DNA of 64,000 nt, taken from positions 4,032,001 to 4,096,000 of the forward strand of contig OY970296.1 of assembly GCA_963716175.1 (NCBI GenBank). The letters run 5' to 3'. A program made the position numbers and the translations under genes. The notes beneath the pieces are model-generated. The model was not told where the DNA came from. It saw nothing but the letters and a program-made list of their open reading frames with translations, and did not search any database. Source of the stretch: an uncultured Armatimonadetes bacterium. Lineage in GTDB: Bacteria > Armatimonadota > Hebobacteria > Hebobacterales > Hebobacteraceae. Of the stretch, positions 1-64,000 are shown piece after piece; positions within the stretch are counted from its first letter, which is position 1; each line of letters begins with the position of its first letter.

Positions 1-380
1 GCCTCCGCGTCCTCCCTCAGCTTGCGCAGCACCATCGCGGAGATCTCCTCCGGGGTGTACTCCTTCTCGTCAATGCCCACCACGGCCATGCCATTGCGCC
101 CCTCCACCACCCGGTAGGGCACGATCTTGCGCTCTGACTCCACCTCGGAGTAGCGCCGCCCCATGAACCGCTTGATGGAGTAGACCGTGTGCTCCGCATT
201 GATGATCGCCTGCCGCTTCGCGGGCTGGCCCACCAGACGCTCTCCGCTCTTGGTGAACCCCACCACCGAGGGCGTCAGCCGGCTGCCCTCGGCATTGGGA
301 ATAACCACTGGCTCCCCACCTTCGATGACCGCCACCACTGAGTTGGTTGTCCCCAGGTCAATCCCGATCACTTTCGCCAT
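1..380 (-). CDS. dnaK: Molecular chaperone DnaK (Hsp70), 5' part, truncated by the window edge
   Basis: Reverse strand reads [42 protein letters not shown]...QPAKRQA...SIKRFMGR; GAGGAGG RBS upstream. Confidence 0.97.
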
Positions 381-475
381 TGTTAGCCTCCTCGCGCTCT
401 AAACTGGCGGCGCCCCCGCGCCGACAACAGCGGGGGCCCAGCCAACTGTCTGCTCTCGCTCCCTTAGTCTACCCC

Positions 476-506
476 ATTATGGAACCTTGATAGCATCATT
501 GTCAAG
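476..506 (-). promoter_or_regulatory. Sigma70-type dnaK promoter (TTGACA-N18-CATAAT) overlapped by a 21-bp HAIR-like inverted repeat
   Basis: TTGACA at 505-500, CATAAT at 481-476; CTTGATA-N7-TGTCAAG at 486-506. Confidence 0.65.
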
Positions 507-635
507 AGGGCTTACAGACATTCCGAACACAGGCACTCGACTCAGCACAGGGGCGTCAGCCTAGCTCCAGAGAGGTGTAGAGTGTAGAGGCCTGTGAGCC
601 CACAGGGCGGGCGCCCCGTGCCGTTCACGAGGCTG

Positions 636-2084
636 CTAGGAGCCGGCCGGGCCTGCCAGCACCCGGAGCTGCTCCTGCACCACCCATTTCAGGTCCCCGG
701 TGGCCGTCTTCTCCAGCTTCTCCAGCGGCTGCACAGCCCGCCGGTCCCGGATCTCACCGAGCGCCACCGCGCTCCACTTCTGCACCTCGGAGTTGGGGCT
801 GGAGAGGGCGGAGATCAACTGGGGCACAGCCAGAGTCCCCATGCCCACCACGCCCTCCGCGATCTGATAGTTCACGGTAGTGTTGCCACTTCCGGCGATC
901 GCACCGAGCAGCTCCGGGATGACGCCGGGGCCAATGGCGGAGAGAGCCCCGACTGAAGCGCTCACTACCCGCCATTGGGGGTCGGAGAGTGCGGCCACCA
1001 GGGTAGGCACGCCCCCCAGGTTGCCCGGCCAGCCCATGGCGGACGCGGCCGAGGCGCGCACTTGCTCATCAGCATCCCGCAGCGCGGCAGCGAGAGGACC
1101 GTTGAGCAGCGCCGAGTCCGCACCCACCAGCCCGGCGGCCGCGGCCCGCCGCACCAGGACCTGGGGGGATTGCAGGTACCGTGCCATCGCGGGGTACGTC
1201 ACGGGCCCGCTCTTGTGCACGATTCGCCGAAGCGCGACGATGGCGATCTCGCGGTAGTTCTTCTCTGCTATCGTCATGGTGGCCATGATGGGCTCCAGGC
1301 CGCGAGCATCACCAATCAGGCCCAGGGCATTGGCGGCATCCTCCCGGTTGTCAGTCTTCTTCAGGAAGGGGATCACCGCGAGGGTGGTGCGGGGATCGCC
1401 CAGCTCACCGAGGCAGCCGAGGCCAGCGCCCGGCGACATTTTCGGCTTGAGGTTGTCCAGGGCTGCCTGCTCCGCCAGCATCACCTTCTGTTTCCCCAGA
1501 TCTTTCAGAACTTGCTTTCGCAGGTCTTCATCCACGACATAGCAGGCCGCCAACAAGGCGCCCACCCCCACGCTCCCCATCTTCGAAAGGGCTTGCGAGG
1601 CCCCTTTGTAGGAGGAGCGATCCGAGAGCAGCATGCGCACCTCCGGGGCCGCCACCAGGCCGATGTCCTGCAGCCCCTTCACCGCCTCGTCCAGGGTACC
1701 ACCGCTGGCGGAGAGCGCGGCCATCAAGGTCGCCACCGCGTGCTCGCCCTGCTTGACCAGCGCCTCCCGGGCCCAACGGCGCGGGGCCTCCTCTTGATCC
1801 TTCAGGATCACCCCCAGCAGGCGGATCGCCTCATCCGTGCCGATCTCGCCCAGCGCCTGCGCGGTCTTGCTCCGGACGATGATGGCCTGGGCCGGGAGCG
1901 CGTCCTCCAGCTTCCTCATCTCCATGAGAGACCGCGCCGCGGCCACCCTGACCTTCATATCATTGCTGCTGAGATTCTGCAGCAGCTGGCGCTTCACCAG
2001 GTAGCGCGCAGTCAGCCATCCGATCAGCCCCAGGCCAACCACAGCGATGATCACATAGGTAAGCGTGCGACCACGGCTAGTCAT
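636..2084 (-). CDS. HEAT/PBS-lyase repeat protein with N-terminal membrane anchor
   Basis: Repeated VRxAAAxALG-like helices; hydrophobic N-terminus; GAGGAG RBS before ATG 2084. Confidence 0.85.
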   Translation of the reverse strand: MTSRGRTLTYVIIAVVGLGLIGWLTARYLVKRQLLQNLSSNDMKVRVAAARSLMEMRKLEDALPAQAIIVRSKTAQALGEIGTDEAIRLLGVILKDQEEAPRRWAREALVKQGEHAVATLMAALSASGGTLDEAVKGLQDIGLVAAPEVRMLLSDRSSYKGASQALSKMGSVGVGALLAACYVVDEDLRKQVLKDLGKQKVMLAEQAALDNLKPKMSPGAGLGCLGELGDPRTTLAVIPFLKKTDNREDAANALGLIGDARGLEPIMATMTIAEKNYREIAIVALRRIVHKSGPVTYPAMARYLQSPQVLVRRAAAAGLVGADSALLNGPLAAALRDADEQVRASAASAMGWPGNLGGVPTLVAALSDPQWRVVSASVGALSAIGPGVIPELLGAIAGSGNTTVNYQIAEGVVGMGTLAVPQLISALSSPNSEVQKWSAVALGEIRDRRAVQPLEKLEKTATGDLKWVVQEQLRVLAGPAGS

Positions 2085-2184
2085 GGCGGCTCCTCTGGAC
2101 CATACTCGGCGCTCGCTTTCGACGGTCGGGAAAGCCAATCCTTCTCTGCGGCGCCGGCCCGCAATGTGGAATAAGGCTTTGGGG

Positions 2185-2283
2185 TGGCTAGGTCGGCAGC
2201 GCCGACCGCTGGCTAAGCCCGCCTTCGGCGGGCCGCCATCCCGGCTTTCAGGCCTAGGGACATGGCGGCCGGAGGCCTAGCCA
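2185..2283. repeat. Cluster of CCCTAGG...TGGCGGC...CTAGCCA hairpin modules (module M)
   Basis: Inverted copy at 2210-2260 and partial direct copy at 2263-2283; same module at 12644-12697, 44004-44099 and 46101-46274. Confidence 0.7.
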
Positions 2284-2324
2284 CAGGCGGCCGCCTGTGC
2301 CCCGCGCCGATCAGGAGTCATACT

Positions 2325-2711
2325 GTGGACACCAAACCGCTCGACATTCTGGTGGTGGATGACGAGCAGAGCATCTGCCTCCTCCTCCATGACGTGCTCG
2401 ACCGCTTCGGTCATCAAGTAAGCACCTGCCAGGATGGCGGCGCCGCGCTCAAGCTCGCGGCCGAGCGCTCGTTCGACCTGGTCTTCCTGGACATCCGCAT
2501 GCCTGGCATGGGCGGGGTCGAGCTGCTGAAGCAACTGCACGAGCGCCACCCTGACACCACCTATGTCATGATCACCGGCTATGCCCACAACGAGATCGTG
2601 GACGAGTCGCTGCGCAGCGGCGCCTCTGCCTGCCTCTGCAAGCCGTTCAGCCTTTCCCAGGTGATGAAGCTGCTTCAGGAAATCACCTCCCGCCAGCCGG
2701 CGCCCGCCTAG
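2325..2711 (+). CDS. Single-domain response regulator (receiver)
   Basis: ILVVDDE, FLDIRMPGMGG, MITG and KPF motifs; AGGAG RBS before GTG 2325. Confidence 0.92.
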   Translation: MDTKPLDILVVDDEQSICLLLHDVLDRFGHQVSTCQDGGAALKLAAERSFDLVFLDIRMPGMGGVELLKQLHERHPDTTYVMITGYAHNEIVDESLRSGASACLCKPFSLSQVMKLLQEITSRQPAPA

Positions 2712-2839
2712 AGCGCATTTCATAACCTACCGGCTGGCTGGCCGCACCACGCCCTCGCACGAAATGCGCCTGCCACGGCCTGACGTTGTGCAGTGCTGTT
2801 TCATAACCTCCCCTGGGAAGGTTACGAAACAGCTTCCAG
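2709..2839 (+). mobile_element. About 130-bp MITE-like element, copy 1
   Basis: Imperfect terminal IRs TAGAGCGCATTTCATAACCT / AGGTTACGAAACAGCTTCCA; similar inverted copy at 46141-46271. Confidence 0.75.
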
Positions 2840-2846
2840 CCGCAGC

Positions 2847-4148
2847 TCATTCCGCTCCCGCGCCGGCCAGCAGCCAGTCCAGCGGTTGCCGCCGGTAGCG
2901 CTGCACCCCCCAGTCCAGATCCTCCGCAAGCAGGAAGCAGCCCCCTCCTCGCGGCTCCAGCTTCTGCCCGGCCTTCAGGTGTTCCAGGATCTTACGCTGG
3001 AGAGTGGTGTCCCTGGGAGCCTTGCTCAGGTCCTTCGGGAAGTGGTGGTCGAACACGGTCTCGAGCAGCTCCCGCTCACTGGACGGGACCGGGACCAGAT
3101 AGACCTCCCGCTGAAAGCGCACCATGTTGGATCTGGGGGGCAGCCAATCCTCGAGCTGCGCGTCCAGCAGCCAGGAGGTGCAGCAGAAGCCGACAAAAGG
3201 GCGCTCCGGGAAGTGGCGGGGGAAGAACTCGGCGGCGCGGCGAAACGACTCGCCGCACAGGTCGTGGGCCAGCGGGCCGCCGTCCGGCATGTGCAGGTGC
3301 AGTACCGGGTCGCCTGGCGCCAGCACCTGCCGCCATTCCGCCGCAGGAAGCGAGACGGTGTGGGGGAGTGCCGCCCCCGTGGGCAAGATGGGATGGCCCA
3401 CAACCTGGTCCTCGCCGATAGCGAAATGCGCGGTCCAGCCTTTCTCCTGCCGGCCCCGGCGATGGTGGTTGGGGCGCTGGCCATTGGCCCGATAGCGCAC
3501 GCCCTCCTCGGAAAGGGCGAGCACGGTGCCTGAGGCATGGTGGCGAAAGACGCGGATGGGGAACCGGCAGGTGGTGAACTGGAACTGAAGCCGGCCCAGG
3601 CGGTAGAGATCCCCGCGCAGAAAATGGGTGAACCAGGCCAGCTCGTGCAGGGAAAGACCCGGGGCGTGGCTCCCATGGTGGTGGTGCCGGTGATGGTCCA
3701 CGCTGTGAACCAGGTCACTGAGGCTGTGGCGCGCCACCGCTGCCGGCACCCCATGGGCCTCGTTCAGGGCTCTCAGGCGGGGCAGCGCCGACAGCAGAAC
3801 CAGGAGGTGGAAGAGCCCCGCGTCGTCGCCTAGCGCTTCCCGGAGGGAGGGCCACTCGCAGATATCATCGAAGTCAGGCTCGCCCGCAGTGAGGAATAGC
3901 CGGTGGTGGTAGTGCCACGCCAGGGCCCCCAGAGCGGCATTGCCGGCGAAGCGGCCACAGGCCGCGGAGGCCGCCTGGGCCACCTCCTCCGGAAGCCCGA
4001 GATCCCGGCAGACCTCGGCCGCGAAGTCCGGCGCGAGAAACGTGACATCGCCGGCCGGCCTCGACCTCTGGGAGGCATCCCACCCCGGCCTGAGAGTATC
4101 AATGTCGTCGGCCAGAGAGAGTTGGCGGACGACGTCGGTCAGTTCCAT
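2847..4148 (-). CDS. Acyltransferase-domain protein (DUF5596/GNAT-like C-terminus)
   Basis: LYRLGRLQF, LHLHMPDGGPL, CTSWLLD, SNMVRFQ and DTTLQR motifs typical of this family. Confidence 0.7.
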   Translation of the reverse strand: MELTDVVRQLSLADDIDTLRPGWDASQRSRPAGDVTFLAPDFAAEVCRDLGLPEEVAQAASAACGRFAGNAALGALAWHYHHRLFLTAGEPDFDDICEWPSLREALGDDAGLFHLLVLLSALPRLRALNEAHGVPAAVARHSLSDLVHSVDHHRHHHHGSHAPGLSLHELAWFTHFLRGDLYRLGRLQFQFTTCRFPIRVFRHHASGTVLALSEEGVRYRANGQRPNHHRRGRQEKGWTAHFAIGEDQVVGHPILPTGAALPHTVSLPAAEWRQVLAPGDPVLHLHMPDGGPLAHDLCGESFRRAAEFFPRHFPERPFVGFCCTSWLLDAQLEDWLPPRSNMVRFQREVYLVPVPSSERELLETVFDHHFPKDLSKAPRDTTLQRKILEHLKAGQKLEPRGGGCFLLAEDLDWGVQRYRRQPLDWLLAGAGAE

Positions 4149-4284
4149 CTGCCTGCTATCACTCCTTCGCAACCCGAGCGTTCGGCGCGCTCACTGCTCC
4201 CGCGACTCTCGCCCACAGAGGCCAGGGCGAGAATCGCGCACGACCCACCAGGGAACCCGACCAAGCTCCTCGCCCGGTATTGCG

Positions 4285-5322
4285 TCAACGGGCGAAGAGC
4301 TCCAGCTCATCTCGCCAGGTGCGGGACATGAGGGACCTGACGGCGTCCTCTGGCGCCGTGCCCTCGAACAGCAGAGCGTGCACGGCGCTGGTGATGGGCA
4401 TCTCCACCCCGGCCTGCGCGGCCAGCGTCTGCGCCGCCCGGGTGGTCTCGACTCCCTCTGCCACCTGGCTCATTCCGGCCAGCACCTCCTCCAATCTCCT
4501 CCCCTTCGCCAGCTCACAACCCACCAGGTAGTTCCGGCTCTTGCGACTGGCGCAGGTGGCCACCAGGTCGCCCATTCCGGAGAGCCCGCGAAAGGTCTCG
4601 CCTCTGGCGCCCAGGGCCACCCCCAGGCGGGTGATCTCGGCCAGACCGCGGGTCAGGAGCGCGGCCTTGGTGTTGTCGCCGAATCCCAGGCCATCGCTCG
4701 CCCCCGCGCCGATGGCAATGATGTTCTTCAGGGCCCCGCCCAGTTCCACCCCGGGCACATCCGGGTTGGTGTAGACGCGGAACCGGGGCGTGCTCAGTGC
4801 GGCTTGCGCCTCCGCCGCGAACGACGGGTCCGCGCAGGCCACCACGGTGGCGCTGGCCACTCCGGCTGCCACCTCCGGCGCCAGGTTCGGCCCGGACAGG
4901 ACGGCGACCGGGCCCCGCGGCGTCGCGCCCAGAGCGGCTTCCACCACCTGTGACAGCCGCCTTCCGGTCTCGTGCTCCAGGCCCTTCGCGGCGCTGATCA
5001 CCCCCTGGTCTGGATGCAGGCACGGGGCGAGCTGTTTGCTCACCTCGCCGATGCCGTCGGAGGGCACCGCGAGCACTACCATCCTGGCTCCGCCCACTGC
5101 GTCCCGCAGATCGGAGGTCGCCTCCACCGCCTCCGGCAGCGCGAATTGCGATAGGTACTCCGGGTTCCGTCGCTCCCGGCGGATCGCGGCCGCCATCTCC
5201 GGCCGGCGCGCCCACAGCCTGACCTGCCAGCCCGCCTTGCCCAAGATCAGGCTCAGAGCGGTGCCCCAACTCCCTGCCCCGATCACCGCGATCGCCCCGC
5301 GCTCTGCGTTACCATTGCTCAT
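4285..5322 (-). CDS. gpsA: NAD(P)H-dependent glycerol-3-phosphate dehydrogenase
   Basis: GAGSWGTAL, LSGPNLA, GGALKNIIAI and GDLVATC.S..SRN motifs. Confidence 0.96.
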   Translation of the reverse strand: MSNGNAERGAIAVIGAGSWGTALSLILGKAGWQVRLWARRPEMAAAIRRERRNPEYLSQFALPEAVEATSDLRDAVGGARMVVLAVPSDGIGEVSKQLAPCLHPDQGVISAAKGLEHETGRRLSQVVEAALGATPRGPVAVLSGPNLAPEVAAGVASATVVACADPSFAAEAQAALSTPRFRVYTNPDVPGVELGGALKNIIAIGAGASDGLGFGDNTKAALLTRGLAEITRLGVALGARGETFRGLSGMGDLVATCASRKSRNYLVGCELAKGRRLEEVLAGMSQVAEGVETTRAAQTLAAQAGVEMPITSAVHALLFEGTAPEDAVRSLMSRTWRDELELFAR

Positions 5323-5335
5323 CACTGACTAGTTC

Positions 5336-5368
5336 GTAGGGCGCAAGGGCGTCTCCTGCCCTTCGTAG
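5336..5368 (+). repeat. Degenerate GTAG-type REP palindrome
   Basis: GTAG-GGCGC-AAGGGC-GTCTCCT-GCCCTT. Confidence 0.45.
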
Positions 5369-5474
5369 CTCTCTCGCACCGCTGATGCTGCTGTCTTGCT
5401 ACGCGTTCGGCAGCGGAAGGCAGTTCAGTCAGTCCGCAGAAAATGCAGACGACTCTCCCGGGCATAGCTCTGGG

Positions 5475-6431
5475 ATGGCGGAGAGGACCGCTCGTATGGC
5501 TTCCGATCTTCCGTCAGATACCAGCGACAGGAGTGTTGCTCCCACACGCGGCGGCTGGAGCAAGTCGCCCCGGAATCCGATTCTGGGCGGGGACCTGGGC
5601 GCGTGCTCGGACGCCGCCGTGCTGAGGGAGGGCGAGAAGTTCCGCCTGTGGTTCTCCTGGCGGCGGCAGCGGGCCATCGGCCTGGCGGAGAGTGAGGACG
5701 GAGTTGATTGGGGCGATCCGCAGGTGGTGCTGGCGCCGCAGCTCAGGTGGGAGGAGCTGGTCAACCGGATCTCGGTGCTCAAGCGACCAGAGGGCTATCG
5801 TATGTGGTACACGGGGCAGGTCGTCTCCGGCCTCGCGCGTTCTGTCATCGGCTATGCCACCAGCCCGGACGGCGTCACCTGGAAGCGGCACAGCGACAGG
5901 CCCGTGCTCTCACCCCAGGAGCCCTGGGAGAAATCATCGGTGATGTGCCCGCATGTCCTCTGCGATGATACCGGGCGATTCCTTCGGATGTGGTATTCCG
6001 GCGGCGAGCAGCGTGCGCCTGATGCCATCGGCTATGCCACCAGCCCAGGCGGGATATTCTGGACCAAGTTGCCCACCAATCCGGTGTTCCTGCCGGATCC
6101 TCGCAGCTCGTGGGAGCAGCAGAAGGTGGCCGCCTGCCAGGTGATCCGCCATGACCAATGGTATCTCATGTTCTACGTCGGCCTCCAGGACGCGGAGCAC
6201 GCTCACATCGGTCTCGCCCGCTCTCGCAATGGGATCAGCGGCTGGCTCCGGCACCCCGCCAACCCGATCCTCTCGCCCAGCGGCAGTGAGTGGGATGGAG
6301 ACGCGGTCTGCCAGCCATTTGCCCTCTTTGACGAGAAGCAGAAGCTCTGGCGGCTTTGGTACACCGGCCGCCGCGGCGACCAGGAGCAGATCGGGCTGGC
6401 CCTGCACGAGGGTGAGGACCTGGGGTTCTGA
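5475..6431 (+). CDS. Five-bladed beta-propeller glycosidase-like protein (GH130/GH43-like)
   Basis: Repeated MWY.G...IGYATS.DG..W.K...NP.L blades; start codon uncertain. Confidence 0.8.
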   Translation: MAERTARMASDLPSDTSDRSVAPTRGGWSKSPRNPILGGDLGACSDAAVLREGEKFRLWFSWRRQRAIGLAESEDGVDWGDPQVVLAPQLRWEELVNRISVLKRPEGYRMWYTGQVVSGLARSVIGYATSPDGVTWKRHSDRPVLSPQEPWEKSSVMCPHVLCDDTGRFLRMWYSGGEQRAPDAIGYATSPGGIFWTKLPTNPVFLPDPRSSWEQQKVAACQVIRHDQWYLMFYVGLQDAEHAHIGLARSRNGISGWLRHPANPILSPSGSEWDGDAVCQPFALFDEKQKLWRLWYTGRRGDQEQIGLALHEGEDLGF

Positions 6432-6468
6432 CCGGTCCCCTCCGTGCGGTTTGACACGGTCAGCGGCT

Positions 6469-6550
6469 GTAGGGGCGTGATTCATCACGCCCACCCCCTC
6501 GCGGGCGCAATGCTTGCCCGCCGGCCGTGTGGAGGGAATCGCGCCCCTAC
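6469..6550. repeat. GTAG-type REP doublet (REPIN)
   Basis: GTAG-GGGCGTGA-TTCA-TCACGCCC ... GCGCCCCTAC, inverted pair. Confidence 0.75.
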
Positions 6551-6562
6551 CGGCCAGGCGGA

Positions 6563-7228
6563 TCAGACCGGGGGGCCGCTCTCCGCTGAGCTGTCGCCTT
6601 CATCCGAGAGTCCGACCCGTTGCCCGATCCTGGCCTCGGTGCCGGCCCGCAATCGCTTGATGTTCGGAAGGTGGCGCAGGATCACCAGCAGCGCGATCGC
6701 CGACCAGAAGAGCAGCCATTGCCAGCGCAGCCCCGCGAGCGCCATATATATTGGCACCGAGGCCGCCGCCGCCATGGAGCCGACCGAGATATAGCGCGTG
6801 ATCCCGACCAGCAGCAGCCAGACGACCAATCCCACCACCGCCGCCGGCCAGCAGAGGCCGACGAGCGCGCCCGCCGTGGTGGTGACCCCGCGGCCGCCGC
6901 GGAATCCGAGGAAGAGCGAGCAGCTATGCCCCAGGATGGCGGCGAGAGCGAGGGCTAACAACCAGAGGTCGGCCTGGGAGGTGGCAGCAGGCAAGCTTCC
7001 CCCCAACAGGTGGCGACCTACGGCCACCGGCAGGTACCCTTTGAGAGCATCGCCGAGCAAGACCACGGAGGCCGGGCCCGGACCCAGCACGCGCAGCACG
7101 TTCGAGAAGCCGATGTTGCCGCTCCCGTACTTCCGCACATCCACCCCGCGCCAAACGCGCCCGACGATCACACCAAAGGGTATGCTGCCGATCAAGTAAG
7201 CGCAGATCAGGAGGAGGGCGATCTTCAT
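6563..7228 (-). CDS. plsY: Glycerol-3-phosphate acyltransferase PlsY
   Basis: YLIGSIPFG, GSGNIG..NV.R, GGRGV.T and RH..NI.RL..GTE motifs. Confidence 0.95.
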   Translation of the reverse strand: MKIALLLICAYLIGSIPFGVIVGRVWRGVDVRKYGSGNIGFSNVLRVLGPGPASVVLLGDALKGYLPVAVGRHLLGGSLPAATSQADLWLLALALAAILGHSCSLFLGFRGGRGVTTTAGALVGLCWPAAVVGLVVWLLLVGITRYISVGSMAAAASVPIYMALAGLRWQWLLFWSAIALLVILRHLPNIKRLRAGTEARIGQRVGLSDEGDSSAESGPPV

Positions 7229-7231
7229 GCC

Positions 7232-8596
7232 CTACTCGCCCGGCCCGCGATCGCGCCGATGGGCGCGGCGCAGCAGGAATCTGATCGGAGTTCCCTCCAG
7301 CGGGAGGCGGGCCCTGATCTGGTTCTCCAGATACCTGAGATGGGAGAAGTGCATCAGGTCCGGGTCGTTCACGAACAGAGCGAGGGTCGGCGGCTTGCTC
7401 CTCACCTGGGTCGCGTAGTAGACCTTGAGCTGCCTGCCTTTCCGGGAGAGCGGCCGCTCCCAGGTCGCCTGCCCCAGGATGCGGTTCAGCTCCGCGGTCT
7501 GGAACCGGAAAGCGTGCTGCTCGGCCGCATTCACCGCGGTCTCGAGCAGGGCCTCGATTCCCAGGCCGGTGAGCGCGGACACGAAGGCGAGCGGAGCATA
7601 GGAGATCTCCGGCAGCCAGGCCTGTACCTCCCGGCCGAAATCCTTCATCAGGGTCCGCGCCGGCTGCTCGCCGACGCCCGGCGGCGCGCGCAGGTCCCAT
7701 TTGCTGACCACCAGCACCTGGGCTCTTCCCTCCTCATGGGCGCGGCCGGCGATGCGCTTGTCCTGGTCGGTCAGACCGGCGCTGGCGTCAATCAGGGGCA
7801 GCGCGACGTCGCACCGCTCGATGGCGCCGAAAGCGCGCAGCACGCTGTAATACTCGAAATCCTCCTGCACCCGGCTCTTGCGCCTGATGCCGGCGGTGTC
7901 AATCAGGATCAGCGAGCGATCCTGCCACCGGTAGGGCGTATCTATGGAGTCCCTGGTAGTCCCTGGGGCCGAGTCCACGACGGCGCGCGGCTCGCCCAGG
8001 ATGGCATTCAGCAGAGAAGACTTGCCCACATTTGGCCGGCCCACGATGGCGATGCGGATCACGTCTTCGCCCTCGGGCAGGGGCGCGGTCTCCGGCAGAT
8101 GCTGAGCGACTAGATCCAGCAGCGTGTCGGTCTCCAGGCCGTGGGCGGCCGAAACTCCCACCACCTCGCCCAGGCCGAAGCGATAGAAGTCGGGGATGCC
8201 GTCCTCGCGGCGCTTGCTGTCCACCTTGTTGACCGCCACCACCACCGGCTTGCCGGTCTTCCGCAACAGATCGGCGATCTCGTCGTCGAAGGCGGCCGGG
8301 CCCTCCTTCCCGTCCACGACGAACACGATCACATCCGCTTCCGCGATGGCGAACTCCACCTGGCGCACTACCTCGGCGTGCAAGTGGTCGCCGGCCACCT
8401 GTAGCCCGCCGGTATCAATCAGCGTGAACCGCTTTCCCTCCCATTCGCAGTCGGCGTAGATGCGGTCACGGGTGATGCCCGGGGTGCGCTCCTCAATCGC
8501 GATGCGGTGACCGGCAATGCGGTTGAAGAGCGTGGACTTCCCCACATTGGGCCGGCCCACGATGGCAACCACCCCGCGGTCGAGCGCGCCGCTCAT
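7232..8596 (-). CDS. der: Ribosome biogenesis GTPase Der (EngA)
   Basis: Two tandem G domains (GRPNVGKS twice) plus C-terminal KH-like domain. Confidence 0.97.
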   Translation of the reverse strand: MSGALDRGVVAIVGRPNVGKSTLFNRIAGHRIAIEERTPGITRDRIYADCEWEGKRFTLIDTGGLQVAGDHLHAEVVRQVEFAIAEADVIVFVVDGKEGPAAFDDEIADLLRKTGKPVVVAVNKVDSKRREDGIPDFYRFGLGEVVGVSAAHGLETDTLLDLVAQHLPETAPLPEGEDVIRIAIVGRPNVGKSSLLNAILGEPRAVVDSAPGTTRDSIDTPYRWQDRSLILIDTAGIRRKSRVQEDFEYYSVLRAFGAIERCDVALPLIDASAGLTDQDKRIAGRAHEEGRAQVLVVSKWDLRAPPGVGEQPARTLMKDFGREVQAWLPEISYAPLAFVSALTGLGIEALLETAVNAAEQHAFRFQTAELNRILGQATWERPLSRKGRQLKVYYATQVRSKPPTLALFVNDPDLMHFSHLRYLENQIRARLPLEGTPIRFLLRRAHRRDRGPGE

Positions 8597-9955
8597 CGCT
8601 CTCCCCTGCCGCGGTCGAACTCGCGCAGCGCGGCCGCCGCCTCCCGCGGTGAGCCGGCCGCCGCCACCGGCGCGCCCACGCGCCCGGAGAGCTCCGCGAG
8701 CGTCATCCCGTCCAGAAAGCCCTCCCCTTCTCTGATGGCTGAGGCCGGCACCAGCACCATCTCACCCACCTTCCCGGCGCGCAGAGCGCGGGCAATGTCG
8801 CGGCCGGCGAGCAGACCCGCGGTGGTCACCGACCGGCCCAGCATGCGATTCGGGACCACCTGCACCTGTGCCTGCACCCCGCCGCCGGCCTCCAGCTTCC
8901 CGGCCAACAGCTTCACCAGCCCGGCTGCCCCTTCCCCTGTCACCAGAGTGACGCGCAGACGCTGCCGCAGCCTCAGCGGCCGCAGGCGCCTCACCTGGTC
9001 CAGCAACAGCCGCGCGCCGCCGATCCCATTGCCAAGCTGCCAGAACCCCTCGTACTGCGGTCGCGCCGGCAGCCGCAGACCGGCCAGCAGGTACAGCTCG
9101 TCGGCCGCGAACACCAGCCGCGTGCCCCGCTGCCGCAGAGACTCGCGCTGCCAGCGCTGCACCTGCCGCACGATCGCGGCCGCCAGCTCCAGCGCGCACC
9201 GGGCGGATCCGCGCCAGGCCTCGCCGGTGCTTCGTCAGCCCCACTGGCACCACCCCGATGGACCGCACGCCGGGATGCAGGCCGGCGAGGTCGCGGGCGG
9301 TCCGCTCCAGGTGGGGCCCGTCATTCACCCCGGGGCATACCACAACCTGGGTGTGGAACTCGATGCCCCTGGCGATCAGCCCCTTCATCTCGGCCAGCAC
9401 GTCAGGCACCGCGCCGCCAAATAGCTTCGCCCTCACCTGTGGCTCAGTGGCATGAACGGAGACGTAGAGGGGTGAGAGATGCAGGCGAGCGATGCGGCCG
9501 CGATCGGCCGGGGTCAGGTTGGTGAGGGTAATGAAGTTGCCGTGCAGGAACGAGAGCCGATAATCGTCATCCCGAACGTACAGCGCCGGCCGCAGGCCCC
9601 TTGGCAGTTGAGAGACGAAGCAAAAGGAGCAGCGGTTGCGGCAGGTGCGAAGGCCATCGAACACGTCTTGGGTGAAGCGGAGACCCAGGTCCTGGTCTAC
9701 CGCTTTCTCGACCTCCGCCCGGCGGCGCTTACCGGCGCGGTCCTCCAGCACCAACCTGACTCGGGGCTCGGCCGCGAGGTAACGGTACTCGATGTAATCC
9801 CGCGGCGCTCGGCCATTGACTCGCACCAACCTCTCGCCGGGCAGGACGCCGGCCTTTGCCCCCGGGCTGTCGGCCTGGACAGACTCGACGACGGCCGGCC
9901 GCAGTCGGTGTGCACTCGGCCGATGAGGGCGCGCCCGCCGCACTACGGATCTCAT
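8593..9955 (-). CDS. PDZ/radical-SAM-like FeS oxidoreductase (DUF512), frameshift near 9190
   Basis: CRNRCSFCF and DDDYRLSFLHGNFITLTN in one frame; FAADELYL, V.TAGLL and FLDG in the next; usual neighbour of der. Confidence 0.85.
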
Positions 9956-10806
9956 CGCCCCGGGGCCGCGTCGCCCAGCTCGCGCAGGCGCGCCACGACC
10001 TGCTCGATCACCCATTCCGGGGTGGAGGCGCCGGCCGTCACGCCCACCCGCTCGACCTGTGCGAACCAGCTCGGCTCCAGCTCCTGCGCGGTCTCGATGT
10101 GATGGGTGGGCGTGCCCGTGGCGGCGCAGATCCCGCGCAGCCGCGCGGTGTTGGCGCTGTTTCTCCCTCCCACCACCACCATCACGTTCACCCGCTCGGC
10201 TAGCTGCCTGGCGCTTTCCTGGCGGCCTGCCGTGGCCTCGCAGATGGTGTTGAACACCCTCAGCTCGCGGCAGCGCTCGGCCAGCGCGCCCGCCACTTCC
10301 CGCAAAGTCTCCGGGCGCTGCGTGGTCTGCACCACCAGGCCGTACTTCTCGCCGAAGGGCAAGGCGGCCGCCTCCTCCGCGCTGGTGACAATGTCCGCCT
10401 TTCCCCCGGCCCTTGCCGCCAGGCCCTCGACTTCCCGGTGGCCGGGGTCCCCGAGGATAACCACGGCGTAGCCCTCCTCGGCGAGCGTGCGGATGTGGGC
10501 GTGGGCGCGCCGCACGAAGGGGCAGGTGGCGTCTATCACCTCCAACCCGCGCCGGCGCGCCTCCTCCTCCACGCCTGGGTCCACTCCATGGGCGGAGAGC
10601 ACGACCGCGCCGCTCGCCACCTCCTCCAGTGACTCCACCCGGTGAATGCCGCGCGCCTCCAGGCGCGCGATCTCCTGGGGGTTGTGAATCAGCTCTCCCA
10701 GGGTGCGCACTGGCCGCGACTGGGTCTCGGCGGCGCGAGCCACGATCTCCAGCGCTCGCTTCACGCCGAAACAGAAGCCGGCATTATCGGCGACAATGAT
10801 GTCCAT
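9952..10806 (-). CDS. ispH: 4-hydroxy-3-methylbut-2-enyl diphosphate reductase
   Basis: GFCFGVKRA, IHN, DATCPFV, NTIC.AT..RQ, GG.NSANT and GASTP motifs. Confidence 0.96.
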   Translation of the reverse strand: MDIIVADNAGFCFGVKRALEIVARAAETQSRPVRTLGELIHNPQEIARLEARGIHRVESLEEVASGAVVLSAHGVDPGVEEEARRRGLEVIDATCPFVRRAHAHIRTLAEEGYAVVILGDPGHREVEGLAARAGGKADIVTSAEEAAALPFGEKYGLVVQTTQRPETLREVAGALAERCRELRVFNTICEATAGRQESARQLAERVNVMVVVGGRNSANTARLRGICAATGTPTHHIETAQELEPSWFAQVERVGVTAGASTPEWVIEQVVARLRELGDAAPGR

Positions 10807-10820
10807 GGCCAGGAGCAAAC

Positions 10821-10846
10821 GGGAGCCCGCGCAGGGGCTCCCCTAC
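10821..10846 (-). repeat. GTAG-type REP singlet
   Basis: Reverse strand GTAG-GGGAGCCC-CTGCGC-GGGCTCCC. Confidence 0.7.
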
Positions 10847-10861
10847 GAACGACAGCCCGGG

Positions 10862-12034
10862 TCAGCCGATGACCCGGGCCACGAAGGCGGCCATCCGCGC
10901 CATCGCCTCTTCGAGCAGCGCCATGGAGGTGGCGTAGGAGCAGCGCACAAACCCCTCCCCGCAGGCCCCGAAGGCCGTCCCCGGCACCACTGCCACCTTC
11001 TGCTCCGCCAGCAGGCGCTCGGCGAACTCCTCGCAAGCGAGCCCGGTGCGCGCGATGGAGGGGAAAGCGTAGAACGCGCCTTTCGGCTCGAAGCAATCCA
11101 ACCCCATCGCGTTCAAGCGATTCACGATCACTCGCCGGCGCTGGTTGTACTCGCGGCGCATCTGCGCCACCTCGTGGTCGCACGCCTTCAGCGCCTCCAC
11201 CGCCGCCTCCTGCGCGGTCGTCGGCGAGCACATCACGGTGTAGGCGTGCAGCTTCACCATCGCCCCGATGATGTCGGCCGGTCCCGCCGCGAACCCCAGC
11301 CGCCAGCCCGTCATCGCCCACGCCTTCGAGAACCCGCCCACCAGTATCGTCCGCTCCCGCGCGCCCGTCTGCGCCGCCACCGACACGTGCTCCCCGTTGT
11401 AGGTCAGCTCCGCGTATACCTCGTCCGATATCATCAGCAAGTCGCGCCCTCGCGCGAACTCCGCCAGCGCAATCGCCCCGGCTGGATCAATGGTGGCGCC
11501 GGTGGGATTGCTGGGATAGGACACGACCATCGCCCTCGTCCCCTCGTCGCAAGCCGCCTCCAGGTCCTCGACCTGCACGCGGAAACCGTGCTCGACCCGC
11601 GTCGGCACCGCGATCGCCCGGCCCCCGGCCATGAGCGTACACGGCGGATAGGCCACAAAGCACGGCTGCGGGATCAGCACGCCGTCGCCCGGCTCGAGGA
11701 TCGTGCGCAGCGCGATGTCAATCGCCTCGCTGCCGCCGACTGTAATCATGATCTCGCGCTGCGGATCGTACCCGAGCTCAAAGCGCCGCTCCAGGTAGCG
11801 CGACACTTCCGCGCGCAGCTCCTGAATCCCGGCGTTCGGCGTATAGTGCGTGTGCCCGCTCTCCAGGGAGGCGATCCCCGCCTCCCTGATGCGCCACGGG
11901 GTCACGAAATCCGGCTCGCCAATACCGAGCGAAATCGCATCCGGCATCTTCTCCACCAGCTCGAAGAACCGCCGGATGCCGGAGGGTGGAAGGCTATCTA
12001 CTCGTTGGGAGATTCGTGATCGGGTTCTGGCCAT
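10862..12034 (-). CDS. Class I/II PLP-dependent aminotransferase
   Basis: ISLGIGEPDF, PSNPTG, DEVY and SKAWAMTGWRLG motifs. Confidence 0.93.
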   Translation of the reverse strand: MARTRSRISQRVDSLPPSGIRRFFELVEKMPDAISLGIGEPDFVTPWRIREAGIASLESGHTHYTPNAGIQELRAEVSRYLERRFELGYDPQREIMITVGGSEAIDIALRTILEPGDGVLIPQPCFVAYPPCTLMAGGRAIAVPTRVEHGFRVQVEDLEAACDEGTRAMVVSYPSNPTGATIDPAGAIALAEFARGRDLLMISDEVYAELTYNGEHVSVAAQTGARERTILVGGFSKAWAMTGWRLGFAAGPADIIGAMVKLHAYTVMCSPTTAQEAAVEALKACDHEVAQMRREYNQRRRVIVNRLNAMGLDCFEPKGAFYAFPSIARTGLACEEFAERLLAEQKVAVVPGTAFGACGEGFVRCSYATSMALLEEAMARMAAFVARVIG

Positions 12035-12107
12035 GAGCTCTGCTCTGAACTGGCGGACTGGGAAAGAGACGCGCTCCTGCCCATCCCAGAGGCTAGCCTA
12101 CCGCAAC

Positions 12108-12587
12108 TCAGGGCGTCACCGGCAGCCGCTTCACCTCCGGCCGCTCCGCCAGCACGTCTCCGTCAACCTTGTAGCGCTTCAGCACGAAGTGAGTGGCGGT
12201 GCTCAGCACGTGCTCCAGCGGCGCCAGCTTTTCGGCCACAAAGAAGGCCACCTCTCGCATGGTCGCGCCCTGCACCACCACCAGCAGGTCATAGGTTCCA
12301 GACATGAGATAGAGCGAATGCACCTCCGGGAAACCCATGATCCGCTCTGCCACTGCGTCGAAGCCCACCCCGCGCTCGGGCGAGACTCGCACCTCGATGA
12401 AGCCATACACGTGCTCGATGCCGGCCTTCTCCCAGTTCACCACGGTCTTGTAGCGCCGGATCACGCCCTCGTCTTCGAGCTGCTTGACGGCGGCCTTCAC
12501 CTCCGCTTCCGGCCGGCCGGTGCGCTCCGCGATCTGGGCCGCGGTGAGGCGGGCATCATCTGCGAGCAGTTGCAGGACTTCCTCCAT
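12108..12587 (-). CDS. Lrp/AsnC family transcriptional regulator
   Basis: N-terminal HTH plus LYLMSGTYDL RAM domain; paired with the aminotransferase as in YugG/YugH-like loci. Confidence 0.9.
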   Translation of the reverse strand: MEEVLQLLADDARLTAAQIAERTGRPEAEVKAAVKQLEDEGVIRRYKTVVNWEKAGIEHVYGFIEVRVSPERGVGFDAVAERIMGFPEVHSLYLMSGTYDLLVVVQGATMREVAFFVAEKLAPLEHVLSTATHFVLKRYKVDGDVLAERPEVKRLPVTP

Positions 12588-12631
12588 GGCTGCGCTCCTT
12601 GGCCTGGCAGGGGCACGCCCCTGCGCAGCGG

Positions 12632-12740
12632 GTAGGGCAGGTCCCCCTAGGCCGGCTGCCGCGGCCGGGGTGGCGGCCTGCCGTGCGGGCCTAGCCACGC
12701 GACCTGCCCCGGCGGGCATGCCGAGACATGCCCGCCCTAC
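12632..12740. repeat. REPIN with module M inserted in the loop of the left REP
   Basis: GTAG-GGCAGGTC-[M 12644-12697]-CGC-GACCTGCCC ... GGCGGGCATG-CCGAGA-CATGCCCGCC-CTAC. Confidence 0.8.
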
Positions 12741-12743
12741 AGG

Positions 12744-14123
12744 CTACTTGTGAATGGCGAGGCCGAGCGTATCCTCCGCCGCTTCCTTGATGGGCTCGCT
12801 CAGGGTGGGATGGCCGTGCACCATCTCCCCCAGATCCTCCGCCGTCGCCCCCAGCTGCACCGCCAATACCACCTCGTGGATGAGGTCGGTGGCGCGGGGG
12901 CCAATCACGTGGCCTCCGATCACCTTGCCCGTGGCGGCCTCGGCCACGATCTTGGCCACACCTTCCCGGTGCCCCTCAGCCAGCGCCCGCCCCGCGGCGC
13001 GAAAATAGAAGCGGCCGACTTTCACCTCTATCCCCTGCTCCTTCGCCTGGGCCTCGCTGAGGCCTGTGGAGCCGATCTCGGGATGGGTGTAGGTCACGGA
13101 CGGGATCGCCCGGTAGTCCATCTCCCGGCTCTGCCCCAGCGCGTTCGCCACTGCCACCTTCCCCTCGGCGAATGCCACGTGGGCCAGCAGAATGCCACCG
13201 ATGGCGTCGCCCGCGGCATAGACCCCCGGCACATTGGTCTCCATGTGGGCGTTCGCCTTGATCGCCCGCCGGTTCATCTCGATTCCGGCCTCCGGAAGCC
13301 CGATGCCCTCGGTATTCGGCCAGCGCCCGACCGCGGAGAGCACTAGCTCCACCTCCACCTCCCGCGGCTTGCCGTCGTGCGTGAACTGCACCACCCGCTT
13401 GCCGCCTCGCTCCACCACCCCCGACACCTGGGCGCCCACGAAGACCTCAATCCTGCGCCGGCGGAACGAGCGCGCCAGCTCGGCCGAGATCTCCTCATCC
13501 TCCAGGGGCACGAGGCGTGGGAGCAGTTCGATCAACGTCACCTTCGCGCCCACTGAGCTGAACACATCCGCGAACTCCACCCCAATGGGCCCGGCCCCGA
13601 TGATGGCCAGGCTCTCCGGCACTTGCGGCAGATTCAGGATCTCATCACTGGTCAACACCCCGGGCAGCTCAAACCCGGGAAGAGGCAGCCGCGCCGGCAC
13701 CGATCCCACGGCCAGCAGCACGCGGTCGGCGCTGACTGTCTCCTCTCTCCCCTCCGTCTCCACCGCGATGGCATTCGCCCCCGCCAGGCGGCCTTTGCCC
13801 TCGACCACACGGATTCCATGCTCCTTCATCAGGAGCTCGACGCCCTTGCGGAGCTGCCCCACCACCTGGTCTTTGCGCTGGATCACCTTGGTCCAGTTGA
13901 TCCCCCGGAACTCGCCCTCCACCCCATACTGGTCGAGCTCGCGGGCTTCCCGCGCCACCTCCGCCGACCGGAGCAAGGTCTTGCTCGGGATGCAGCCGCG
14001 GTTGGTGCAAGTGCCGCCGAGCGCGTCCATCTCGATCAGTGTCACCTCCGCGCCTAACTGCCGCGCCCGGATCGCCGCTACGTACCCCGCCGGTCCTCCT
14101 CCCAGAATCGCGATGTGTGCCAA
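12744..14123 (-). CDS. lpdA: Dihydrolipoyl dehydrogenase
   Basis: GGGPAGY, GGTCTNRGCIPSK and HPTLSE motifs. Confidence 0.95.
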   Translation of the reverse strand: MAHIAILGGGPAGYVAAIRARQLGAEVTLIEMDALGGTCTNRGCIPSKTLLRSAEVAREARELDQYGVEGEFRGINWTKVIQRKDQVVGQLRKGVELLMKEHGIRVVEGKGRLAGANAIAVETEGREETVSADRVLLAVGSVPARLPLPGFELPGVLTSDEILNLPQVPESLAIIGAGPIGVEFADVFSSVGAKVTLIELLPRLVPLEDEEISAELARSFRRRRIEVFVGAQVSGVVERGGKRVVQFTHDGKPREVEVELVLSAVGRWPNTEGIGLPEAGIEMNRRAIKANAHMETNVPGVYAAGDAIGGILLAHVAFAEGKVAVANALGQSREMDYRAIPSVTYTHPEIGSTGLSEAQAKEQGIEVKVGRFYFRAAGRALAEGHREGVAKIVAEAATGKVIGGHVIGPRATDLIHEVVLAVQLGATAEDLGEMVHGHPTLSEPIKEAAEDTLGLAIHK

Positions 14124-14153
14124 CTCCCTGGCCTTTCCTTCTTGCGCCCGCGC

Positions 14154-14753
14154 TCAGGCTTGCCGCTTCAGTTCCTGCTCCAGCTTCTCGATATGCATCT
14201 TGGCCACGCTGTCGTCGGGAAAGCGCTTGAGCAGGGCCTGCCACTCGTCCAGCGCCTCCTCCTTGCGACCGGCCAGCTCCAGGGTCGCCGGCAGCATATG
14301 CTGCCAGGCCCGCGGTGCGTCGTGCTGCACTGATTTCCGGAACTGCTCCACCGCCTCGCCGTACTTGTGGCGGCGGTGGTAGAAGAGCCCGAACTGCTGG
14401 TACAGCTCCGGGCTATCGGGATTCTCCTCGATGCCGGCCTGGTACATGGCGATGGCCTCTCCGTCGCGGTTAAGGTTCGCCAGCACCCAGGCGACGTCCG
14501 TGTAAGCATCCACGAAGTGCCGATCCAGCTCGATGCTCTGGTAGCAGAGACGGATGCAGTCCTCCCACTCGCCGGCATGCCAGTGAGTATCTATGTCTGT
14601 GGCCAGCAGATCGAGCAGGAAATCCCGCGTCTCCGTGGTCCGGCGCTCGGCCTCGGCCGCGGGGATGGGCTGCATCCCCTGGTCACGCTGCGCCGCCCAT
14701 ACCACGGCGCCGCAAGTGAGCACCAGAGCCAACGCCACCAGGGCTCGCTTCAT
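14154..14753 (-). CDS. Secreted TPR-repeat protein
   Basis: Signal peptide followed by TPR-like helices. Confidence 0.75.
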   Translation of the reverse strand: MKRALVALALVLTCGAVVWAAQRDQGMQPIPAAEAERRTTETRDFLLDLLATDIDTHWHAGEWEDCIRLCYQSIELDRHFVDAYTDVAWVLANLNRDGEAIAMYQAGIEENPDSPELYQQFGLFYHRRHKYGEAVEQFRKSVQHDAPRAWQHMLPATLELAGRKEEALDEWQALLKRFPDDSVAKMHIEKLEQELKRQA

Positions 14754-14809
14754 GGCAGAGCTGCTCCTAGCAGAAAGTACTGCATTCTACCGGAATTCGC
14801 GGCCGTTGG

Positions 14810-14833
14810 GTAGGGCAGGCTCGCGGCCTGCCC
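14810..14833 (+). repeat. GTAG-type REP singlet
   Basis: GTAG-GGCAGGC-TCGCG-GCCTGCCC. Confidence 0.7.
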
Positions 14834-14843
14834 ACCTCCCCCG

Positions 14844-15422
14844 TCAACCCGGCGGCAAACGTCGTCGCATAGCCGGGATCAGCGCGGCCGCCGCCGCTGC
14901 CTTCACCGCGTCCACCACCACGAAGGGGAAGAGCGACTGCGCCAGCACGGCCAGCAGGCCCGCGCCAGAGCCTGTCATGGCCCGCCACACCGCGAACCAG
15001 GCGGCGCCGCAGGCGTGGATCACGATCACTCCGCACAAGCAGGCCAGAAGCACGCGCCACCCGGCCTGCGCCCTCGACCGGCCAGCGATCGAGCCGGCAA
15101 CCAGCGCGGCCAGCGGGAATCCCACCAAGTATCCGCCCGTCGGCCCCAGCAGCGCGGCCGGCCCGCCGCCGTGAGCGAAGATGGGCAGACCCGCGGCGCC
15201 GGCGGCCAGATACTCCACCTGGCTGACGAATCCCAGCCGCGCGCCCAACACCCCTCCGGCCAAGAGCACGCACAAGACCTGGCCCGTGATCGGCACCGGA
15301 GTGAACGGCACATGGAAGGAGAGGCGGGCGCCGACCGCAGTGAGGACCGCGAACAGGGTCGCGGCCGCCAGATCCACCGCCAGCCGCCGCGCTACTATGG
15401 CTCGCTCCCGCACCTGCGCCAT
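14844..15422 (-). CDS. bioY: Biotin ECF transporter S component BioY
   Basis: PFTPVPITGQ, GLPIFA and LLGPTGGYLVGF motifs. Confidence 0.92.
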   Translation of the reverse strand: MAQVRERAIVARRLAVDLAAATLFAVLTAVGARLSFHVPFTPVPITGQVLCVLLAGGVLGARLGFVSQVEYLAAGAAGLPIFAHGGGPAALLGPTGGYLVGFPLAALVAGSIAGRSRAQAGWRVLLACLCGVIVIHACGAAWFAVWRAMTGSGAGLLAVLAQSLFPFVVVDAVKAAAAAALIPAMRRRLPPG

Positions 15423-15549
15423 CACCGTCTCCTCGATGCCGCTATGGCTTCGGCGCGTAGGGACCAGCACCTCTTGGCGCCGACCCGGACAGGAGGTCCG
15501 GACTCGCGCGGGAACACAGGGAGGCAAGAGGGAGATGCAATAACTGATG

Positions 15550-16977
15550 TCAAGGGGTAATCGTGCCTCTGGCATAGCGAGTAAGTTGGAGATGTGGCGG
15601 CTTGTTTTTCCCAGCGCTGATGGTAGAATTACGCTGGGGAGCGCGAGACCTCGACGCCGCCTTGAGTGGTCGTCCCGATTGCATCGGGGCTTGACCCGCG
15701 GCATCTCCAGTGAGGCGTCGCTCCCCCTTCGGTGTCTGGGCCATCTCTTCTCCCCGAGCGATTCCGCGCAGGGCGATCTCTTCCGACCAAGGTTGATTGA
15801 AGGTGAGCACGGCCCAGACGATCTCAGCCATCTTTCGGGCGATGGCACCTCCGGCTGCTTTCTTGGATTTGCCTCGGGCTCGCAGGCGGGCGTAGAAGTG
15901 GCGGATCGCCGGGTTGTATTGGCGGGCGGCGGCCGAGGCCACCAGCAGAGTCATCTTCAGCATGCGGTTGCCCTTGCGGGTCATGCGGAAGCGCAGCTTG
16001 GTGTCTCCGCTCTCCCAGGCAATGGGATAGAGCCCACAGTAGCCCACGAAAGTCTCTTTGTGCGGGAAGCGACGGATGTCGGCTGTCTCGGCCAGGATGG
16101 AAGCCACCGAGACCGGGCCCAGGCCCGGCACCGAAGCCAGAACCGTATCTGGGAAGAGCCGCTCCAGCTCCTGGGCGACGGCTGCGTCCATGCCGTGAAG
16201 GAAACGATTCAGTTGCAGGATGCGGACGGCCGCGTCCTGGATGGAGAGACGCGCCATCATCGGCAGTTGGCGCGCGGGGGCAGCTTTCGCCAGGGCGATC
16301 AGTTTCCGGGCGAAGGCGGCTCCGACACGCTTGCCGTCGGAGTTGCGCAACTCACTCAGGCGAGCCTCACCCCGCCGGAGCAGCTCCTGGGGCGAGGGGC
16401 AGGCGGCCAGCGCCACCAGGGTGCGGACGCTGAACTTGGCACCCAGCGTTTCCCGATAGCCGGGGAAGTGAGTGCGCAGCAGCCGGTGGAGCCGATTCTT
16501 GAGCGAGGTGCGATCCTCCACGCAGCGGCGCCGGGTGCGAGTGGCATCCTGGAGCGCTTCGAATCCCTCGGGCATGGGGGCGCGGGGCTGGGGGCGGATC
16601 TTCGCCAGGAATCGGGCGATCAGCTCGGCATCCACCCGGTCGGTCTTGGTGTCCTTGAGCTCCAGCTTGCGGAACCACTTGACCTCGCGGGGATTGAGCA
16701 CGTGCACCTGGATCGTCCGACGCGTCTCTGCCCGCAGCGCCTTCGCCGCCACCCGATGATATTCGCCGGTGGACTCCACCGCCGCCATCACCTGGGTGCC
16801 GCGACCGCACGCGCGTGCGATCACCATCACGGCCTCGCCGAGCGCGGCCGCGCCGGTCGCGTCGTTGGGGAAGGACTGCACGCCGCCGATGGGCGCTCCG
16901 CTGCCATCGCAGAAGCCGACCTCCAGGGAGCGCGACGAGACATCGATGCCCACGCACAACAACCTCGCTTCCGCCAT
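15550..16977 (-). CDS. IS110-family recombinase/transposase
   Basis: VGIDVS, ESTGEYH and KTDRVDA (DEDD RuvC); SVPGLG and GYCGL.P...ESG (Tnp domain serine); GAGGAGG RBS before ATG 16977. Confidence 0.95.
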   Translation of the reverse strand: MAEARLLCVGIDVSSRSLEVGFCDGSGAPIGGVQSFPNDATGAAALGEAVMVIARACGRGTQVMAAVESTGEYHRVAAKALRAETRRTIQVHVLNPREVKWFRKLELKDTKTDRVDAELIARFLAKIRPQPRAPMPEGFEALQDATRTRRRCVEDRTSLKNRLHRLLRTHFPGYRETLGAKFSVRTLVALAACPSPQELLRRGEARLSELRNSDGKRVGAAFARKLIALAKAAPARQLPMMARLSIQDAAVRILQLNRFLHGMDAAVAQELERLFPDTVLASVPGLGPVSVASILAETADIRRFPHKETFVGYCGLYPIAWESGDTKLRFRMTRKGNRMLKMTLLVASAAARQYNPAIRHFYARLRARGKSKKAAGGAIARKMAEIVWAVLTFNQPWSEEIALRGIARGEEMAQTPKGERRLTGDAAGQAPMQSGRPLKAASRSRAPQRNSTISAGKNKPPHLQLTRYARGTITP

Positions 16978-17029
16978 ACACCACCTCCTCGGCAATGGAT
17001 CTGCCGCCAGCGCGGGAGCTCCTCGTCGC

Positions 17030-17222
17030 CTCCGGTCCCGCTTCGACTCCTGAATTGCGCGGTCGTGCCGCAGGTTGCAATCCAAGCTCCGGACCGGTCG
17101 CCGAGGGGTCATTCTCCTCTTCTCGGTCGCGCCGTAACTGAAATGAAGACCTCGCGCCCGACGCCCCGGCCCGGAGACTATAACCCACTCCATACTGGTG
17201 AAACCAGTACGGATATCCAAGT
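17030..17222 (-). ncRNA. Putative IS110 bridge RNA in the non-coding left end
   Basis: 5' hairpin at 17189-17213 plus two large stem-loops (17106-17186, 17032-17097) just downstream of TATAAT 17234-17229. Confidence 0.65.
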
Positions 17223-17244
17223 TGCAGCATTATAGGAGTCAGCA

Positions 17245-17787
17245 ATGGCCGAGCAGCTATTCGATGGAGCGACTGCCTTCGTGATCGTGGACATGCTGAA
17301 TGACTTCGTGCGCCCGGGCGCGCCGCTGCGGGTGGAGGGAGCGGAGGCCTTGATCCCCATCATTGCCCGCGGCCGGCAGGCCGCCAGGCAAGCAGGGGCC
17401 AAGGTGGTCTACCTCTGCGACGCTCACCGGCCGGACGATCCAGAGTTCCGCGCCTGGCCACCGCACGCGGTCCGCGGCAGCCAGGGCGCGCAGGTGGTGG
17501 AGGAGCTCGCTCCCGAGGCGGAAGATACCGTCATCCCCAAACGCCGCTTCTCCGGCTTCTTCGGCACTGATCTCGATCTCAACCTGCGGGAGCGGGGGCT
17601 GCGGCGGCTGCTGATCTGCGGCATCCTCACCGACATCTGCGTCTATCACACCGCGGCCGACGCCGCCCAATTGGCCTATGAGGTGCTGGTGGCGAAGAAC
17701 GCAGTGGCGGCGGCCACGGAGGAAGACCATCAGTTTGCGCTCAAGCAGATGGCGCGGCTGCTCAAGGTGCGGCTGGCAGAGCTTTAG
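17245..17787 (+). CDS. Isochorismatase/nicotinamidase-like cysteine hydrolase
   Basis: IVDMLNDF, WPPHAV, K.RFSGF and TDICV motifs. Confidence 0.92.
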   Translation: MAEQLFDGATAFVIVDMLNDFVRPGAPLRVEGAEALIPIIARGRQAARQAGAKVVYLCDAHRPDDPEFRAWPPHAVRGSQGAQVVEELAPEAEDTVIPKRRFSGFFGTDLDLNLRERGLRRLLICGILTDICVYHTAADAAQLAYEVLVAKNAVAAATEEDHQFALKQMARLLKVRLAEL

Positions 17788-18529
17788 CCACCCGCAAGGT
17801 GTGCCGCGGCCGCCTCAGTTGGGCCTGCATCTCGGACAGGGTCACGAAGCGGTAGCCGCGGCGGCGCAGGTCTTGGATGATCTGGGGCAGCGCGTCTATG
17901 GTCTGCTGCACCCCGTCGTGCATCAGGATAATCCCGCCATTGCTGACGCGAGCCAGCACGCGCCGCTCGATCCTACGCTCGCTGCGGCTCAGGTAGTCGG
18001 CGGAGTTGTCCGTCCACAGCACCGTGGTGAGCCCGAGTTCGCCGGCCGCGGTGACGCTCTCGCGATCGTAGCGCCCACCCGGGGGCCGGCAGTATTTCAT
18101 CCGCTCTCCGGTGATCGCCTGCACCGCCTGCTCGCATTCCTCCCACTCGGAGGTGACCCTCTCGCCCGTCAGCCGCGCGATGTTCACGTGGTGGAAGGTG
18201 TGGTTGCCGATCTCGTGTCCGGCCGCCCGCTCCTCCCGCACCAGCTCCGGGTGCTTCTGGGCCATCTTGCCCACCACGAAGAAAGTCGCCTTCACCTGGC
18301 AGCGATCTAACGCCGCCAGCAGCTTCGGGGTGAACTCGGGATGCGGGCCATCGTCGAAGGTGAGAGCGACGGCTTTGACCGCGGGATTGCCGCGGGTGAG
18401 CTTCAGGTAAGGACTGTGCTTGCGCGACCCGCCAGCCGCTGGGCCCGGGCCGGTCGTCTGCCCGGCCGCGCTCGCGGCGAGCAGACAGGCAGCCAACACG
18501 AACGGGAATGCAACACCGCCTCTGAGCAT
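17762..18529 (-). CDS. Polysaccharide deacetylase (CE4/NodB), secreted
   Basis: TFDDGP, GNHTFHH, RPPGG and ILMHD motifs; signal peptide. Confidence 0.92.
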   Translation of the reverse strand: MLRGGVAFPFVLAACLLAASAAGQTTGPGPAAGGSRKHSPYLKLTRGNPAVKAVALTFDDGPHPEFTPKLLAALDRCQVKATFFVVGKMAQKHPELVREERAAGHEIGNHTFHHVNIARLTGERVTSEWEECEQAVQAITGERMKYCRPPGGRYDRESVTAAGELGLTTVLWTDNSADYLSRSERRIERRVLARVSNGGIILMHDGVQQTIDALPQIIQDLRRRGYRFVTLSEMQAQLRRPRHTLRVAKALPAAP

Positions 18530-18577
18530 CTCCTAGTTTATTCCACATCGCCTGCACCCCGTTCTCACGCGCGGTAC

Positions 18578-18691
18578 TGTAGGGCGGCCATGCGCAGGTC
18601 GCCCGAGGCGACCAAGCATCGCCGCTGACGTGCCCAACTCTGCGGCGGCAATGCTCACACGCTTCCAGCGTGTTCGCATGGCCGCCCTACA
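18578..18691. repeat. REPIN downstream of the RAYT gene
   Basis: 17-bp perfect IR TGTAGGGCGGCCATGCG; 18578-18625 identical to 19232-19279. Confidence 0.9.
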
Positions 18692-18695
18692 ACTG

Positions 18696-19208
18696 CTACC
18701 AGGCCAGTGGGGCAATCTCGCCCTGGAAAGGCCATTGCGATGCATCGGCCACCAGGCCGGCCCGGACCGGGTTCTCTCGGACATACTCCCATTTCTCACC
18801 ATATGATTCAGCGCTGCGTAGCAGATGATCGAAGAACTCGCGCTGCCAGGCGAACGTGGGCAGAGACCTTCGGATCTCGTGTGCGGTGCTTCGCTTCCAG
18901 TACCGGAGGTATGCTGAGAGGCCCTTTGGGCTCCCATCAGCGGGGGCGGCAAAGAAATGGACATGGTCCGGCATGACCACGAAACGACCTACCAGCCAAC
19001 CGTGATCGGAACCGGAATCACGCCAGGCGTCAACCAGTATGCCGGCGATAGTCGGGTTCGCGAGCACGCCCAAGCGCTCTCTGACGCAGACCGTCAGGAA
19101 GAACAACGGCGCGCCAGGCACGAAGATCCGATCCAGGCGGCGGAGGTGTTTGCGTCTCGGCAGCGCATCATTGGGCCGGAACCCGCTCTCCTGCTGGTGA
19201 TCGGGCAC
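18696..19208 (-). CDS. REP-associated tyrosine transposase (RAYT, Y1 HUH)
   Basis: FFLTVC, MPDHVH (HUH), WQREFFDHLLR and YVRENPVRAGL motifs; no tnpB; flanked by REPs. Confidence 0.92.
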   Translation of the reverse strand: MPDHQQESGFRPNDALPRRKHLRRLDRIFVPGAPLFFLTVCVRERLGVLANPTIAGILVDAWRDSGSDHGWLVGRFVVMPDHVHFFAAPADGSPKGLSAYLRYWKRSTAHEIRRSLPTFAWQREFFDHLLRSAESYGEKWEYVRENPVRAGLVADASQWPFQGEIAPLAW

Positions 19209-19231
19209 GTCACTCCTCCAGGGGCCGTTGT

Positions 19232-19377
19232 TGTAGGGCGGCCATGCGCAGGTCGCCCGAGGCGACCAAGCATCGCCGCCAATCTGCTCCGCTCAGACAA
19301 GCGACGCCATGGAGAGTCCTCATAGCTCTTCAGCCGCGATGCGCTGTGCCTCCGGCAGCGCGCATCGCCGCCCTACA
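19232..19377. repeat. REPIN upstream of the RAYT gene
   Basis: 17/18-bp IR TGTAGGGCGGC(C/G)ATGCGC. Confidence 0.9.
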
Positions 19378-21180
19378 CTACCTCCTCCTCAGCGCCTCCC
19401 GCAGCGTCATCCACATCAGCTTCGGCAGGGCCCACAGTCGCGGCAGGCGCTTCGGTTCTCGCAGCGCCCGGTAAAGCCATTCCAGGCCGGCCCGCTGCAT
19501 CCACTGGGGCGCGCGCTTGACCCGGCCGGCGAGCACGTCGAAGGTCCCGCCCACGCCGATGGCGACTGGAGCCTGAATCTCGGCCTGGTGCTGCCGGATC
19601 CACTTCTCCTGCTTCGGTGCGCCGAAGGCGACGAGCAGGATGTCCGGCCGGGCCTCTGCGATAGCTCGCACCACCTCCGGCTCCTCCTCGGCGGTGAAGT
19701 ACCCGTGCTGAGCGCCGGCCACCCGCAGGCCCGGATAGCGCGACTGCAGCACCCGGGCCGCTTCCTCCGCCACCCCAGGCGCGGCTCCGAGCAGGTAGAC
19801 CGAATGCCCCCGCTGGGCCGCCTGCTCGCAGATCCGCTCCACCAGGTCAGCCCCGGAAACGCGCTCCCTCAGCGGAAGCCCCAGCACTCGCGCCATCCAC
19901 ACCACGCCCCGCCCGTCCGCCGTGACCATGTCGGCGCTCCGCACGATCTCCTGGAACTCCCGGTCATCGTGGGCCCGCACCAGGCCTGGGGTATCGGAGG
20001 TGACGATGAGGTGGGGGCGGCCCTCCTCCACGAACTGCTCCACTCGCGCCAGCGCCCCTGCCATGTCTATCCTGGCGATCGGCACACCCAGCAGGTCCGC
20101 TCTCTCCTCTCCGGTCTCGGTCGGCTCCCGGAGGATGCGCGCCAGGAAGAAGAAGATCACGAAACCGAGGGCAAGTGCCGCCAGCAGAATCGCCAGCTTG
20201 ATGAGAAAAGAGGCCCTGACGATGAGGGCAAGCAGGAGGGCGAGCGCGCAGAGGTAGGCGGTGGCGCCCTGGAAGAGCCGCGCGGTCCGCCGCGGGCTCA
20301 AGCCGGTCCGAATCAGGGCCTCGTGCAGCAGCTCCCTGCGCTGACCCAGGGCCAGCCGCGGCCGTCCGCGGGCGGCGCCGTAGATGATGGCGTAGGTGGT
20401 CTCTCCTACCGGCACGCCAAGCGCTAACAGCGGCACGCCGATCACCAGGAAGGCGGTGTTCTTGAGCAGCCCGACGATGGTGATGGCGCCCAGCGCGAAC
20501 CCCATCGCCCAATGGCCGGAGCTGCCGAGGGCGGGGTAGTCGCCTCTCGCCGCTCCCGCGGCTGCGGCCGCCAGCGCCAGCCCGAGCAGGCCGGCGGCGG
20601 GCGCGGAGCGGGAGGGCCCCACCACCAGCGCGGCCAGGGCGAAGGTCAACGCGATGATCGCCACCAGGCCGGCGGTGAGCTTCGGCAGGCGCCGGCAGAG
20701 CACGACCGCGTAGACCACGGCCATCAGCCAGGCGATGCTGGCCGGCACCGACCAGGCTCCCAGTGAGATCATATGGGTGGTGAAGGGGGGCTTGATCTCC
20801 TCCACCCGGATGCCGAGCCAAACCCCAAACCAGGCGATGCCCCCGGCCAGCAGCGCCTGCACCGGCCGCGGCAGCCCGAGCACATCGTTGAGCATCCCGG
20901 CGAGCCCGGCCAGCACTACCAGCAGAGCCACCAGCTCCAGCTCGGGTGAACCGCTGCCGAATAAGAGCAGCGGAAGCGCGAAGGCGATGGTGATGCTGAG
21001 GCCGGAGATGGCCCACTGACGCCGGGGGCGCACACCCGGCGGGACCTCCTCGCGGGCGATCAGGCGCAGCCGGGAGCCGATCAGGTACGGCGTGACGAAG
21101 GAGATGGCAAAGCAGAGGGCCACCAGCAGGATGGCCCCGACCGGCCGGAGGTGTCCCGTCGCCCCATCCAGCGCCTGCAC
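19378..21180 (-). CDS. Fusion of a WecA/TagO/MraY-like membrane domain and a WecB/TagA/CpsF glycosyltransferase
   Basis: Polytopic N-terminal region; C-terminal ADGRGVVW, ERVSGADL, G.PKQE.WI, GVGGTFDV and GLEWLYR motifs. Confidence 0.85.
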   Translation of the reverse strand: MQALDGATGHLRPVGAILLVALCFAISFVTPYLIGSRLRLIAREEVPPGVRPRRQWAISGLSITIAFALPLLLFGSGSPELELVALLVVLAGLAGMLNDVLGLPRPVQALLAGGIAWFGVWLGIRVEEIKPPFTTHMISLGAWSVPASIAWLMAVVYAVVLCRRLPKLTAGLVAIIALTFALAALVVGPSRSAPAAGLLGLALAAAAAGAARGDYPALGSSGHWAMGFALGAITIVGLLKNTAFLVIGVPLLALGVPVGETTYAIIYGAARGRPRLALGQRRELLHEALIRTGLSPRRTARLFQGATAYLCALALLLALIVRASFLIKLAILLAALALGFVIFFFLARILREPTETGEERADLLGVPIARIDMAGALARVEQFVEEGRPHLIVTSDTPGLVRAHDDREFQEIVRSADMVTADGRGVVWMARVLGLPLRERVSGADLVERICEQAAQRGHSVYLLGAAPGVAEEAARVLQSRYPGLRVAGAQHGYFTAEEEPEVVRAIAEARPDILLVAFGAPKQEKWIRQHQAEIQAPVAIGVGGTFDVLAGRVKRAPQWMQRAGLEWLYRALREPKRLPRLWALPKLMWMTLREALRRR

Positions 21181-21205
21181 GGATGCTCTCCCCAGTGGGC
21201 TGATC

Positions 21206-22462
21206 TCAGGTGCCCGCCTGGTAATCCGCCAGATACTTCTCCTGCTCAGGGCTCAGAGCATCTATGGTGATGCCCATCGCCGCCAGCTTCAGCCGCGCCA
21301 CCTCTGAGTCAATCTCGCGCGGCACCTGGTGAACCCGCTTCTCCAGCGTCTTCCCGTGCTGGGCGAGGTAGACCGCGCAGAGCGCCTGGTTGGCGAAGCT
21401 CATGTCCATCACGCTTGCGGGATGGCCCTCGGCGGCCGCCAGGTTCACCAGGCGTCCCTCGGCCAGCAAGTAGATGCGCCGCCCATCCTTCAGCGTGAAC
21501 TCGTCCACCGCGGGCCGGACGCGCCGCTCCGACTCCGACATGGCGCGGAGGCCCGGGATGTCAATCTCCACGTCGAAATGCCCGGAGTTGCAGACGACGG
21601 CGCCATCCTTCATCACCTCGAAATGCTCCCGGCGCAGCACGTGGACGTCTCCCGTGAGGGTCACAAACACCTCCCCCCAGCGCGCCGCCTCTGCCAACGG
21701 CAGCACCAGGTAGCCGTCCATGGCCGCCTCCAGCGCGCGCAGCGCGTCCACCTCGCACACCGCCACCACCGCCCCCATGCCGCGCGCCCGCATCGCCACC
21801 CCGCGGCCGCACCAGCCATAGCCGCAGACCACGAAATGCCGGCCCGCCATCAGCAGGTTGGTGGCGCGGATGATCCCGTCCACCGTGCTCTGCCCGGTGC
21901 CGTAACGATTGTCGAAGAGGTGCTTGGTGTCGGCGTCGTTCACCGCGATCACAGGATAGGCCAGCGCGCCCCGCTGCTCCATCGCCCGCAGTCGGATCAC
22001 CCCGGTGGTGGTCTCCTCCGATCCGCCCAGCATCCCGGCCAGCATCTCCGGGTGCTTCTTGTGGATGGTGAAGACCAGATCGCAGCCATCGTCCATGGTG
22101 ATCCGAGGGCCGGCCGCGATCACTGACTCGATGTGCCGGTAATAGGTCTCGTTGTCCTCGCCCCGGATGGCGAACACCGGGATCTTCAGCTCCGCGGCCA
22201 ACCAGGCCGCGGCATCATCCTGGGTGCTGAGTGGATTGGAGGCGCACAGCGCCACCTCCGCGCCGGCGGTGGTGAGGGTGCGCATCAGGTTCGCGGTCTC
22301 GGTGGTCACATGCAGGCAAGCCCCCAGGCGGATGCCGACCAGCGGCCGCTCTTTCGCGAACCGCTCCCGCAATCCCCGCAGCACCGGCATCTGCTGGTCC
22401 GCGTATTCGATCCGGAGGCCGCCCGCGGTCGCCAGCCCCGTATCCTTGACATCATAGCTCAT
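21206..22462 (-). CDS. ahcY: Adenosylhomocysteinase
   Basis: [37 protein letters not shown] and GYGWCGRG motifs. Confidence 0.97.
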
Positions 22463-23612
22463 GGGCCACCTTCTCTTCCGAGATGGGCGCCGCTTGCTCA
22501 CCCGTGAACTCCAGGATAGCGCTCACCACCTGGCCCATCTTCTCATCGGTCAGCTCCGGATAGACAGGGATGGAGAGCACTTCCCTGGCCAGCCGCTCCG
22601 CCACCGGGAAATCACCCTCGCGGTAGCCCAGGCCCTGGTAGGCCTCTTGCAGATGCAGCGGCAGTGGGTAGTAGATCTCGGTCCCGATGCCGCGCTCGGA
22701 GAGATGGCGGCGCAGCGCATCTCGCTGCGGGCAGCGCAAGGTGTAGAGACAGTAGACATGTGACCCGTCGCGGCTGGCCGAGGGCAGACCGAGGCCGGAG
22801 TGCGCAAGCAGGGCGCGGTAGCGGGCGGCGTGGCGGGCACGCAGGCGATTCCAGGACTCGAGATGGGGCAGCTTCACTCTCAGGATGGCGGCCTGCATCT
22901 CATCCAGGCGGCTGTTGTAGCCGACTGTGGGGTGATGGTACTTCTTCCCTCCCAGCACCGATGCGTCCGCCTGCTGGCGCAGCAGCCTGACCTGGGTGGC
23001 CACTCGCTCATCGTGCGTGACCACCATCCCGCCGTCACCGCAGCCGGCCAGATTCTTGGTCGGGTAGAAGCTGAAGCAGCCAGTGTTCCCCAGCGAGCCC
23101 AGCATGCGCCCCTGCCACCTTCCCCCGACCGCCTGGGCCACGTCTTCCACCACACCGAGATCATGCGCCCGGGCCAGGTCGAGCACCTCGTCCATCAGCG
23201 CCGCTTCCCCGTAGAGGTGCACTGGGATGATGGCCCGCGTGCGCTCCGTGATGCGGCGGGCGGCATCCGCGGGATCCAGGTTGAAGCCACCAGCAAGCGA
23301 GTCCACGAACACGGGCCTTGCTCCCAGGTGGCAGACCGCGGCCGCGGTGGCCGCGTAGGTGAACGTGGGCACCAGCACCTCGTCGCCGGCCTGGATGCCC
23401 AGCGCGGCCAGGGAGAGAGTGAGCGCGTCGGTGCCCGAGGCCACCCCGACCGCGAACCCGACCTCGCAGAAGCGCGCCATCTCCTCCTCGAAGGCCAGCA
23501 CGTTGGGTCCGGTGACGAAGATGGAGCTGTCGAACACCTGTCGCAGCGCGGCCGTGATCTGGGGTTGCAGCGCCCGGTGCTGGGGGCGCAGGTCAATCAG
23601 TGGAACCTGCAT
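22452..23612 (-). CDS. DegT/DnrJ/EryC1/StrS sugar aminotransferase
   Basis: [29 protein letters not shown] and NSRLDE.QAA motifs. Confidence 0.93.
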
Positions 23613-23726
23613 CCCGTGGGCCCTGCCCTCGCCCGCGCCCGTCTTGCCTTCCCGCATGCCGCGCCTCCAGGGAGTCAGACCCCGGCGCGCCGAAGCGCGC
23701 CTCGCATGTCCTGGGTGCCTTCCGAC

Positions 23727-23798
23727 AGCCGGCGGTCGGACTCGAACCGACGACCGGCGGTTTACGAAACCGCTGCTCTGCCACTGAGCTACGCCGGC
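23727..23798 (-). tRNA. tRNA-Thr (anticodon CGT), CCA not encoded
   Basis: GCCGGCG-TAGCTCAGTGGCAGAGC-A-GCGGT-TTCGTAA-ACCGC-...-GTCGGTTCGAGTCCGAC-CGCCGGC-T cloverleaf. Confidence 0.96.
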
Positions 23799-23809
23799 GC
23801 TGACAGGAC

Positions 23810-23837
23810 AATATCACAAGCCCGTTCTGGCTGTCAA
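23810..23837 (-). promoter_or_regulatory. Probable sigma70 promoter of the tRNA
   Basis: TTGACA (23837-23832), 16-nt spacer, GATATT. Confidence 0.45.
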
Positions 23838-23933
23838 CGCGAGCGCGGCCCGGCGCCCGATGGTGCAGGGGTCGCTGGGGGATGGGGCGAAGCCCCTGGC
23901 AGCGATGCTGTCTGCGGAGACGAGGTGCAGAGA

Positions 23934-26096
23934 ATGCGGCCCTTGCTTTGCCGCCTGGCGGCGATCGGGGTCATGATGGGAGGGTTCACCATGGGCAGTG
24001 CAGCGCAGCCATGCGACCAGCCTCTGGGAGCGCGGATCGCGCAGTTCCTGGCGCAAGCGCGTTCGGAATCCGGTGATGAAGCGCCCCCCGAGGCCTTGAC
24101 CTACGGTCACCTCCGCGTCTTCTGCTCCCAGGACGTGGATCAGATCCTGGCCGCGGGAGGGAACTTCTCGATCACCGGTGTGATGGAATTCGCTCGCGGT
24201 GACCCTCATCGCATGACGCGGGCGCAATTCGACCAGAGGATGGTGGAGATCCGACAGTTCACCAGCCGCGCCCACGCGGCCGGGATCAAGGTCATCTCCT
24301 ATGTCACGCAAAACCCCTCCACCTCGCGAGAGGGAGATGTGACCGGCTGGGCCGTGGGCGAGGCCTATCATGACCCGGAGAAATGGAACCGCTACGCCAA
24401 TCTTTTCGGGCCGCGGCCGGAAGAGCCAGTGGAGGAGTGGCTGCAGCGCAAGGCCGACGGAAGCTATGGCGGCTTCGTCTGGATTCCGCCCAGCGCCACC
24501 CACGAGCGCCACTATGAGCTGGAGGGATGTCCTCACAGCCCCGGCTTTCGGCAGTACGTCGCCGGCATCATGAACCTGCTGGTGGCGGCCGGCGTTGACG
24601 GCATCTACCTGGATCACTCCGAGATCGAGGAGCCCTTCTCCCAGGACTCGCAGCGCTGCTTCCGGGAGTTCCTCTCGGCGCGCTACAGTAGGGATGAGCT
24701 GCGCCAGCTCTTCGGCCTGGAGGACTTGACGAAGGTGAGACCGGCAGAGGATGAGGCGGACCCTCTGCGGACCGAAACCACCCTCTTCTGTGCCGCCAGC
24801 GAGGCCGAGTTCCACGCCTTCCTGCGAGATCGCGCCCGCCAGCAGGACCCGGACTTCATCATGGCCGGCAACCTCTACGGCGGCCACGGGTTCCAGGTCT
24901 CCGCGCTGCTGGGCCGGGACATCCAGATCGCTGGCGCTGTGGACACGTTCCTCTACAGCGAACTCGCCACTGGCACACAGACCCCGGAAGAGGGCCAGCG
25001 CAACCTGCCTGGAATCCGCAATGGGGTCAAGACCTCAGTCGCTTCTCTGGTCAGAGTGCTGGCGGCTTCGGCCCGCACGGGTGCGGCGATCAGCTACAGC
25101 TACTATCCCCAAGCTCCCAACCCCGTCCCGACCGAGGCGGCGCTGTTCAACTTGCAGCGGCTGGCGATGGCGGAGGCTTTCGCCAACCACTCCGCCTTCC
25201 GCCGCGTCGAGTCCCATCACCGCGAGCCGGTGCGGCAGGCGGCCAAGACGGTATACGATCTCCTGCGCAGCGTCGAGCCCGAGATGCTGGGAGCGGAGCC
25301 GGCGGCGAATGTGGCCGTCCTGGCCTCCATGGAAGGCGGCTACCAGCGCCGCTACAGCTATGATCTGGAGGTGTCCAGGGCGCTCGCCGACGCCGGCCTC
25401 GCGCACGACATCCTGGCCCCGCGCAACATCGCGCCCGAGCGACTCGCGCGGTACCGCGCCATCGTGCTGCCGAACGCCGCGGTGCTGGGCGACCGCGACT
25501 ATGAAGTCCTTCGCAAGTATCAGGAGAATGGCGGATCGCTGATCGCATTCGGAGAAGTGGGGACGCTGGACAACCGCGGCGGCCCCGGGCCTGCGCAGGC
25601 TGAAGGCCGAATACCGGGGCTGCGCGAGATCGCCCTGAACGCAGAGCAGGCCGCCTGGGACAATCGGCATGTGGGCTGGGACGAAGGCCGCAAGCAGCAC
25701 GCGGCCTGGGCTCGCGGCCAGTGGCCCGACCAACTGCGCCCGACCATGGAGGGGGTGGTCGCAGCGGTGGAGCAGGTCGTCGGAGACGCGTTCACCGCCA
25801 GGCGACAGGGGCCAAGCTCGGTCGAGATCAGTGTCATGCGGCGGCCCGGCAGCGACGACCTGATCATCCAGGCGGTGAACTACGCGGTGGATCTGGACGG
25901 CAAGGTGACACCCGCGGAGAACGTCAGTATCGCGGTTTGCCCGCCCGCGGGCCGGCAGGTGGCCCGGGTCGAGTGGCACGCGCTGGACGGCGTGAGCGAG
26001 ACCCTCCCTGCCACCAACGCGGCCGGCCACGCGCAGTTTGTGATCCCGAAGCTGGAGATCTACGGAATCGCGATCCTGCGCACGACAGCCCGCTAG
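23934..26096 (+). CDS. Secreted glycoside hydrolase-like protein (TIM barrel plus beta-galactosidase trimerisation-like domain)
   Basis: Signal peptide; AHAAGIKVISY, GVDGIYLD and Y.AIVLPN...L.D...L..Y..NGG.LIA motifs. Confidence 0.7.
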   Translation: MRPLLCRLAAIGVMMGGFTMGSAAQPCDQPLGARIAQFLAQARSESGDEAPPEALTYGHLRVFCSQDVDQILAAGGNFSITGVMEFARGDPHRMTRAQFDQRMVEIRQFTSRAHAAGIKVISYVTQNPSTSREGDVTGWAVGEAYHDPEKWNRYANLFGPRPEEPVEEWLQRKADGSYGGFVWIPPSATHERHYELEGCPHSPGFRQYVAGIMNLLVAAGVDGIYLDHSEIEEPFSQDSQRCFREFLSARYSRDELRQLFGLEDLTKVRPAEDEADPLRTETTLFCAASEAEFHAFLRDRARQQDPDFIMAGNLYGGHGFQVSALLGRDIQIAGAVDTFLYSELATGTQTPEEGQRNLPGIRNGVKTSVASLVRVLAASARTGAAISYSYYPQAPNPVPTEAALFNLQRLAMAEAFANHSAFRRVESHHREPVRQAAKTVYDLLRSVEPEMLGAEPAANVAVLASMEGGYQRRYSYDLEVSRALADAGLAHDILAPRNIAPERLARYRAIVLPNAAVLGDRDYEVLRKYQENGGSLIAFGEVGTLDNRGGPGPAQAEGRIPGLREIALNAEQAAWDNRHVGWDEGRKQHAAWARGQWPDQLRPTMEGVVAAVEQVVGDAFTARRQGPSSVEISVMRRPGSDDLIIQAVNYAVDLDGKVTPAENVSIAVCPPAGRQVARVEWHALDGVSETLPATNAAGHAQFVIPKLEIYGIAILRTTAR

Positions 26097-26119
26097 CGGA
26101 CCGGCCGGTGCAGAAATGA

Positions 26120-26154
26120 CTCCAGCCCTGGCGAGGGGTGTGCCAGGGCTGGAG
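26120..26154. terminator. 13-bp GC-rich hairpin between convergent genes
   Basis: CTCCAGCCCTGGC-N9-GCCAGGGCTGGAG. Confidence 0.5.
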
Positions 26155-26212
26155 AGCAGCGGACTGGACTCGGAGCGGCGCGATGGCGCGGCCTCCGAGC
26201 GCGTGAGCCAGC

Positions 26213-27224
26213 CTACCAGCAGTAGCCCTCCCATTCCGACGGGTAGAGCTGGGCGCCCATCCCGCGGAGATGTCCGCCGTTGAGGTTGAAGGCCGACGGA
26301 CTGTTGCTCATGATGGCCTCAGCCGCGAACCACGCACCATGGCCATCGGCGAAGCCCATGTTGGAGCCGCCCATGTGGCGGGCATAGTGCTTCCGCAGCT
26401 CGACATCGTCCCAGAAGGTGAGCTCCTCACAGCACTCGCCCGCGCAGATACCGATGGTCCCGCATATCTCCGGATAGGCCACTGCGGAGGGGTACTCGAC
26501 GTCATTCCACAAGGAGTCGCCGCAGACCACGAACCAGGATGGGTCCTCGATCTGCGACGTCTTCAAGTCGCAGTTGTGAGGGCCGAAACTGAAGCTGGGA
26601 GCCGGGTGGCTGGTGGTACCGATGTTCTCGGCGAAGGTGCCTGTCTCCCCGGCCGCCAGCGTCATCTGAGTTATCGAGTCGGTGATCGTGCCGCCCCAGC
26701 CCGGCGGCCAGCCTACGCAGCATGGGCCGCCGCCGCCGCTCGTCTCGCAGTTGCTATTGTTGTGGCCCCACATGCCCTCGTGATCACTCAGCCACTTGAC
26801 CCAATTTCCGTCCGGGGCGCCCACGATCCAGCTCGCCCAGGTGTCGTACTGCGCGCTGGCGCACCGCCACACGTCGCGGTTCTTGATGTACTCATCGAGG
26901 ATGACGGGCCAGCGCAGATAGGGATTCGCGAAGGCCGCGCGGTCGCAGTGACCCGAGGCGTAGCTGTAGCTGCCCTCCACCCGGCGCTCCATCGAAGTAA
27001 GCAAATGCGGCCGGGTCGTGCTCACTCGGCGGGAAGCGGTCGTAGTCCGTGAGGTACATCTGCAGCGCCAGTGCGATGTTCTTCACATTGGAAAGGCACT
27101 GGATCTTGCGCGCCGACTCACGCGCTCGCGCGAACACCGGGAACAGCATCGCCGCCAGGATCGCAATGATCGCGATCACTACCAACAACTCGATCAGGGT
27201 GAAGCCCTTCTCTCTCCGTGTCAT
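26213..27224 (-). CDS. Prepilin-type N-methylation / DUF1559 / H-X9-DG protein, frameshift near 26975
   Basis: [37 protein letters not shown] in one frame; [13 protein letters not shown] in the other. Confidence 0.88.
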
Positions 27225-27637
27225 GATGGTATCTCCACCTCTCTCCACGGTATAACATCTCCCTGCTAACCACACCGACTCGACGGCGCTTCTCTCACCT
27301 CCTCTCCCCCGGCCTGACTCCCGTACACCAGCCGCGCGCCGGGCACTCTCGTTCTGCGCCAGGGGGGCAGCGCAGCCAGACAAACAGCAGAGGCGCTCGC
27401 TTTCGCCGAGCGCCTCACCTGACCCGAAACCAATAACACCCACGGCCCGGGCCGAGCCCTGCACCGACCCTCGTCCGCCTCCGCCGGCCACCTGCTCTCC
27501 GGAACGGCAAAAGCCCGCCCGCATCGTGGTCTCCGGTCTCTCACCCCACGGCTCTTACATATCACCTGCTCGGCCGCTAGTCAAGAGCTTCTTCGTGAGA
27601 AGTCTAACCGCAGAGTATGGGTGAAACGCAGCCTTCT

Positions 27638-27663
27638 GCAGGGCGGGCGTGCCTACGCCCGCC
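27638..27663 (+). repeat. REP-like palindrome (GCAG variant)
   Basis: GCAG-GGCGGGCGT-GCCT-ACGCCCGCC. Confidence 0.5.
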
Positions 27664-27689
27664 AGCAGCGAGCCCAGTGGAGGCCCGCG

Positions 27690-28427
27690 TCAGTGCACCA
27701 TCGGCACGAAGATCACCGGGATCACGGCCGTGGATTCCAGCTTGCCGTGTCGCTTCCGCAGCAGGTACAGGGTCTGGTGGCCCGCCGTCTCGCCGACCGG
27801 GATCACCATCCGCCCTCCCTCCTTGAGCTGCTTGCCCAGGGGCTCTGGCACGTGCTCCGGCGCGCAGGTGACGATGATGCCATCGAACGGTGCCTGCTCC
27901 TTCCACCCCTGATACCCGTCTCCTGTTCTCACCTTCACCCTGCTATAGCCGAGCCGCTTCAGGGTGGTGGCGGCCCGCTGTGCCAGCTCCGGCAGGATCT
28001 CGATGGTGTAGACGTTGGAGGTGAGTTCGGCCAGGATGGCGGCCTGGTAGCCGGAGCCGGTGCCGATCTCGAGCACTTTGTCGCCCTTCTTGATCGCCAG
28101 CAGCTCGGTCATCAGGGCCACGATGTAGGGCTGAGAGATCGTCTGACCAGAGCCGATCGGGAGGGGACGATCCTCATAGGCATAGGGCCGCCGCTCCGGA
28201 GGGACGAACTCCTCCCGGGGCACTTTCCCCATCGCCGCCAGCACCGCCTTGTCCTTGATCCCGCGCAAGCGGAGCTGCTGGCGAACCATCATCTGCCGCG
28301 CCTTCGCGGGGCCGGAGAGCGCCTGCTGCGGCCGAGCCGCAGGACGCGCGCGGCAGGAGGCGAAAACCAGGAGAGAGGCCAAAGCCACGGCCGAGGCGAA
28401 CGTGCGCAGGGAAATCCGCTCACCCAT
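27690..28427 (-). CDS. pcm: Protein-L-isoaspartate O-methyltransferase
   Basis: GQTISQPY, VLEIGTGSGYQAA, APFD.IIVT and GGRMVIPVG motifs. Confidence 0.95.
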   Translation of the reverse strand: MGERISLRTFASAVALASLLVFASCRARPAARPQQALSGPAKARQMMVRQQLRLRGIKDKAVLAAMGKVPREEFVPPERRPYAYEDRPLPIGSGQTISQPYIVALMTELLAIKKGDKVLEIGTGSGYQAAILAELTSNVYTIEILPELAQRAATTLKRLGYSRVKVRTGDGYQGWKEQAPFDGIIVTCAPEHVPEPLGKQLKEGGRMVIPVGETAGHQTLYLLRKRHGKLESTAVIPVIFVPMVH

Positions 28428-28576
28428 CGGGCATCACCTCAGGTGAGGTTTCGATGTGACCGGACCAGCCCCTGCCCAACAGGCAGGGGCTTTGCTCCTG
28501 GCGCGGCTTGTCCCTCACTGCGCCTGTCCGCCTCCGGCGGGCCCGTGACAAACCCACGCCACTGGGCGCGGGCCTG

Positions 28577-28585
28577 TGCTATAAT
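28577..28585 (+). promoter_or_regulatory. Extended -10 promoter element
   Basis: TGCTATAAT about 20 nt before ATG 28607, at the head of the glyQ-leuS gene run. Confidence 0.5.
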
Positions 28586-28606
28586 CCGGTCAAGCGAGGT
28601 GACGCG

Positions 28607-28980
28607 ATGGGACCCTATGACATGGCGCTCGTGGACGAGATCCGGAAACGCCTGAACGCCTCCTATGACGAGGTGCTGATGGGCCTGGAGGAGAGCGACG
28701 GCGACATGCTGCGGGCGCTGGCCGCGATCGAGCGCCGCCGGTCGGAGCAGAAGGCGGCGGAGCAGAGCGGCGAGCTGTTCGGGCGGGCCATCGGCCTCGC
28801 GCGCGAGGGGCGGCTGAAGGGCCTACGGGTCAAGCTCGCCGACCGGCCCGTGCGAGACCTGCCTCTGCCCAAGGGGTTGGGCGGAGCCCTGGTGGGCGAG
28901 CTGGTTTCGACGCTGTTGTCCCAGCTCACCGTGGACCTGATCGAGGGCGAGCCCGAGGAGCCCGAAGCCGAGGACGCCGA

Positions 28981-28984
<4 letters not shown>
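28607..28984 (+). CDS. Hypothetical protein (UBA-like N-terminus, DUF4342-like)
   Basis: GAGGTG RBS; stop overlaps the glyQ start. Confidence 0.65.
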
Positions 28985-29925
<941 letters not shown>

Positions 29926-30027
29926 CGGCCTCTGGCCGAAGCAGTGCCGCCGCAAGAGGCGAAAGTACCTGGCTTCGCCGTTGTTCCTGCCGCACCACCG
30001 GGAACGAGAGTCGGGAGACAGCAAGTC

Positions 30028-31827
30028 ATGCGCCAAGTGATCCGGACCCTGGCCGCCACTCTGCTCTTCGCAGCAGGCCTCTGCCTCGAGGCCCAGGCGG
30101 CCAGCACGCTGGTGTTCAAGGTGGTGGCGGTGCAGGGGAAGACGGGCGTGGCCGGTCGCATTTACGCCGGCTCAGAGTCAGTGATGACCCTGGGCGGCTA
30201 TGGCTGGAAATCCATCGAGGCGGCGCGAGACGTCGCCCACAGACTGAACGCGCTGGCCGACGAAGGGCTGCGCCCGGACGAAGTCAGCATCTGGACTGAG
30301 CGCAGGACTCACCTGCTGATGGCCCGGGGCGAGCGCATCGTCACCGTTGACAAGGTCGTTGCCAAAGCCCAGGGCGCGGACCGGGCCTCGCTGGCGCGAG
30401 CCTGGGCACAGAACCTGCGCGCTCAGTTCGGCCGGCCCTACCTGGCGGCCGCGCCGGTGCTGGTGCCAGTAGGTGAGACGCGGGCCGCCCCGGTGAGAGG
30501 CAACATCGCGGGGGATCTGCTGGTCGCAGCGGCGGCGCCGTTCGTGAGCGCCACCTGGGACAAGTCCGCCAAGCAAGTTCGCGTGCTCGGGCTGCAGCCC
30601 GGGCGCACGGAGCTGATCCTGGAGGACAGGGAGAATGTGCTGCGAGTGCCGGTCCGCGCGGCCAAGTACGCAGCCCAGCTCGTGGCTTCGATCCCCGCCG
30701 CGGTCACTGGAAGCCCGGCCTCCCCGGAGCTGGTGGCGCGGGCGGCGAGGGCGGCGGTGGGCGCCGGTCTCAGCGCCGAGCCGGGGGCCTGGATCAGCGT
30801 CACGCCATCGGTCAAAGGCACCGGCAGTCTGTGGCCGGGCAAGTCAGTGGCGGTGCCGACGCAGATCTCGGCCGCAGGCCCCGAGTATCTCTCCTATCGC
30901 GCCACGCCGGCCGTGCCCGTCCGCAACGAAGTCGTGGCCACGGGCCCGGCCAACCTGCTGATGGTCAGCAACTACCCCGAGCGCCTGCGCAGCCATGGGC
31001 TCTGGTTCGAAGGGAAGATCAAGGACTCGGATTCGATCCGATTCCTCTACCATCATGTCAACGCCACCCGCGACAGCGCCGATCTGGTGGTGGAGCTGTG
31101 GAATCTGGGCGAGGAGACGGCCCGGGTGCAGGTGGTGGCAGGGCTGGCGGGGCCTTCCTACGATGAGGCTTGGGTGGGACATCGGGCGGCGAGCGAGTTC
31201 CTGGTGGACCGCGCCGCGAATGCGGGCTGGGTGGTGCCGGCGCCCGCAGGCGCGGCGACTCCGGTGGTGGCGCAGCGGATGCCTCCGGGCTCGGTGGTGA
31301 GCGGCATTCTCGAGTTCCGCGCTCTGGGTCCGGCCAACCTCAGCCTGCGGCTCTACCTCGCCCCCTCCCTCTCCCAGCGACTGCCGCGCCGCATCGAGAG
31401 CTATGCGGAGTCCCCACTGCTGGGCCAGTGGCATTACCCCCAGCCGCGTCGGGAGGTGCGGGCCCGCTACGAGGTGGGCAGGGACTGGGCTTTCATCACC
31501 ATCGGGGACAAGGCGGCCCCCGGGCTGGTGGCCGGGGATCAGCTCGCAGGTAGCTACGGCGTGATGTACGACATTGAGCTGGACCTGGCCAATCCCACGA
31601 GCGAGGCCGCGCGGGTGGCCGTCCTGCTGGAGCCGGCCGGAGGCCCGGCGCGGGGGGCGCTGCTGGTGGATGGTCAGCCAGTGGAGACTGCGCTCCTGAG
31701 CAAGAACGCCGAGGGCCTGGTGGCGCGTTACCTGCTGGCCCCTGGGGAGACGAGACGGGTGCACATCCAGACTCTGCCGCAGGGGGGGTCGAACTATCCA
31801 GTGCGACTGGTGGCGCGGCCCAACTAA
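30028..31827 (+). CDS. Secreted hypothetical protein
   Basis: Long ORF with signal peptide and host-like codon usage. Confidence 0.7.
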   Translation: MRQVIRTLAATLLFAAGLCLEAQAASTLVFKVVAVQGKTGVAGRIYAGSESVMTLGGYGWKSIEAARDVAHRLNALADEGLRPDEVSIWTERRTHLLMARGERIVTVDKVVAKAQGADRASLARAWAQNLRAQFGRPYLAAAPVLVPVGETRAAPVRGNIAGDLLVAAAAPFVSATWDKSAKQVRVLGLQPGRTELILEDRENVLRVPVRAAKYAAQLVASIPAAVTGSPASPELVARAARAAVGAGLSAEPGAWISVTPSVKGTGSLWPGKSVAVPTQISAAGPEYLSYRATPAVPVRNEVVATGPANLLMVSNYPERLRSHGLWFEGKIKDSDSIRFLYHHVNATRDSADLVVELWNLGEETARVQVVAGLAGPSYDEAWVGHRAASEFLVDRAANAGWVVPAPAGAATPVVAQRMPPGSVVSGILEFRALGPANLSLRLYLAPSLSQRLPRRIESYAESPLLGQWHYPQPRREVRARYEVGRDWAFITIGDKAAPGLVAGDQLAGSYGVMYDIELDLANPTSEAARVAVLLEPAGGPARGALLVDGQPVETALLSKNAEGLVARYLLAPGETRRVHIQTLPQGGSNYPVRLVARPN

Positions 31828-31870
31828 CCGCGCCCGCCCAAGCCCGGCGTCTCGCCGTTCCGCTATCCCG

Positions 31871-32743
31871 TTGTGCTGGCTGGCCGCCCTGTCTGCCGCC
31901 GCGCTCGCCGCGTCACCAGCCGCGCTCCCGCGGCTGATCGCGAGCCAGTATGCGCAAGTCTATGCCGAGCCGAGCGCCAGTGAGGTGGCGACGCGGGTGG
32001 CGGCCCTGATAGATGCAGCAGTGCCGCGGATCGCGCCCCTGGTGGGAACCCGGGACCTGCGTCCGATCCCGACCTTCGTCTACCTGGACCGGGCGGAGTT
32101 TGAGGCGGCGGCGCCGATGGCGGCTCACTCCCCGGTCGTAGGAGTGGCCAGCTACCCGCCCGGGGTGATACACATTGACGGCAGCGGGCGGCTGGCCTCC
32201 ATCGAGAAAGTCGTCCCCCATGAAGTAGCGCACGTCATGGTGGGGCGGGCGATGGGTCCCGCCCTGTCCGCCCTTCCCACCTGGGTGAACGAGGGCGTGG
32301 CCGAGTATGCCGCAGGCGAGCGCGCTTCTCAGGTTGATCCCGTCACCCTCCAGGCCGTGGGCCGGGGAGAATCACTCCCGCTGTCGGAGCTTGACCGCAG
32401 CTTCGAACGTGGTGGGGCGGGCCGATCGCTCGCCTATGCAGAAGCGGCCTCGGTGGTGAACTTCCTGGTGGCGGCGCGCGGGCCGCGGGCGATCGCGGAA
32501 CTGCTGTCCGCCACCCGCAGGCAGGGGGATTTCGAGTCTGCGGTGAAGCAGGTGACCGGCTGGAGCAGCCAGGAGCTCGAATCCGCCTGGCGTCGGTCTG
32601 TGGCTCGGCGGTGGCGCTGGCCTCTGCTGCTGGGATCACCCGCGGTGCCCTTTGGCCTGATGTTGCTCATCTTCATCGTGGGCTATCTGCGTTACCGTCG
32701 AGAGCGGCGGCGCAGGCAGGAGATGGAGGAGAGAGACTGGTAG
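31871..32743 (+). CDS. Peptidase MA-like gluzincin metalloprotease with C-terminal TM helix
   Basis: HEVAH...P.W.NEG.AEY motif. Confidence 0.82.
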   Translation: MCWLAALSAAALAASPAALPRLIASQYAQVYAEPSASEVATRVAALIDAAVPRIAPLVGTRDLRPIPTFVYLDRAEFEAAAPMAAHSPVVGVASYPPGVIHIDGSGRLASIEKVVPHEVAHVMVGRAMGPALSALPTWVNEGVAEYAAGERASQVDPVTLQAVGRGESLPLSELDRSFERGGAGRSLAYAEAASVVNFLVAARGPRAIAELLSATRRQGDFESAVKQVTGWSSQELESAWRRSVARRWRWPLLLGSPAVPFGLMLLIFIVGYLRYRRERRRRQEMEERDW

Positions 32744-32776
32744 AGGAGGCGCAGCAACTGGACTATCTGGAGGCGA

Positions 32777-33709
32777 GTGAAGGTGAGCGCGGGAAGCGAC
32801 ATCACGCCGGCGCAGGCCGCGCCGCTCCGCTGGTCGGCGCGCAGGCCGGCCAGAGCGGCGCTGATTTACGTCATCGCCTACCTCCTGCTGTCGGCGGGAG
32901 GCGGCGAGCTTTCGAAGCTCAGCCTGCGCACCATTCCCCTGGCGGCGGGCACGCTGCTGGTGGCGACGGGCATTCTGGTGTTGTCACTGCTGCTGCTGCT
33001 CAGCCTCTGCCGCCTGGAGATGCGCCCTGGCTTGGAGGCGGCCTGGGTCATCGGGATGATGGTGGTCTTCGCGCTCGCCCGGCCCGAGGTGTTCGCCATC
33101 ACCGGGCGCTGGCTGGGGCAGCCGGCAAGGGGAAGGCAGATCACCGAGCTGCTCCTGGTCAGCCCGAAGCAGCAGCTCTTCGGCAACATCGCGCTCATTG
33201 TGTGGGCGGCGTTTCTGGGGCGACTGGTGTCCCGGGTGATCCGAGAGGGGAAGCTGCTGCTGCCGGTGGCCGTGGTGGCCTCCATCGCCGACATCATCAC
33301 CGTGTTCTGGGGAGTGGTGGCCCATCTCACCAGCAAGGCGCCGGAGCTGGTGGAGGCTCTCAGCGCCCAGGCCCCGGTGGCAGCGCCGGCGGCGCTGCCG
33401 CTGCCCATCCTGACCTCGGTCGGAATCGGTGATTTCCTGTTTCTGGCGATATTCCTGGCGGTCGCCCTGCGCCATCAGATGAACGCGGTGAAAGCGATGT
33501 GGGCCACCCTGGTGCTGGTGCTGATCGCGCCGGTGACCTTTCTCATCTGGCCTCGGGCGCCGGGCATGCCCGGCCTCCCGTTCATCTCCATCGGGGTGTT
33601 GAGCGCGAACTGGCGCCATTTGAGGTTCACCCGCGAGGAGAAACGCGCGCTGCTCTTCGCGAGCGTGCTGGTCGCGGTGGTAATAGCGTGGTTGGTGCTG
33701 CGGCATTGA
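32777..33709 (+). CDS. Polytopic membrane protein, GxGD (presenilin/SPP-like) aspartyl protease candidate
   Basis: About 9 TM segments; IADIITV, GIGDF and MPGLPF motifs in presenilin order. Confidence 0.65.
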   Translation: MKVSAGSDITPAQAAPLRWSARRPARAALIYVIAYLLLSAGGGELSKLSLRTIPLAAGTLLVATGILVLSLLLLLSLCRLEMRPGLEAAWVIGMMVVFALARPEVFAITGRWLGQPARGRQITELLLVSPKQQLFGNIALIVWAAFLGRLVSRVIREGKLLLPVAVVASIADIITVFWGVVAHLTSKAPELVEALSAQAPVAAPAALPLPILTSVGIGDFLFLAIFLAVALRHQMNAVKAMWATLVLVLIAPVTFLIWPRAPGMPGLPFISIGVLSANWRHLRFTREEKRALLFASVLVAVVIAWLVLRH

Positions 33710-33756
33710 CGGCCGGCTGACGCGCCCGCTCGCCTCCAGCGAGGAGACGGAGAAAC

Positions 33757-36374
33757 GTGGACGAGCACTATCACCCTGAAGGGATCGAACCGAAATGGCA
33801 GCAGTGCTGGGCGGAACAGCAGCTCTACCGCACTCGTGAGGACCCCTCGCGGCCCAAGTTCTACTGCCTGGAGATGTTCCCCTACCCCAGCGGCGATGTC
33901 CACGTGGGGCACGTGCGCAACTATAGCATCGGCGATGCGGTGGCCCGCTATCATCGGATGCGCGGCTATAACGTGCTCTACCCCATGGGCTTTGACGCGT
34001 TTGGCCAGCCGGCGGAGCAGGCGGCCGTGCAGCGCAACGCTCATCCCGCGAAATGGACCTATGAATGCATTGACCGCATGCGCCGCCAGTTCCGGCAGCT
34101 CGGCAACAGCTACGACTGGGACCGAGAGGTAGTAACCTGCGACCCCGCCTACTACCGCTGGAACCAGTGGTTCTTCCTCAAGTTCCTGGAGCGCGGCCTG
34201 GCCTATCGCGCCGAAGCCCCGGTGAACTGGTGCCCCACCTGCCAGTTCGTGCTCTCCGACGAGGAGGCGCGCGGCGGCAAGTGTTGGCGTTGCGGCGGCC
34301 CGGTGGGCAAGGAGCTGCGCGAGCAGTGGTTCTTCCGGATCACCTCCTATGCCGACCGGCTGCTCGATGACCTCCAGAAGCTGACGGAGTGGCCCGAGCG
34401 AGTGCGGGTGATGCAGGCGAACTGGATCGGGCGCAGCGAGGGAGTGGAGTTCGAGTTCGCGGTGGCCGGTCGGGAGGACACGATCCGCGTCTTCACCACT
34501 CGCATAGACACGGTTTTCGGGGTCACCTATGTCGTGCTCGCCCCCGAGCATCCCCTGGTGGATCACATCGTCGCCGCGAGACAGCGCGCGGCGGTGGCCG
34601 CCTATCGCGAACGGGTTGCCTCGCGCACCAATGTTGAGCGCATCTCCGAGGCGACCCGCGATGGCGTTCCTCTCGGCGTGGAGGCCGTCAACCCCGCGAA
34701 CGGCGAGCGCATCCCGGTGTGGACCGCCGACTACGTGCTGCTGGAGTACGGCACCGGCGCCATCATGGCCGTCCCCGCCCACGATCAGCGGGACCTGGAG
34801 TTCGCCCGCGCCAACGGGCTTCCCGTGCGCGTGGTGATCCAGCCCCCGGACCACCAACTCGATCCGGCCAGCATGCCGGCCGCCTACATCGAGCCGGGGG
34901 TGCAAGCGAACTCCGGCCGGTTCGACGGCCTGCCTAGCGAAGAGGCCAAGATCAAGATCGCGGAGTGGTTCGAGAGCCGCGGTGTCGGCGGGCGGAAAGT
35001 CAATTACCGGCTGCGCGACTGGTTGGTCTCCCGCCAACGCTACTGGGGCACGCCCATCCCCATCATTTACTGCGATACTCACGGCGCCGTCCCGGTCCCC
35101 GAGTCCGATCTGCCGGTCGTGTTGCCGACCGATCTGCCCTTCAAGTCCACCGGCTCGGTTCTCCCTGAAGCCGATTCTTTCGTGCGCACCACTTGCCCCA
35201 AATGTGGCGGCCCGGCGCGCCGCGAGACCGACACCATGGCCCAGTGGATCGAGTCCTGCTGGTATTTCCTGCGCTACGCGGACCCCCACAACGATCAGGC
35301 TCCCTTCCGGCGCGAGGTGGCGGACGCGTGGATGCCGGTGGACAATTACTTCGGCGGCATCGAGCACGCGGTGCTGCATCTGTTCTACTCGCGCTTCTTC
35401 ACCAAGGTGCTGCGTGACCTTGGGATGATCAACGTCGGAGAGCCTTTCCGGCGCTACTTCGCTCATGGCATGGTCCTCCTGGACGGAGCCGTGATGAGCA
35501 AGTCGCGGGGGGAGTGGGCCCGGATGAGATGATTGCCCGCTATGGCGCGGACGCGCTGCGCACCTACGTGCTCTTCATGGGGCCACCGGAGGCGGAGGCG
35601 GACTGGAACGCGGGCGGCATCGAAGGCATCTCCCGCTTCCTCAACCGGGCCTGGCGCGCGGTGGTGGGCCGCCTCGAGCGCTTCGAGCCTGACTGGAAGC
35701 AGTGCTTCTGTAGGGCTGGCATGTCGGACGCCCGTGGACAACGGGCGAACGCATGCCAGCCGCCCGCCCCGCAACCACCTGCGGCGGGCATGCCTCGGGC
35801 GTCTCCGACGCCTTCGGACATGCCCGCCCTACAGCTAGGCCCCGCCGCCATCGCCCTCCGTCGCAAGACCCACCAGACCATCCAGCGGGTGAGCGCCGAC
35901 ATCGAGCGCTTCCATTTCAACACCGCCATCAGCGCCATGATGGAACTGGTCAACGCCATGACCGAGCTGGGAGCGGAGGCCGAACAGCCCGATGTGCGAT
36001 CCGCCTACTCCGAGGCCTGCGAGCAGCTCACGCTGCTGCTGGCGCCTTTCGCACCCCACCTGGCAGAGGAGCTGTGGCAGCGCCTGGGCCATGCCCAGAG
36101 CGTGCACCTGGCGACCTGGCCGACGTGGGACGAGGAGGCGGCGGCGGAGAAGCAGATCACGGTGGTGGTGCAAGTGAACGGCCGGCTGCGGGAGCGCCTC
36201 ACGGTTTCCCCCGGCACGCCGGAGGAGACGCTCCGGGCCCAGGCGTTGGCGTCGCCGCGGGTCCAGCCCTATCTTCAGGGCAAGTCGGTGCTCCAGGTGG
36301 TGGTGGTCCCTGATAAGCTGGTCAACATCGTAGCCACTGCGGCGACACCGAAGGATCGCCGCACCATCACGTGA
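33757..36374 (+). CDS. leuS: Leucine--tRNA ligase, frameshift near 35510 and in-frame REPIN insertion
   Basis: MFPYPSG..HVGH, YGTGAIMAVPAHD, GG.EHA.LHL.Y.RF and MSKS; second frame YGADALR...FNTAISAMME...VVQVNG. Confidence 0.95.
35709..35833. repeat. REPIN inside the leuS coding sequence
   Basis: TGTAG-GGCTGGCATG...CATGCCAGCC ... GGCGGGCATG...CATGCCCGCC-CTACA. Confidence 0.88.
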
Positions 36375-36377
36375 GCG

Positions 36378-36881
36378 ATGGTCATGTTCTACCTCTCTCG
36401 CTCGGAACAGGTAGCGCTGTTTGCTCTGCTTGCCCTCCTGCTGGCCGGCGCCGGCCTGTTGGTCTATGAGCGAGGGGCGCGGGCCGGGCGGAGCGGAAGC
36501 GAGGGGCCGCTGTTCGTTGAGGCCGCCGGGCCGCGCCAGCTCGACAGCGGCGGCTCGGCGGGGCCGGCAAGCTCGCGCACGGGCCCTGAGCCTACCGCTC
36601 GGCCACTCGCGCGAGGAGCCGAACGCATATCGGACGAGAGCGGGGGCCGCGGAAAGCCGAGCAGACCCGGCCCGAGGCGCATCTCCCTGAACTCCGCCAG
36701 CGCAGATGAGCTCGAGTCGCTTCCCGGCATCGGGCCGGTTCTTGCCGGACGCATCATCGCCTATCGGGATCGCAGGAAGAAGGACACTGGACAGGGGTTC
36801 GCGAGCGTGGACGAGCTGCTGAACGTGTCAGGCATCGGGCCCAAACGCTTGGCGGCCCTGCGGGACTCCGTGGTGCCATGA
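36378..36881 (+). CDS. comEA: ComEA-family helix-hairpin-helix DNA-binding protein
   Basis: N-terminal TM; LNSAS..ELESLPGIGP.LA.RII.YR and VSGIGPK motifs. Confidence 0.85.
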   Translation: MVMFYLSRSEQVALFALLALLLAGAGLLVYERGARAGRSGSEGPLFVEAAGPRQLDSGGSAGPASSRTGPEPTARPLARGAERISDESGGRGKPSRPGPRRISLNSASADELESLPGIGPVLAGRIIAYRDRRKKDTGQGFASVDELLNVSGIGPKRLAALRDSVVP

Positions 36882-37040
36882 GCTGAGGAGGGGATTCTGT
36901 TCCGGCGTGCGCTGATTTGGAGTGAGAACTCGCGGGCGCTGGAAGGCGCGAGTGGCCAGTCCCTTGGGCCAATATCGTGACGTTCACCTGCACGGGAATC
37001 CGCCCCGCGGCTCGCCAATGCGGTATTATAGCTAGGGGCG

Positions 37041-39671
37041 TTGCGACTGTCAGTTACTGAGAGGGCCCCACGAATGGGTCTAGACGGCGCGTCCGGCGGG
37101 GTGAGGGCCCCCACCGCGGTACTGCTATCGGCGAGCGCACAGGTTCAGAGAGCCAAGAGCGCGGCCGCCGTGGCGCGAGCGGTGGTGGAGGCTGCAGCCG
37201 AGATCTGTGGGGCGCGGGGCGCGATCTGGTGGCATGCCTCCGATCGAGGCTTCAGCGCGAAGTTTTACCATGGTGCCGGGCTGGTGCCGGGGGCCTGCAG
37301 CATCGGCGGCGGCCTGCTCAAGTTGCGCAGCAGCAGCCCCTTCCTCAAGCTCTCTCGCCAGCGACCGGACCATGTCCAGTTTCTGGACCAGGTGGGCGCG
37401 GAGCAGGCGGTGGCGATCCCCGCCCAGGATGGGCGCCGGCGCCTGGGCCTGCTCACAGTGCACGACGGCAACTTCGAACAGACTCGGCTGGACCTCCTCG
37501 TAGTTCTCGTTCAGCAGGCCGCCATAGCACTGCGCTCTCTGGCGCTGGCGGAGGAGCGGCGGAAGACAGCAGAGCACGAGGCCCCGTCGCTGAGCTCATT
37601 GGGCCCCGCGCTCACTTCGGCGCTGAGTCTGGATGAGCTGCTGAGCATGGTGTGCCAGGCGGCGGCGCGTGCGATGGCCGCGCAGGCCTGCCTGCTGTTC
37701 CTGGGAGGAGATGAGGCCCAGCTTCGCCTGCGGGCCCAGACGCCGGCCACCCTCGCGGACGCGGGCCTCTCGGCCGGGCTGCTCCAGCTAGCCGAGCTCA
37801 CTCGCTCTCATCACGATGGCGAGATGGTGTGGCGCCGGGGAGGCCAGATACCCGAGGGCGTGTCGAAAGCGCTGGAAGCGGGCCGGTTTCAGAGCGCGCT
37901 AGGGGTGGCGCTCTCGATGCGAGGTGAGGCGATCGGAGCGCTGCTGCTGCTGGCAGAGGAGCAGCACGCGTTCCCGGCGCACCAGCGGCGGACGATGCTG
38001 TCCTTCGCCGCCCAGGCGGCAGTGGCGATCGAGAACCTGCAGCTCTTCGAGAGCATCCAGCACCGGCTGCTCGAGATGGCCGACCTCACCTGGGTGAGCA
38101 CCCGTGTCGCCTCCACTCACGATGCTACCAAGATCGCAGCCACCGTGGCGGAGGCGGCCTCCCGGGCTTTGGACGTGGGCCGGGTCGCAATCCTTGTGGC
38201 GGGGCCGGACGGGCGGTTTCACCCCATCCCCGAGGGACAGCACGGGGTGCCGCCAGATGGGGATGAGCTGCTGGCGGCGGAGGGCCACCTCGGCGCAGAG
38301 GCGCTTCGGTCGGGTTCACCCCAGGCGGTGGTGGACGCGGAGCAGGAGGGGCGGTCGGACGACGCGCTGGTGCAGTGGCTTCACGCCCGCTCTCTGCTCT
38401 GCGTGCCCATGACAGCTGAGCAGGGGCTGCGAGGGATCTTCGTGGTGGGCGACGAACGCCCCCGCACCTTCCGCTCCCATGCCGTGGCCCTGGTCTCCAA
38501 CTATGCCAATCAGGCCGCGCTGGCGCTGCAGAGTGCCATGCTCTACCAGGACGTCGTCCGCCACCTGAACCAGCTCTCGAAGCTGTTCGACGTTTCCCGC
38601 ACCCTCGCCTCCTCGCTGGAGCTAAGCGCGACCCTGGATGCAGTGCTGACCTCTGCCTCGGAGCTGCTGGAGGCTCCGGTCTGCTCGGTGATGCTGATGG
38701 ACCCCGAGCGCGGGGACCTGGTGATCAAGGCTGCCCGGGGATTCGGGCCGGACGACATCCTGTACGAGCCGGTCAAGCCGGGACAGGGCCTGGCCGGGCG
38801 CGCCGCCCAAAGCGGCCTGGCGCTGACTAGCAGCGACATCACTCGGGACGGCCGCTTCACCTTCCGGGAGCGGGCGCGGGAGGAGGGCCTGCACACTGCC
38901 ATCGCCGCTCCTCTGGTCGCCCGCGGGCACACCCTGGGTGTGCTCAACCTCTATCGGAAGGAGACTCAGGAGTTCACAGAGGACGACAAACGCCTGCTGA
39001 CGTCGCTGGCCAACAGCGCGGCGGTGGCGATCGAGAACGCCCATCTCTACCAGGAAGCCCAGGAACGGGCGCAGTTCCTGAGCGCCATGATGAGCGAGAT
39101 CAACCATCGCATTCGCAACACGCTGCAGGCGATCGCCGGCCTGCTGCGGATGGAGTTGGTGCGCCCGCACGTCTCGGCCGAAGCGGCGATCAAGCGGGGG
39201 ATCGCCCGCATCCAGAGCGCGGCCGTGGTGCACGAGCTGATGAGCGCGCGGGACATCCGGTTCGTGGACATGAAGCAGGTGGCGCGGCGCATCTTCCAGC
39301 TCACCTGCCAGTCCATTACCTGCGACCATCCCCTGACCGTGAACGTGACCGGCGCGCGCGTCATGCTCCCCTCGCAAAACGCCACCAGTGCAGCTCTGGT
39401 GATGGCCGAGCTGATTGACAACGCCATCCGCCATGGGCTGGCCGGGACCACCAACGGCCGCGTTGCCATCAGCCTGGCCGAGGGTGGTGGAGAAGTGGTG
39501 ATCCAGGTCCAGGACAACGGCGTGGGCTTGCCCGAGGGCTTCGATCTGGAGGCCACCTCCGGGATGGGGTTGAAGATCGTGCGGGGCCTGGTGGAGGATG
39601 AGCTGGGTGGCAAGGTGGAGGTGGAGACGCGAGACGGGCTGCTGGTGCGCGCTCGCTTTCCCAAAGTTTAG
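37041..39671 (+). CDS. Multi-GAF sensor histidine kinase (HisKA_2 type)
   Basis: Repeated QAA.AIEN GAF ends; EINHRIRNTLQ H-box; ELIDNA..HG, DNGVG and GMGL.IV boxes. Confidence 0.9.
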   Translation: MRLSVTERAPRMGLDGASGGVRAPTAVLLSASAQVQRAKSAAAVARAVVEAAAEICGARGAIWWHASDRGFSAKFYHGAGLVPGACSIGGGLLKLRSSSPFLKLSRQRPDHVQFLDQVGAEQAVAIPAQDGRRRLGLLTVHDGNFEQTRLDLLVVLVQQAAIALRSLALAEERRKTAEHEAPSLSSLGPALTSALSLDELLSMVCQAAARAMAAQACLLFLGGDEAQLRLRAQTPATLADAGLSAGLLQLAELTRSHHDGEMVWRRGGQIPEGVSKALEAGRFQSALGVALSMRGEAIGALLLLAEEQHAFPAHQRRTMLSFAAQAAVAIENLQLFESIQHRLLEMADLTWVSTRVASTHDATKIAATVAEAASRALDVGRVAILVAGPDGRFHPIPEGQHGVPPDGDELLAAEGHLGAEALRSGSPQAVVDAEQEGRSDDALVQWLHARSLLCVPMTAEQGLRGIFVVGDERPRTFRSHAVALVSNYANQAALALQSAMLYQDVVRHLNQLSKLFDVSRTLASSLELSATLDAVLTSASELLEAPVCSVMLMDPERGDLVIKAARGFGPDDILYEPVKPGQGLAGRAAQSGLALTSSDITRDGRFTFRERAREEGLHTAIAAPLVARGHTLGVLNLYRKETQEFTEDDKRLLTSLANSAAVAIENAHLYQEAQERAQFLSAMMSEINHRIRNTLQAIAGLLRMELVRPHVSAEAAIKRGIARIQSAAVVHELMSARDIRFVDMKQVARRIFQLTCQSITCDHPLTVNVTGARVMLPSQNATSAALVMAELIDNAIRHGLAGTTNGRVAISLAEGGGEVVIQVQDNGVGLPEGFDLEATSGMGLKIVRGLVEDELGGKVEVETRDGLLVRARFPKV

Positions 39672-39783
39672 GCGATAAATTGCCCAAGGAGCGGAGCCGG
39701 CTTGGAGGACGCGCTGATGCGGGGGAGAAAGCAGGGGCAACGGCAGTTGGTCTAGGCGTAACTACACGCTCAAGGGAGGTCGT

Positions 39784-40047
39784 GTGATGATCAGGATGGC
39801 GTGGTGTCTGTTGCTTCTGCTGCTCGCTGGCATGGTGATCGTCCTGGCGCCCCAGCCGGCGGCGGCGCAGGAGGGAGCGGCTGGAGGTGGGGAATATACC
39901 AATGTGTCTGGCCTGACGCCGTACGCCACAGAGGCCGACTATATGTCTCTGCCAGGCTACCTGCGGTGGCAGACCTATCTGGAGCAGAAGGTATGGATTT
40001 CAGTGCCGGAGGCGAAGCGCATCGTGGCGGAGCAGCTAGGCCAGTAG
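39784..40047 (+). CDS. Small secreted hypothetical protein
   Basis: GGAGGT RBS; signal peptide ending AAA-Q. Confidence 0.7.
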   Translation: MMIRMAWCLLLLLLAGMVIVLAPQPAAAQEGAAGGGEYTNVSGLTPYATEADYMSLPGYLRWQTYLEQKVWISVPEAKRIVAEQLGQ

Positions 40048-41915
40048 TGAGCAGGGCGGCAGGAAGATGGCTGACGAAGCCGGGCCCTCGGGCCCGGCTT
40101 CGTGCTATCTGGCAAGCCCTTTTCTGGGGAGCGGCCTTGCTGGCGGTGACGGCAGAGGCGGACGCGGCGGGGCCCTTTGTGGGAGCCAACATAGACCTGG
40201 CGCGTCTCCCCGCGAAGGACCGGGTGGCCGAGGTGACCCGGCTGGTGCAAAGCGGGGCCTCCGGGGTCCGGCTAGTGCTGGACTGGAACCGCGTGGAGCC
40301 CCGCCCTGGGCGCTTCACCTGGAAGGCTGACGATGCCGCCGTGCATGCGGCGCGCGCTCAAAAGCTGGAGGTGGTGCTGGTGCTGGAGCCCTGCGCCGCC
40401 TGGGCGGTGAACCCCGCCTGGCAAGTGCCTCCCAGCGAGCGCGCTCACTCTCTACCCAGGTCTCTGGCCCTCTGGCAGCGCTACGTCAAGGAAGCGGCGA
40501 AGCATTTCCGGGGCCGGGTGCGCTACTGGCAGGTGCGGGAGCAGCCGAATGTCCGCAACTTCCGCGGCGCCCGCTCGGAGTTCCTCAAGCTGGTGGTCTC
40601 GGCCTCGCGGGTGCTGCGCGCCGCCGATCCCAAAGCGGTGTTGGTGGTGCCGGAGGCTGGCGTGTTCGATATCGGCGAGGTGGACTGGACCTGCAGCTCC
40701 AAGTTCGGCTCCTCCTGCGACGTCTTCGGCCTCTATCTGCCGGGCGGGGCCGGGGACCAATCCCAGACTGCTCTGGCCTGGGCCGTGCTCGCCCAGGAGA
40801 TCCCCTACCTCTGGGCTGGTGACAGCCGGTCCTGGGTGCTGGGCGCGGACGGGACCATGGCGGCCAATCTCTGGATCGAGCACTACCTGCTGGCCTGGGC
40901 GGCCCGGGCCGGCCGCTTCTACCTTCCGGCCGAGGTCATCAACCGCTCCTGGCTGGCTCCCCTGGGCAACCTTCGCTATTGCGGCTTCCTGCGGCTCGGG
41001 CCCGACGTATGGGCCCTGGTCTTCGAGGACAAGACCGGGCCCGTGGTGGCGGCCTGGGCGAGGAGCCAGATGGAGTTGCCGGCCCCCGATCTCGGCCCCC
41101 TCCTCGACCCCAAGCTGGTAGCGCAGTCGGGCCAGCTCGGGGGCGCGCCTGGCTCCGCGGTCACGGGCGAGGGGGAGGCGTTGCGGCTCCTGATCGGGAC
41201 CTACCCGATCCTGGTCCGGGGGCTGGACGTGACCAAGCTCATGCACCCGGGCTCGCCCACGCGGGCGGATGTGCTGGCGGCCCGGCCCGGCCCCGACCCC
41301 AGCAGCAGCCAAGTGGTGTGTGTTGACTACGGCGACGAGGGATGCCCGGAGTCTGGCCTGTACAACAGATCGCTGCGCGGGCGCATCGGTGGGCGCGTCG
41401 AGGAGGAAATGCACAACGGCCGGCGCTGCCTGCGCACCAGCATCGGGGCCTCAGACTCCCAGCCCGGTGACGCCGTATCGGACAATCCTTGGATCTACTT
41501 CGACGTGGACGACCGCTGGCTCTACTTCGCCCGGGGCAAGACCTCGGTGGCGATCACGGTGGAGTGCGAGGGCTCCTACCTGGGAGAGCAGAAGCTCGGT
41601 TTCAATATCCTGTATGACTCCACCACAGGTTACCGTTTCAGTCCCTGGCAGTGGGTGGAGGCGGGGCCCGGCTGGCACAGCTATCGGTTACGGCTGGATG
41701 ACGTGAGCTTCGCCAATCGCAGCGGCTACGATTTCCGCATCAACGTCAAGGGCAGCAAGCAGGATCTGTGGGTAGCCGCCGTCAGGGTGGAGAAGCTCGC
41801 CCGCCATAGCCTTGGCGAAGGCGGGCTGCCTTCGTCCCCCGAGGCCGGGGGCGGGGCCTCCGTACCTTCGCAGCCTTCCTCAGGCGCGCCCGCCAAAGCG
41901 CCAGCGGGCGGATAG
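40047..41915 (+). CDS. Secreted GH39/clan GH-A-like TIM barrel protein
   Basis: W.RVEP.PG.F.W and W..YV....HF.GRV.YWQV motifs; start codon uncertain. Confidence 0.65.
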   Translation: MSRAAGRWLTKPGPRARLRAIWQALFWGAALLAVTAEADAAGPFVGANIDLARLPAKDRVAEVTRLVQSGASGVRLVLDWNRVEPRPGRFTWKADDAAVHAARAQKLEVVLVLEPCAAWAVNPAWQVPPSERAHSLPRSLALWQRYVKEAAKHFRGRVRYWQVREQPNVRNFRGARSEFLKLVVSASRVLRAADPKAVLVVPEAGVFDIGEVDWTCSSKFGSSCDVFGLYLPGGAGDQSQTALAWAVLAQEIPYLWAGDSRSWVLGADGTMAANLWIEHYLLAWAARAGRFYLPAEVINRSWLAPLGNLRYCGFLRLGPDVWALVFEDKTGPVVAAWARSQMELPAPDLGPLLDPKLVAQSGQLGGAPGSAVTGEGEALRLLIGTYPILVRGLDVTKLMHPGSPTRADVLAARPGPDPSSSQVVCVDYGDEGCPESGLYNRSLRGRIGGRVEEEMHNGRRCLRTSIGASDSQPGDAVSDNPWIYFDVDDRWLYFARGKTSVAITVECEGSYLGEQKLGFNILYDSTTGYRFSPWQWVEAGPGWHSYRLRLDDVSFANRSGYDFRINVKGSKQDLWVAAVRVEKLARHSLGEGGLPSSPEAGGGASVPSQPSSGAPAKAPAGG

Positions 41916-41918
41916 CGG

Positions 41919-42533
41919 TCACTTCGGCTGGGCTGCAGACGGCCTCACCAACTCCCCGATGCCTCCCTCCGGTTCGCCTGCGACTCTGACTGTGATGTCC
42001 GGTTCCAGTGCGCCTCCGGCCACCTGCAGCCTGCCCTTGTTGCGGTACTCACCCCACACCACCTGCCTCTCGCCTTCGTAGCCATCTATGAACAGGTCCC
42101 GGTCGGGTCGCTCTGCCATCAAGACCTTCATCACCTCGATGGTATCCTTGCGGAGGGTGCCGGGATCGGTCCCCAGAGAGGGCGCGAAATCCACCCGCAG
42201 TCGGTCCCCGGCCAGATAATGTACTGACAGCACCTCTCCCAACTCGAACACGGGCATGGTCTGGAGCCGCGCCCGCAGCCGCTGTTCCGCTTCCCGGCCG
42301 GGCGCCACGTTGAGCATGGCTCGCGCGCCATATCCCAGCAAGGCCACCCCTGCCAGGATGGCAAACAGCAGCGCCCACCTCCAGCCGGCCATCCGAGGCG
42401 CCTCGCTCGCTTCCTGGGTGGCCGAGGAAGGGACTTGGTTCATCAACAGGTCGCCAAAGCCCGCGGCCTCAGGCCGCTGATCCTGGCTCTTCTCTTCCGG
42501 TGCATCCGGGGCCATTTGCGTCTCCCAACCCAC
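41919..42533 (-). CDS. Hypothetical membrane-anchored protein
   Basis: ORF with one TM segment. Confidence 0.6.
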   Translation of the reverse strand: MGWETQMAPDAPEEKSQDQRPEAAGFGDLLMNQVPSSATQEASEAPRMAGWRWALLFAILAGVALLGYGARAMLNVAPGREAEQRLRARLQTMPVFELGEVLSVHYLAGDRLRVDFAPSLGTDPGTLRKDTIEVMKVLMAERPDRDLFIDGYEGERQVVWGEYRNKGRLQVAGGALEPDITVRVAGEPEGGIGELVRPSAAQPK

Positions 42534-42583
42534 GATATACCTAGTTCCGGCTTCGACGCGGCTGCCCTATCCCCTGCGTCTGC

Positions 42584-43973
42584 TCAGCCCGGCCGCGGCA
42601 GGCTGCGGGCAATCCTGTCCATCTGGAAGCCCAGCCCGGGCCCCTGAAGAGTAGACGTGTCGAGGAGGCCGTGGCGGCGGCGGAAGATGCCGGGATGCAC
42701 GGCCGCCTCGGGCTCGGAGAAGGCCGGGTAGAACTGATGCGAGTTCGCCTCCACCCCCATCATCGGGTGTAAGCGCGCTGCCATGCCGGCCGATTGCAGC
42801 AAGGCGAGCGCTGGATTCGTCAGGTCCTGGATGGAATAGGGCACGCCCATCTGCTCCGCCTTGGCTGCGATCACCAGCTCCGGGGACTGGCACTTGCAGG
42901 CCTTCAGCGAAACCCCGGACCAGCCCAGCTCCAGGGCCAGCGCGGAAATCCTCCAGGCCTGTCAAGCTCTCATCCACCAGCACCGGCTTGAGGCGCGCGA
43001 TGGGCCGCATGTCGAGTCTGCGCGCCCCCAGGTCGCGCTCGGTGGGCTGCTCCACGTAGAGGATCTCGGCGAAGGCCTGCGGGTCCCGCTCCCGCACCCG
43101 CTCCAGGAACTCGACCATGTACTCCACGGTCTCGCACATCTCGTTGGTATCGGCGCTGAAGTAGAGATCGTGCCGCCCGATGCGCTGCCGCACCTCCACC
43201 GCGATCTGCGCCACCTCCAGCATGCGCGCGATGTCCCACTCCAGATCAATCCCCCTCAGCTTCACCTTCAGGCAGAACAGGTCATCCCACTCGATCCACT
43301 CGTCCATCGAATTGGGCAGCCCGTCCTTGGGGTCGGAGTCGTCCACCTCGCTCCGCCGCAGCTTGTCCAGACCGCCGACGAGGTGGAACACCGGCACCTG
43401 GGGCCGAAAGGCCTTCTCGATGTAGTCGGCCGGGTACTTCCCTTTGAACTCGGGGCCCAGGTAGCGGCTGAGGTCGTGCTCCATGCACTCGCGGCCATAG
43501 CCCTCGTAGCTGGAGATCCCATTGGCGATGCCGAAAGCGTCGTGCACGGCCGCGTCCACTGGGGAGGCCGACACCAAGGCCCCGAGGAATGGCAGCGGCA
43601 CTGCGAACTTCAGCTCGGCGCTGATCGCGCCCGCCATCTCCCGCAGGCCATCCTCGACCTCGAAATAGAGGTCAATGGGATGGCCGAACTGCCCGAGCCC
43701 CCGTACCAGCTTGCAGTAGCGCCGGGTGACCTCCCGCATCCCCTCCAGGCGCAGGTCGTGCGGCACCCGCTCATCGGGCATCGCCCACACATCGCTCAGA
43801 AACATCCCGCCCCAGCCCGCGCCGCGCTGCCCGCGCCGGTTCTCCACCTCCACCCGCACCGTGGCGTAGTCCAGCCGGTCCATCACCACGCCGCCGAACT
43901 TCAGCGGCGTGCGCGCCATAGCCGGTATGAAATACGCCGTTGCCTCAACTACCCGGATATCGCTGTCCATCAT
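42584..43973 (-). CDS. Mandelate racemase/enolase-superfamily protein, frameshift near 42940
   Basis: LKVKL, D.NE, EQP and DES metal ligands; QDL.N in the second frame. Confidence 0.82.
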
Positions 43974-43991
43974 CTCCTCCTCGTCGTACTC

Positions 43992-44111
43992 GTAGGGCAG
44001 GTCCCCCTAGGCCCGCTGCCGCGGTGGCTAGGCCCGAAGGGCCGCCATCCCGGCTTCGCCTAGGGACCGGGGTGGCGGCCGGCTCTGCCGGCCTAGCCAC
44101 GCGACCTGCCC
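43992..44111 (+). repeat. REP with doubly nested module M
   Basis: GTAG-GGCAGGTC-[M 44004-44099 containing an inverted M at 44025-44066]-CGC-GACCTGCCC. Confidence 0.8.
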
Positions 44112-44117
44112 AGAACC

Positions 44118-44226
44118 TCACCGCTCAATCGCCGCCTTCTGCTCGTTGATCGCCCTTATCACCGCCGGGTCGGACTTCGCTCGCCGATCATAGGCATGCA
44201 GGCCATTGACCTCTTGCTCTATGTCG
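44118..44226 (-). pseudogene. Duplicated 3' end of the GH2 gene
   Basis: 44121-44226 aligns to 44314-44419 with 10 mismatches in 106 nt and has its own TGA stop. Confidence 0.85.
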
Positions 44227-44232
44227 CACATC

Positions 44233-44307
44233 GTAGGGCAGGTCCGCGACCTGCCCAGGCGGGCATGCCCTGCGGCTTCGCTCAGGGTGAACTCCGACAT
44301 GCCCGAC

Positions 44308-44311
<4 letters not shown>
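44233..44311. repeat. REPIN between the two GH2 3'-end copies
   Basis: GTAG-GGCAGGTC-CGC-GACCTGCCC ... GGCGGGCATG...CATGCCCGAC-CTAC. Confidence 0.82.
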
Positions 44312-46039
<1,728 letters not shown>

Positions 46040-46140
46040 CCTTGATGCCTCCTGCTCAGATCACGGTGGATTACGTCCCCGGCGTCTTTCGTTGCGGGAG
46101 CCCCTAGGTCCTGCGGACCGGGGTGGCGGCGCAGAGCGCT

Positions 46141-46271
46141 TAGAAGCTGTTTCATAACCTTCCCAGGGAAGGTTATGAAACAGCACCGCATAACGTCAGG
46201 CAGTAGCAAGCGCATTTCATGCGAGGGCGTAGTGCGGCCAGCCAGCAGGTAGGTTATGAAATGCGCTCTAG
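46141..46271 (-). mobile_element. About 130-bp MITE-like element, copy 2, inserted in module M
   Basis: Inverted copy of 2709-2839; internal palindrome GCTGTTTCATAACCTTCCC-A-GGGAAGGTTATGAAACAGC. Confidence 0.8.
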
Positions 46272-46387
46272 CCACTTGCCTCCTGCCCCCTGCGGTGCGA
46301 GACTGCGGAGGCGGCCCGCGCCGAACACTCTGGACGCCTCCTCCGTCTCTTGTTGCGGCTATCAGCACAGCCGGCAGCAGAATCCGG

Positions 46388-46417
46388 CGAAACTTTCCGC
46401 CCCTGGAATGCGTCTAA
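46388..46417 (+). promoter_or_regulatory. ECF-sigma-type promoter
   Basis: CGAAAC-N17-CGTCTAA about 30 nt upstream of ATG 46450. Confidence 0.55.
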
Positions 46418-46449
46418 CGGAGTGCGGGCGGATATGGGAAGAGCAAGCG

Positions 46450-46719
46450 ATGGCAACTACCGAGCTGCGTTCAACTGAGCACACCCAGCAAGCGGAGCTG
46501 ACACTCGCGCCCACCGCCGGCGACCGGCCCGTATACCTGGACAGCCGCCGGGAGGCGGCGCGCCGACTGGCCCAGCAGATAGATGCCAGGGCGCGTGAGT
46601 ACCTCTCCCTGGCCGAGCAGCTGACCACAACCCTGAGCGCAGCCCGCACCAAGCGCCAGGACGCGTGGAGACAGCAGCACAGGGCAAGGAGAAGGGACCG
46701 GCCCGGCGCAGGCACCTGA
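46450..46719 (+). CDS. Small helical hypothetical protein
   Basis: 89-aa ORF after the ECF-like promoter; coiled-coil-like composition. Confidence 0.55.
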   Translation: MATTELRSTEHTQQAELTLAPTAGDRPVYLDSRREAARRLAQQIDARAREYLSLAEQLTTTLSAARTKRQDAWRQQHRARRRDRPGAGT

Positions 46720-46861
46720 CATACGCCACTACCTCCCAATTCGATCAGGGTTGGCACCCCAGAGCGGCCCGTCCTCCTCGGGCCGCTCTGGAACATCTTG
46801 CAGGCTTGCCTCCTGCTCGCCTCGCGTTGACCTGCCACTTCCTTCGTGCTAGATTACGCCG

Positions 46862-48187
46862 ATGGCGAGCTTTGCAGCACGCGGACCGAAGGGTTCCCGT
46901 CTCAAGTGGGTGTTGCTGGGGCTGCTGGTCTTTGTCACGGGCCAGCCCAAGCGGTGCGAGGGGGTGCTGCCACAGCTTCGCGTGGGTCTGCTCCAGCACC
47001 AGTCCGAGATCACTTTCTCCGGCCCCGCAGGCGTCACTGTTCAGACCTGGGGCAGGGACAAGGTGCTGGCCTGGGCGCCGCCCCACGGGCTCTGGAAGGT
47101 GCGTGAGGGCGATGGCGGCCTGGCGCTGGTGGACCCGGCGGGCGGGCAGACCGCGGTGCAGCAAAAAGGCCTGAGACTGCTGCCGCCCGAGGGCGGCGTC
47201 GTGACCATTCATGGGGTACAGGGCCACTGGGATGGGCGCACGAATCGCGACTATCGCGGCGCCATTGAGGTCAGGAGCCTGGCGGGCGGGCTGAGCGCCA
47301 TCAACCTGGTGGACCTCGAGACCTACCTGCGGGGGGTCGTGCCCTCCGAGATGCCGGCAACTTATCCCTTTGCCGCCCTCCAAGCGCAGGCCGTAGCCGC
47401 CCGCGGCCAGGCGCTGACCAAGGCCGGCCGACACCGGGCCGAGGGCTTCGATCTCTGCTCACAGCAGCACTGCCAGGTGTACGGAGGCGCAACCAGCGAG
47501 GACCCGAGGAGCGACCAGGCGGTAGCAGGCACCTGGGGAGAAGTGCTGGTGTACGAGGGCCGGCTGGCGGACACTCTGTACGCCTCCACCTGTGGAGGCC
47601 ATACTGCGAGCAACGAAGACTACTGGACCGACGCCGCACCCGTTCCCTATCTGCAAGGGGTGCCGGATTTCGAGCCGGAGGACAAGGTGGCCGCCGCTTT
47701 CCCGCTCACCGAGGCGGCGGCGAGAGACTATCTGAAATACGCGCCCCGGGTGCATTGCAACCAGCCGGCCTATGCCAAGAGCGACAAGATCCGTTGGTGG
47801 TCGGTGGTCGGCCGGGAGGAGTTGGAGAAGACGCTGCGAGAGGCGATTGGCGATTTCGGGGCCCTGCTGGAGGTGCGCGTCGCCGACCGGGCGGCCTCAG
47901 GCCTGGTGCGGAGAGTGGATATCATCGGCAGTCGCAGGCTGGTCAAAGTGCAGGGCGGGCCCGCCATCCGGAGGGCCCTCGGCGGTCTCAACTCGGCCTC
48001 CTTCGCCATTCAGGCCTATCAGGACAAGGAGGGTCTCCCGGTTGCCTTCGCCATCTGGGGGGCGGGCTGGGGGCACCAGGTCGGTATGTGCCAGGTGGGG
48101 GCGGCCGGGCTGGCTGACCGCGGGTGGGGATATCAGCGCATTCTGTCGAAGTACTATACGGGTTGCAGCGTCGAGCGGCGGTACTGA
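46862..48187 (+). CDS. SpoIID/LytB domain protein
   Basis: E.YL.GVVPSEM, QAVAAR, CQVY, STCGG.T and G.GH.VGMCQ.GA motifs. Confidence 0.93.
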   Translation: MASFAARGPKGSRLKWVLLGLLVFVTGQPKRCEGVLPQLRVGLLQHQSEITFSGPAGVTVQTWGRDKVLAWAPPHGLWKVREGDGGLALVDPAGGQTAVQQKGLRLLPPEGGVVTIHGVQGHWDGRTNRDYRGAIEVRSLAGGLSAINLVDLETYLRGVVPSEMPATYPFAALQAQAVAARGQALTKAGRHRAEGFDLCSQQHCQVYGGATSEDPRSDQAVAGTWGEVLVYEGRLADTLYASTCGGHTASNEDYWTDAAPVPYLQGVPDFEPEDKVAAAFPLTEAAARDYLKYAPRVHCNQPAYAKSDKIRWWSVVGREELEKTLREAIGDFGALLEVRVADRAASGLVRRVDIIGSRRLVKVQGGPAIRRALGGLNSASFAIQAYQDKEGLPVAFAIWGAGWGHQVGMCQVGAAGLADRGWGYQRILSKYYTGCSVERRY

Positions 48188-48209
48188 GCCTCTGCGTCCT
48201 CAGCGACCT

Positions 48210-48235
48210 GTTGGGCAGGAGCCGAAGCTCCTGCC
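48210..48235 (+). repeat. GTTG-GGCAGGAG palindrome, basic form of the 61537/62966 repeat
   Basis: GTTG-GGCAGGAGC-CGAA-GCTCCTGCC. Confidence 0.6.
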
Positions 48236-48255
48236 AGAGACTCCAGGAGACAAGA

Positions 48256-49236
48256 GTGAGGATCAGCGATCTGACTCCGAATAAGCGGGTGGAAGGCCGC
48301 TATCTCGTGCTGCGGAAGGAGCTCCGCCAGGGGGGCCGTGCCGGCTTCTTCCTCGACCTCACGCTCTGTGACGCGACGGGCCGGGTGCCGGCGAAGGTCT
48401 GGGAGAGCGCGGCCGCCGTTGCCGAACGGTTCCAACAGGGCGATGTGGTGGAGATCAGCGGCGTGGCCGAGACCTACCGGGATGAGCTCCAGCTCCGCCT
48501 GGAGGAGATCCGCCCGCTGCCACCCGAGGAGGCCGATTCCAGCGATTTCTTGCCGAGGAGCGAGAAGGATCTGGACGACCTGGAGCGGCGACTCGCCGAG
48601 CTAGTCAGGTCAGTTCGGAACCCGCACCTGCGAGAGCTGCTGCTCGCGCTTTTCCGAGATCAAGAATTCCGCGGGAGATTCCTCACTGCGCCAGCGGCGA
48701 AGGCGCTCCACCACAGCTACATCGGCGGACTGCTCGAACACACGGTGGAGGTGGCGGAGCTGTGCGAGAAGGTGGCCGAACTCTTCCCCGAGCTGGATCG
48801 CGACCTGCTGCTGACCGGCGCTATTCTGCACGACGCGGGGAAGATCGAGGAGCTGAGCTGGAAGACGGCCTTCGACTACACCGACCCCGGCCAACTGCTG
48901 GGCCACCTGGTGCTGGGAGAGCGCCGCATGAGGCAGGAGGCGGAGAAGATCGAGGGCTTCCCGGAGGAGCTGAAGCTGCTGCTCAGCCACATGATCCTGA
49001 GCCATCATGGGGTCCCGGAATACGGCTCGCCCAAGTCGCCTATGACCGCGGAGGCGATCGCTCTCCATCACGCCGAGGACCTGGACGCCAAGGTGAACCT
49101 CTTCCTGGGCCAGATCGGCGCGGCCCGCGAGCAGGGCCGCCGCTGGACTGAGCGGCATTTCCTGCTGGGGCGGCCATTCTACGCGGGGCCGCCGGACGCG
49201 GTCGAGCCGGAAGCGAGCGCGACTGATGCGGATTAG
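48256..49236 (+). CDS. yhaM: YhaM/Cbf1-like OB-fold plus HD 3'-5' exoribonuclease
   Basis: N-terminal OB fold; PAA..HH...GGLLEH, LHD.GK..E, GH and H.ILSHHG motifs. Confidence 0.88.
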   Translation: MRISDLTPNKRVEGRYLVLRKELRQGGRAGFFLDLTLCDATGRVPAKVWESAAAVAERFQQGDVVEISGVAETYRDELQLRLEEIRPLPPEEADSSDFLPRSEKDLDDLERRLAELVRSVRNPHLRELLLALFRDQEFRGRFLTAPAAKALHHSYIGGLLEHTVEVAELCEKVAELFPELDRDLLLTGAILHDAGKIEELSWKTAFDYTDPGQLLGHLVLGERRMRQEAEKIEGFPEELKLLLSHMILSHHGVPEYGSPKSPMTAEAIALHHAEDLDAKVNLFLGQIGAAREQGRRWTERHFLLGRPFYAGPPDAVEPEASATDAD

Positions 49237-50371
49237 CTACTCTCGATGCTCCACCTACCAGCGCTGCCCGCAGCAGTACCGGCTCCAGTACGTGGATCGC
49301 ATCCCACCTCCGCGGGCGATCGAGCTGGAGTTCGGCGCGGCCGTGCATCAGGCCTTGAAGTTCATGCACGATCCCGCGCAGATCAAGGCCCCCTCGCTCG
49401 AGGACGTGGTTGACGCCTTCGCCAGGGCCTGGAAAGAGGAGGCCCCCCCGGGGTCAGAGGAGGAAAGGCAGACCTATTTCGAGCAGGGGGTGCTGCTGCT
49501 GCAGCGCTACTACGGCAAGCACTCTCACGCCGAGAAAGACCGCTATACTGCCACTACCGAGCAGTTCTTCACCATCCCGTTCGACCGCGAGCACGCCCTG
49601 ACCGGCCGCATAGATCGCGTGGATGTGCTGCCGGACAACAGGCTGGAGGTGATAGACTACAAGACCAGTAGGCGGATGCCGCCGCAGAGTGTGCTGGCGA
49701 AAGATGCCCAGTTGGCGATCTACCGCATGGCCGCCGATGTGCTCTATCCCGGTCGAGAGGTGACCACCGCGCTGCTGTACGTCTTCCACGACTACGAGAT
49801 GCGGATGACCCAGAGCGAAGAGTTCCTGGCCGAGAAGCAGGAGGAGATCAGGGAGGTGATCGCGGGCATCCAGGCGGAGAGCTTCGACCCCCGGCCGGGG
49901 CCGCAGTGCGACTGGTGCGGCTATCAGGAATACTGCCAGCTCTACCGCGCGCCCCTCGTGCCGCCGGACCTGGCGGACCTTGACATCGGCGGCATCCTCG
50001 CCGCATGCGCAGAGTTGGATGCCCAGGGGAAGGAGACCGAGCAGCGGCTGGAGGCGCTGAAGCAGCAGATTCATGACTATCTGGATCGCTGCCAGGCGGA
50101 GCGAGTAGTGGCAGGAGGCTATGTCGCGGAGCGGCGGAAATGGCGGCGCGCGGCGGCGTGGGACGAGGCGAGGCTGCGGGAGGTCCTGGAGCCCCTGGGG
50201 CTGTGGGACAAAGCCACCCGGGTGAGCAGCTCTGCGGTGCGCGATCTGCTCCAATCTCAGCAGCTCTCGCAGGCGCAGAAGCGGGAGGTGGAGGCGGCCG
50301 CCAGCTATCGCGAGACCCAGCAGCTCAGGGTGAGGCCCGCGGCCGCGCCAGACGAGGAGAGCGAGCAATGA
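49226..50371 (+). CDS. PD-(D/E)XK RecB/Cas4-like nuclease with FeS cysteines and C-terminal helical extension
   Basis: SYS...Y.RCP, GRIDRVD, IDYKT, QL.IY and CDWC.Y...C motifs. Confidence 0.85.
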   Translation: MRISYSRCSTYQRCPQQYRLQYVDRIPPPRAIELEFGAAVHQALKFMHDPAQIKAPSLEDVVDAFARAWKEEAPPGSEEERQTYFEQGVLLLQRYYGKHSHAEKDRYTATTEQFFTIPFDREHALTGRIDRVDVLPDNRLEVIDYKTSRRMPPQSVLAKDAQLAIYRMAADVLYPGREVTTALLYVFHDYEMRMTQSEEFLAEKQEEIREVIAGIQAESFDPRPGPQCDWCGYQEYCQLYRAPLVPPDLADLDIGGILAACAELDAQGKETEQRLEALKQQIHDYLDRCQAERVVAGGYVAERRKWRRAAAWDEARLREVLEPLGLWDKATRVSSSAVRDLLQSQQLSQAQKREVEAAASYRETQQLRVRPAAAPDEESEQ

Positions 50372-51474
50372 GCAGTGTGGAACTGACCCGGCCCTGTGTG
50401 AGCGAGCTGATCCCGTACACGCCGGGGAAACCAATCCAAGAGGTGCAGCGGGAGTACGGGCTGACCGACATCGTGAAGCTGGCCTCGAACGAGAACCCGC
50501 TGGGCCCCTCGCAGAAGGCAGTGGAGGCGATCTGCAAGGCGGCCCAGGAGGTCCGGCTCTACCCGGACAACGATTGCTATCACCTCAGGAGAGCGGTCTC
50601 CAGGCACCTGGAGGTCGAGACCAACCAGGTCCTGCTGGGCCACGGCAGCGATGAGCTGATCCACAACACCGGCCTGGCCTTCATGTGCCCCGGGGATGAG
50701 GTGATGATGTGCTCCGGCCCGTTCAGCCAGTACGAGTTCAGCGCCAAGCTGATGGAGGCGACGCCGGTCTACGTCCCCCAGAGGGACTGGCGCTACGATC
50801 TGGCGGCGATGGCCCATCGGCTGACCGCGCGCACCAAGGTGGTGTTCATCGCCAATCCCAACAACCCGACCGGGACCATCGTCACCAGGGATGAGCTGGC
50901 GCGGTTCATGTCCGCGGTGCCCGATTGCACCATCGTGGTGATGGACGAGGCCTACTCCGAGTACGTGGACGATCCCGCATACCCTGACAGCCTGTCCCTG
51001 GTGCGGGAGGGCCGCCGCGTGATCGTGCTGCGCACGTTCTCGAAGATCTACGCGCTCGCCGGCCTGCGCGTCGGATACGGCGCCACTACGCCTGAGCTGG
51101 CCCAGGCCATGGAGCGAGTGCGCGAGCCCTTCACCGTCACCAGTGTGGGCCAGGCCGCGGCCCTGGCCAGCCTGGGGGACAGAGAGCAGATCGAGCGCAG
51201 CGTCACCCTCAACCGGCAGTCCAAAACTTACCTCTACCAGGAGCTGAAGCGGCTGGGACTGAGCTCCACTCCCAGCCAGGCGAATTTCGTCTGGGTGGAC
51301 CTGGGGAGGGACTGCCGAGAGGTATTCCTCGGCCTTTTGCGCCGGGGGGTGATCGTGCGCACGGGAGACATCTTCGGCGCCCCCACTCACATCCGGGTGA
51401 CCACTGGGACGCTGGAGCAGAGCCGGAAGTTCGTGGAGGCGCTGGAGCAGGTGGTCGCCGAGGTGAACCCTTGA
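50368..51474 (+). CDS. hisC: Histidinol-phosphate aminotransferase
   Basis: KLASNENP, NPNNPTGT, DEAY.EY and RTFSK.Y.LAGLRVGY motifs. Confidence 0.94.
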   Translation: MSSVELTRPCVSELIPYTPGKPIQEVQREYGLTDIVKLASNENPLGPSQKAVEAICKAAQEVRLYPDNDCYHLRRAVSRHLEVETNQVLLGHGSDELIHNTGLAFMCPGDEVMMCSGPFSQYEFSAKLMEATPVYVPQRDWRYDLAAMAHRLTARTKVVFIANPNNPTGTIVTRDELARFMSAVPDCTIVVMDEAYSEYVDDPAYPDSLSLVREGRRVIVLRTFSKIYALAGLRVGYGATTPELAQAMERVREPFTVTSVGQAAALASLGDREQIERSVTLNRQSKTYLYQELKRLGLSSTPSQANFVWVDLGRDCREVFLGLLRRGVIVRTGDIFGAPTHIRVTTGTLEQSRKFVEALEQVVAEVNP

Positions 51475-51603
51475 CCCCCGGGGCCGCCCTGCCGGGGCCG
51501 GCCCGCAGGGGGAAAGCGCCACTGGTGGAACTGGTGCACATCCTCCAGTGCCAGGCGGCAAACCTCGGGCTGGTTTGGTGGAACATAGAGCGCAGAGCGC
51601 CTA

Positions 51604-51632
51604 TGGACAAGGCGGCCCTTGGGTAACATAAT
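51604..51632 (+). promoter_or_regulatory. Sigma70-like promoter
   Basis: TGGACA-N17-CATAAT. Confidence 0.5.
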
Positions 51633-51714
51633 GGACGGCGAGGCCGTGACGCTGAGATCGAGCCGAGCCGGTCTGTCGGCCTCTCGACTCTAGCCAGAAG
51701 GAGCGTGCTAGCTG

Positions 51715-52560
51715 ATGCTGTGTCGCAGATGCGGTATGGAAAGCACCACCACCGATGTCTGTGAGTGGTGCCACAAGCCGATGCTGGCGGCGGGTGCGGC
51801 CGCCGCTGGGAGGCAGGCACGACCGGAAAACGGCCAGCCTGAGACGACGACGCAGCAGCACGCGCAGGTGGTCGAGCAGGAAGAAGCAGCCGCGGAAGGG
51901 CTGCCAGAGCTCAGGGCTGAGCCCGACCAGGAATCCGGCTCGGGGTCGCAGGAAGAGCTGCTTCGCCCGCTCGGGGGTGAGGTCGCGGGGCCGTCAAGGC
52001 CGAGCCCCGGGGTGCCGAGCCACGGGCTCTCAGATGATGCCACTCGCACCTCAGTGGACCTGGGCCAGTACCTGGGGGCAGACCAATCGCTCTTTCGGCC
52101 CTTGCCGCGCTCCGAGCACTCCGCTACCGCCGGCATGGACCCATTGGCTCAGAGGAGGAGCGGGCGCAAGCAGGTGAAGATGGTGTCCGATATCCCGGAC
52201 AACGTCAGGCTACTGCGATCCCTGATTACGGGCATTGTCATCTCCGTACCGCTGGCGGTGGTGCAGTTCGCCGTCGCCCACCAGGTGCCCGATAGGCTCT
52301 ACTTTCTGAAGCTGGGGTCCTCGGATAGTCTCCTCACCGCGCTCTTCTGGGGGATCAGCAGCGGAGTGCTGCTCGGCGGCGGGCTGGGCGCGCTGCTGGT
52401 GCATTTTAAGCGAGGTTCATTCCTGGGCTTGCTGGCCGGGCTCATGATCGGCTGGGTCGGTCTCTCCAACGGCTACTTCGGGATCGTCGCCGCCTCTCTC
52501 ACCGGCATCCTTGTGGGCCGCCACGCCACATATGGCTACCGTCCCGCCGTGACCGTCTAG
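51715..52560 (+). CDS. Zinc-ribbon membrane protein, hypothetical
   Basis: CxxC-x9-CxxC N-terminus, disordered linker, several C-terminal TM helices. Confidence 0.7.
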   Translation: MLCRRCGMESTTTDVCEWCHKPMLAAGAAAAGRQARPENGQPETTTQQHAQVVEQEEAAAEGLPELRAEPDQESGSGSQEELLRPLGGEVAGPSRPSPGVPSHGLSDDATRTSVDLGQYLGADQSLFRPLPRSEHSATAGMDPLAQRRSGRKQVKMVSDIPDNVRLLRSLITGIVISVPLAVVQFAVAHQVPDRLYFLKLGSSDSLLTALFWGISSGVLLGGGLGALLVHFKRGSFLGLLAGLMIGWVGLSNGYFGIVAASLTGILVGRHATYGYRPAVTV

Positions 52561-52650
52561 CTTCTTCCTCAGCTGGAGGGTGCGCGCGCCTCGAAACCAG
52601 CCGCGGCTCAGGGCAGTGCGTACACACTCAGGAACTGGAGGCAGCTACAG

Positions 52651-52839
52651 GTGACCTTGGATCCGTCGCTGTTGGAGATACTGGCCTGTCCCAAGTGCAA
52701 GACCCCTGTGGAGCTGGAGGGTGACCGCCTGGTCTGCGTCCGCTGCGGCAGGCGCTACCGCGTGGAGGACGGCATTCCCATCATGCTGATTGACGAGGCC
52801 GAGCCGCCGGCTGCGGGTTGGCAGCCCAAGGGGGGATAG
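52651..52839 (+). CDS. Trm112-family protein
   Basis: LLEILACP.CK...C..C...Y.V.DGIPIML.DEA. Confidence 0.9.
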   Translation: MTLDPSLLEILACPKCKTPVELEGDRLVCVRCGRRYRVEDGIPIMLIDEAEPPAAGWQPKGG

Positions 52840-52853
52840 CGTCCGCGCCGCTC

Positions 52854-53762
52854 ATGCCCGCCCCCGATCTCTCCGTCTGCATCGTCAACTGGAACACATC
52901 CACCGATCTCGAGCAAGCCTTGGCCTCCGTCCTCCAGCCTGAGCCCGGGCTCAGGCTGGAGGTGATCGTGCTGGATAACGCCTCGCAGGACGGCAGCGCG
53001 GACATGGTACGGGGGCGCTTCCCGGGAGTGACGCTGATCCAGAGCGCCCGGAACCTGGGCTTCGCCGCAGGCTACAACCGGGCGGCGGCCCAGGCCAGGG
53101 GCCGGCACTTGCTCATGCTCAATCCCGACACGGTGGTGGCGCCGGGAGCGCTGGGCAGATTGGTGCGTTTCCTCGACGATCACCCCGGGGCCGCCGCGGT
53201 CGGGCCCCGTTTGCTGAACAGCGATGGCAGCCTCCAGCTTTCCTGCCGGCGCTTCCCCAGGCCCATGGCCGCCCTGCTGCGAAACACCCTGCTCGGAAGG
53301 CTGATCGGGGGGCGCGACCGGTTCACCCGGGAGTACCTGATGGCCGACTGGGATCATGCCACCACCCGGGAGGTAGACTGGATCTCGGGCGCCGCCATGG
53401 CGATCCGCCGGGAGGCCTGGGGGAAAGTGGGCGGATTCGACGAAGGCTTCTTCATGTACGCCGAGGATATGGACTGGTGCCTCCGGGCCCACCAGGCGGG
53501 CTACACCATCCATTACCTTCCCGAGGCGGTCATCACCCATCGTATCGGGCGCAGCAGCGATCAACGTCCGCTTGCCATGGTGGTGGAGTTCCATCGCAGC
53601 ATGGTGCGTTTCTACCGCAAGCATTACGCGCCGCATTGGCCCCGGGGCCTGCGGTGGGTCCCCACCGCCGGAATCTGGCTGAGAGCCGGCCTGGTGCTGG
53701 CCCACACCCTCTGGGCCGAAGCGGGTGATTGGCGCCGGGTCTGGCGGAGGCGGGGCCCATGA
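52854..53762 (+). CDS. GT2 glycosyltransferase (WbbL/rhamnosyltransferase-like)
   Basis: IVNWN, DNAS.DGS, LNPD and GGFDE.FFMY.ED.DWC motifs. Confidence 0.92.
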   Translation: MPAPDLSVCIVNWNTSTDLEQALASVLQPEPGLRLEVIVLDNASQDGSADMVRGRFPGVTLIQSARNLGFAAGYNRAAAQARGRHLLMLNPDTVVAPGALGRLVRFLDDHPGAAAVGPRLLNSDGSLQLSCRRFPRPMAALLRNTLLGRLIGGRDRFTREYLMADWDHATTREVDWISGAAMAIRREAWGKVGGFDEGFFMYAEDMDWCLRAHQAGYTIHYLPEAVITHRIGRSSDQRPLAMVVEFHRSMVRFYRKHYAPHWPRGLRWVPTAGIWLRAGLVLAHTLWAEAGDWRRVWRRRGP

Positions 53763-56281
53763 AGCGACGCGCGCCCCGCCAGCCAGCTGGCGCCGCCGCC
53801 ATGGTGGTCCACGACGTCGCCCTGCTGGTGGTGGCTTTCTACTCCCCTATCCTGTGGGGCGCGTTCAACGCCGGCGGCCAGGCCTTCGCCTCCATCCTGA
53901 TCGGCCTCGCCGCGCTGGCCGCCCTGGCGGCGCGCTGGTCTCAAGGCCGCGGCCCGGCGCTGATCCCCAATCCCATCCACCTGCCGGCTCTGCTCTTCCT
54001 GGCGATCTCCGGGCTCAGCGCCCTGCTCGTCTCTGTCAGCCACCATGCCAGCGCCATCGAGCTGGCCAGAATCGCCGTTGGCGTGCTGCTGTTCTACCTG
54101 GTGGCCAATCGCGCGCTGCTGCCGGCGGCCCCTGCGGGGCCGGTGGCTGCGGCCTTCGCCTGGTCCGTGCTAGTCGTTCTCTTCGTGCGGGTGCCGGGGG
54201 AATCCAGCGTCACTCTGGCGTCGCTCTCCGACCCTGCCGCCTGGGATGAACTCATCCACGGCGCGGGCGCAGCCTTGCGTCTCTTCGCGGTGATCGGGGT
54301 GGCGGCCGTCACCGGCCTCGTGCTCGCGGATCGCAAGCGCCCGGATCCCATTCGCTGGTGGACCTCCGCGCTGCTCATCTCCGCCGCCTTCGCGGTGGCC
54401 ACCTATGGCTTGCGGGAGAAGCTGCTCACCCTGCGCATGCTGAAGAACCAGAGCTGGAGCATCTTCAGCACCTTCTTCAACCCCAACTCGCTCGCCGGTT
54501 TTCTCGCCATGTGCGTGTTCCTGGCGGCGGCCGCGGCCCTCGCCAATCGTGCGCTCTGGCGCCGCTTGCTCTGGGCGGGCGCGGCCCTGCTGCTGCTGGC
54601 GGCCGTTGTGCCCACCCACTCCAAAGGCGCGGTGCTAGCGGTGTTGGCAGGGGCCGTAGTCTTCGTCGCGCTGACCGCAGGCGCGACCGCACGGCGGAGG
54701 CGCAATCTGTGGATCCTGGCCGGGCTATCCCTCGCGGTTCTGCTGATGGGCGGCCTGGTGATGTGGCGCTTGCCAGCTCAGCGCACTCGGGTGGTGGAAG
54801 CACTGGACCCCCGCAGCGCCTCCAACATGTTCCGGCTGCTCGCCTGGCAAGGCACCGCCCGGATGGCCGCCGACCATCCTCTGCTGGGCATCGGCCCTGG
54901 CGGCTTCAAGTATGCATTCATGAACTACGCGGTGGGCGGGTACACGGAGGCGGCACACGAGAACTACCTCCAGATCGGCGCGGAGCAAGGCTTCGCCGGG
55001 CTCGCGGTCTTCCTCTGGATGATCGCGGCGGCGCTGTTCACCGCTCGCCGCGGGTTGGCGCGGGCGCGCGACTTCGGTCGGCGCGCGCTCATCATCGGCG
55101 CGGTCTCCAGCCTCACCGCGCTGCTCGTGCACAGCCTGCTCGATTACGACTGGTACATCGGCGCCATCGGCGTCACTTTCTGGCTGGTGGTGGGGGTGAT
55201 CGCGCACCAGGCCCATGGCCGGGAAGTGGAGCTGGCGCAGCCGCCCCAGCCAGAGGCCGCGCGCGGCAGGCGGCGGGGCTCGCGCCAGACCTCGCCTGCG
55301 AAACCGGAGGCGGCGGAGAATGCACACCTTCTGCCCTGGCCGCGGGCCGCGATCGGGCGGGGGGCAGCCTCGGCGGGAGTCACGCTGCTGCTGTTCCTGT
55401 GCCTGTGGCCCGCGCTGAGCAATGCGCTGGCCCAGACCGCGCTGGATTCCGGGAACCGGGCCGCGGGCGCGGCCATGCAGGCCTACAACCTGCGCGACAC
55501 CGTTGCCATGGGCGGGTATCTCTACCGCGCCTTGAACGCCTACCGCACCGCCACCGAGTACGACCCCGGGTGGTCCGCCGCCTGGGAGCGCTATGGGCTG
55601 ATGCTGGGGAACGTGGGGCAGCCCCAGGAGGCGGCGCAGGCGCTGCTGAAGGCGGTCAAGCTGGAGCCGACCAGCTTTCAACCGCGGCTCTCCCTGGCCA
55701 GCTTCTACTACGACCAGAAGCAGTACCGGAAGGCTGCAGACGCCTACCAGCAGTCACTCGCTCGCTATCCCGCAAACACCCGCGCCCTGCGGCGCCTCGG
55801 CATCACCTATCAGCAGCTCGGCGAGAATGATGCTGCGCTCACCATCTACCACCACATGGTGCAGATCGAAGACAGCCCTTACAACAGGTATCGCGCCCTG
55901 AGCGACATTGACGTAGACACCGAGTACGCCTATGCCCATTACCAGCTCGGGCGGGCCGCGCTGAAGGATTACACTGCCGGTCGCAGGCCGGACGCACTCC
56001 CGGTCGCCATCCACGAGTTCCAGGCCGCGCTCGCCGTGATCGCCTCCTACCAGCAGCGCGGCAAGCAGATAGACGAGATGTTCCGGCAGGTGGGCCAGCC
56101 CCGAGAAGACCGGGCCGGGGAGCTGGCGGCACTGGAGGCGAGGGCGCGGTGGCGCCTCGGCGCCGCCTACCAGATCGCCGGAGACAGAGAGAGCGCCGTC
56201 CGGGAGAGAGAGCAAGCGCTGAAGCTGTACCCGGAGGTGGCCCAGGCTGCCCTGGCCGAGGATGGGGGGAAGGCGGGATGA
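53759..56281 (+). CDS. O-antigen ligase (Wzy_C) family protein with C-terminal TPRs
   Basis: NPN.LAG, T.SKG, HPLLG.GPG.F and AH..YLQ..AE.G motifs; TPR region. Confidence 0.88.
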   Translation: MKRRAPRQPAGAAAMVVHDVALLVVAFYSPILWGAFNAGGQAFASILIGLAALAALAARWSQGRGPALIPNPIHLPALLFLAISGLSALLVSVSHHASAIELARIAVGVLLFYLVANRALLPAAPAGPVAAAFAWSVLVVLFVRVPGESSVTLASLSDPAAWDELIHGAGAALRLFAVIGVAAVTGLVLADRKRPDPIRWWTSALLISAAFAVATYGLREKLLTLRMLKNQSWSIFSTFFNPNSLAGFLAMCVFLAAAAALANRALWRRLLWAGAALLLLAAVVPTHSKGAVLAVLAGAVVFVALTAGATARRRRNLWILAGLSLAVLLMGGLVMWRLPAQRTRVVEALDPRSASNMFRLLAWQGTARMAADHPLLGIGPGGFKYAFMNYAVGGYTEAAHENYLQIGAEQGFAGLAVFLWMIAAALFTARRGLARARDFGRRALIIGAVSSLTALLVHSLLDYDWYIGAIGVTFWLVVGVIAHQAHGREVELAQPPQPEAARGRRRGSRQTSPAKPEAAENAHLLPWPRAAIGRGAASAGVTLLLFLCLWPALSNALAQTALDSGNRAAGAAMQAYNLRDTVAMGGYLYRALNAYRTATEYDPGWSAAWERYGLMLGNVGQPQEAAQALLKAVKLEPTSFQPRLSLASFYYDQKQYRKAADAYQQSLARYPANTRALRRLGITYQQLGENDAALTIYHHMVQIEDSPYNRYRALSDIDVDTEYAYAHYQLGRAALKDYTAGRRPDALPVAIHEFQAALAVIASYQQRGKQIDEMFRQVGQPREDRAGELAALEARARWRLGAAYQIAGDRESAVREREQALKLYPEVAQAALAEDGGKAG

Positions 56282-57300
56282 GCGGGGCTGCCAAGCTGGC
56301 ACGGCCTTCGCTGCTGGCGCGACTGGCGGCCCTGGTGATTGGCCTGGGCGCCTTCCTGGTGCTGACCATGGTGCTGGCGGCCAATCTCGGAGCGCAGCCG
56401 ATCCCGCTGGGGGTGATCCTGGAATCGGCGAGACGAGAGACCGGCTCCAAGCTGGCAGAGATCTTCTGGCACCTGCGGCTGCCCCGGGTGGCGCTGGGGG
56501 CGATCGTGGGGATGGCCCTCACGGTCGCCGGCACCTCCCTTCAGGGGCTGCTCATGAACCCCCTGGCCGACCCTTACCTGGTCGGGGTATCGGCCGGAGC
56601 GGCGCTGGGGGCGAGCGCGGCGATGGCGCTGCATTTCGGCAACTTCCTGGGTGGGGCCGGCCGCTGCCTCATCGCCTTTGGGTCCGGCGCGCTCACCATG
56701 ATTCTCGTGCTGTGGCTGGCGCGAGAGCGCAGGCGGCTGCAGCGGGATGCCTTCATCCTCGCCGGGGTTGTGGTCGGCTCCTTCATGTGGGCCCTGGTGA
56801 CCCTGGTCATGACTCTCGCGGGGCAGGACCTCCAGACCATCGTGTTCTGGCTGATGGGCAATCTGTACGGGCAGATCAGCTGGGTGATGGTAGCGGTGAC
56901 GGGGCTGCTGGTGGCGATAGGCTGTGTCGCCCTTTACTCCTACGCGCGAGACCTCAACCTGCTGGCCCTGGGCGAGGAGCAAGCCAAGCAACTGGGGGTC
57001 GAGACCGAGAAGCTCAAAACGGGAGTGATCCTGTTCTCGGCCTTGGCCACCGCGGCGGCGGTATCGGTGAGCGGGGTGATCGGCTTCGTGGGGCTGGTGA
57101 TACCGCACATGGCGCGCAAGCTGGTGGGGCCGGACCACCGGGTGCTGATCCCCGCGGCCGGCCTGCTGGGGGCGGCCTTTCTGGTGTGGGCGGACACCGT
57201 GGCGCGGTTGATCGCGGAGATCTTCCCCGTGGGGGTGCTCACCTCTCTGCTCGGCGCGCCTTTCTTCTTCTACCTGCTGAAGAGGCGGCAGCGGGTTTAG
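56278..57300 (+). CDS. FecCD/BtuC-type ABC permease (iron chelate or cobalamin)
   Basis: RLPR, NPLADPY, LGEE.A..LG and G.IGFVGL..PH motifs. Confidence 0.92.
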   Translation: MSGAAKLARPSLLARLAALVIGLGAFLVLTMVLAANLGAQPIPLGVILESARRETGSKLAEIFWHLRLPRVALGAIVGMALTVAGTSLQGLLMNPLADPYLVGVSAGAALGASAAMALHFGNFLGGAGRCLIAFGSGALTMILVLWLARERRRLQRDAFILAGVVVGSFMWALVTLVMTLAGQDLQTIVFWLMGNLYGQISWVMVAVTGLLVAIGCVALYSYARDLNLLALGEEQAKQLGVETEKLKTGVILFSALATAAAVSVSGVIGFVGLVIPHMARKLVGPDHRVLIPAAGLLGAAFLVWADTVARLIAEIFPVGVLTSLLGAPFFFYLLKRRQRV

Positions 57301-57321
57301 TCGCCTCTGGCGACCTGCATA

Positions 57322-58593
57322 GTGGCCGGGCGAGGGACCATGCTGGAAGCGCTGGCGATAACCGTCGGTTACGGCGATGGAGCCGTGGTGCAAGATCTGA
57401 CCCTCAGCCTATCGCGGGGCCAGTTCCTGGGCCTGGTGGGGCCGAATGGCTCGGGCAAATCCACCGTGATCCGCGCTCTCAGCCGCGTGCTCCCCCCTTC
57501 CCGGGGGCAAGTGCTGCTGGACTCCGTTGACATCTACCGCCTGCCGGCGAAGGAGCTGGCTCGGCGGCTGGCGGTGGTGGCCCAGGACAATGCCGTCGGC
57601 TTCGATTTCCTGGTGCGCGAGGTGGTGATGATGGGCCGGGCGCCCTATCTCTCGCGCTTCGGGATCGAGCGGGCGCGGGACTACGACATCGTCGAGCAGT
57701 CACTCGACGTGACTCATACCCGGGTGCTCGCCGATCGCCCCATCACCGCCCTCTCCGGCGGCGAGCGGCAGCGCTGCATGATCGCCCGCGCCCTCGCCCA
57801 GGAGGCGGAGGTGCTGCTGCTCGACGAACCGACCGCCCACTTGGATATCAACCACCAGATCGAGATCCTGGACCTCGCCCGCAGGCTGACCGCACAGCGC
57901 GGCCTGGCCACACTGGTGGTGCTGCACGATCTCAACCTCGCCAGCCAGTACTGCGACCGATTGGCCTTGATGGCGGAGGGCCGGGTGCTGGCGGCGGGCG
58001 CGCCGCGAGAGGTGGTGACCGAGGACCACATCCGCGCCGCCTACCACACTGATGTCCAGGTGCGCGCTCACCCCTCCACCGACCGGCCCTATGTCACCTT
58101 GCTCTCGCGCCTCCCGGTGGCATCGCCCCCCACCCGCCAGACCCGCGTTCACCTGATTTGCGGAGCCGGCACTGGAGTGCAGTTGATGCGCCGGCTTCGC
58201 GAGCTGGGATTCGCGGTCTCGGTGGGGGTAGTGAATGTCGCGGACAGCGATCAGCTAGAGGCGGAGGCCTTGGATCTGCCCCGGGTGGAAGAGGCCCCAT
58301 TCTCGCCGATCACCGAGGAGGCGCATCGGCGCAACAGCGATCTCGCCCGCGCCGCGGAGCTCGTGATCGTCACCGGCATCCCCTATGGCCGGGGCAACTT
58401 GCGGAACCTGGAGGCGGCAGTGAGGGCGCGGGGGGTAGGAAGGCGCGTCCTCATCATTGATGATCCCCCGATCGTCGGCCGGGACTTCACCGAGGGAGAA
58501 GCCACCGCCCTCCAGCGCCAGATCGTGAACGCCGGCGCTGAGCTTTGCCGGGACCTCGCCGATGCCCTGGCGCGCGTGGAGAGGATGGCGTGA
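57322..58593 (+). CDS. ABC transporter ATP-binding protein with C-terminal extension
   Basis: GPNGSGKST, LSGGERQR and LLLDEPT motifs. Confidence 0.92.
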   Translation: MAGRGTMLEALAITVGYGDGAVVQDLTLSLSRGQFLGLVGPNGSGKSTVIRALSRVLPPSRGQVLLDSVDIYRLPAKELARRLAVVAQDNAVGFDFLVREVVMMGRAPYLSRFGIERARDYDIVEQSLDVTHTRVLADRPITALSGGERQRCMIARALAQEAEVLLLDEPTAHLDINHQIEILDLARRLTAQRGLATLVVLHDLNLASQYCDRLALMAEGRVLAAGAPREVVTEDHIRAAYHTDVQVRAHPSTDRPYVTLLSRLPVASPPTRQTRVHLICGAGTGVQLMRRLRELGFAVSVGVVNVADSDQLEAEALDLPRVEEAPFSPITEEAHRRNSDLARAAELVIVTGIPYGRGNLRNLEAAVRARGVGRRVLIIDDPPIVGRDFTEGEATALQRQIVNAGAELCRDLADALARVERMA

Positions 58594-59405
58594 CCGGCGA
58601 GGTCTGGCGCTTCATAGACTCCGGCCGGCTCGCCGGGGCCGAGAACATGGCGGTGGACGAGGCCATGCTGGAGGCCCATGCCGCGGGCGAGACGCCGCCC
58701 ACGCTCCGCGTTTACGGTTGGCAGCCCCCTGCCGTCTCGCTGGGACGCTTCCAGCGCGCGGATTCCGCCGTGGATCTGGAGGCCTGCCGGGCTCTGGGCA
58801 TAGCTGTGGTGCGCCGCCCCACTGGGGGTCGGGCCATCCTCCACACCGGCGAGGAAGTCACCTTCGCCCTGGTGATCTCGGCGAAGCGGCTCGGCACGGC
58901 TGGTGTGATGGACTCTTACCGGTCGCTGGCCGGGGGCATCGTAGCGGCCTTGCGGCTGCTCGGGTTGGAGGCGCGGCTGGTAGCGCGAGGCGCGCCCTCC
59001 TCCCCAGCGACCATCCAGGACCCGGCCTGCTTCGCGGTGAAGGCGCGGTGCGATCTGGTGGTGGGTTCGGCGAAGCTGGTGGGCAGCGCCCAGGTGCAGC
59101 GCCGCGGAGTCATCCTCCAGCAGAACTCGCTCCCGCTTCAGCTGCCACTGCGACTGTGGGCCGCGGTGTTCCGGCGCTCGGGGGAGGCACCGGAGGCAGC
59201 GGGATTGTGGGAGGCGGCGGGAAGGAAAGTGGGCCACGGCGAAGTCGCCCGCGCCCTGAGGGAAGGGTTCGCCTCCGCCTTCGGGGTCGCGCTCGTGGAT
59301 GGTATGCTCACTGACGGCGAGCTGGCGCGAACGCACCAGCTCGCCGTCAGTGGCGCTTGCCAATGGCTAGCCGAGAGGGCATCCACGGAGTTTCCTGAAT
59401 CATAG
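58590..59405 (+). CDS. Lipoate-protein ligase / octanoyltransferase (LipM-like)
   Basis: NMA.DEA, SLG.FQ, RRPTGGRAILH and K.VGSAQ motifs. Confidence 0.88.
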   Translation: MTGEVWRFIDSGRLAGAENMAVDEAMLEAHAAGETPPTLRVYGWQPPAVSLGRFQRADSAVDLEACRALGIAVVRRPTGGRAILHTGEEVTFALVISAKRLGTAGVMDSYRSLAGGIVAALRLLGLEARLVARGAPSSPATIQDPACFAVKARCDLVVGSAKLVGSAQVQRRGVILQQNSLPLQLPLRLWAAVFRRSGEAPEAAGLWEAAGRKVGHGEVARALREGFASAFGVALVDGMLTDGELARTHQLAVSGACQWLAERASTEFPES

Positions 59406-59547
59406 TGACAGCTGATGATTCAAGAAACTCCTCAGACCCAGGCGCAGGGCTTGTGAGGCCGATTCTCTTGCATCATGGTTGCTCCCACGATGCAAGAGAA
59501 TCCGTAGCTCGAAAGGCGAGACCGGGGCGACAAGAAGCCCCGGTCTC
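59387..59547. terminator. Three tandem hairpins between convergent genes
   Basis: IRs at 59387-59431 (16/17 bp), 59461-59502 (14 bp) and 59518-59547 (11 bp). Confidence 0.5.
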
Positions 59548-59574
59548 TGTCCTTTGCCAGTCCACACCCCCCGG

Positions 59575-60333
59575 TTAGTGCCAAGTCCCTCCAACCGCGT
59601 AGATCTTGAAATACCCCGTCAAGGCCTCGAGGTTGGGCGCGTCGTAGACCATCCCGACGGGCAGCTTGATCTGCTGGCCCTGATACTTGAAACGCACGTA
59701 CTCCAATTGCGTGCCGTCCCAGTTCTTCTCCTTCACCAGGGTGATAGGCCCATAGAGCGCGACGAAACCCTGCAGCTTCTTCGCCTTGTCCACGTCAGAC
59801 ATCTCGCGGGGCTTGATCTGTGCCATGGCAGGCTGCGCTGCCTCCCCCGCGCCCCCGGCTGCTGCCGCACCCCCGCCACCTCTCCCGCCACCACCGCCCC
59901 GCATGCCGCCGCGGCCGCCGCCGCGGCCGCCGCCACCGCCACGGCCGCCCCGGCCTCCGCCACCGCCACCCCCACCACCGCGCATCCCGCGGCCACCTCC
60001 ACGACCGCCGGCTGCCTCCCCGGCGCCCTGTGCTCCTCCGGCCGCGCTGACCTCGGCGCCAGCGGCGCCCCCGCCTCCTCTGCCACCGCGCATGCCGCCG
60101 CGCGCCCCGCCGCGACCACCGCGGGCGCCGCGGCCGCCAGCGGCCGCTACCTGACTGCCTGCCGCCCCGGCTCCGCCGGCTCCTCGACCCCCACCGGCCG
60201 CCGGCTCTCCGGGAGCCCCGGCCCCCGTCTGCGCCTGCTTGCCTTTACACCCGGCCATCACCAGCAGCGCAGCTAGCGCCAAGAGAACGAACCAGACTGC
60301 TACCTGAGTGCTGCCACTTTTTCCCTGCCGCAT
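59575..60333 (-). CDS. Gly/Arg (RGG)-rich lipoprotein
   Basis: Lipobox VMAGC; low-complexity RGG tract; globular C-terminus; GGAGG RBS. Confidence 0.75.
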   Translation of the reverse strand: MRQGKSGSTQVAVWFVLLALAALLVMAGCKGKQAQTGAGAPGEPAAGGGRGAGGAGAAGSQVAAAGGRGARGGRGGARGGMRGGRGGGGAAGAEVSAAGGAQGAGEAAGGRGGGRGMRGGGGGGGGGRGGRGGGGGRGGGRGGMRGGGGGRGGGGAAAAGGAGEAAQPAMAQIKPREMSDVDKAKKLQGFVALYGPITLVKEKNWDGTQLEYVRFKYQGQQIKLPVGMVYDAPNLEALTGYFKIYAVGGTWH

Positions 60334-60493
60334 TGCTGAGCCTCCCGTGACCTGCATCTGAACCGGCACAGACAACAGCTAGACAGCCGCGCCCGGTGCC
60401 GCCTGTCCTTTTGACCGAACCGGGAGCGTTCCTGTTCCCTCACCGGGCCTTTACAGCCCGCTCGCCTGTCCGCTAGAATAGCCCGAAAAGCCG

Positions 60494-61102
60494 ATGAAAT
60501 GCAAGTCGGATCTGCGCGGGGCCGTGCTGGCCCGGCGGGATGCCCTCTCGACTGAGGAGATCGCGGGCAAAAGCCGGGCCGCTGGCGAGCACCTCTTTTC
60601 ACTGCCGGAGTTCGCCCGGGCGCGACTGGTGATGTTCTTCGTCACCTTCGGCAGCGAGGTGGACACCTTGCCCATGATCAGGCAATCCATCGCCAGCGGG
60701 CAGCAGGTGGCCGCGCCGCAGGCCAACCGGGAGACGCGCAGCTTGCTTCCCTGCGAGATCGTGGACCCGGAGACCGACCTGGCGCCGGGCGCCTATGGCA
60801 TCCGGGAACCCAGGCCTGGCTGCCGCATAGTCACGCCGGACCAGATAGATGTGGTGCTGGTGCCGGCCGCAGTGTGGGGGGAAGACGGCTATCGCCTAGG
60901 GTACGGCGCGGGCTACTACGACCGCTTCCTGGCGCGCGCCCCGCGGGCGCGGCGGATCGGGCTAGGTCTGGAGGTGCAGGTGGTGGCTCGGGTGCCGCAC
61001 GGCAACCACGACTTGCCAGTGGACGTGCTAGTGACCGAGGCCGCAGTGCGGCGCTTCGCCCATCGCCCGGCCGTCGGCAAGGGAGGTGGTGATGGCGGAT
61101 AA
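60494..61102 (+). CDS. 5-formyltetrahydrofolate cyclo-ligase
   Basis: EVDT, YGI.EP, RLGYGAGYYDR and HD..VD...TE motifs; TTTACA-N18-TAGAAT promoter at 60450-60479. Confidence 0.92.
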   Translation: MKCKSDLRGAVLARRDALSTEEIAGKSRAAGEHLFSLPEFARARLVMFFVTFGSEVDTLPMIRQSIASGQQVAAPQANRETRSLLPCEIVDPETDLAPGAYGIREPRPGCRIVTPDQIDVVLVPAAVWGEDGYRLGYGAGYYDRFLARAPRARRIGLGLEVQVVARVPHGNHDLPVDVLVTEAAVRRFAHRPAVGKGGGDGG

Positions 61103-61466
61103 AGTCCGGCTGCACAGCATCACCGTCTATGGCTGTCACGGCGTCACGGAGGCGGAGCGCGCACTGGGCCGGCCCTTCGAGATAGATGTGGAGCTGGCGC
61201 TGGATCTCTCGGCGGCGGGAGAGAGCGATGACCTGGGTGCGACCGTGGACTACGGCGCCGTCTGCCAGCTTGTCCAGAGCGTGAATGAGGCCGGGCCCTA
61301 CCTGCTGCTGGAGGCCTTCGCCACCAGGATCGCCGAGCAGATCATGGCCGGCTTTCCGGTGCAGGAGGTGACGGTGCGAGTGCGCAAACCCCAGCCGCCG
61401 GTGGGAATGCTGGTGGAGGCGGCCGAAGTCGAGATCACGCGCCCGGGCGGCCGACCGCCCCTGTAG
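61092..61466 (+). CDS. folB: Dihydroneopterin aldolase
   Basis: HGV..AER, DDL..TVDY, LLE..A and V.KP motifs. Confidence 0.92.
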   Translation: MADKVRLHSITVYGCHGVTEAERALGRPFEIDVELALDLSAAGESDDLGATVDYGAVCQLVQSVNEAGPYLLLEAFATRIAEQIMAGFPVQEVTVRVRKPQPPVGMLVEAAEVEITRPGGRPPL

Positions 61467-61584
61467 GGCGGGTATGTCGCAGGTCGCCACAGGCAACCAA
61501 GCATGCCCGCCGGCCGTTTGCCGCCTGCTGTGCGGGGTACGTTGGGCAGGAGCTTCAGTCGCCTCTGGCGACTTGCCTCCTGCC
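61463..61584 (+). repeat. REP related to the RAYT flanks followed by a 48-bp repeat (copy 1, 61537-61584)
   Basis: GTAGGGCGGGTATGTCGCAGGTCGCCACAGGCAACCAAGCATGCCCGC; 48-mer is 45/48 identical to 62966-63013. Confidence 0.8.
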
Positions 61585-61649
61585 ATGGGGTATGGTAGTC
61601 TGGTCGCGCTGATAGCACAGATAGCCCGCGAGGGCCGAAGGGGGGAAAG

Positions 61650-62867
61650 GTGAAATCGCAACCATTCACCGAGCGATGGATCATCAAGCTTGTACTCGCG
61701 CTTTGGGTTGCTCTTGCCTGTGCTCTCACGCTGTCCGCCTCCGACGCAGCGGCATCTCAGGCCGCTCCTGCCCGGCTCGCCGCGCACCCCGCCTTCGACC
61801 CCTCAGAACGGCAACTCAAGGCCTGGGTCGATGCCGGCTACAATGCGTTCACCACAGGCGTGGCCTATGACGATGCGTTCAGCGTGCCTGGTGTCAGTCA
61901 GTGGTACTGGCTCCCGTCTGAGGTCGTGGTGATTGGTAATGCTGCGGCTGTCGTCGGCCTCAGCTGCGAAACGCCTCAGTTGCTGGCCACCTACACCGCA
62001 TGGCGAGGTACGCGCAGCGCCCTCCCCGAAGCGCAAGTCATTGACGCTGTCTACTCCCAGTTGGCTCAACAGGCGGGCTACTGCCGCTTCGTGGTCGTGG
62101 GCCTTGCGAAGACCTCCTCACGGGACCTCGGACTTGAGTACGTGCTCAACGTGAATGGGATCAGGTACGGCCAGCCGCGCATCTCTAGCCCGTTTGACGA
62201 GCCTCTCAGCAGTTCCCACAGTCTGCTCGACAGGAGGGACTACCAGTGTCTCTCGGTGGAGGTGGTAGAACGCTTCGACCACGAGTATCTGGTGGATATC
62301 CAGGGCAAGACCTACACCCGGACGCAGGCCCGCTCCTCGGTCGGCTATGAGCGCCGAGCCTCGGTGAAGCAGGGGGGGGCGACAGTTGGCTACACACACC
62401 TCGTAACCGAGATCGTAGACTTCCCTCTCCTCCGGGACGATGGCGCGCCGCTTATCCCCGCTGACGCCGATATGATCACCCTGGAGATGCTGGCGCCAGA
62501 CGCGTCCTACGAAGTGAGCGTGAACCTCCGGACTGGGATATCTTCAAAGTCTCTCGGATACCTGGTATTAGCGCCGAAGAGCAGGCTGCATCAGGCGCTT
62601 GAGGATATCGCCAAGAGACCAGAGTATGCCGACTGGGTTCTGAAGATATACCAGATGGAACCCAGGGTCCCGACGATCACCATCTCTGTCCAGCCCGGAC
62701 GGTCGCCCTACGAGACCAAGAAGGCACTGAAGGCACTCGTGCTAGAGGGCCAGAAGGCCTGTGAGGATGGCAACCTAGTTGTTATCTTGGAGGTTGGTGC
62801 ACGTAGGCTCTTCGAAGCGCGCTACCACCCGGCGAGCAAGTCAGTCGTGGTCACTTCGGTGCCGTGA
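61650..62867 (+). CDS. Secreted hypothetical protein with atypical codon usage
   Basis: 405-aa ORF with signal peptide; visibly more A/T-ending codons than neighbouring genes. Confidence 0.75.
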   Translation: MKSQPFTERWIIKLVLALWVALACALTLSASDAAASQAAPARLAAHPAFDPSERQLKAWVDAGYNAFTTGVAYDDAFSVPGVSQWYWLPSEVVVIGNAAAVVGLSCETPQLLATYTAWRGTRSALPEAQVIDAVYSQLAQQAGYCRFVVVGLAKTSSRDLGLEYVLNVNGIRYGQPRISSPFDEPLSSSHSLLDRRDYQCLSVEVVERFDHEYLVDIQGKTYTRTQARSSVGYERRASVKQGGATVGYTHLVTEIVDFPLLRDDGAPLIPADADMITLEMLAPDASYEVSVNLRTGISSKSLGYLVLAPKSRLHQALEDIAKRPEYADWVLKIYQMEPRVPTITISVQPGRSPYETKKALKALVLEGQKACEDGNLVVILEVGARRLFEARYHPASKSVVVTSVP

Positions 62868-62965
62868 CCGCGGCGTCCGTTCTTGGCGATCGGCACCGGC
62901 GTAGGGGGAGATGTGCTTGTCGGTGATGCAGGAGCCATGGCCCTCCTCGGCGCGCTGGTCGGCAT

Positions 62966-63013
62966 GTACGTTGGGCAGGAGCTTTAGTCGCCTCCAGCGA
63001 CTTGCCTCCTGCC
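62966..63013 (+). repeat. 48-bp repeat, copy 2
   Basis: GTACGTTGGGCAGGAGCTTTAGTCGCCTCCAGCGACTTGCCTCCTGCC. Confidence 0.8.
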
Positions 63014-63033
63014 CGTCGTGCGACGGAGGTGAA

Positions 63034-64000
63034 ATGTCTGCTTACGAACCGAACATCGGCCTGGAAGTCCACGCTGAGCTGAACACGCGGACCAAGGTGT
63101 TCTGCGGTTGCTCGGCCGCGGTGGGAGCGCCGCCGAATGCACAGGTCTGCCCGGTGTGCCTGGGATTCCCCGGGGTGCTGCCCGTGCTCAACCGCCGGGT
63201 GGTGGACTACGCTCTGCGGATGGCGCTGGCGCTGCACTGCGAGATCGCCCGGCCCAGCATTTTCGAGCGCAAGGGATATTACTACCCGGACCTGCCCAAG
63301 AACTTCCAGATTTCCCAGAAGCGCGCGCCCCTGGGGCGCAATGGCTACCTCGATCTCGGCCTGGACGGTCGCACGTCGCGGGTTCGGATCACGGATGTGC
63401 ACATCGAGGAGGACGCGGCCAAGCTGCTGCACCCCAGCGAGAGCAAAGAAGAGACCCTGGTGGACTTCAACCGCTCCGGTATTCCGCTGTTGGAGATCGT
63501 GAGCGAGCCGGACATGCACTCGGCGGCGGAGACAGAAGCCTATATGAACGCCATTCGCAGCATCCTGCTCTATCTCGCCATCTCCGAGGCCCGCATGGAG
63601 CAGGGACAGGTGCGCTTCGAGGCCAGCGTTTCGCTGCGCCCCGCGGGCGCGTCGGAGCTGGGGACGCGAGTTGAGATCAAGAACCTGAACAGCTTCCGCG
63701 CTGTCACCGGAGCCGCTTCCTATGAGATTGCCCGCCAGACTCGCGCCCTGCAGTCAGGAGGGTTAATCGAGCAGGAGACGCGGCTGTGGGACGACGAGCG
63801 AGGCGTCACCGAGCCCATGCGGCGCAAGGAAAGCGCCATGGATTACCGCTACTTCCCGGAGCCCGACCTGGCGCCTCTGGTGATAGACGACGCCTGGATC
63901 GAGCGGGTGCGGGCCGAGCTGCCCGAGCTGCCGGAGGCGCGCCGGCAGCGCCTGATGCAGCAGTACAGTCTGTCCGACTACGATGCGGGCATCCTCACCG
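63034..64000 (+). CDS. gatB: Asp-tRNA(Asn)/Glu-tRNA(Gln) amidotransferase subunit B, 5' part
   Basis: MSAYEPNIGLEVHAEL, YYPDLPKNFQISQ, HIEEDA and DYRYFPEPDL motifs. Confidence 0.96.
   Translation, partial: MSAYEPNIGLEVHAELNTRTKVFCGCSAAVGAPPNAQVCPVCLGFPGVLPVLNRRVVDYALRMALALHCEIARPSIFERKGYYYPDLPKNFQISQKRAPLGRNGYLDLGLDGRTSRVRITDVHIEEDAAKLLHPSESKEETLVDFNRSGIPLLEIVSEPDMHSAAETEAYMNAIRSILLYLAISEARMEQGQVRFEASVSLRPAGASELGTRVEIKNLNSFRAVTGAASYEIARQTRALQSGGLIEQETRLWDDERGVTEPMRRKESAMDYRYFPEPDLAPLVIDDAWIERVRAELPELPEARRQRLMQQYSLSDYDAGILT

Follow-up and report, generated by a model that had tools for sequence, protein, structure and literature searches.

A probable bridge RNA in the left end of an IS110-family insertion sequence from an uncultured Armatimonadetes bacterium

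What directs an insertion sequence to its target is a question raised by an IS110-family element of about 1.7 kb that has a BioY gene on one side and an isochorismatase-family gene on the other in the 64,000-nt stretch of DNA analysed here (the window). Since predicted bridge RNAs are reported for 85.7% of IS110-group elements by Durrant et al. 2024 (PMC11208160), a specialist would expect one in this element too, and the bridge RNAs predicted per ISfinder element in that study may already include relatives of the window clade. A sequence-only reading of the locus had indeed proposed a bridge RNA of IS621 architecture at the left end, with donor-matching sequences in the second loop and target guides left unassigned. 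Our comparative analysis indicates that the stretch very probably encodes the bridge RNA (seekRNA) of an active IS110-group insertion sequence. Each defining feature of the IS621 type that could be tested is present at the sequence level, the subterminal inverted repeat as a candidate only, and expression and RNA dependence are predicted.

The element covers 1708 nt (17238..15531, minus strand), its limits being set by aligning four genomic copies that share this block; it starts with CTCC-TATAATG and ends with ATTGCAT-CTCC. When we searched the 4.56-Mb genome of the same organism with positions 15450..17300, five places were recovered: in four, the match extends over about 1.7 kb and is reported as 100% identical, and in the other it is 32 nt long. 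Compared with the window copy, the other three differ by one substitution, by two substitutions and by a 2-nt length difference, respectively; the copy L004 is the one that is 2 nt shorter. The two substitutions of copy L003 are G-to-A changes, one at element position 140 (the final base of CUCGGCG, the segment that follows the target loop) and one at position 381, within the recombinase gene. The flanks of the four copies are unrelated except for a short pattern, and the metagenome contigs break at 15531 and 17239, leading into the flanks of another copy. As in the IS621 type, the left end is long (261 nt), non-coding and situated upstream of the recombinase gene, while the right end is short (23 nt from the -35 box to the tip). 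We rejected an assignment to the IS1111 group, in which the RNA lies in a long right end and the subterminal repeats are long: here the element extends only 19 nt past the stop codon, and the guide structure is upstream in 36/36 aligned sequences.

The recombinase matches the Pfam families DEDD_Tnp_IS110 (5.3e-29) and Transposase_20 (2.1e-20). Among solved structures (PDB), the best match is to ISCro4/IS622-type bridge recombinases (PDB 9t56, E = 1.4e-17), followed by IS621 (5.7e-16), with residues 279-397 aligned; in the case of ISCro4, which was compared by protein only, residues 59-165 align weakly and nothing else does. The ESG motif of the window protein aligns opposite the ESG of the ISCro4 and IS621 chains, which in ISCro4 marks the serine loop. 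The catalytic S241 of IS621 presumably lies in this motif, as read from residue numbering and not from the alignment shown. Of 8000 candidates scored in a protein search, 172 matched at E <= 0.001, with identities of 90% and lower, and we aligned 57 of the best 60 listed matches, leaving out three fragments. In these 57 homologues E68, D113, D116 and S323 are invariant and D12 is nearly so; by analogy with IS621, we infer catalytic roles for all five. The last 71 residues of the protein contain 13 K/R against 4 D/E, and the tail blocks GERRLTGDAAG and AASRSRAP are kept down to about 65% overall identity. No relative with more than 30% identity was found in plasmid records. The earlier description of a divergent recombinase of about 475 aa with a basic C-terminal tail thus holds. 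In relatives of about 417 aa (L009, L010, L011, L038, L041, L045-L047, L051 and L053; L numbers denote loci), 217-411 nt separate the stop codon from the conserved right-end tip, and it is this space that is coding in the window clade, where the basic tail arises. Some relatives are decayed: L007 is without the left-end start and part of the donor loop, and stops shorten the recombinase frames of L018, L024 and L034 to 263, 90 and 164 aa.

With the recombinase alignment as query, 20 genomic and 35 metagenomic loci were retrieved; gene starts and stops were tabulated for 46/55, the nine omitted being matches without the N-terminal part of the gene. The left-end alignment comprises the window and 35 relatives (36 sequences), after dropping left ends whose start was not found or was cut by the contig, duplicates of L010 or L012, and two of doubtful length (L046, L054). 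Left ends could be aligned even at 36-50% protein identity, with two short variable blocks set within constant surroundings. Because many of the aligned relatives are closely related, the counts of paired cells given below overstate the number of independent events.

Folded as a single sequence, the left end has a z score of -1.83, with 7/200 shuffles folding equally well; as it barely beats its shuffles and is not significant by itself, the structure had to be tested by comparison. The covariance alignment of homologous left ends against their targets and donors, which had been suggested along with the original proposal, was run on the 36 sequences, and the loops covary with flanks and element ends. 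RNAalifold predicted 32 pairs, 22 of them with compensatory changes on both sides. With the 5′ hairpin added, 85.1% of cells are paired in this model as compared to 34-49% when the partners are slid, and an all-local variant reaches 91.8% (38-50% with slid partners); for either model, 0/500 shuffles reach any of the measures. The resulting structure has two internal loops within conserved stems, each with an inner hairpin, and its helices are 90-98% paired with compensatory changes. Conserved G-U and U-G pairs at the loop hairpins, e.g. U-G in 30 and 27 sequences, indicate that the RNA is read from the minus strand.

All nine strings quoted in the sequence-only reading lie on the minus strand where it had placed them: UCCGUACUGG (17213..17204), CCAGUAUGGA (17198..17189), GGGUUAU (17186..17180), AAGAGG (17121..17116), AUGACCC (17112..17106), CCGGUCC (17097..17091), AUUGCAACC (17081..17073), AGGAG (17051..17047) and GGACCGG (17038..17032). 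The three helices built from them fared differently. The 5′ hairpin formed by the first two strings is part of the minimum-energy fold and of every other fold that we ran, with z = -3.5 for the 5′ part alone. Many relatives have a hairpin of different sequence in the same place, and the WOR-3 elements and the L031 group have a weak one or none; scored by alignment column the hairpin is only 50.8% paired because the region aligns poorly, and it was judged per sequence instead. The stem CCGGUCC/GGACCGG is confirmed as the basal stem of the donor loop (93.4% and 90.1% of cells paired, both-side changes in 6/7 pairs). By contrast, GGGUUAU/AUGACCC had to be given up as the stem closing the first loop: it uses the same GACC as the stem GGUC/GACC, and only 64.8% of its cells pair (34 distinct sequences) versus 95.6% for GGUC/GACC, which has 10 and 6 compensatory cells and encloses an inner hairpin that is also 95.6% paired. 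Since the enforced energy of the originally proposed helices in the window sequence (-78.4 kcal/mol) beats that of the consensus fold (-66.6; unconstrained, -82.5), the energy model suggests that GGGUUAU/AUGACCC may nevertheless form in the free RNA of the window element.

The outer fold is ambiguous, with two mutually exclusive pairs of helices, both conserved. In one arrangement, CGUCGGG pairs with CUCGGCG directly past the first loop (90.6%); in the other, CGUCGGG pairs with CCCGCG beyond the second loop (94.9%) and CUCG with CGAG (97.1%). If the four segments 17163..17157, 17105..17099, 17025..17021 and 17016..17011 are numbered 1 to 4, the possible helices are either 1/2 together with 3/4 or 1/4 together with 2/3; both alternatives are conserved and have some compensatory changes, mostly from one divergent group. 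Two further helices were rejected. CUCCGGGCC paired with GGUCCGGAG, a helix of the minimum-energy fold, shows few compensatory changes at 80-90% pairing and is a competitor of the donor-loop stem, which has better support; in a local 3′ hairpin, columns 269-273 pair with 279-283 in only 78.8% of cells. A scan of 14500..18500 with Rfam 15 at E up to 10 gave no match on the element; the lone match in this range was to an unrelated lncRNA model at 15223..15258 (E = 2.6), outside the element, and was discarded. The features of the element are collected in Table 1.

Table 1. Observed and predicted features of the IS110-family element and its right-hand neighbour (window coordinates)
Feature	Position	Strand	Basis
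Whole IS110-family element	15531..17238	-	four genomic copies share the block; CTCC at each end
Target context: six-base spacer and ATG of the isochorismatase-family gene, directly adjoining the element	17239..17247	+	gene calls, start-codon survey
-10 box TATAAT at the left end, also within the right donor half	17229..17234	-	sequence, relatives
5′ hairpin UCCGUACUGG / CCAGUAUGGA	17189..17213	-	minimum-energy folds; position conserved, sequence variable
Predicted target-binding loop: stem GGUC 17151..17148 / GACC 17110..17107; inner hairpin 17135..17123	17107..17151	-	95.6% paired
Left target guide (assigned) UUCAUUUCAG, with UU at the two core-binding positions; left-flank sense	17136..17147	-	alignment column
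Predicted right target guide AGAGGAG, complementary to top strand CT-CC-TCT	17114..17120	-	flank covariation
Predicted target-loop handshake positions AA; the first pairs with donor position 7 (T)	17112..17113	-	24/27 loci
Predicted donor-binding loop: basal stem CCGGUCC/GGACCGG, second stem GCUU/AAGC, inner hairpin 17071..17059	17032..17097	-	covariation
Predicted left donor guide GGAUUGCAACCU; sense of the right end ATTGCAT + CT, one extra base	17072..17083	-	right-end six-mer match
Predicted right donor guide AUU-C-AGGAG; AGGAG pairs with CTCCT	17047..17055	-	left-end complement match
Predicted donor-loop handshake positions UC, complementary to GA just left of the target CT core	17045..17046	-	26/37 sites
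Recombinase gene, 475 aa: DEDD RuvC-like domain, Tnp domain, basic C-terminal tail	15550..16977	-	Pfam, PDB, homologue alignment
Right end: -35 box TTGACA 15553..15548 over the stop codon; left donor half ATTGCAT 15541..15535; putative CT core 15534..15533	15533..15553	-	

In IS621, each loop has a left guide that reads as the top strand does and a right guide that is complementary to the top strand (PMC11208160, PMC11208158). The second loop of the window RNA follows this rule with respect to the element's own ends, reading the right end in the same sense and the left end as the complement. Its AUUGCA equals the right-end six-mer in 27/27 loci, including those where the six-mer is ATTACA (three loci) or ATTGTT (two loci). 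The 7/9 match of AUUGCAACC to the donor had been counted correctly, and if one extra A is allowed in the RNA, the guide reads on through the CT core: the loop has AUUGCA(A)CCU where the right end has ATTGCAT-CT, and relatives with AAUCU in this guide match 9/9 (scored by eye). On the other side of the loop, AGGAG and left-end bases 1-5 are reverse complements of each other in 34/36 loci, with five compensated variants (AAGAG/CTCTT in L032; AGAAG/CTTCT in L016, L020 and L059; UGGAG/CTCCA in L056), and misses are confined to L015, which has a T at position 1, and L060, where the alignment is off by one column. Both donor matches of the sequence-only reading thus extend to the family, at 27/27 and 34/36 loci, beyond chance. 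The AUU that precedes AGGAG may also pair with the AAT of the -10 box, as suggested by one compensated case (L060).

As every copy is flanked by CTCC, the crossover cannot be located from one element alone. A difference between donor and target at position 3 or 4 of CTCC is found in L032, in L056 and in the WOR-3 elements, and in all of them the left junction has the form given by the donor guide and the right junction the form given by the target guide. These junction forms in three lineages point to an exchange at CT, as in IS621, and we infer that CT is the recombination core, the CC on the left belonging to the element and the CC on the right to the target. L015, a WOR-3 copy, has TTTC in place of CTTC at its left junction and retains CT at the right one; this may be the trace of an insertion at a site with a mismatched core.

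In IS621, once strands have been exchanged, the two bases that follow each right guide pair with the opposite DNA at its positions 7 and 6 (the handshake), and pairing of these bases with the cognate DNA blocks the reaction (PMC11208160, PMC11208158). A corresponding pattern is found in the window family. The target-loop base fits donor position 7 in 24/27 loci (permuted mean 19.3; reached in 13/5000 permutations), and the donor-loop base fits target position 7 at 26/37 sites (permuted mean 14.3; 0/5000) and target position 6 at 12/37 (permuted mean 8.0; 189/5000). For the target-loop base and donor position 6 there was no signal, 6/27 being equal to the permuted mean of 6.0. Cognate pairing appears to be avoided, with 5/37 for the target loop with target position 7 and 0/27 for the donor loop with donor position 7. 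Among the four genomic copies, the donor-loop UC fits the site with both bases for the window copy and L002, and with one base for either of the remaining two.

The first loop relates to the insertion sites as the second does to the element ends, its left guide having the sense of the left target and its right guide being complementary to the right target, with the left guide out of register at the element's own four sites. For the right guide, we reverse-complemented the three variable bases before GGAG and compared them with positions 5-7 of the right junction: they agree at 71/87 positions over 29 insertion sites, as compared to a permuted mean of 38.6, with 0/10000 permutations reaching 71/87. 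No signal was detected at these 29 sites past position 7. The window copy is the worst case, with 0/3 variable positions matching in register, while the other three copies match at 3, 2 and 3 of 3; its right flank, CTCC-CTCTT, fits the guide only when one C is skipped. The AAGAGG that had been matched to CCTCTT does complement the flank of the window copy, but lies one base out of register with the family, in which AGAGGAG is the guide and CTCCTCT its counterpart.

For the left target guide, a sliding local match between guide block and left flank scored 205.5 over the full block (permuted mean 134.2; 0/2000) and 150.5 over the variable part only, columns 143-150 (permuted mean 109.1; 0/2000). 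With a fixed register, in which seven bases and the two core positions abut the hairpin, 103/231 positions match, versus 68.9 under permutation (0/3000); moving the flank one base away reduces this to 92 (permuted mean 72.9; 9/3000), and two bases away to 82 (permuted mean 65.3; 20/3000). The match is best in register at 12/33 sites, but at 0/7 scored sites of the window subclade, and at the element's own four insertions it never falls in the family register, the best shifts being 1, 3, 1 and 2. Within this subclade (L001-L004, L026, L028 and L030), the flank match is displaced away from the CT core by 1-4 bases relative to the other members of the family, and the core-binding bases of the guide are UU or GU, as opposed to CU elsewhere. 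We have assigned 17147..17136 as the left target guide by homology, its register in the window subclade being tentative. The original caution, by which target guides were left unassigned, is thus superseded by covariation of both guides with the flanks, and remains apt for this one register.

What kind of site do these guides select? At 21/35 loci, including all four copies in the genome itself, the reverse complement of the left flank carries a start codon 4-10 nt from the GGAG of the element, a codon being counted if it opens a frame of at least 60 codons or one that runs to the end of the available DNA. As judged from the flanking sequences, the preferred site of the window element and most of its relatives is the antisense of a Shine-Dalgarno sequence, a spacer and a start codon, so that the element is inserted close to the start of a gene, on its upstream side and facing away from it, and comes to lie between the gene's promoter and its ribosome-binding site. 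In the window, the GGAG ribosome-binding site of the isochorismatase-family gene is supplied by the first four bases of the element. Insertion at such sites should sever genes from their promoters, which is useful to bear in mind when annotating genomes of this kind. The 14/35 exceptions include the L031-L036 group. L031, L032, L033, L034 and L036 are not beside start codons and have similar left flanks (GGTGGGC...CG before CTCC), and the right flanks of L033 and L036 are nearly identical; given these shared flanks, the bridge RNA of this subclade seems to be aimed at a repeated host element.

Turning to expression, the right end carries TTGACA followed by 13 bases and then CTCC, so that joining it to the left end yields TTGACA-N17-TATAAT. 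TTGACA is present in 30/31 relatives with a located right end, with a spacer of 17 nt in 28 and 18 nt in three; TATAAT is present in 16/38 relatives, nearly all others having TATAnn. A promoter scan of the integrated element returned no sites, and no RNA run was listed as carrying the sequence. A promoter created by joining the ends would be in keeping with expression that depends on the circle, as described for IS621 and other IS110-family members (PMC11208160, PMC11208158, PMC11187229). A candidate subterminal inverted repeat, TTAT/ATAA, surrounds the 10-nt donor; it takes the form CTAT/ATAG in five loci of one clade and is discordant in four loci. By analogy with IS621, the element would excise as a circle, the junction of which is predicted to read right end, a single CT and then CCTATAAT; the promoter formed by the joined ends would transcribe the left end, and the left-end RNA would bind the DEDD/Tnp recombinase, with one loop holding the circle junction and the other the genomic site, whereupon S323 of the conserved ESG motif and the DEDD site would exchange strands at CT.

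Could the conserved left end do without a guide function altogether, as a leader or promoter region of the transposase mRNA that controls translation or stability, with the protein picking the target and the resemblance between ends and targets being due to chance or to shared CTCC? The region does lie directly upstream of the ribosome-binding site of the recombinase gene, and some resemblance is to be expected since donor and target have CTCC(T) in common. However, where the loops depart from the donor sequence they covary with each element's flanks, and covariation with the opposite partner is seen for the bases that follow the right guides; a leader predicts neither, and we give this explanation next to no credence. 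A narrower objection accepts the bridge RNA as genuine and holds that the left target guide is an artefact, in that UCAU resembles the flanks only via start codons (CAT) and that the right guide and handshake do the targeting alone. It draws on the near constancy of UUCAU in the family, on the occurrence of CAT 4-10 nt from the core in the same 21/35 loci and on the lack of any in-register match in the window subclade. Yet the variable part of the guide on its own scores above all 2000 permutations, and the L031-L036 group has in-register matches that are free of CAT (e.g. 12/13 in L034), which makes an artefact very improbable.

A different matter is whether the element has lost its mobility in this genome, the four copies being fossil remnants of an earlier burst; we regard this as unlikely. 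We looked for circle junctions, joints and empty sites in contigs of four metagenome DNA runs, possibly from the source sample, and found none, as a fossil would have it; contigs, however, cannot reveal rare circles, and the copies differ by no more than two substitutions (apart from the 2-nt length difference in L004). The reading that we prefer is therefore that of a bridge RNA with two guides in each loop, serving an element that is probably still active.

Comparison with described systems supports this preferred reading and shows where the window element departs from them. As in IS621 of Escherichia coli (Durrant et al. 2024, PMC11208160; Hiraizumi et al. 2024, PMC11208158), the RNA is located in the left end and has a target loop followed by a donor loop; each loop has a left guide with top-strand sense, an inner hairpin and a complementary right guide, the CT core lies within the guides, handshake positions follow the right guides, a sigma-70 promoter forms at the junction (here as sequence only) and the recombinase is a DEDD and serine composite. 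The IS621 architecture originally proposed for this RNA is thus substantiated by covarying stems, two loops, guides, handshake, CT core and the sequence of the junction promoter. Unlike IS621, the window protein has 475 aa, a match (E = 6e-16) mainly in the Tnp domain and a 71-aa basic tail; the natural right target guide has 7 nt, a common motif is found in both loop hairpins (GCGGCACGACCGC in that of the donor loop), there is one extra base in the left donor guide, the core-binding bases of the left target guide in the window subclade are UU and not CU, and the target is a ribosome-binding-site region. The seekRNA of ISEc21, of the IS110 type (Siddiquee et al. 2024, PMC11187229), is similar in that an upstream non-coding region gives rise to a short RNA matching both target strands, a circular intermediate creates a promoter (predicted here) and there is no target duplication; ISEc21 differs in targeting a conserved stretch inside IS3-family transposase genes, and is likened here by description, not by sequence.

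Insertion between ribosome-binding site and start codon has been described in older reports for the IS900/IS901/IS116 group of IS110 elements, and the window element would resemble this group in its oriented insertion next to a CTCC-like Shine-Dalgarno complement and CAT. A literature search of limited coverage found no confirmation of the IS900-type preference. Putting these threads together, one may picture a deep-branching clade, mostly from uncultured sediment bacteria, with a bridge RNA hard-wired to translation-initiation regions: the constant GGAG of the right guide would read the Shine-Dalgarno antisense, the constant UCAU of the left guide would read the start codon, and only about 5-8 bases between would vary; 1-3 unpaired DNA bases would be tolerated between the left-guide match and the CT core, and the mutually exclusive helices would switch the transcript between mRNA-leader and bridge forms. 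Taken as a whole, this picture is speculative and we hold it to be rather doubtful. It would, if true, add a flexible spacing between left guide and core, a mode of recognition not described for IS621. What goes beyond routine here is the targeting of ribosome-binding sites across a deep clade, the slack between left-guide match and core, and the competing conserved helices.

Bridge recombinases are under development as programmable tools for DNA insertion, inversion and excision. The window element offers a new orthologue that is well delimited and apparently recently active, from a lineage less than 30% identical to plasmid-borne IS110 transposases, with predicted guides, core, handshake positions and junction promoter mapped to the base, the left-guide register in the window subclade excepted. 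The rules of IS621, including the logic of the handshake, appear to hold at the evolutionary distance of the window clade.

Finally, a second mobile element may be present nearby in the window. The 170-aa gene at 18696..19208 (minus strand) gives a weak match to IS200-like Y1 transposases (E = 1.5e-4, under the Pfam cut-off) and has, to its left and right, copies of a 63-nt direct repeat as well as inverted arms of 17-23 nt (TGTAGGGCGGCCATGCG-type); 15 matches to the repeat unit occur in the genome. From its sequence, the segment 18578..19382 looks like a REP-associated tyrosine transposase together with its REP sequences.
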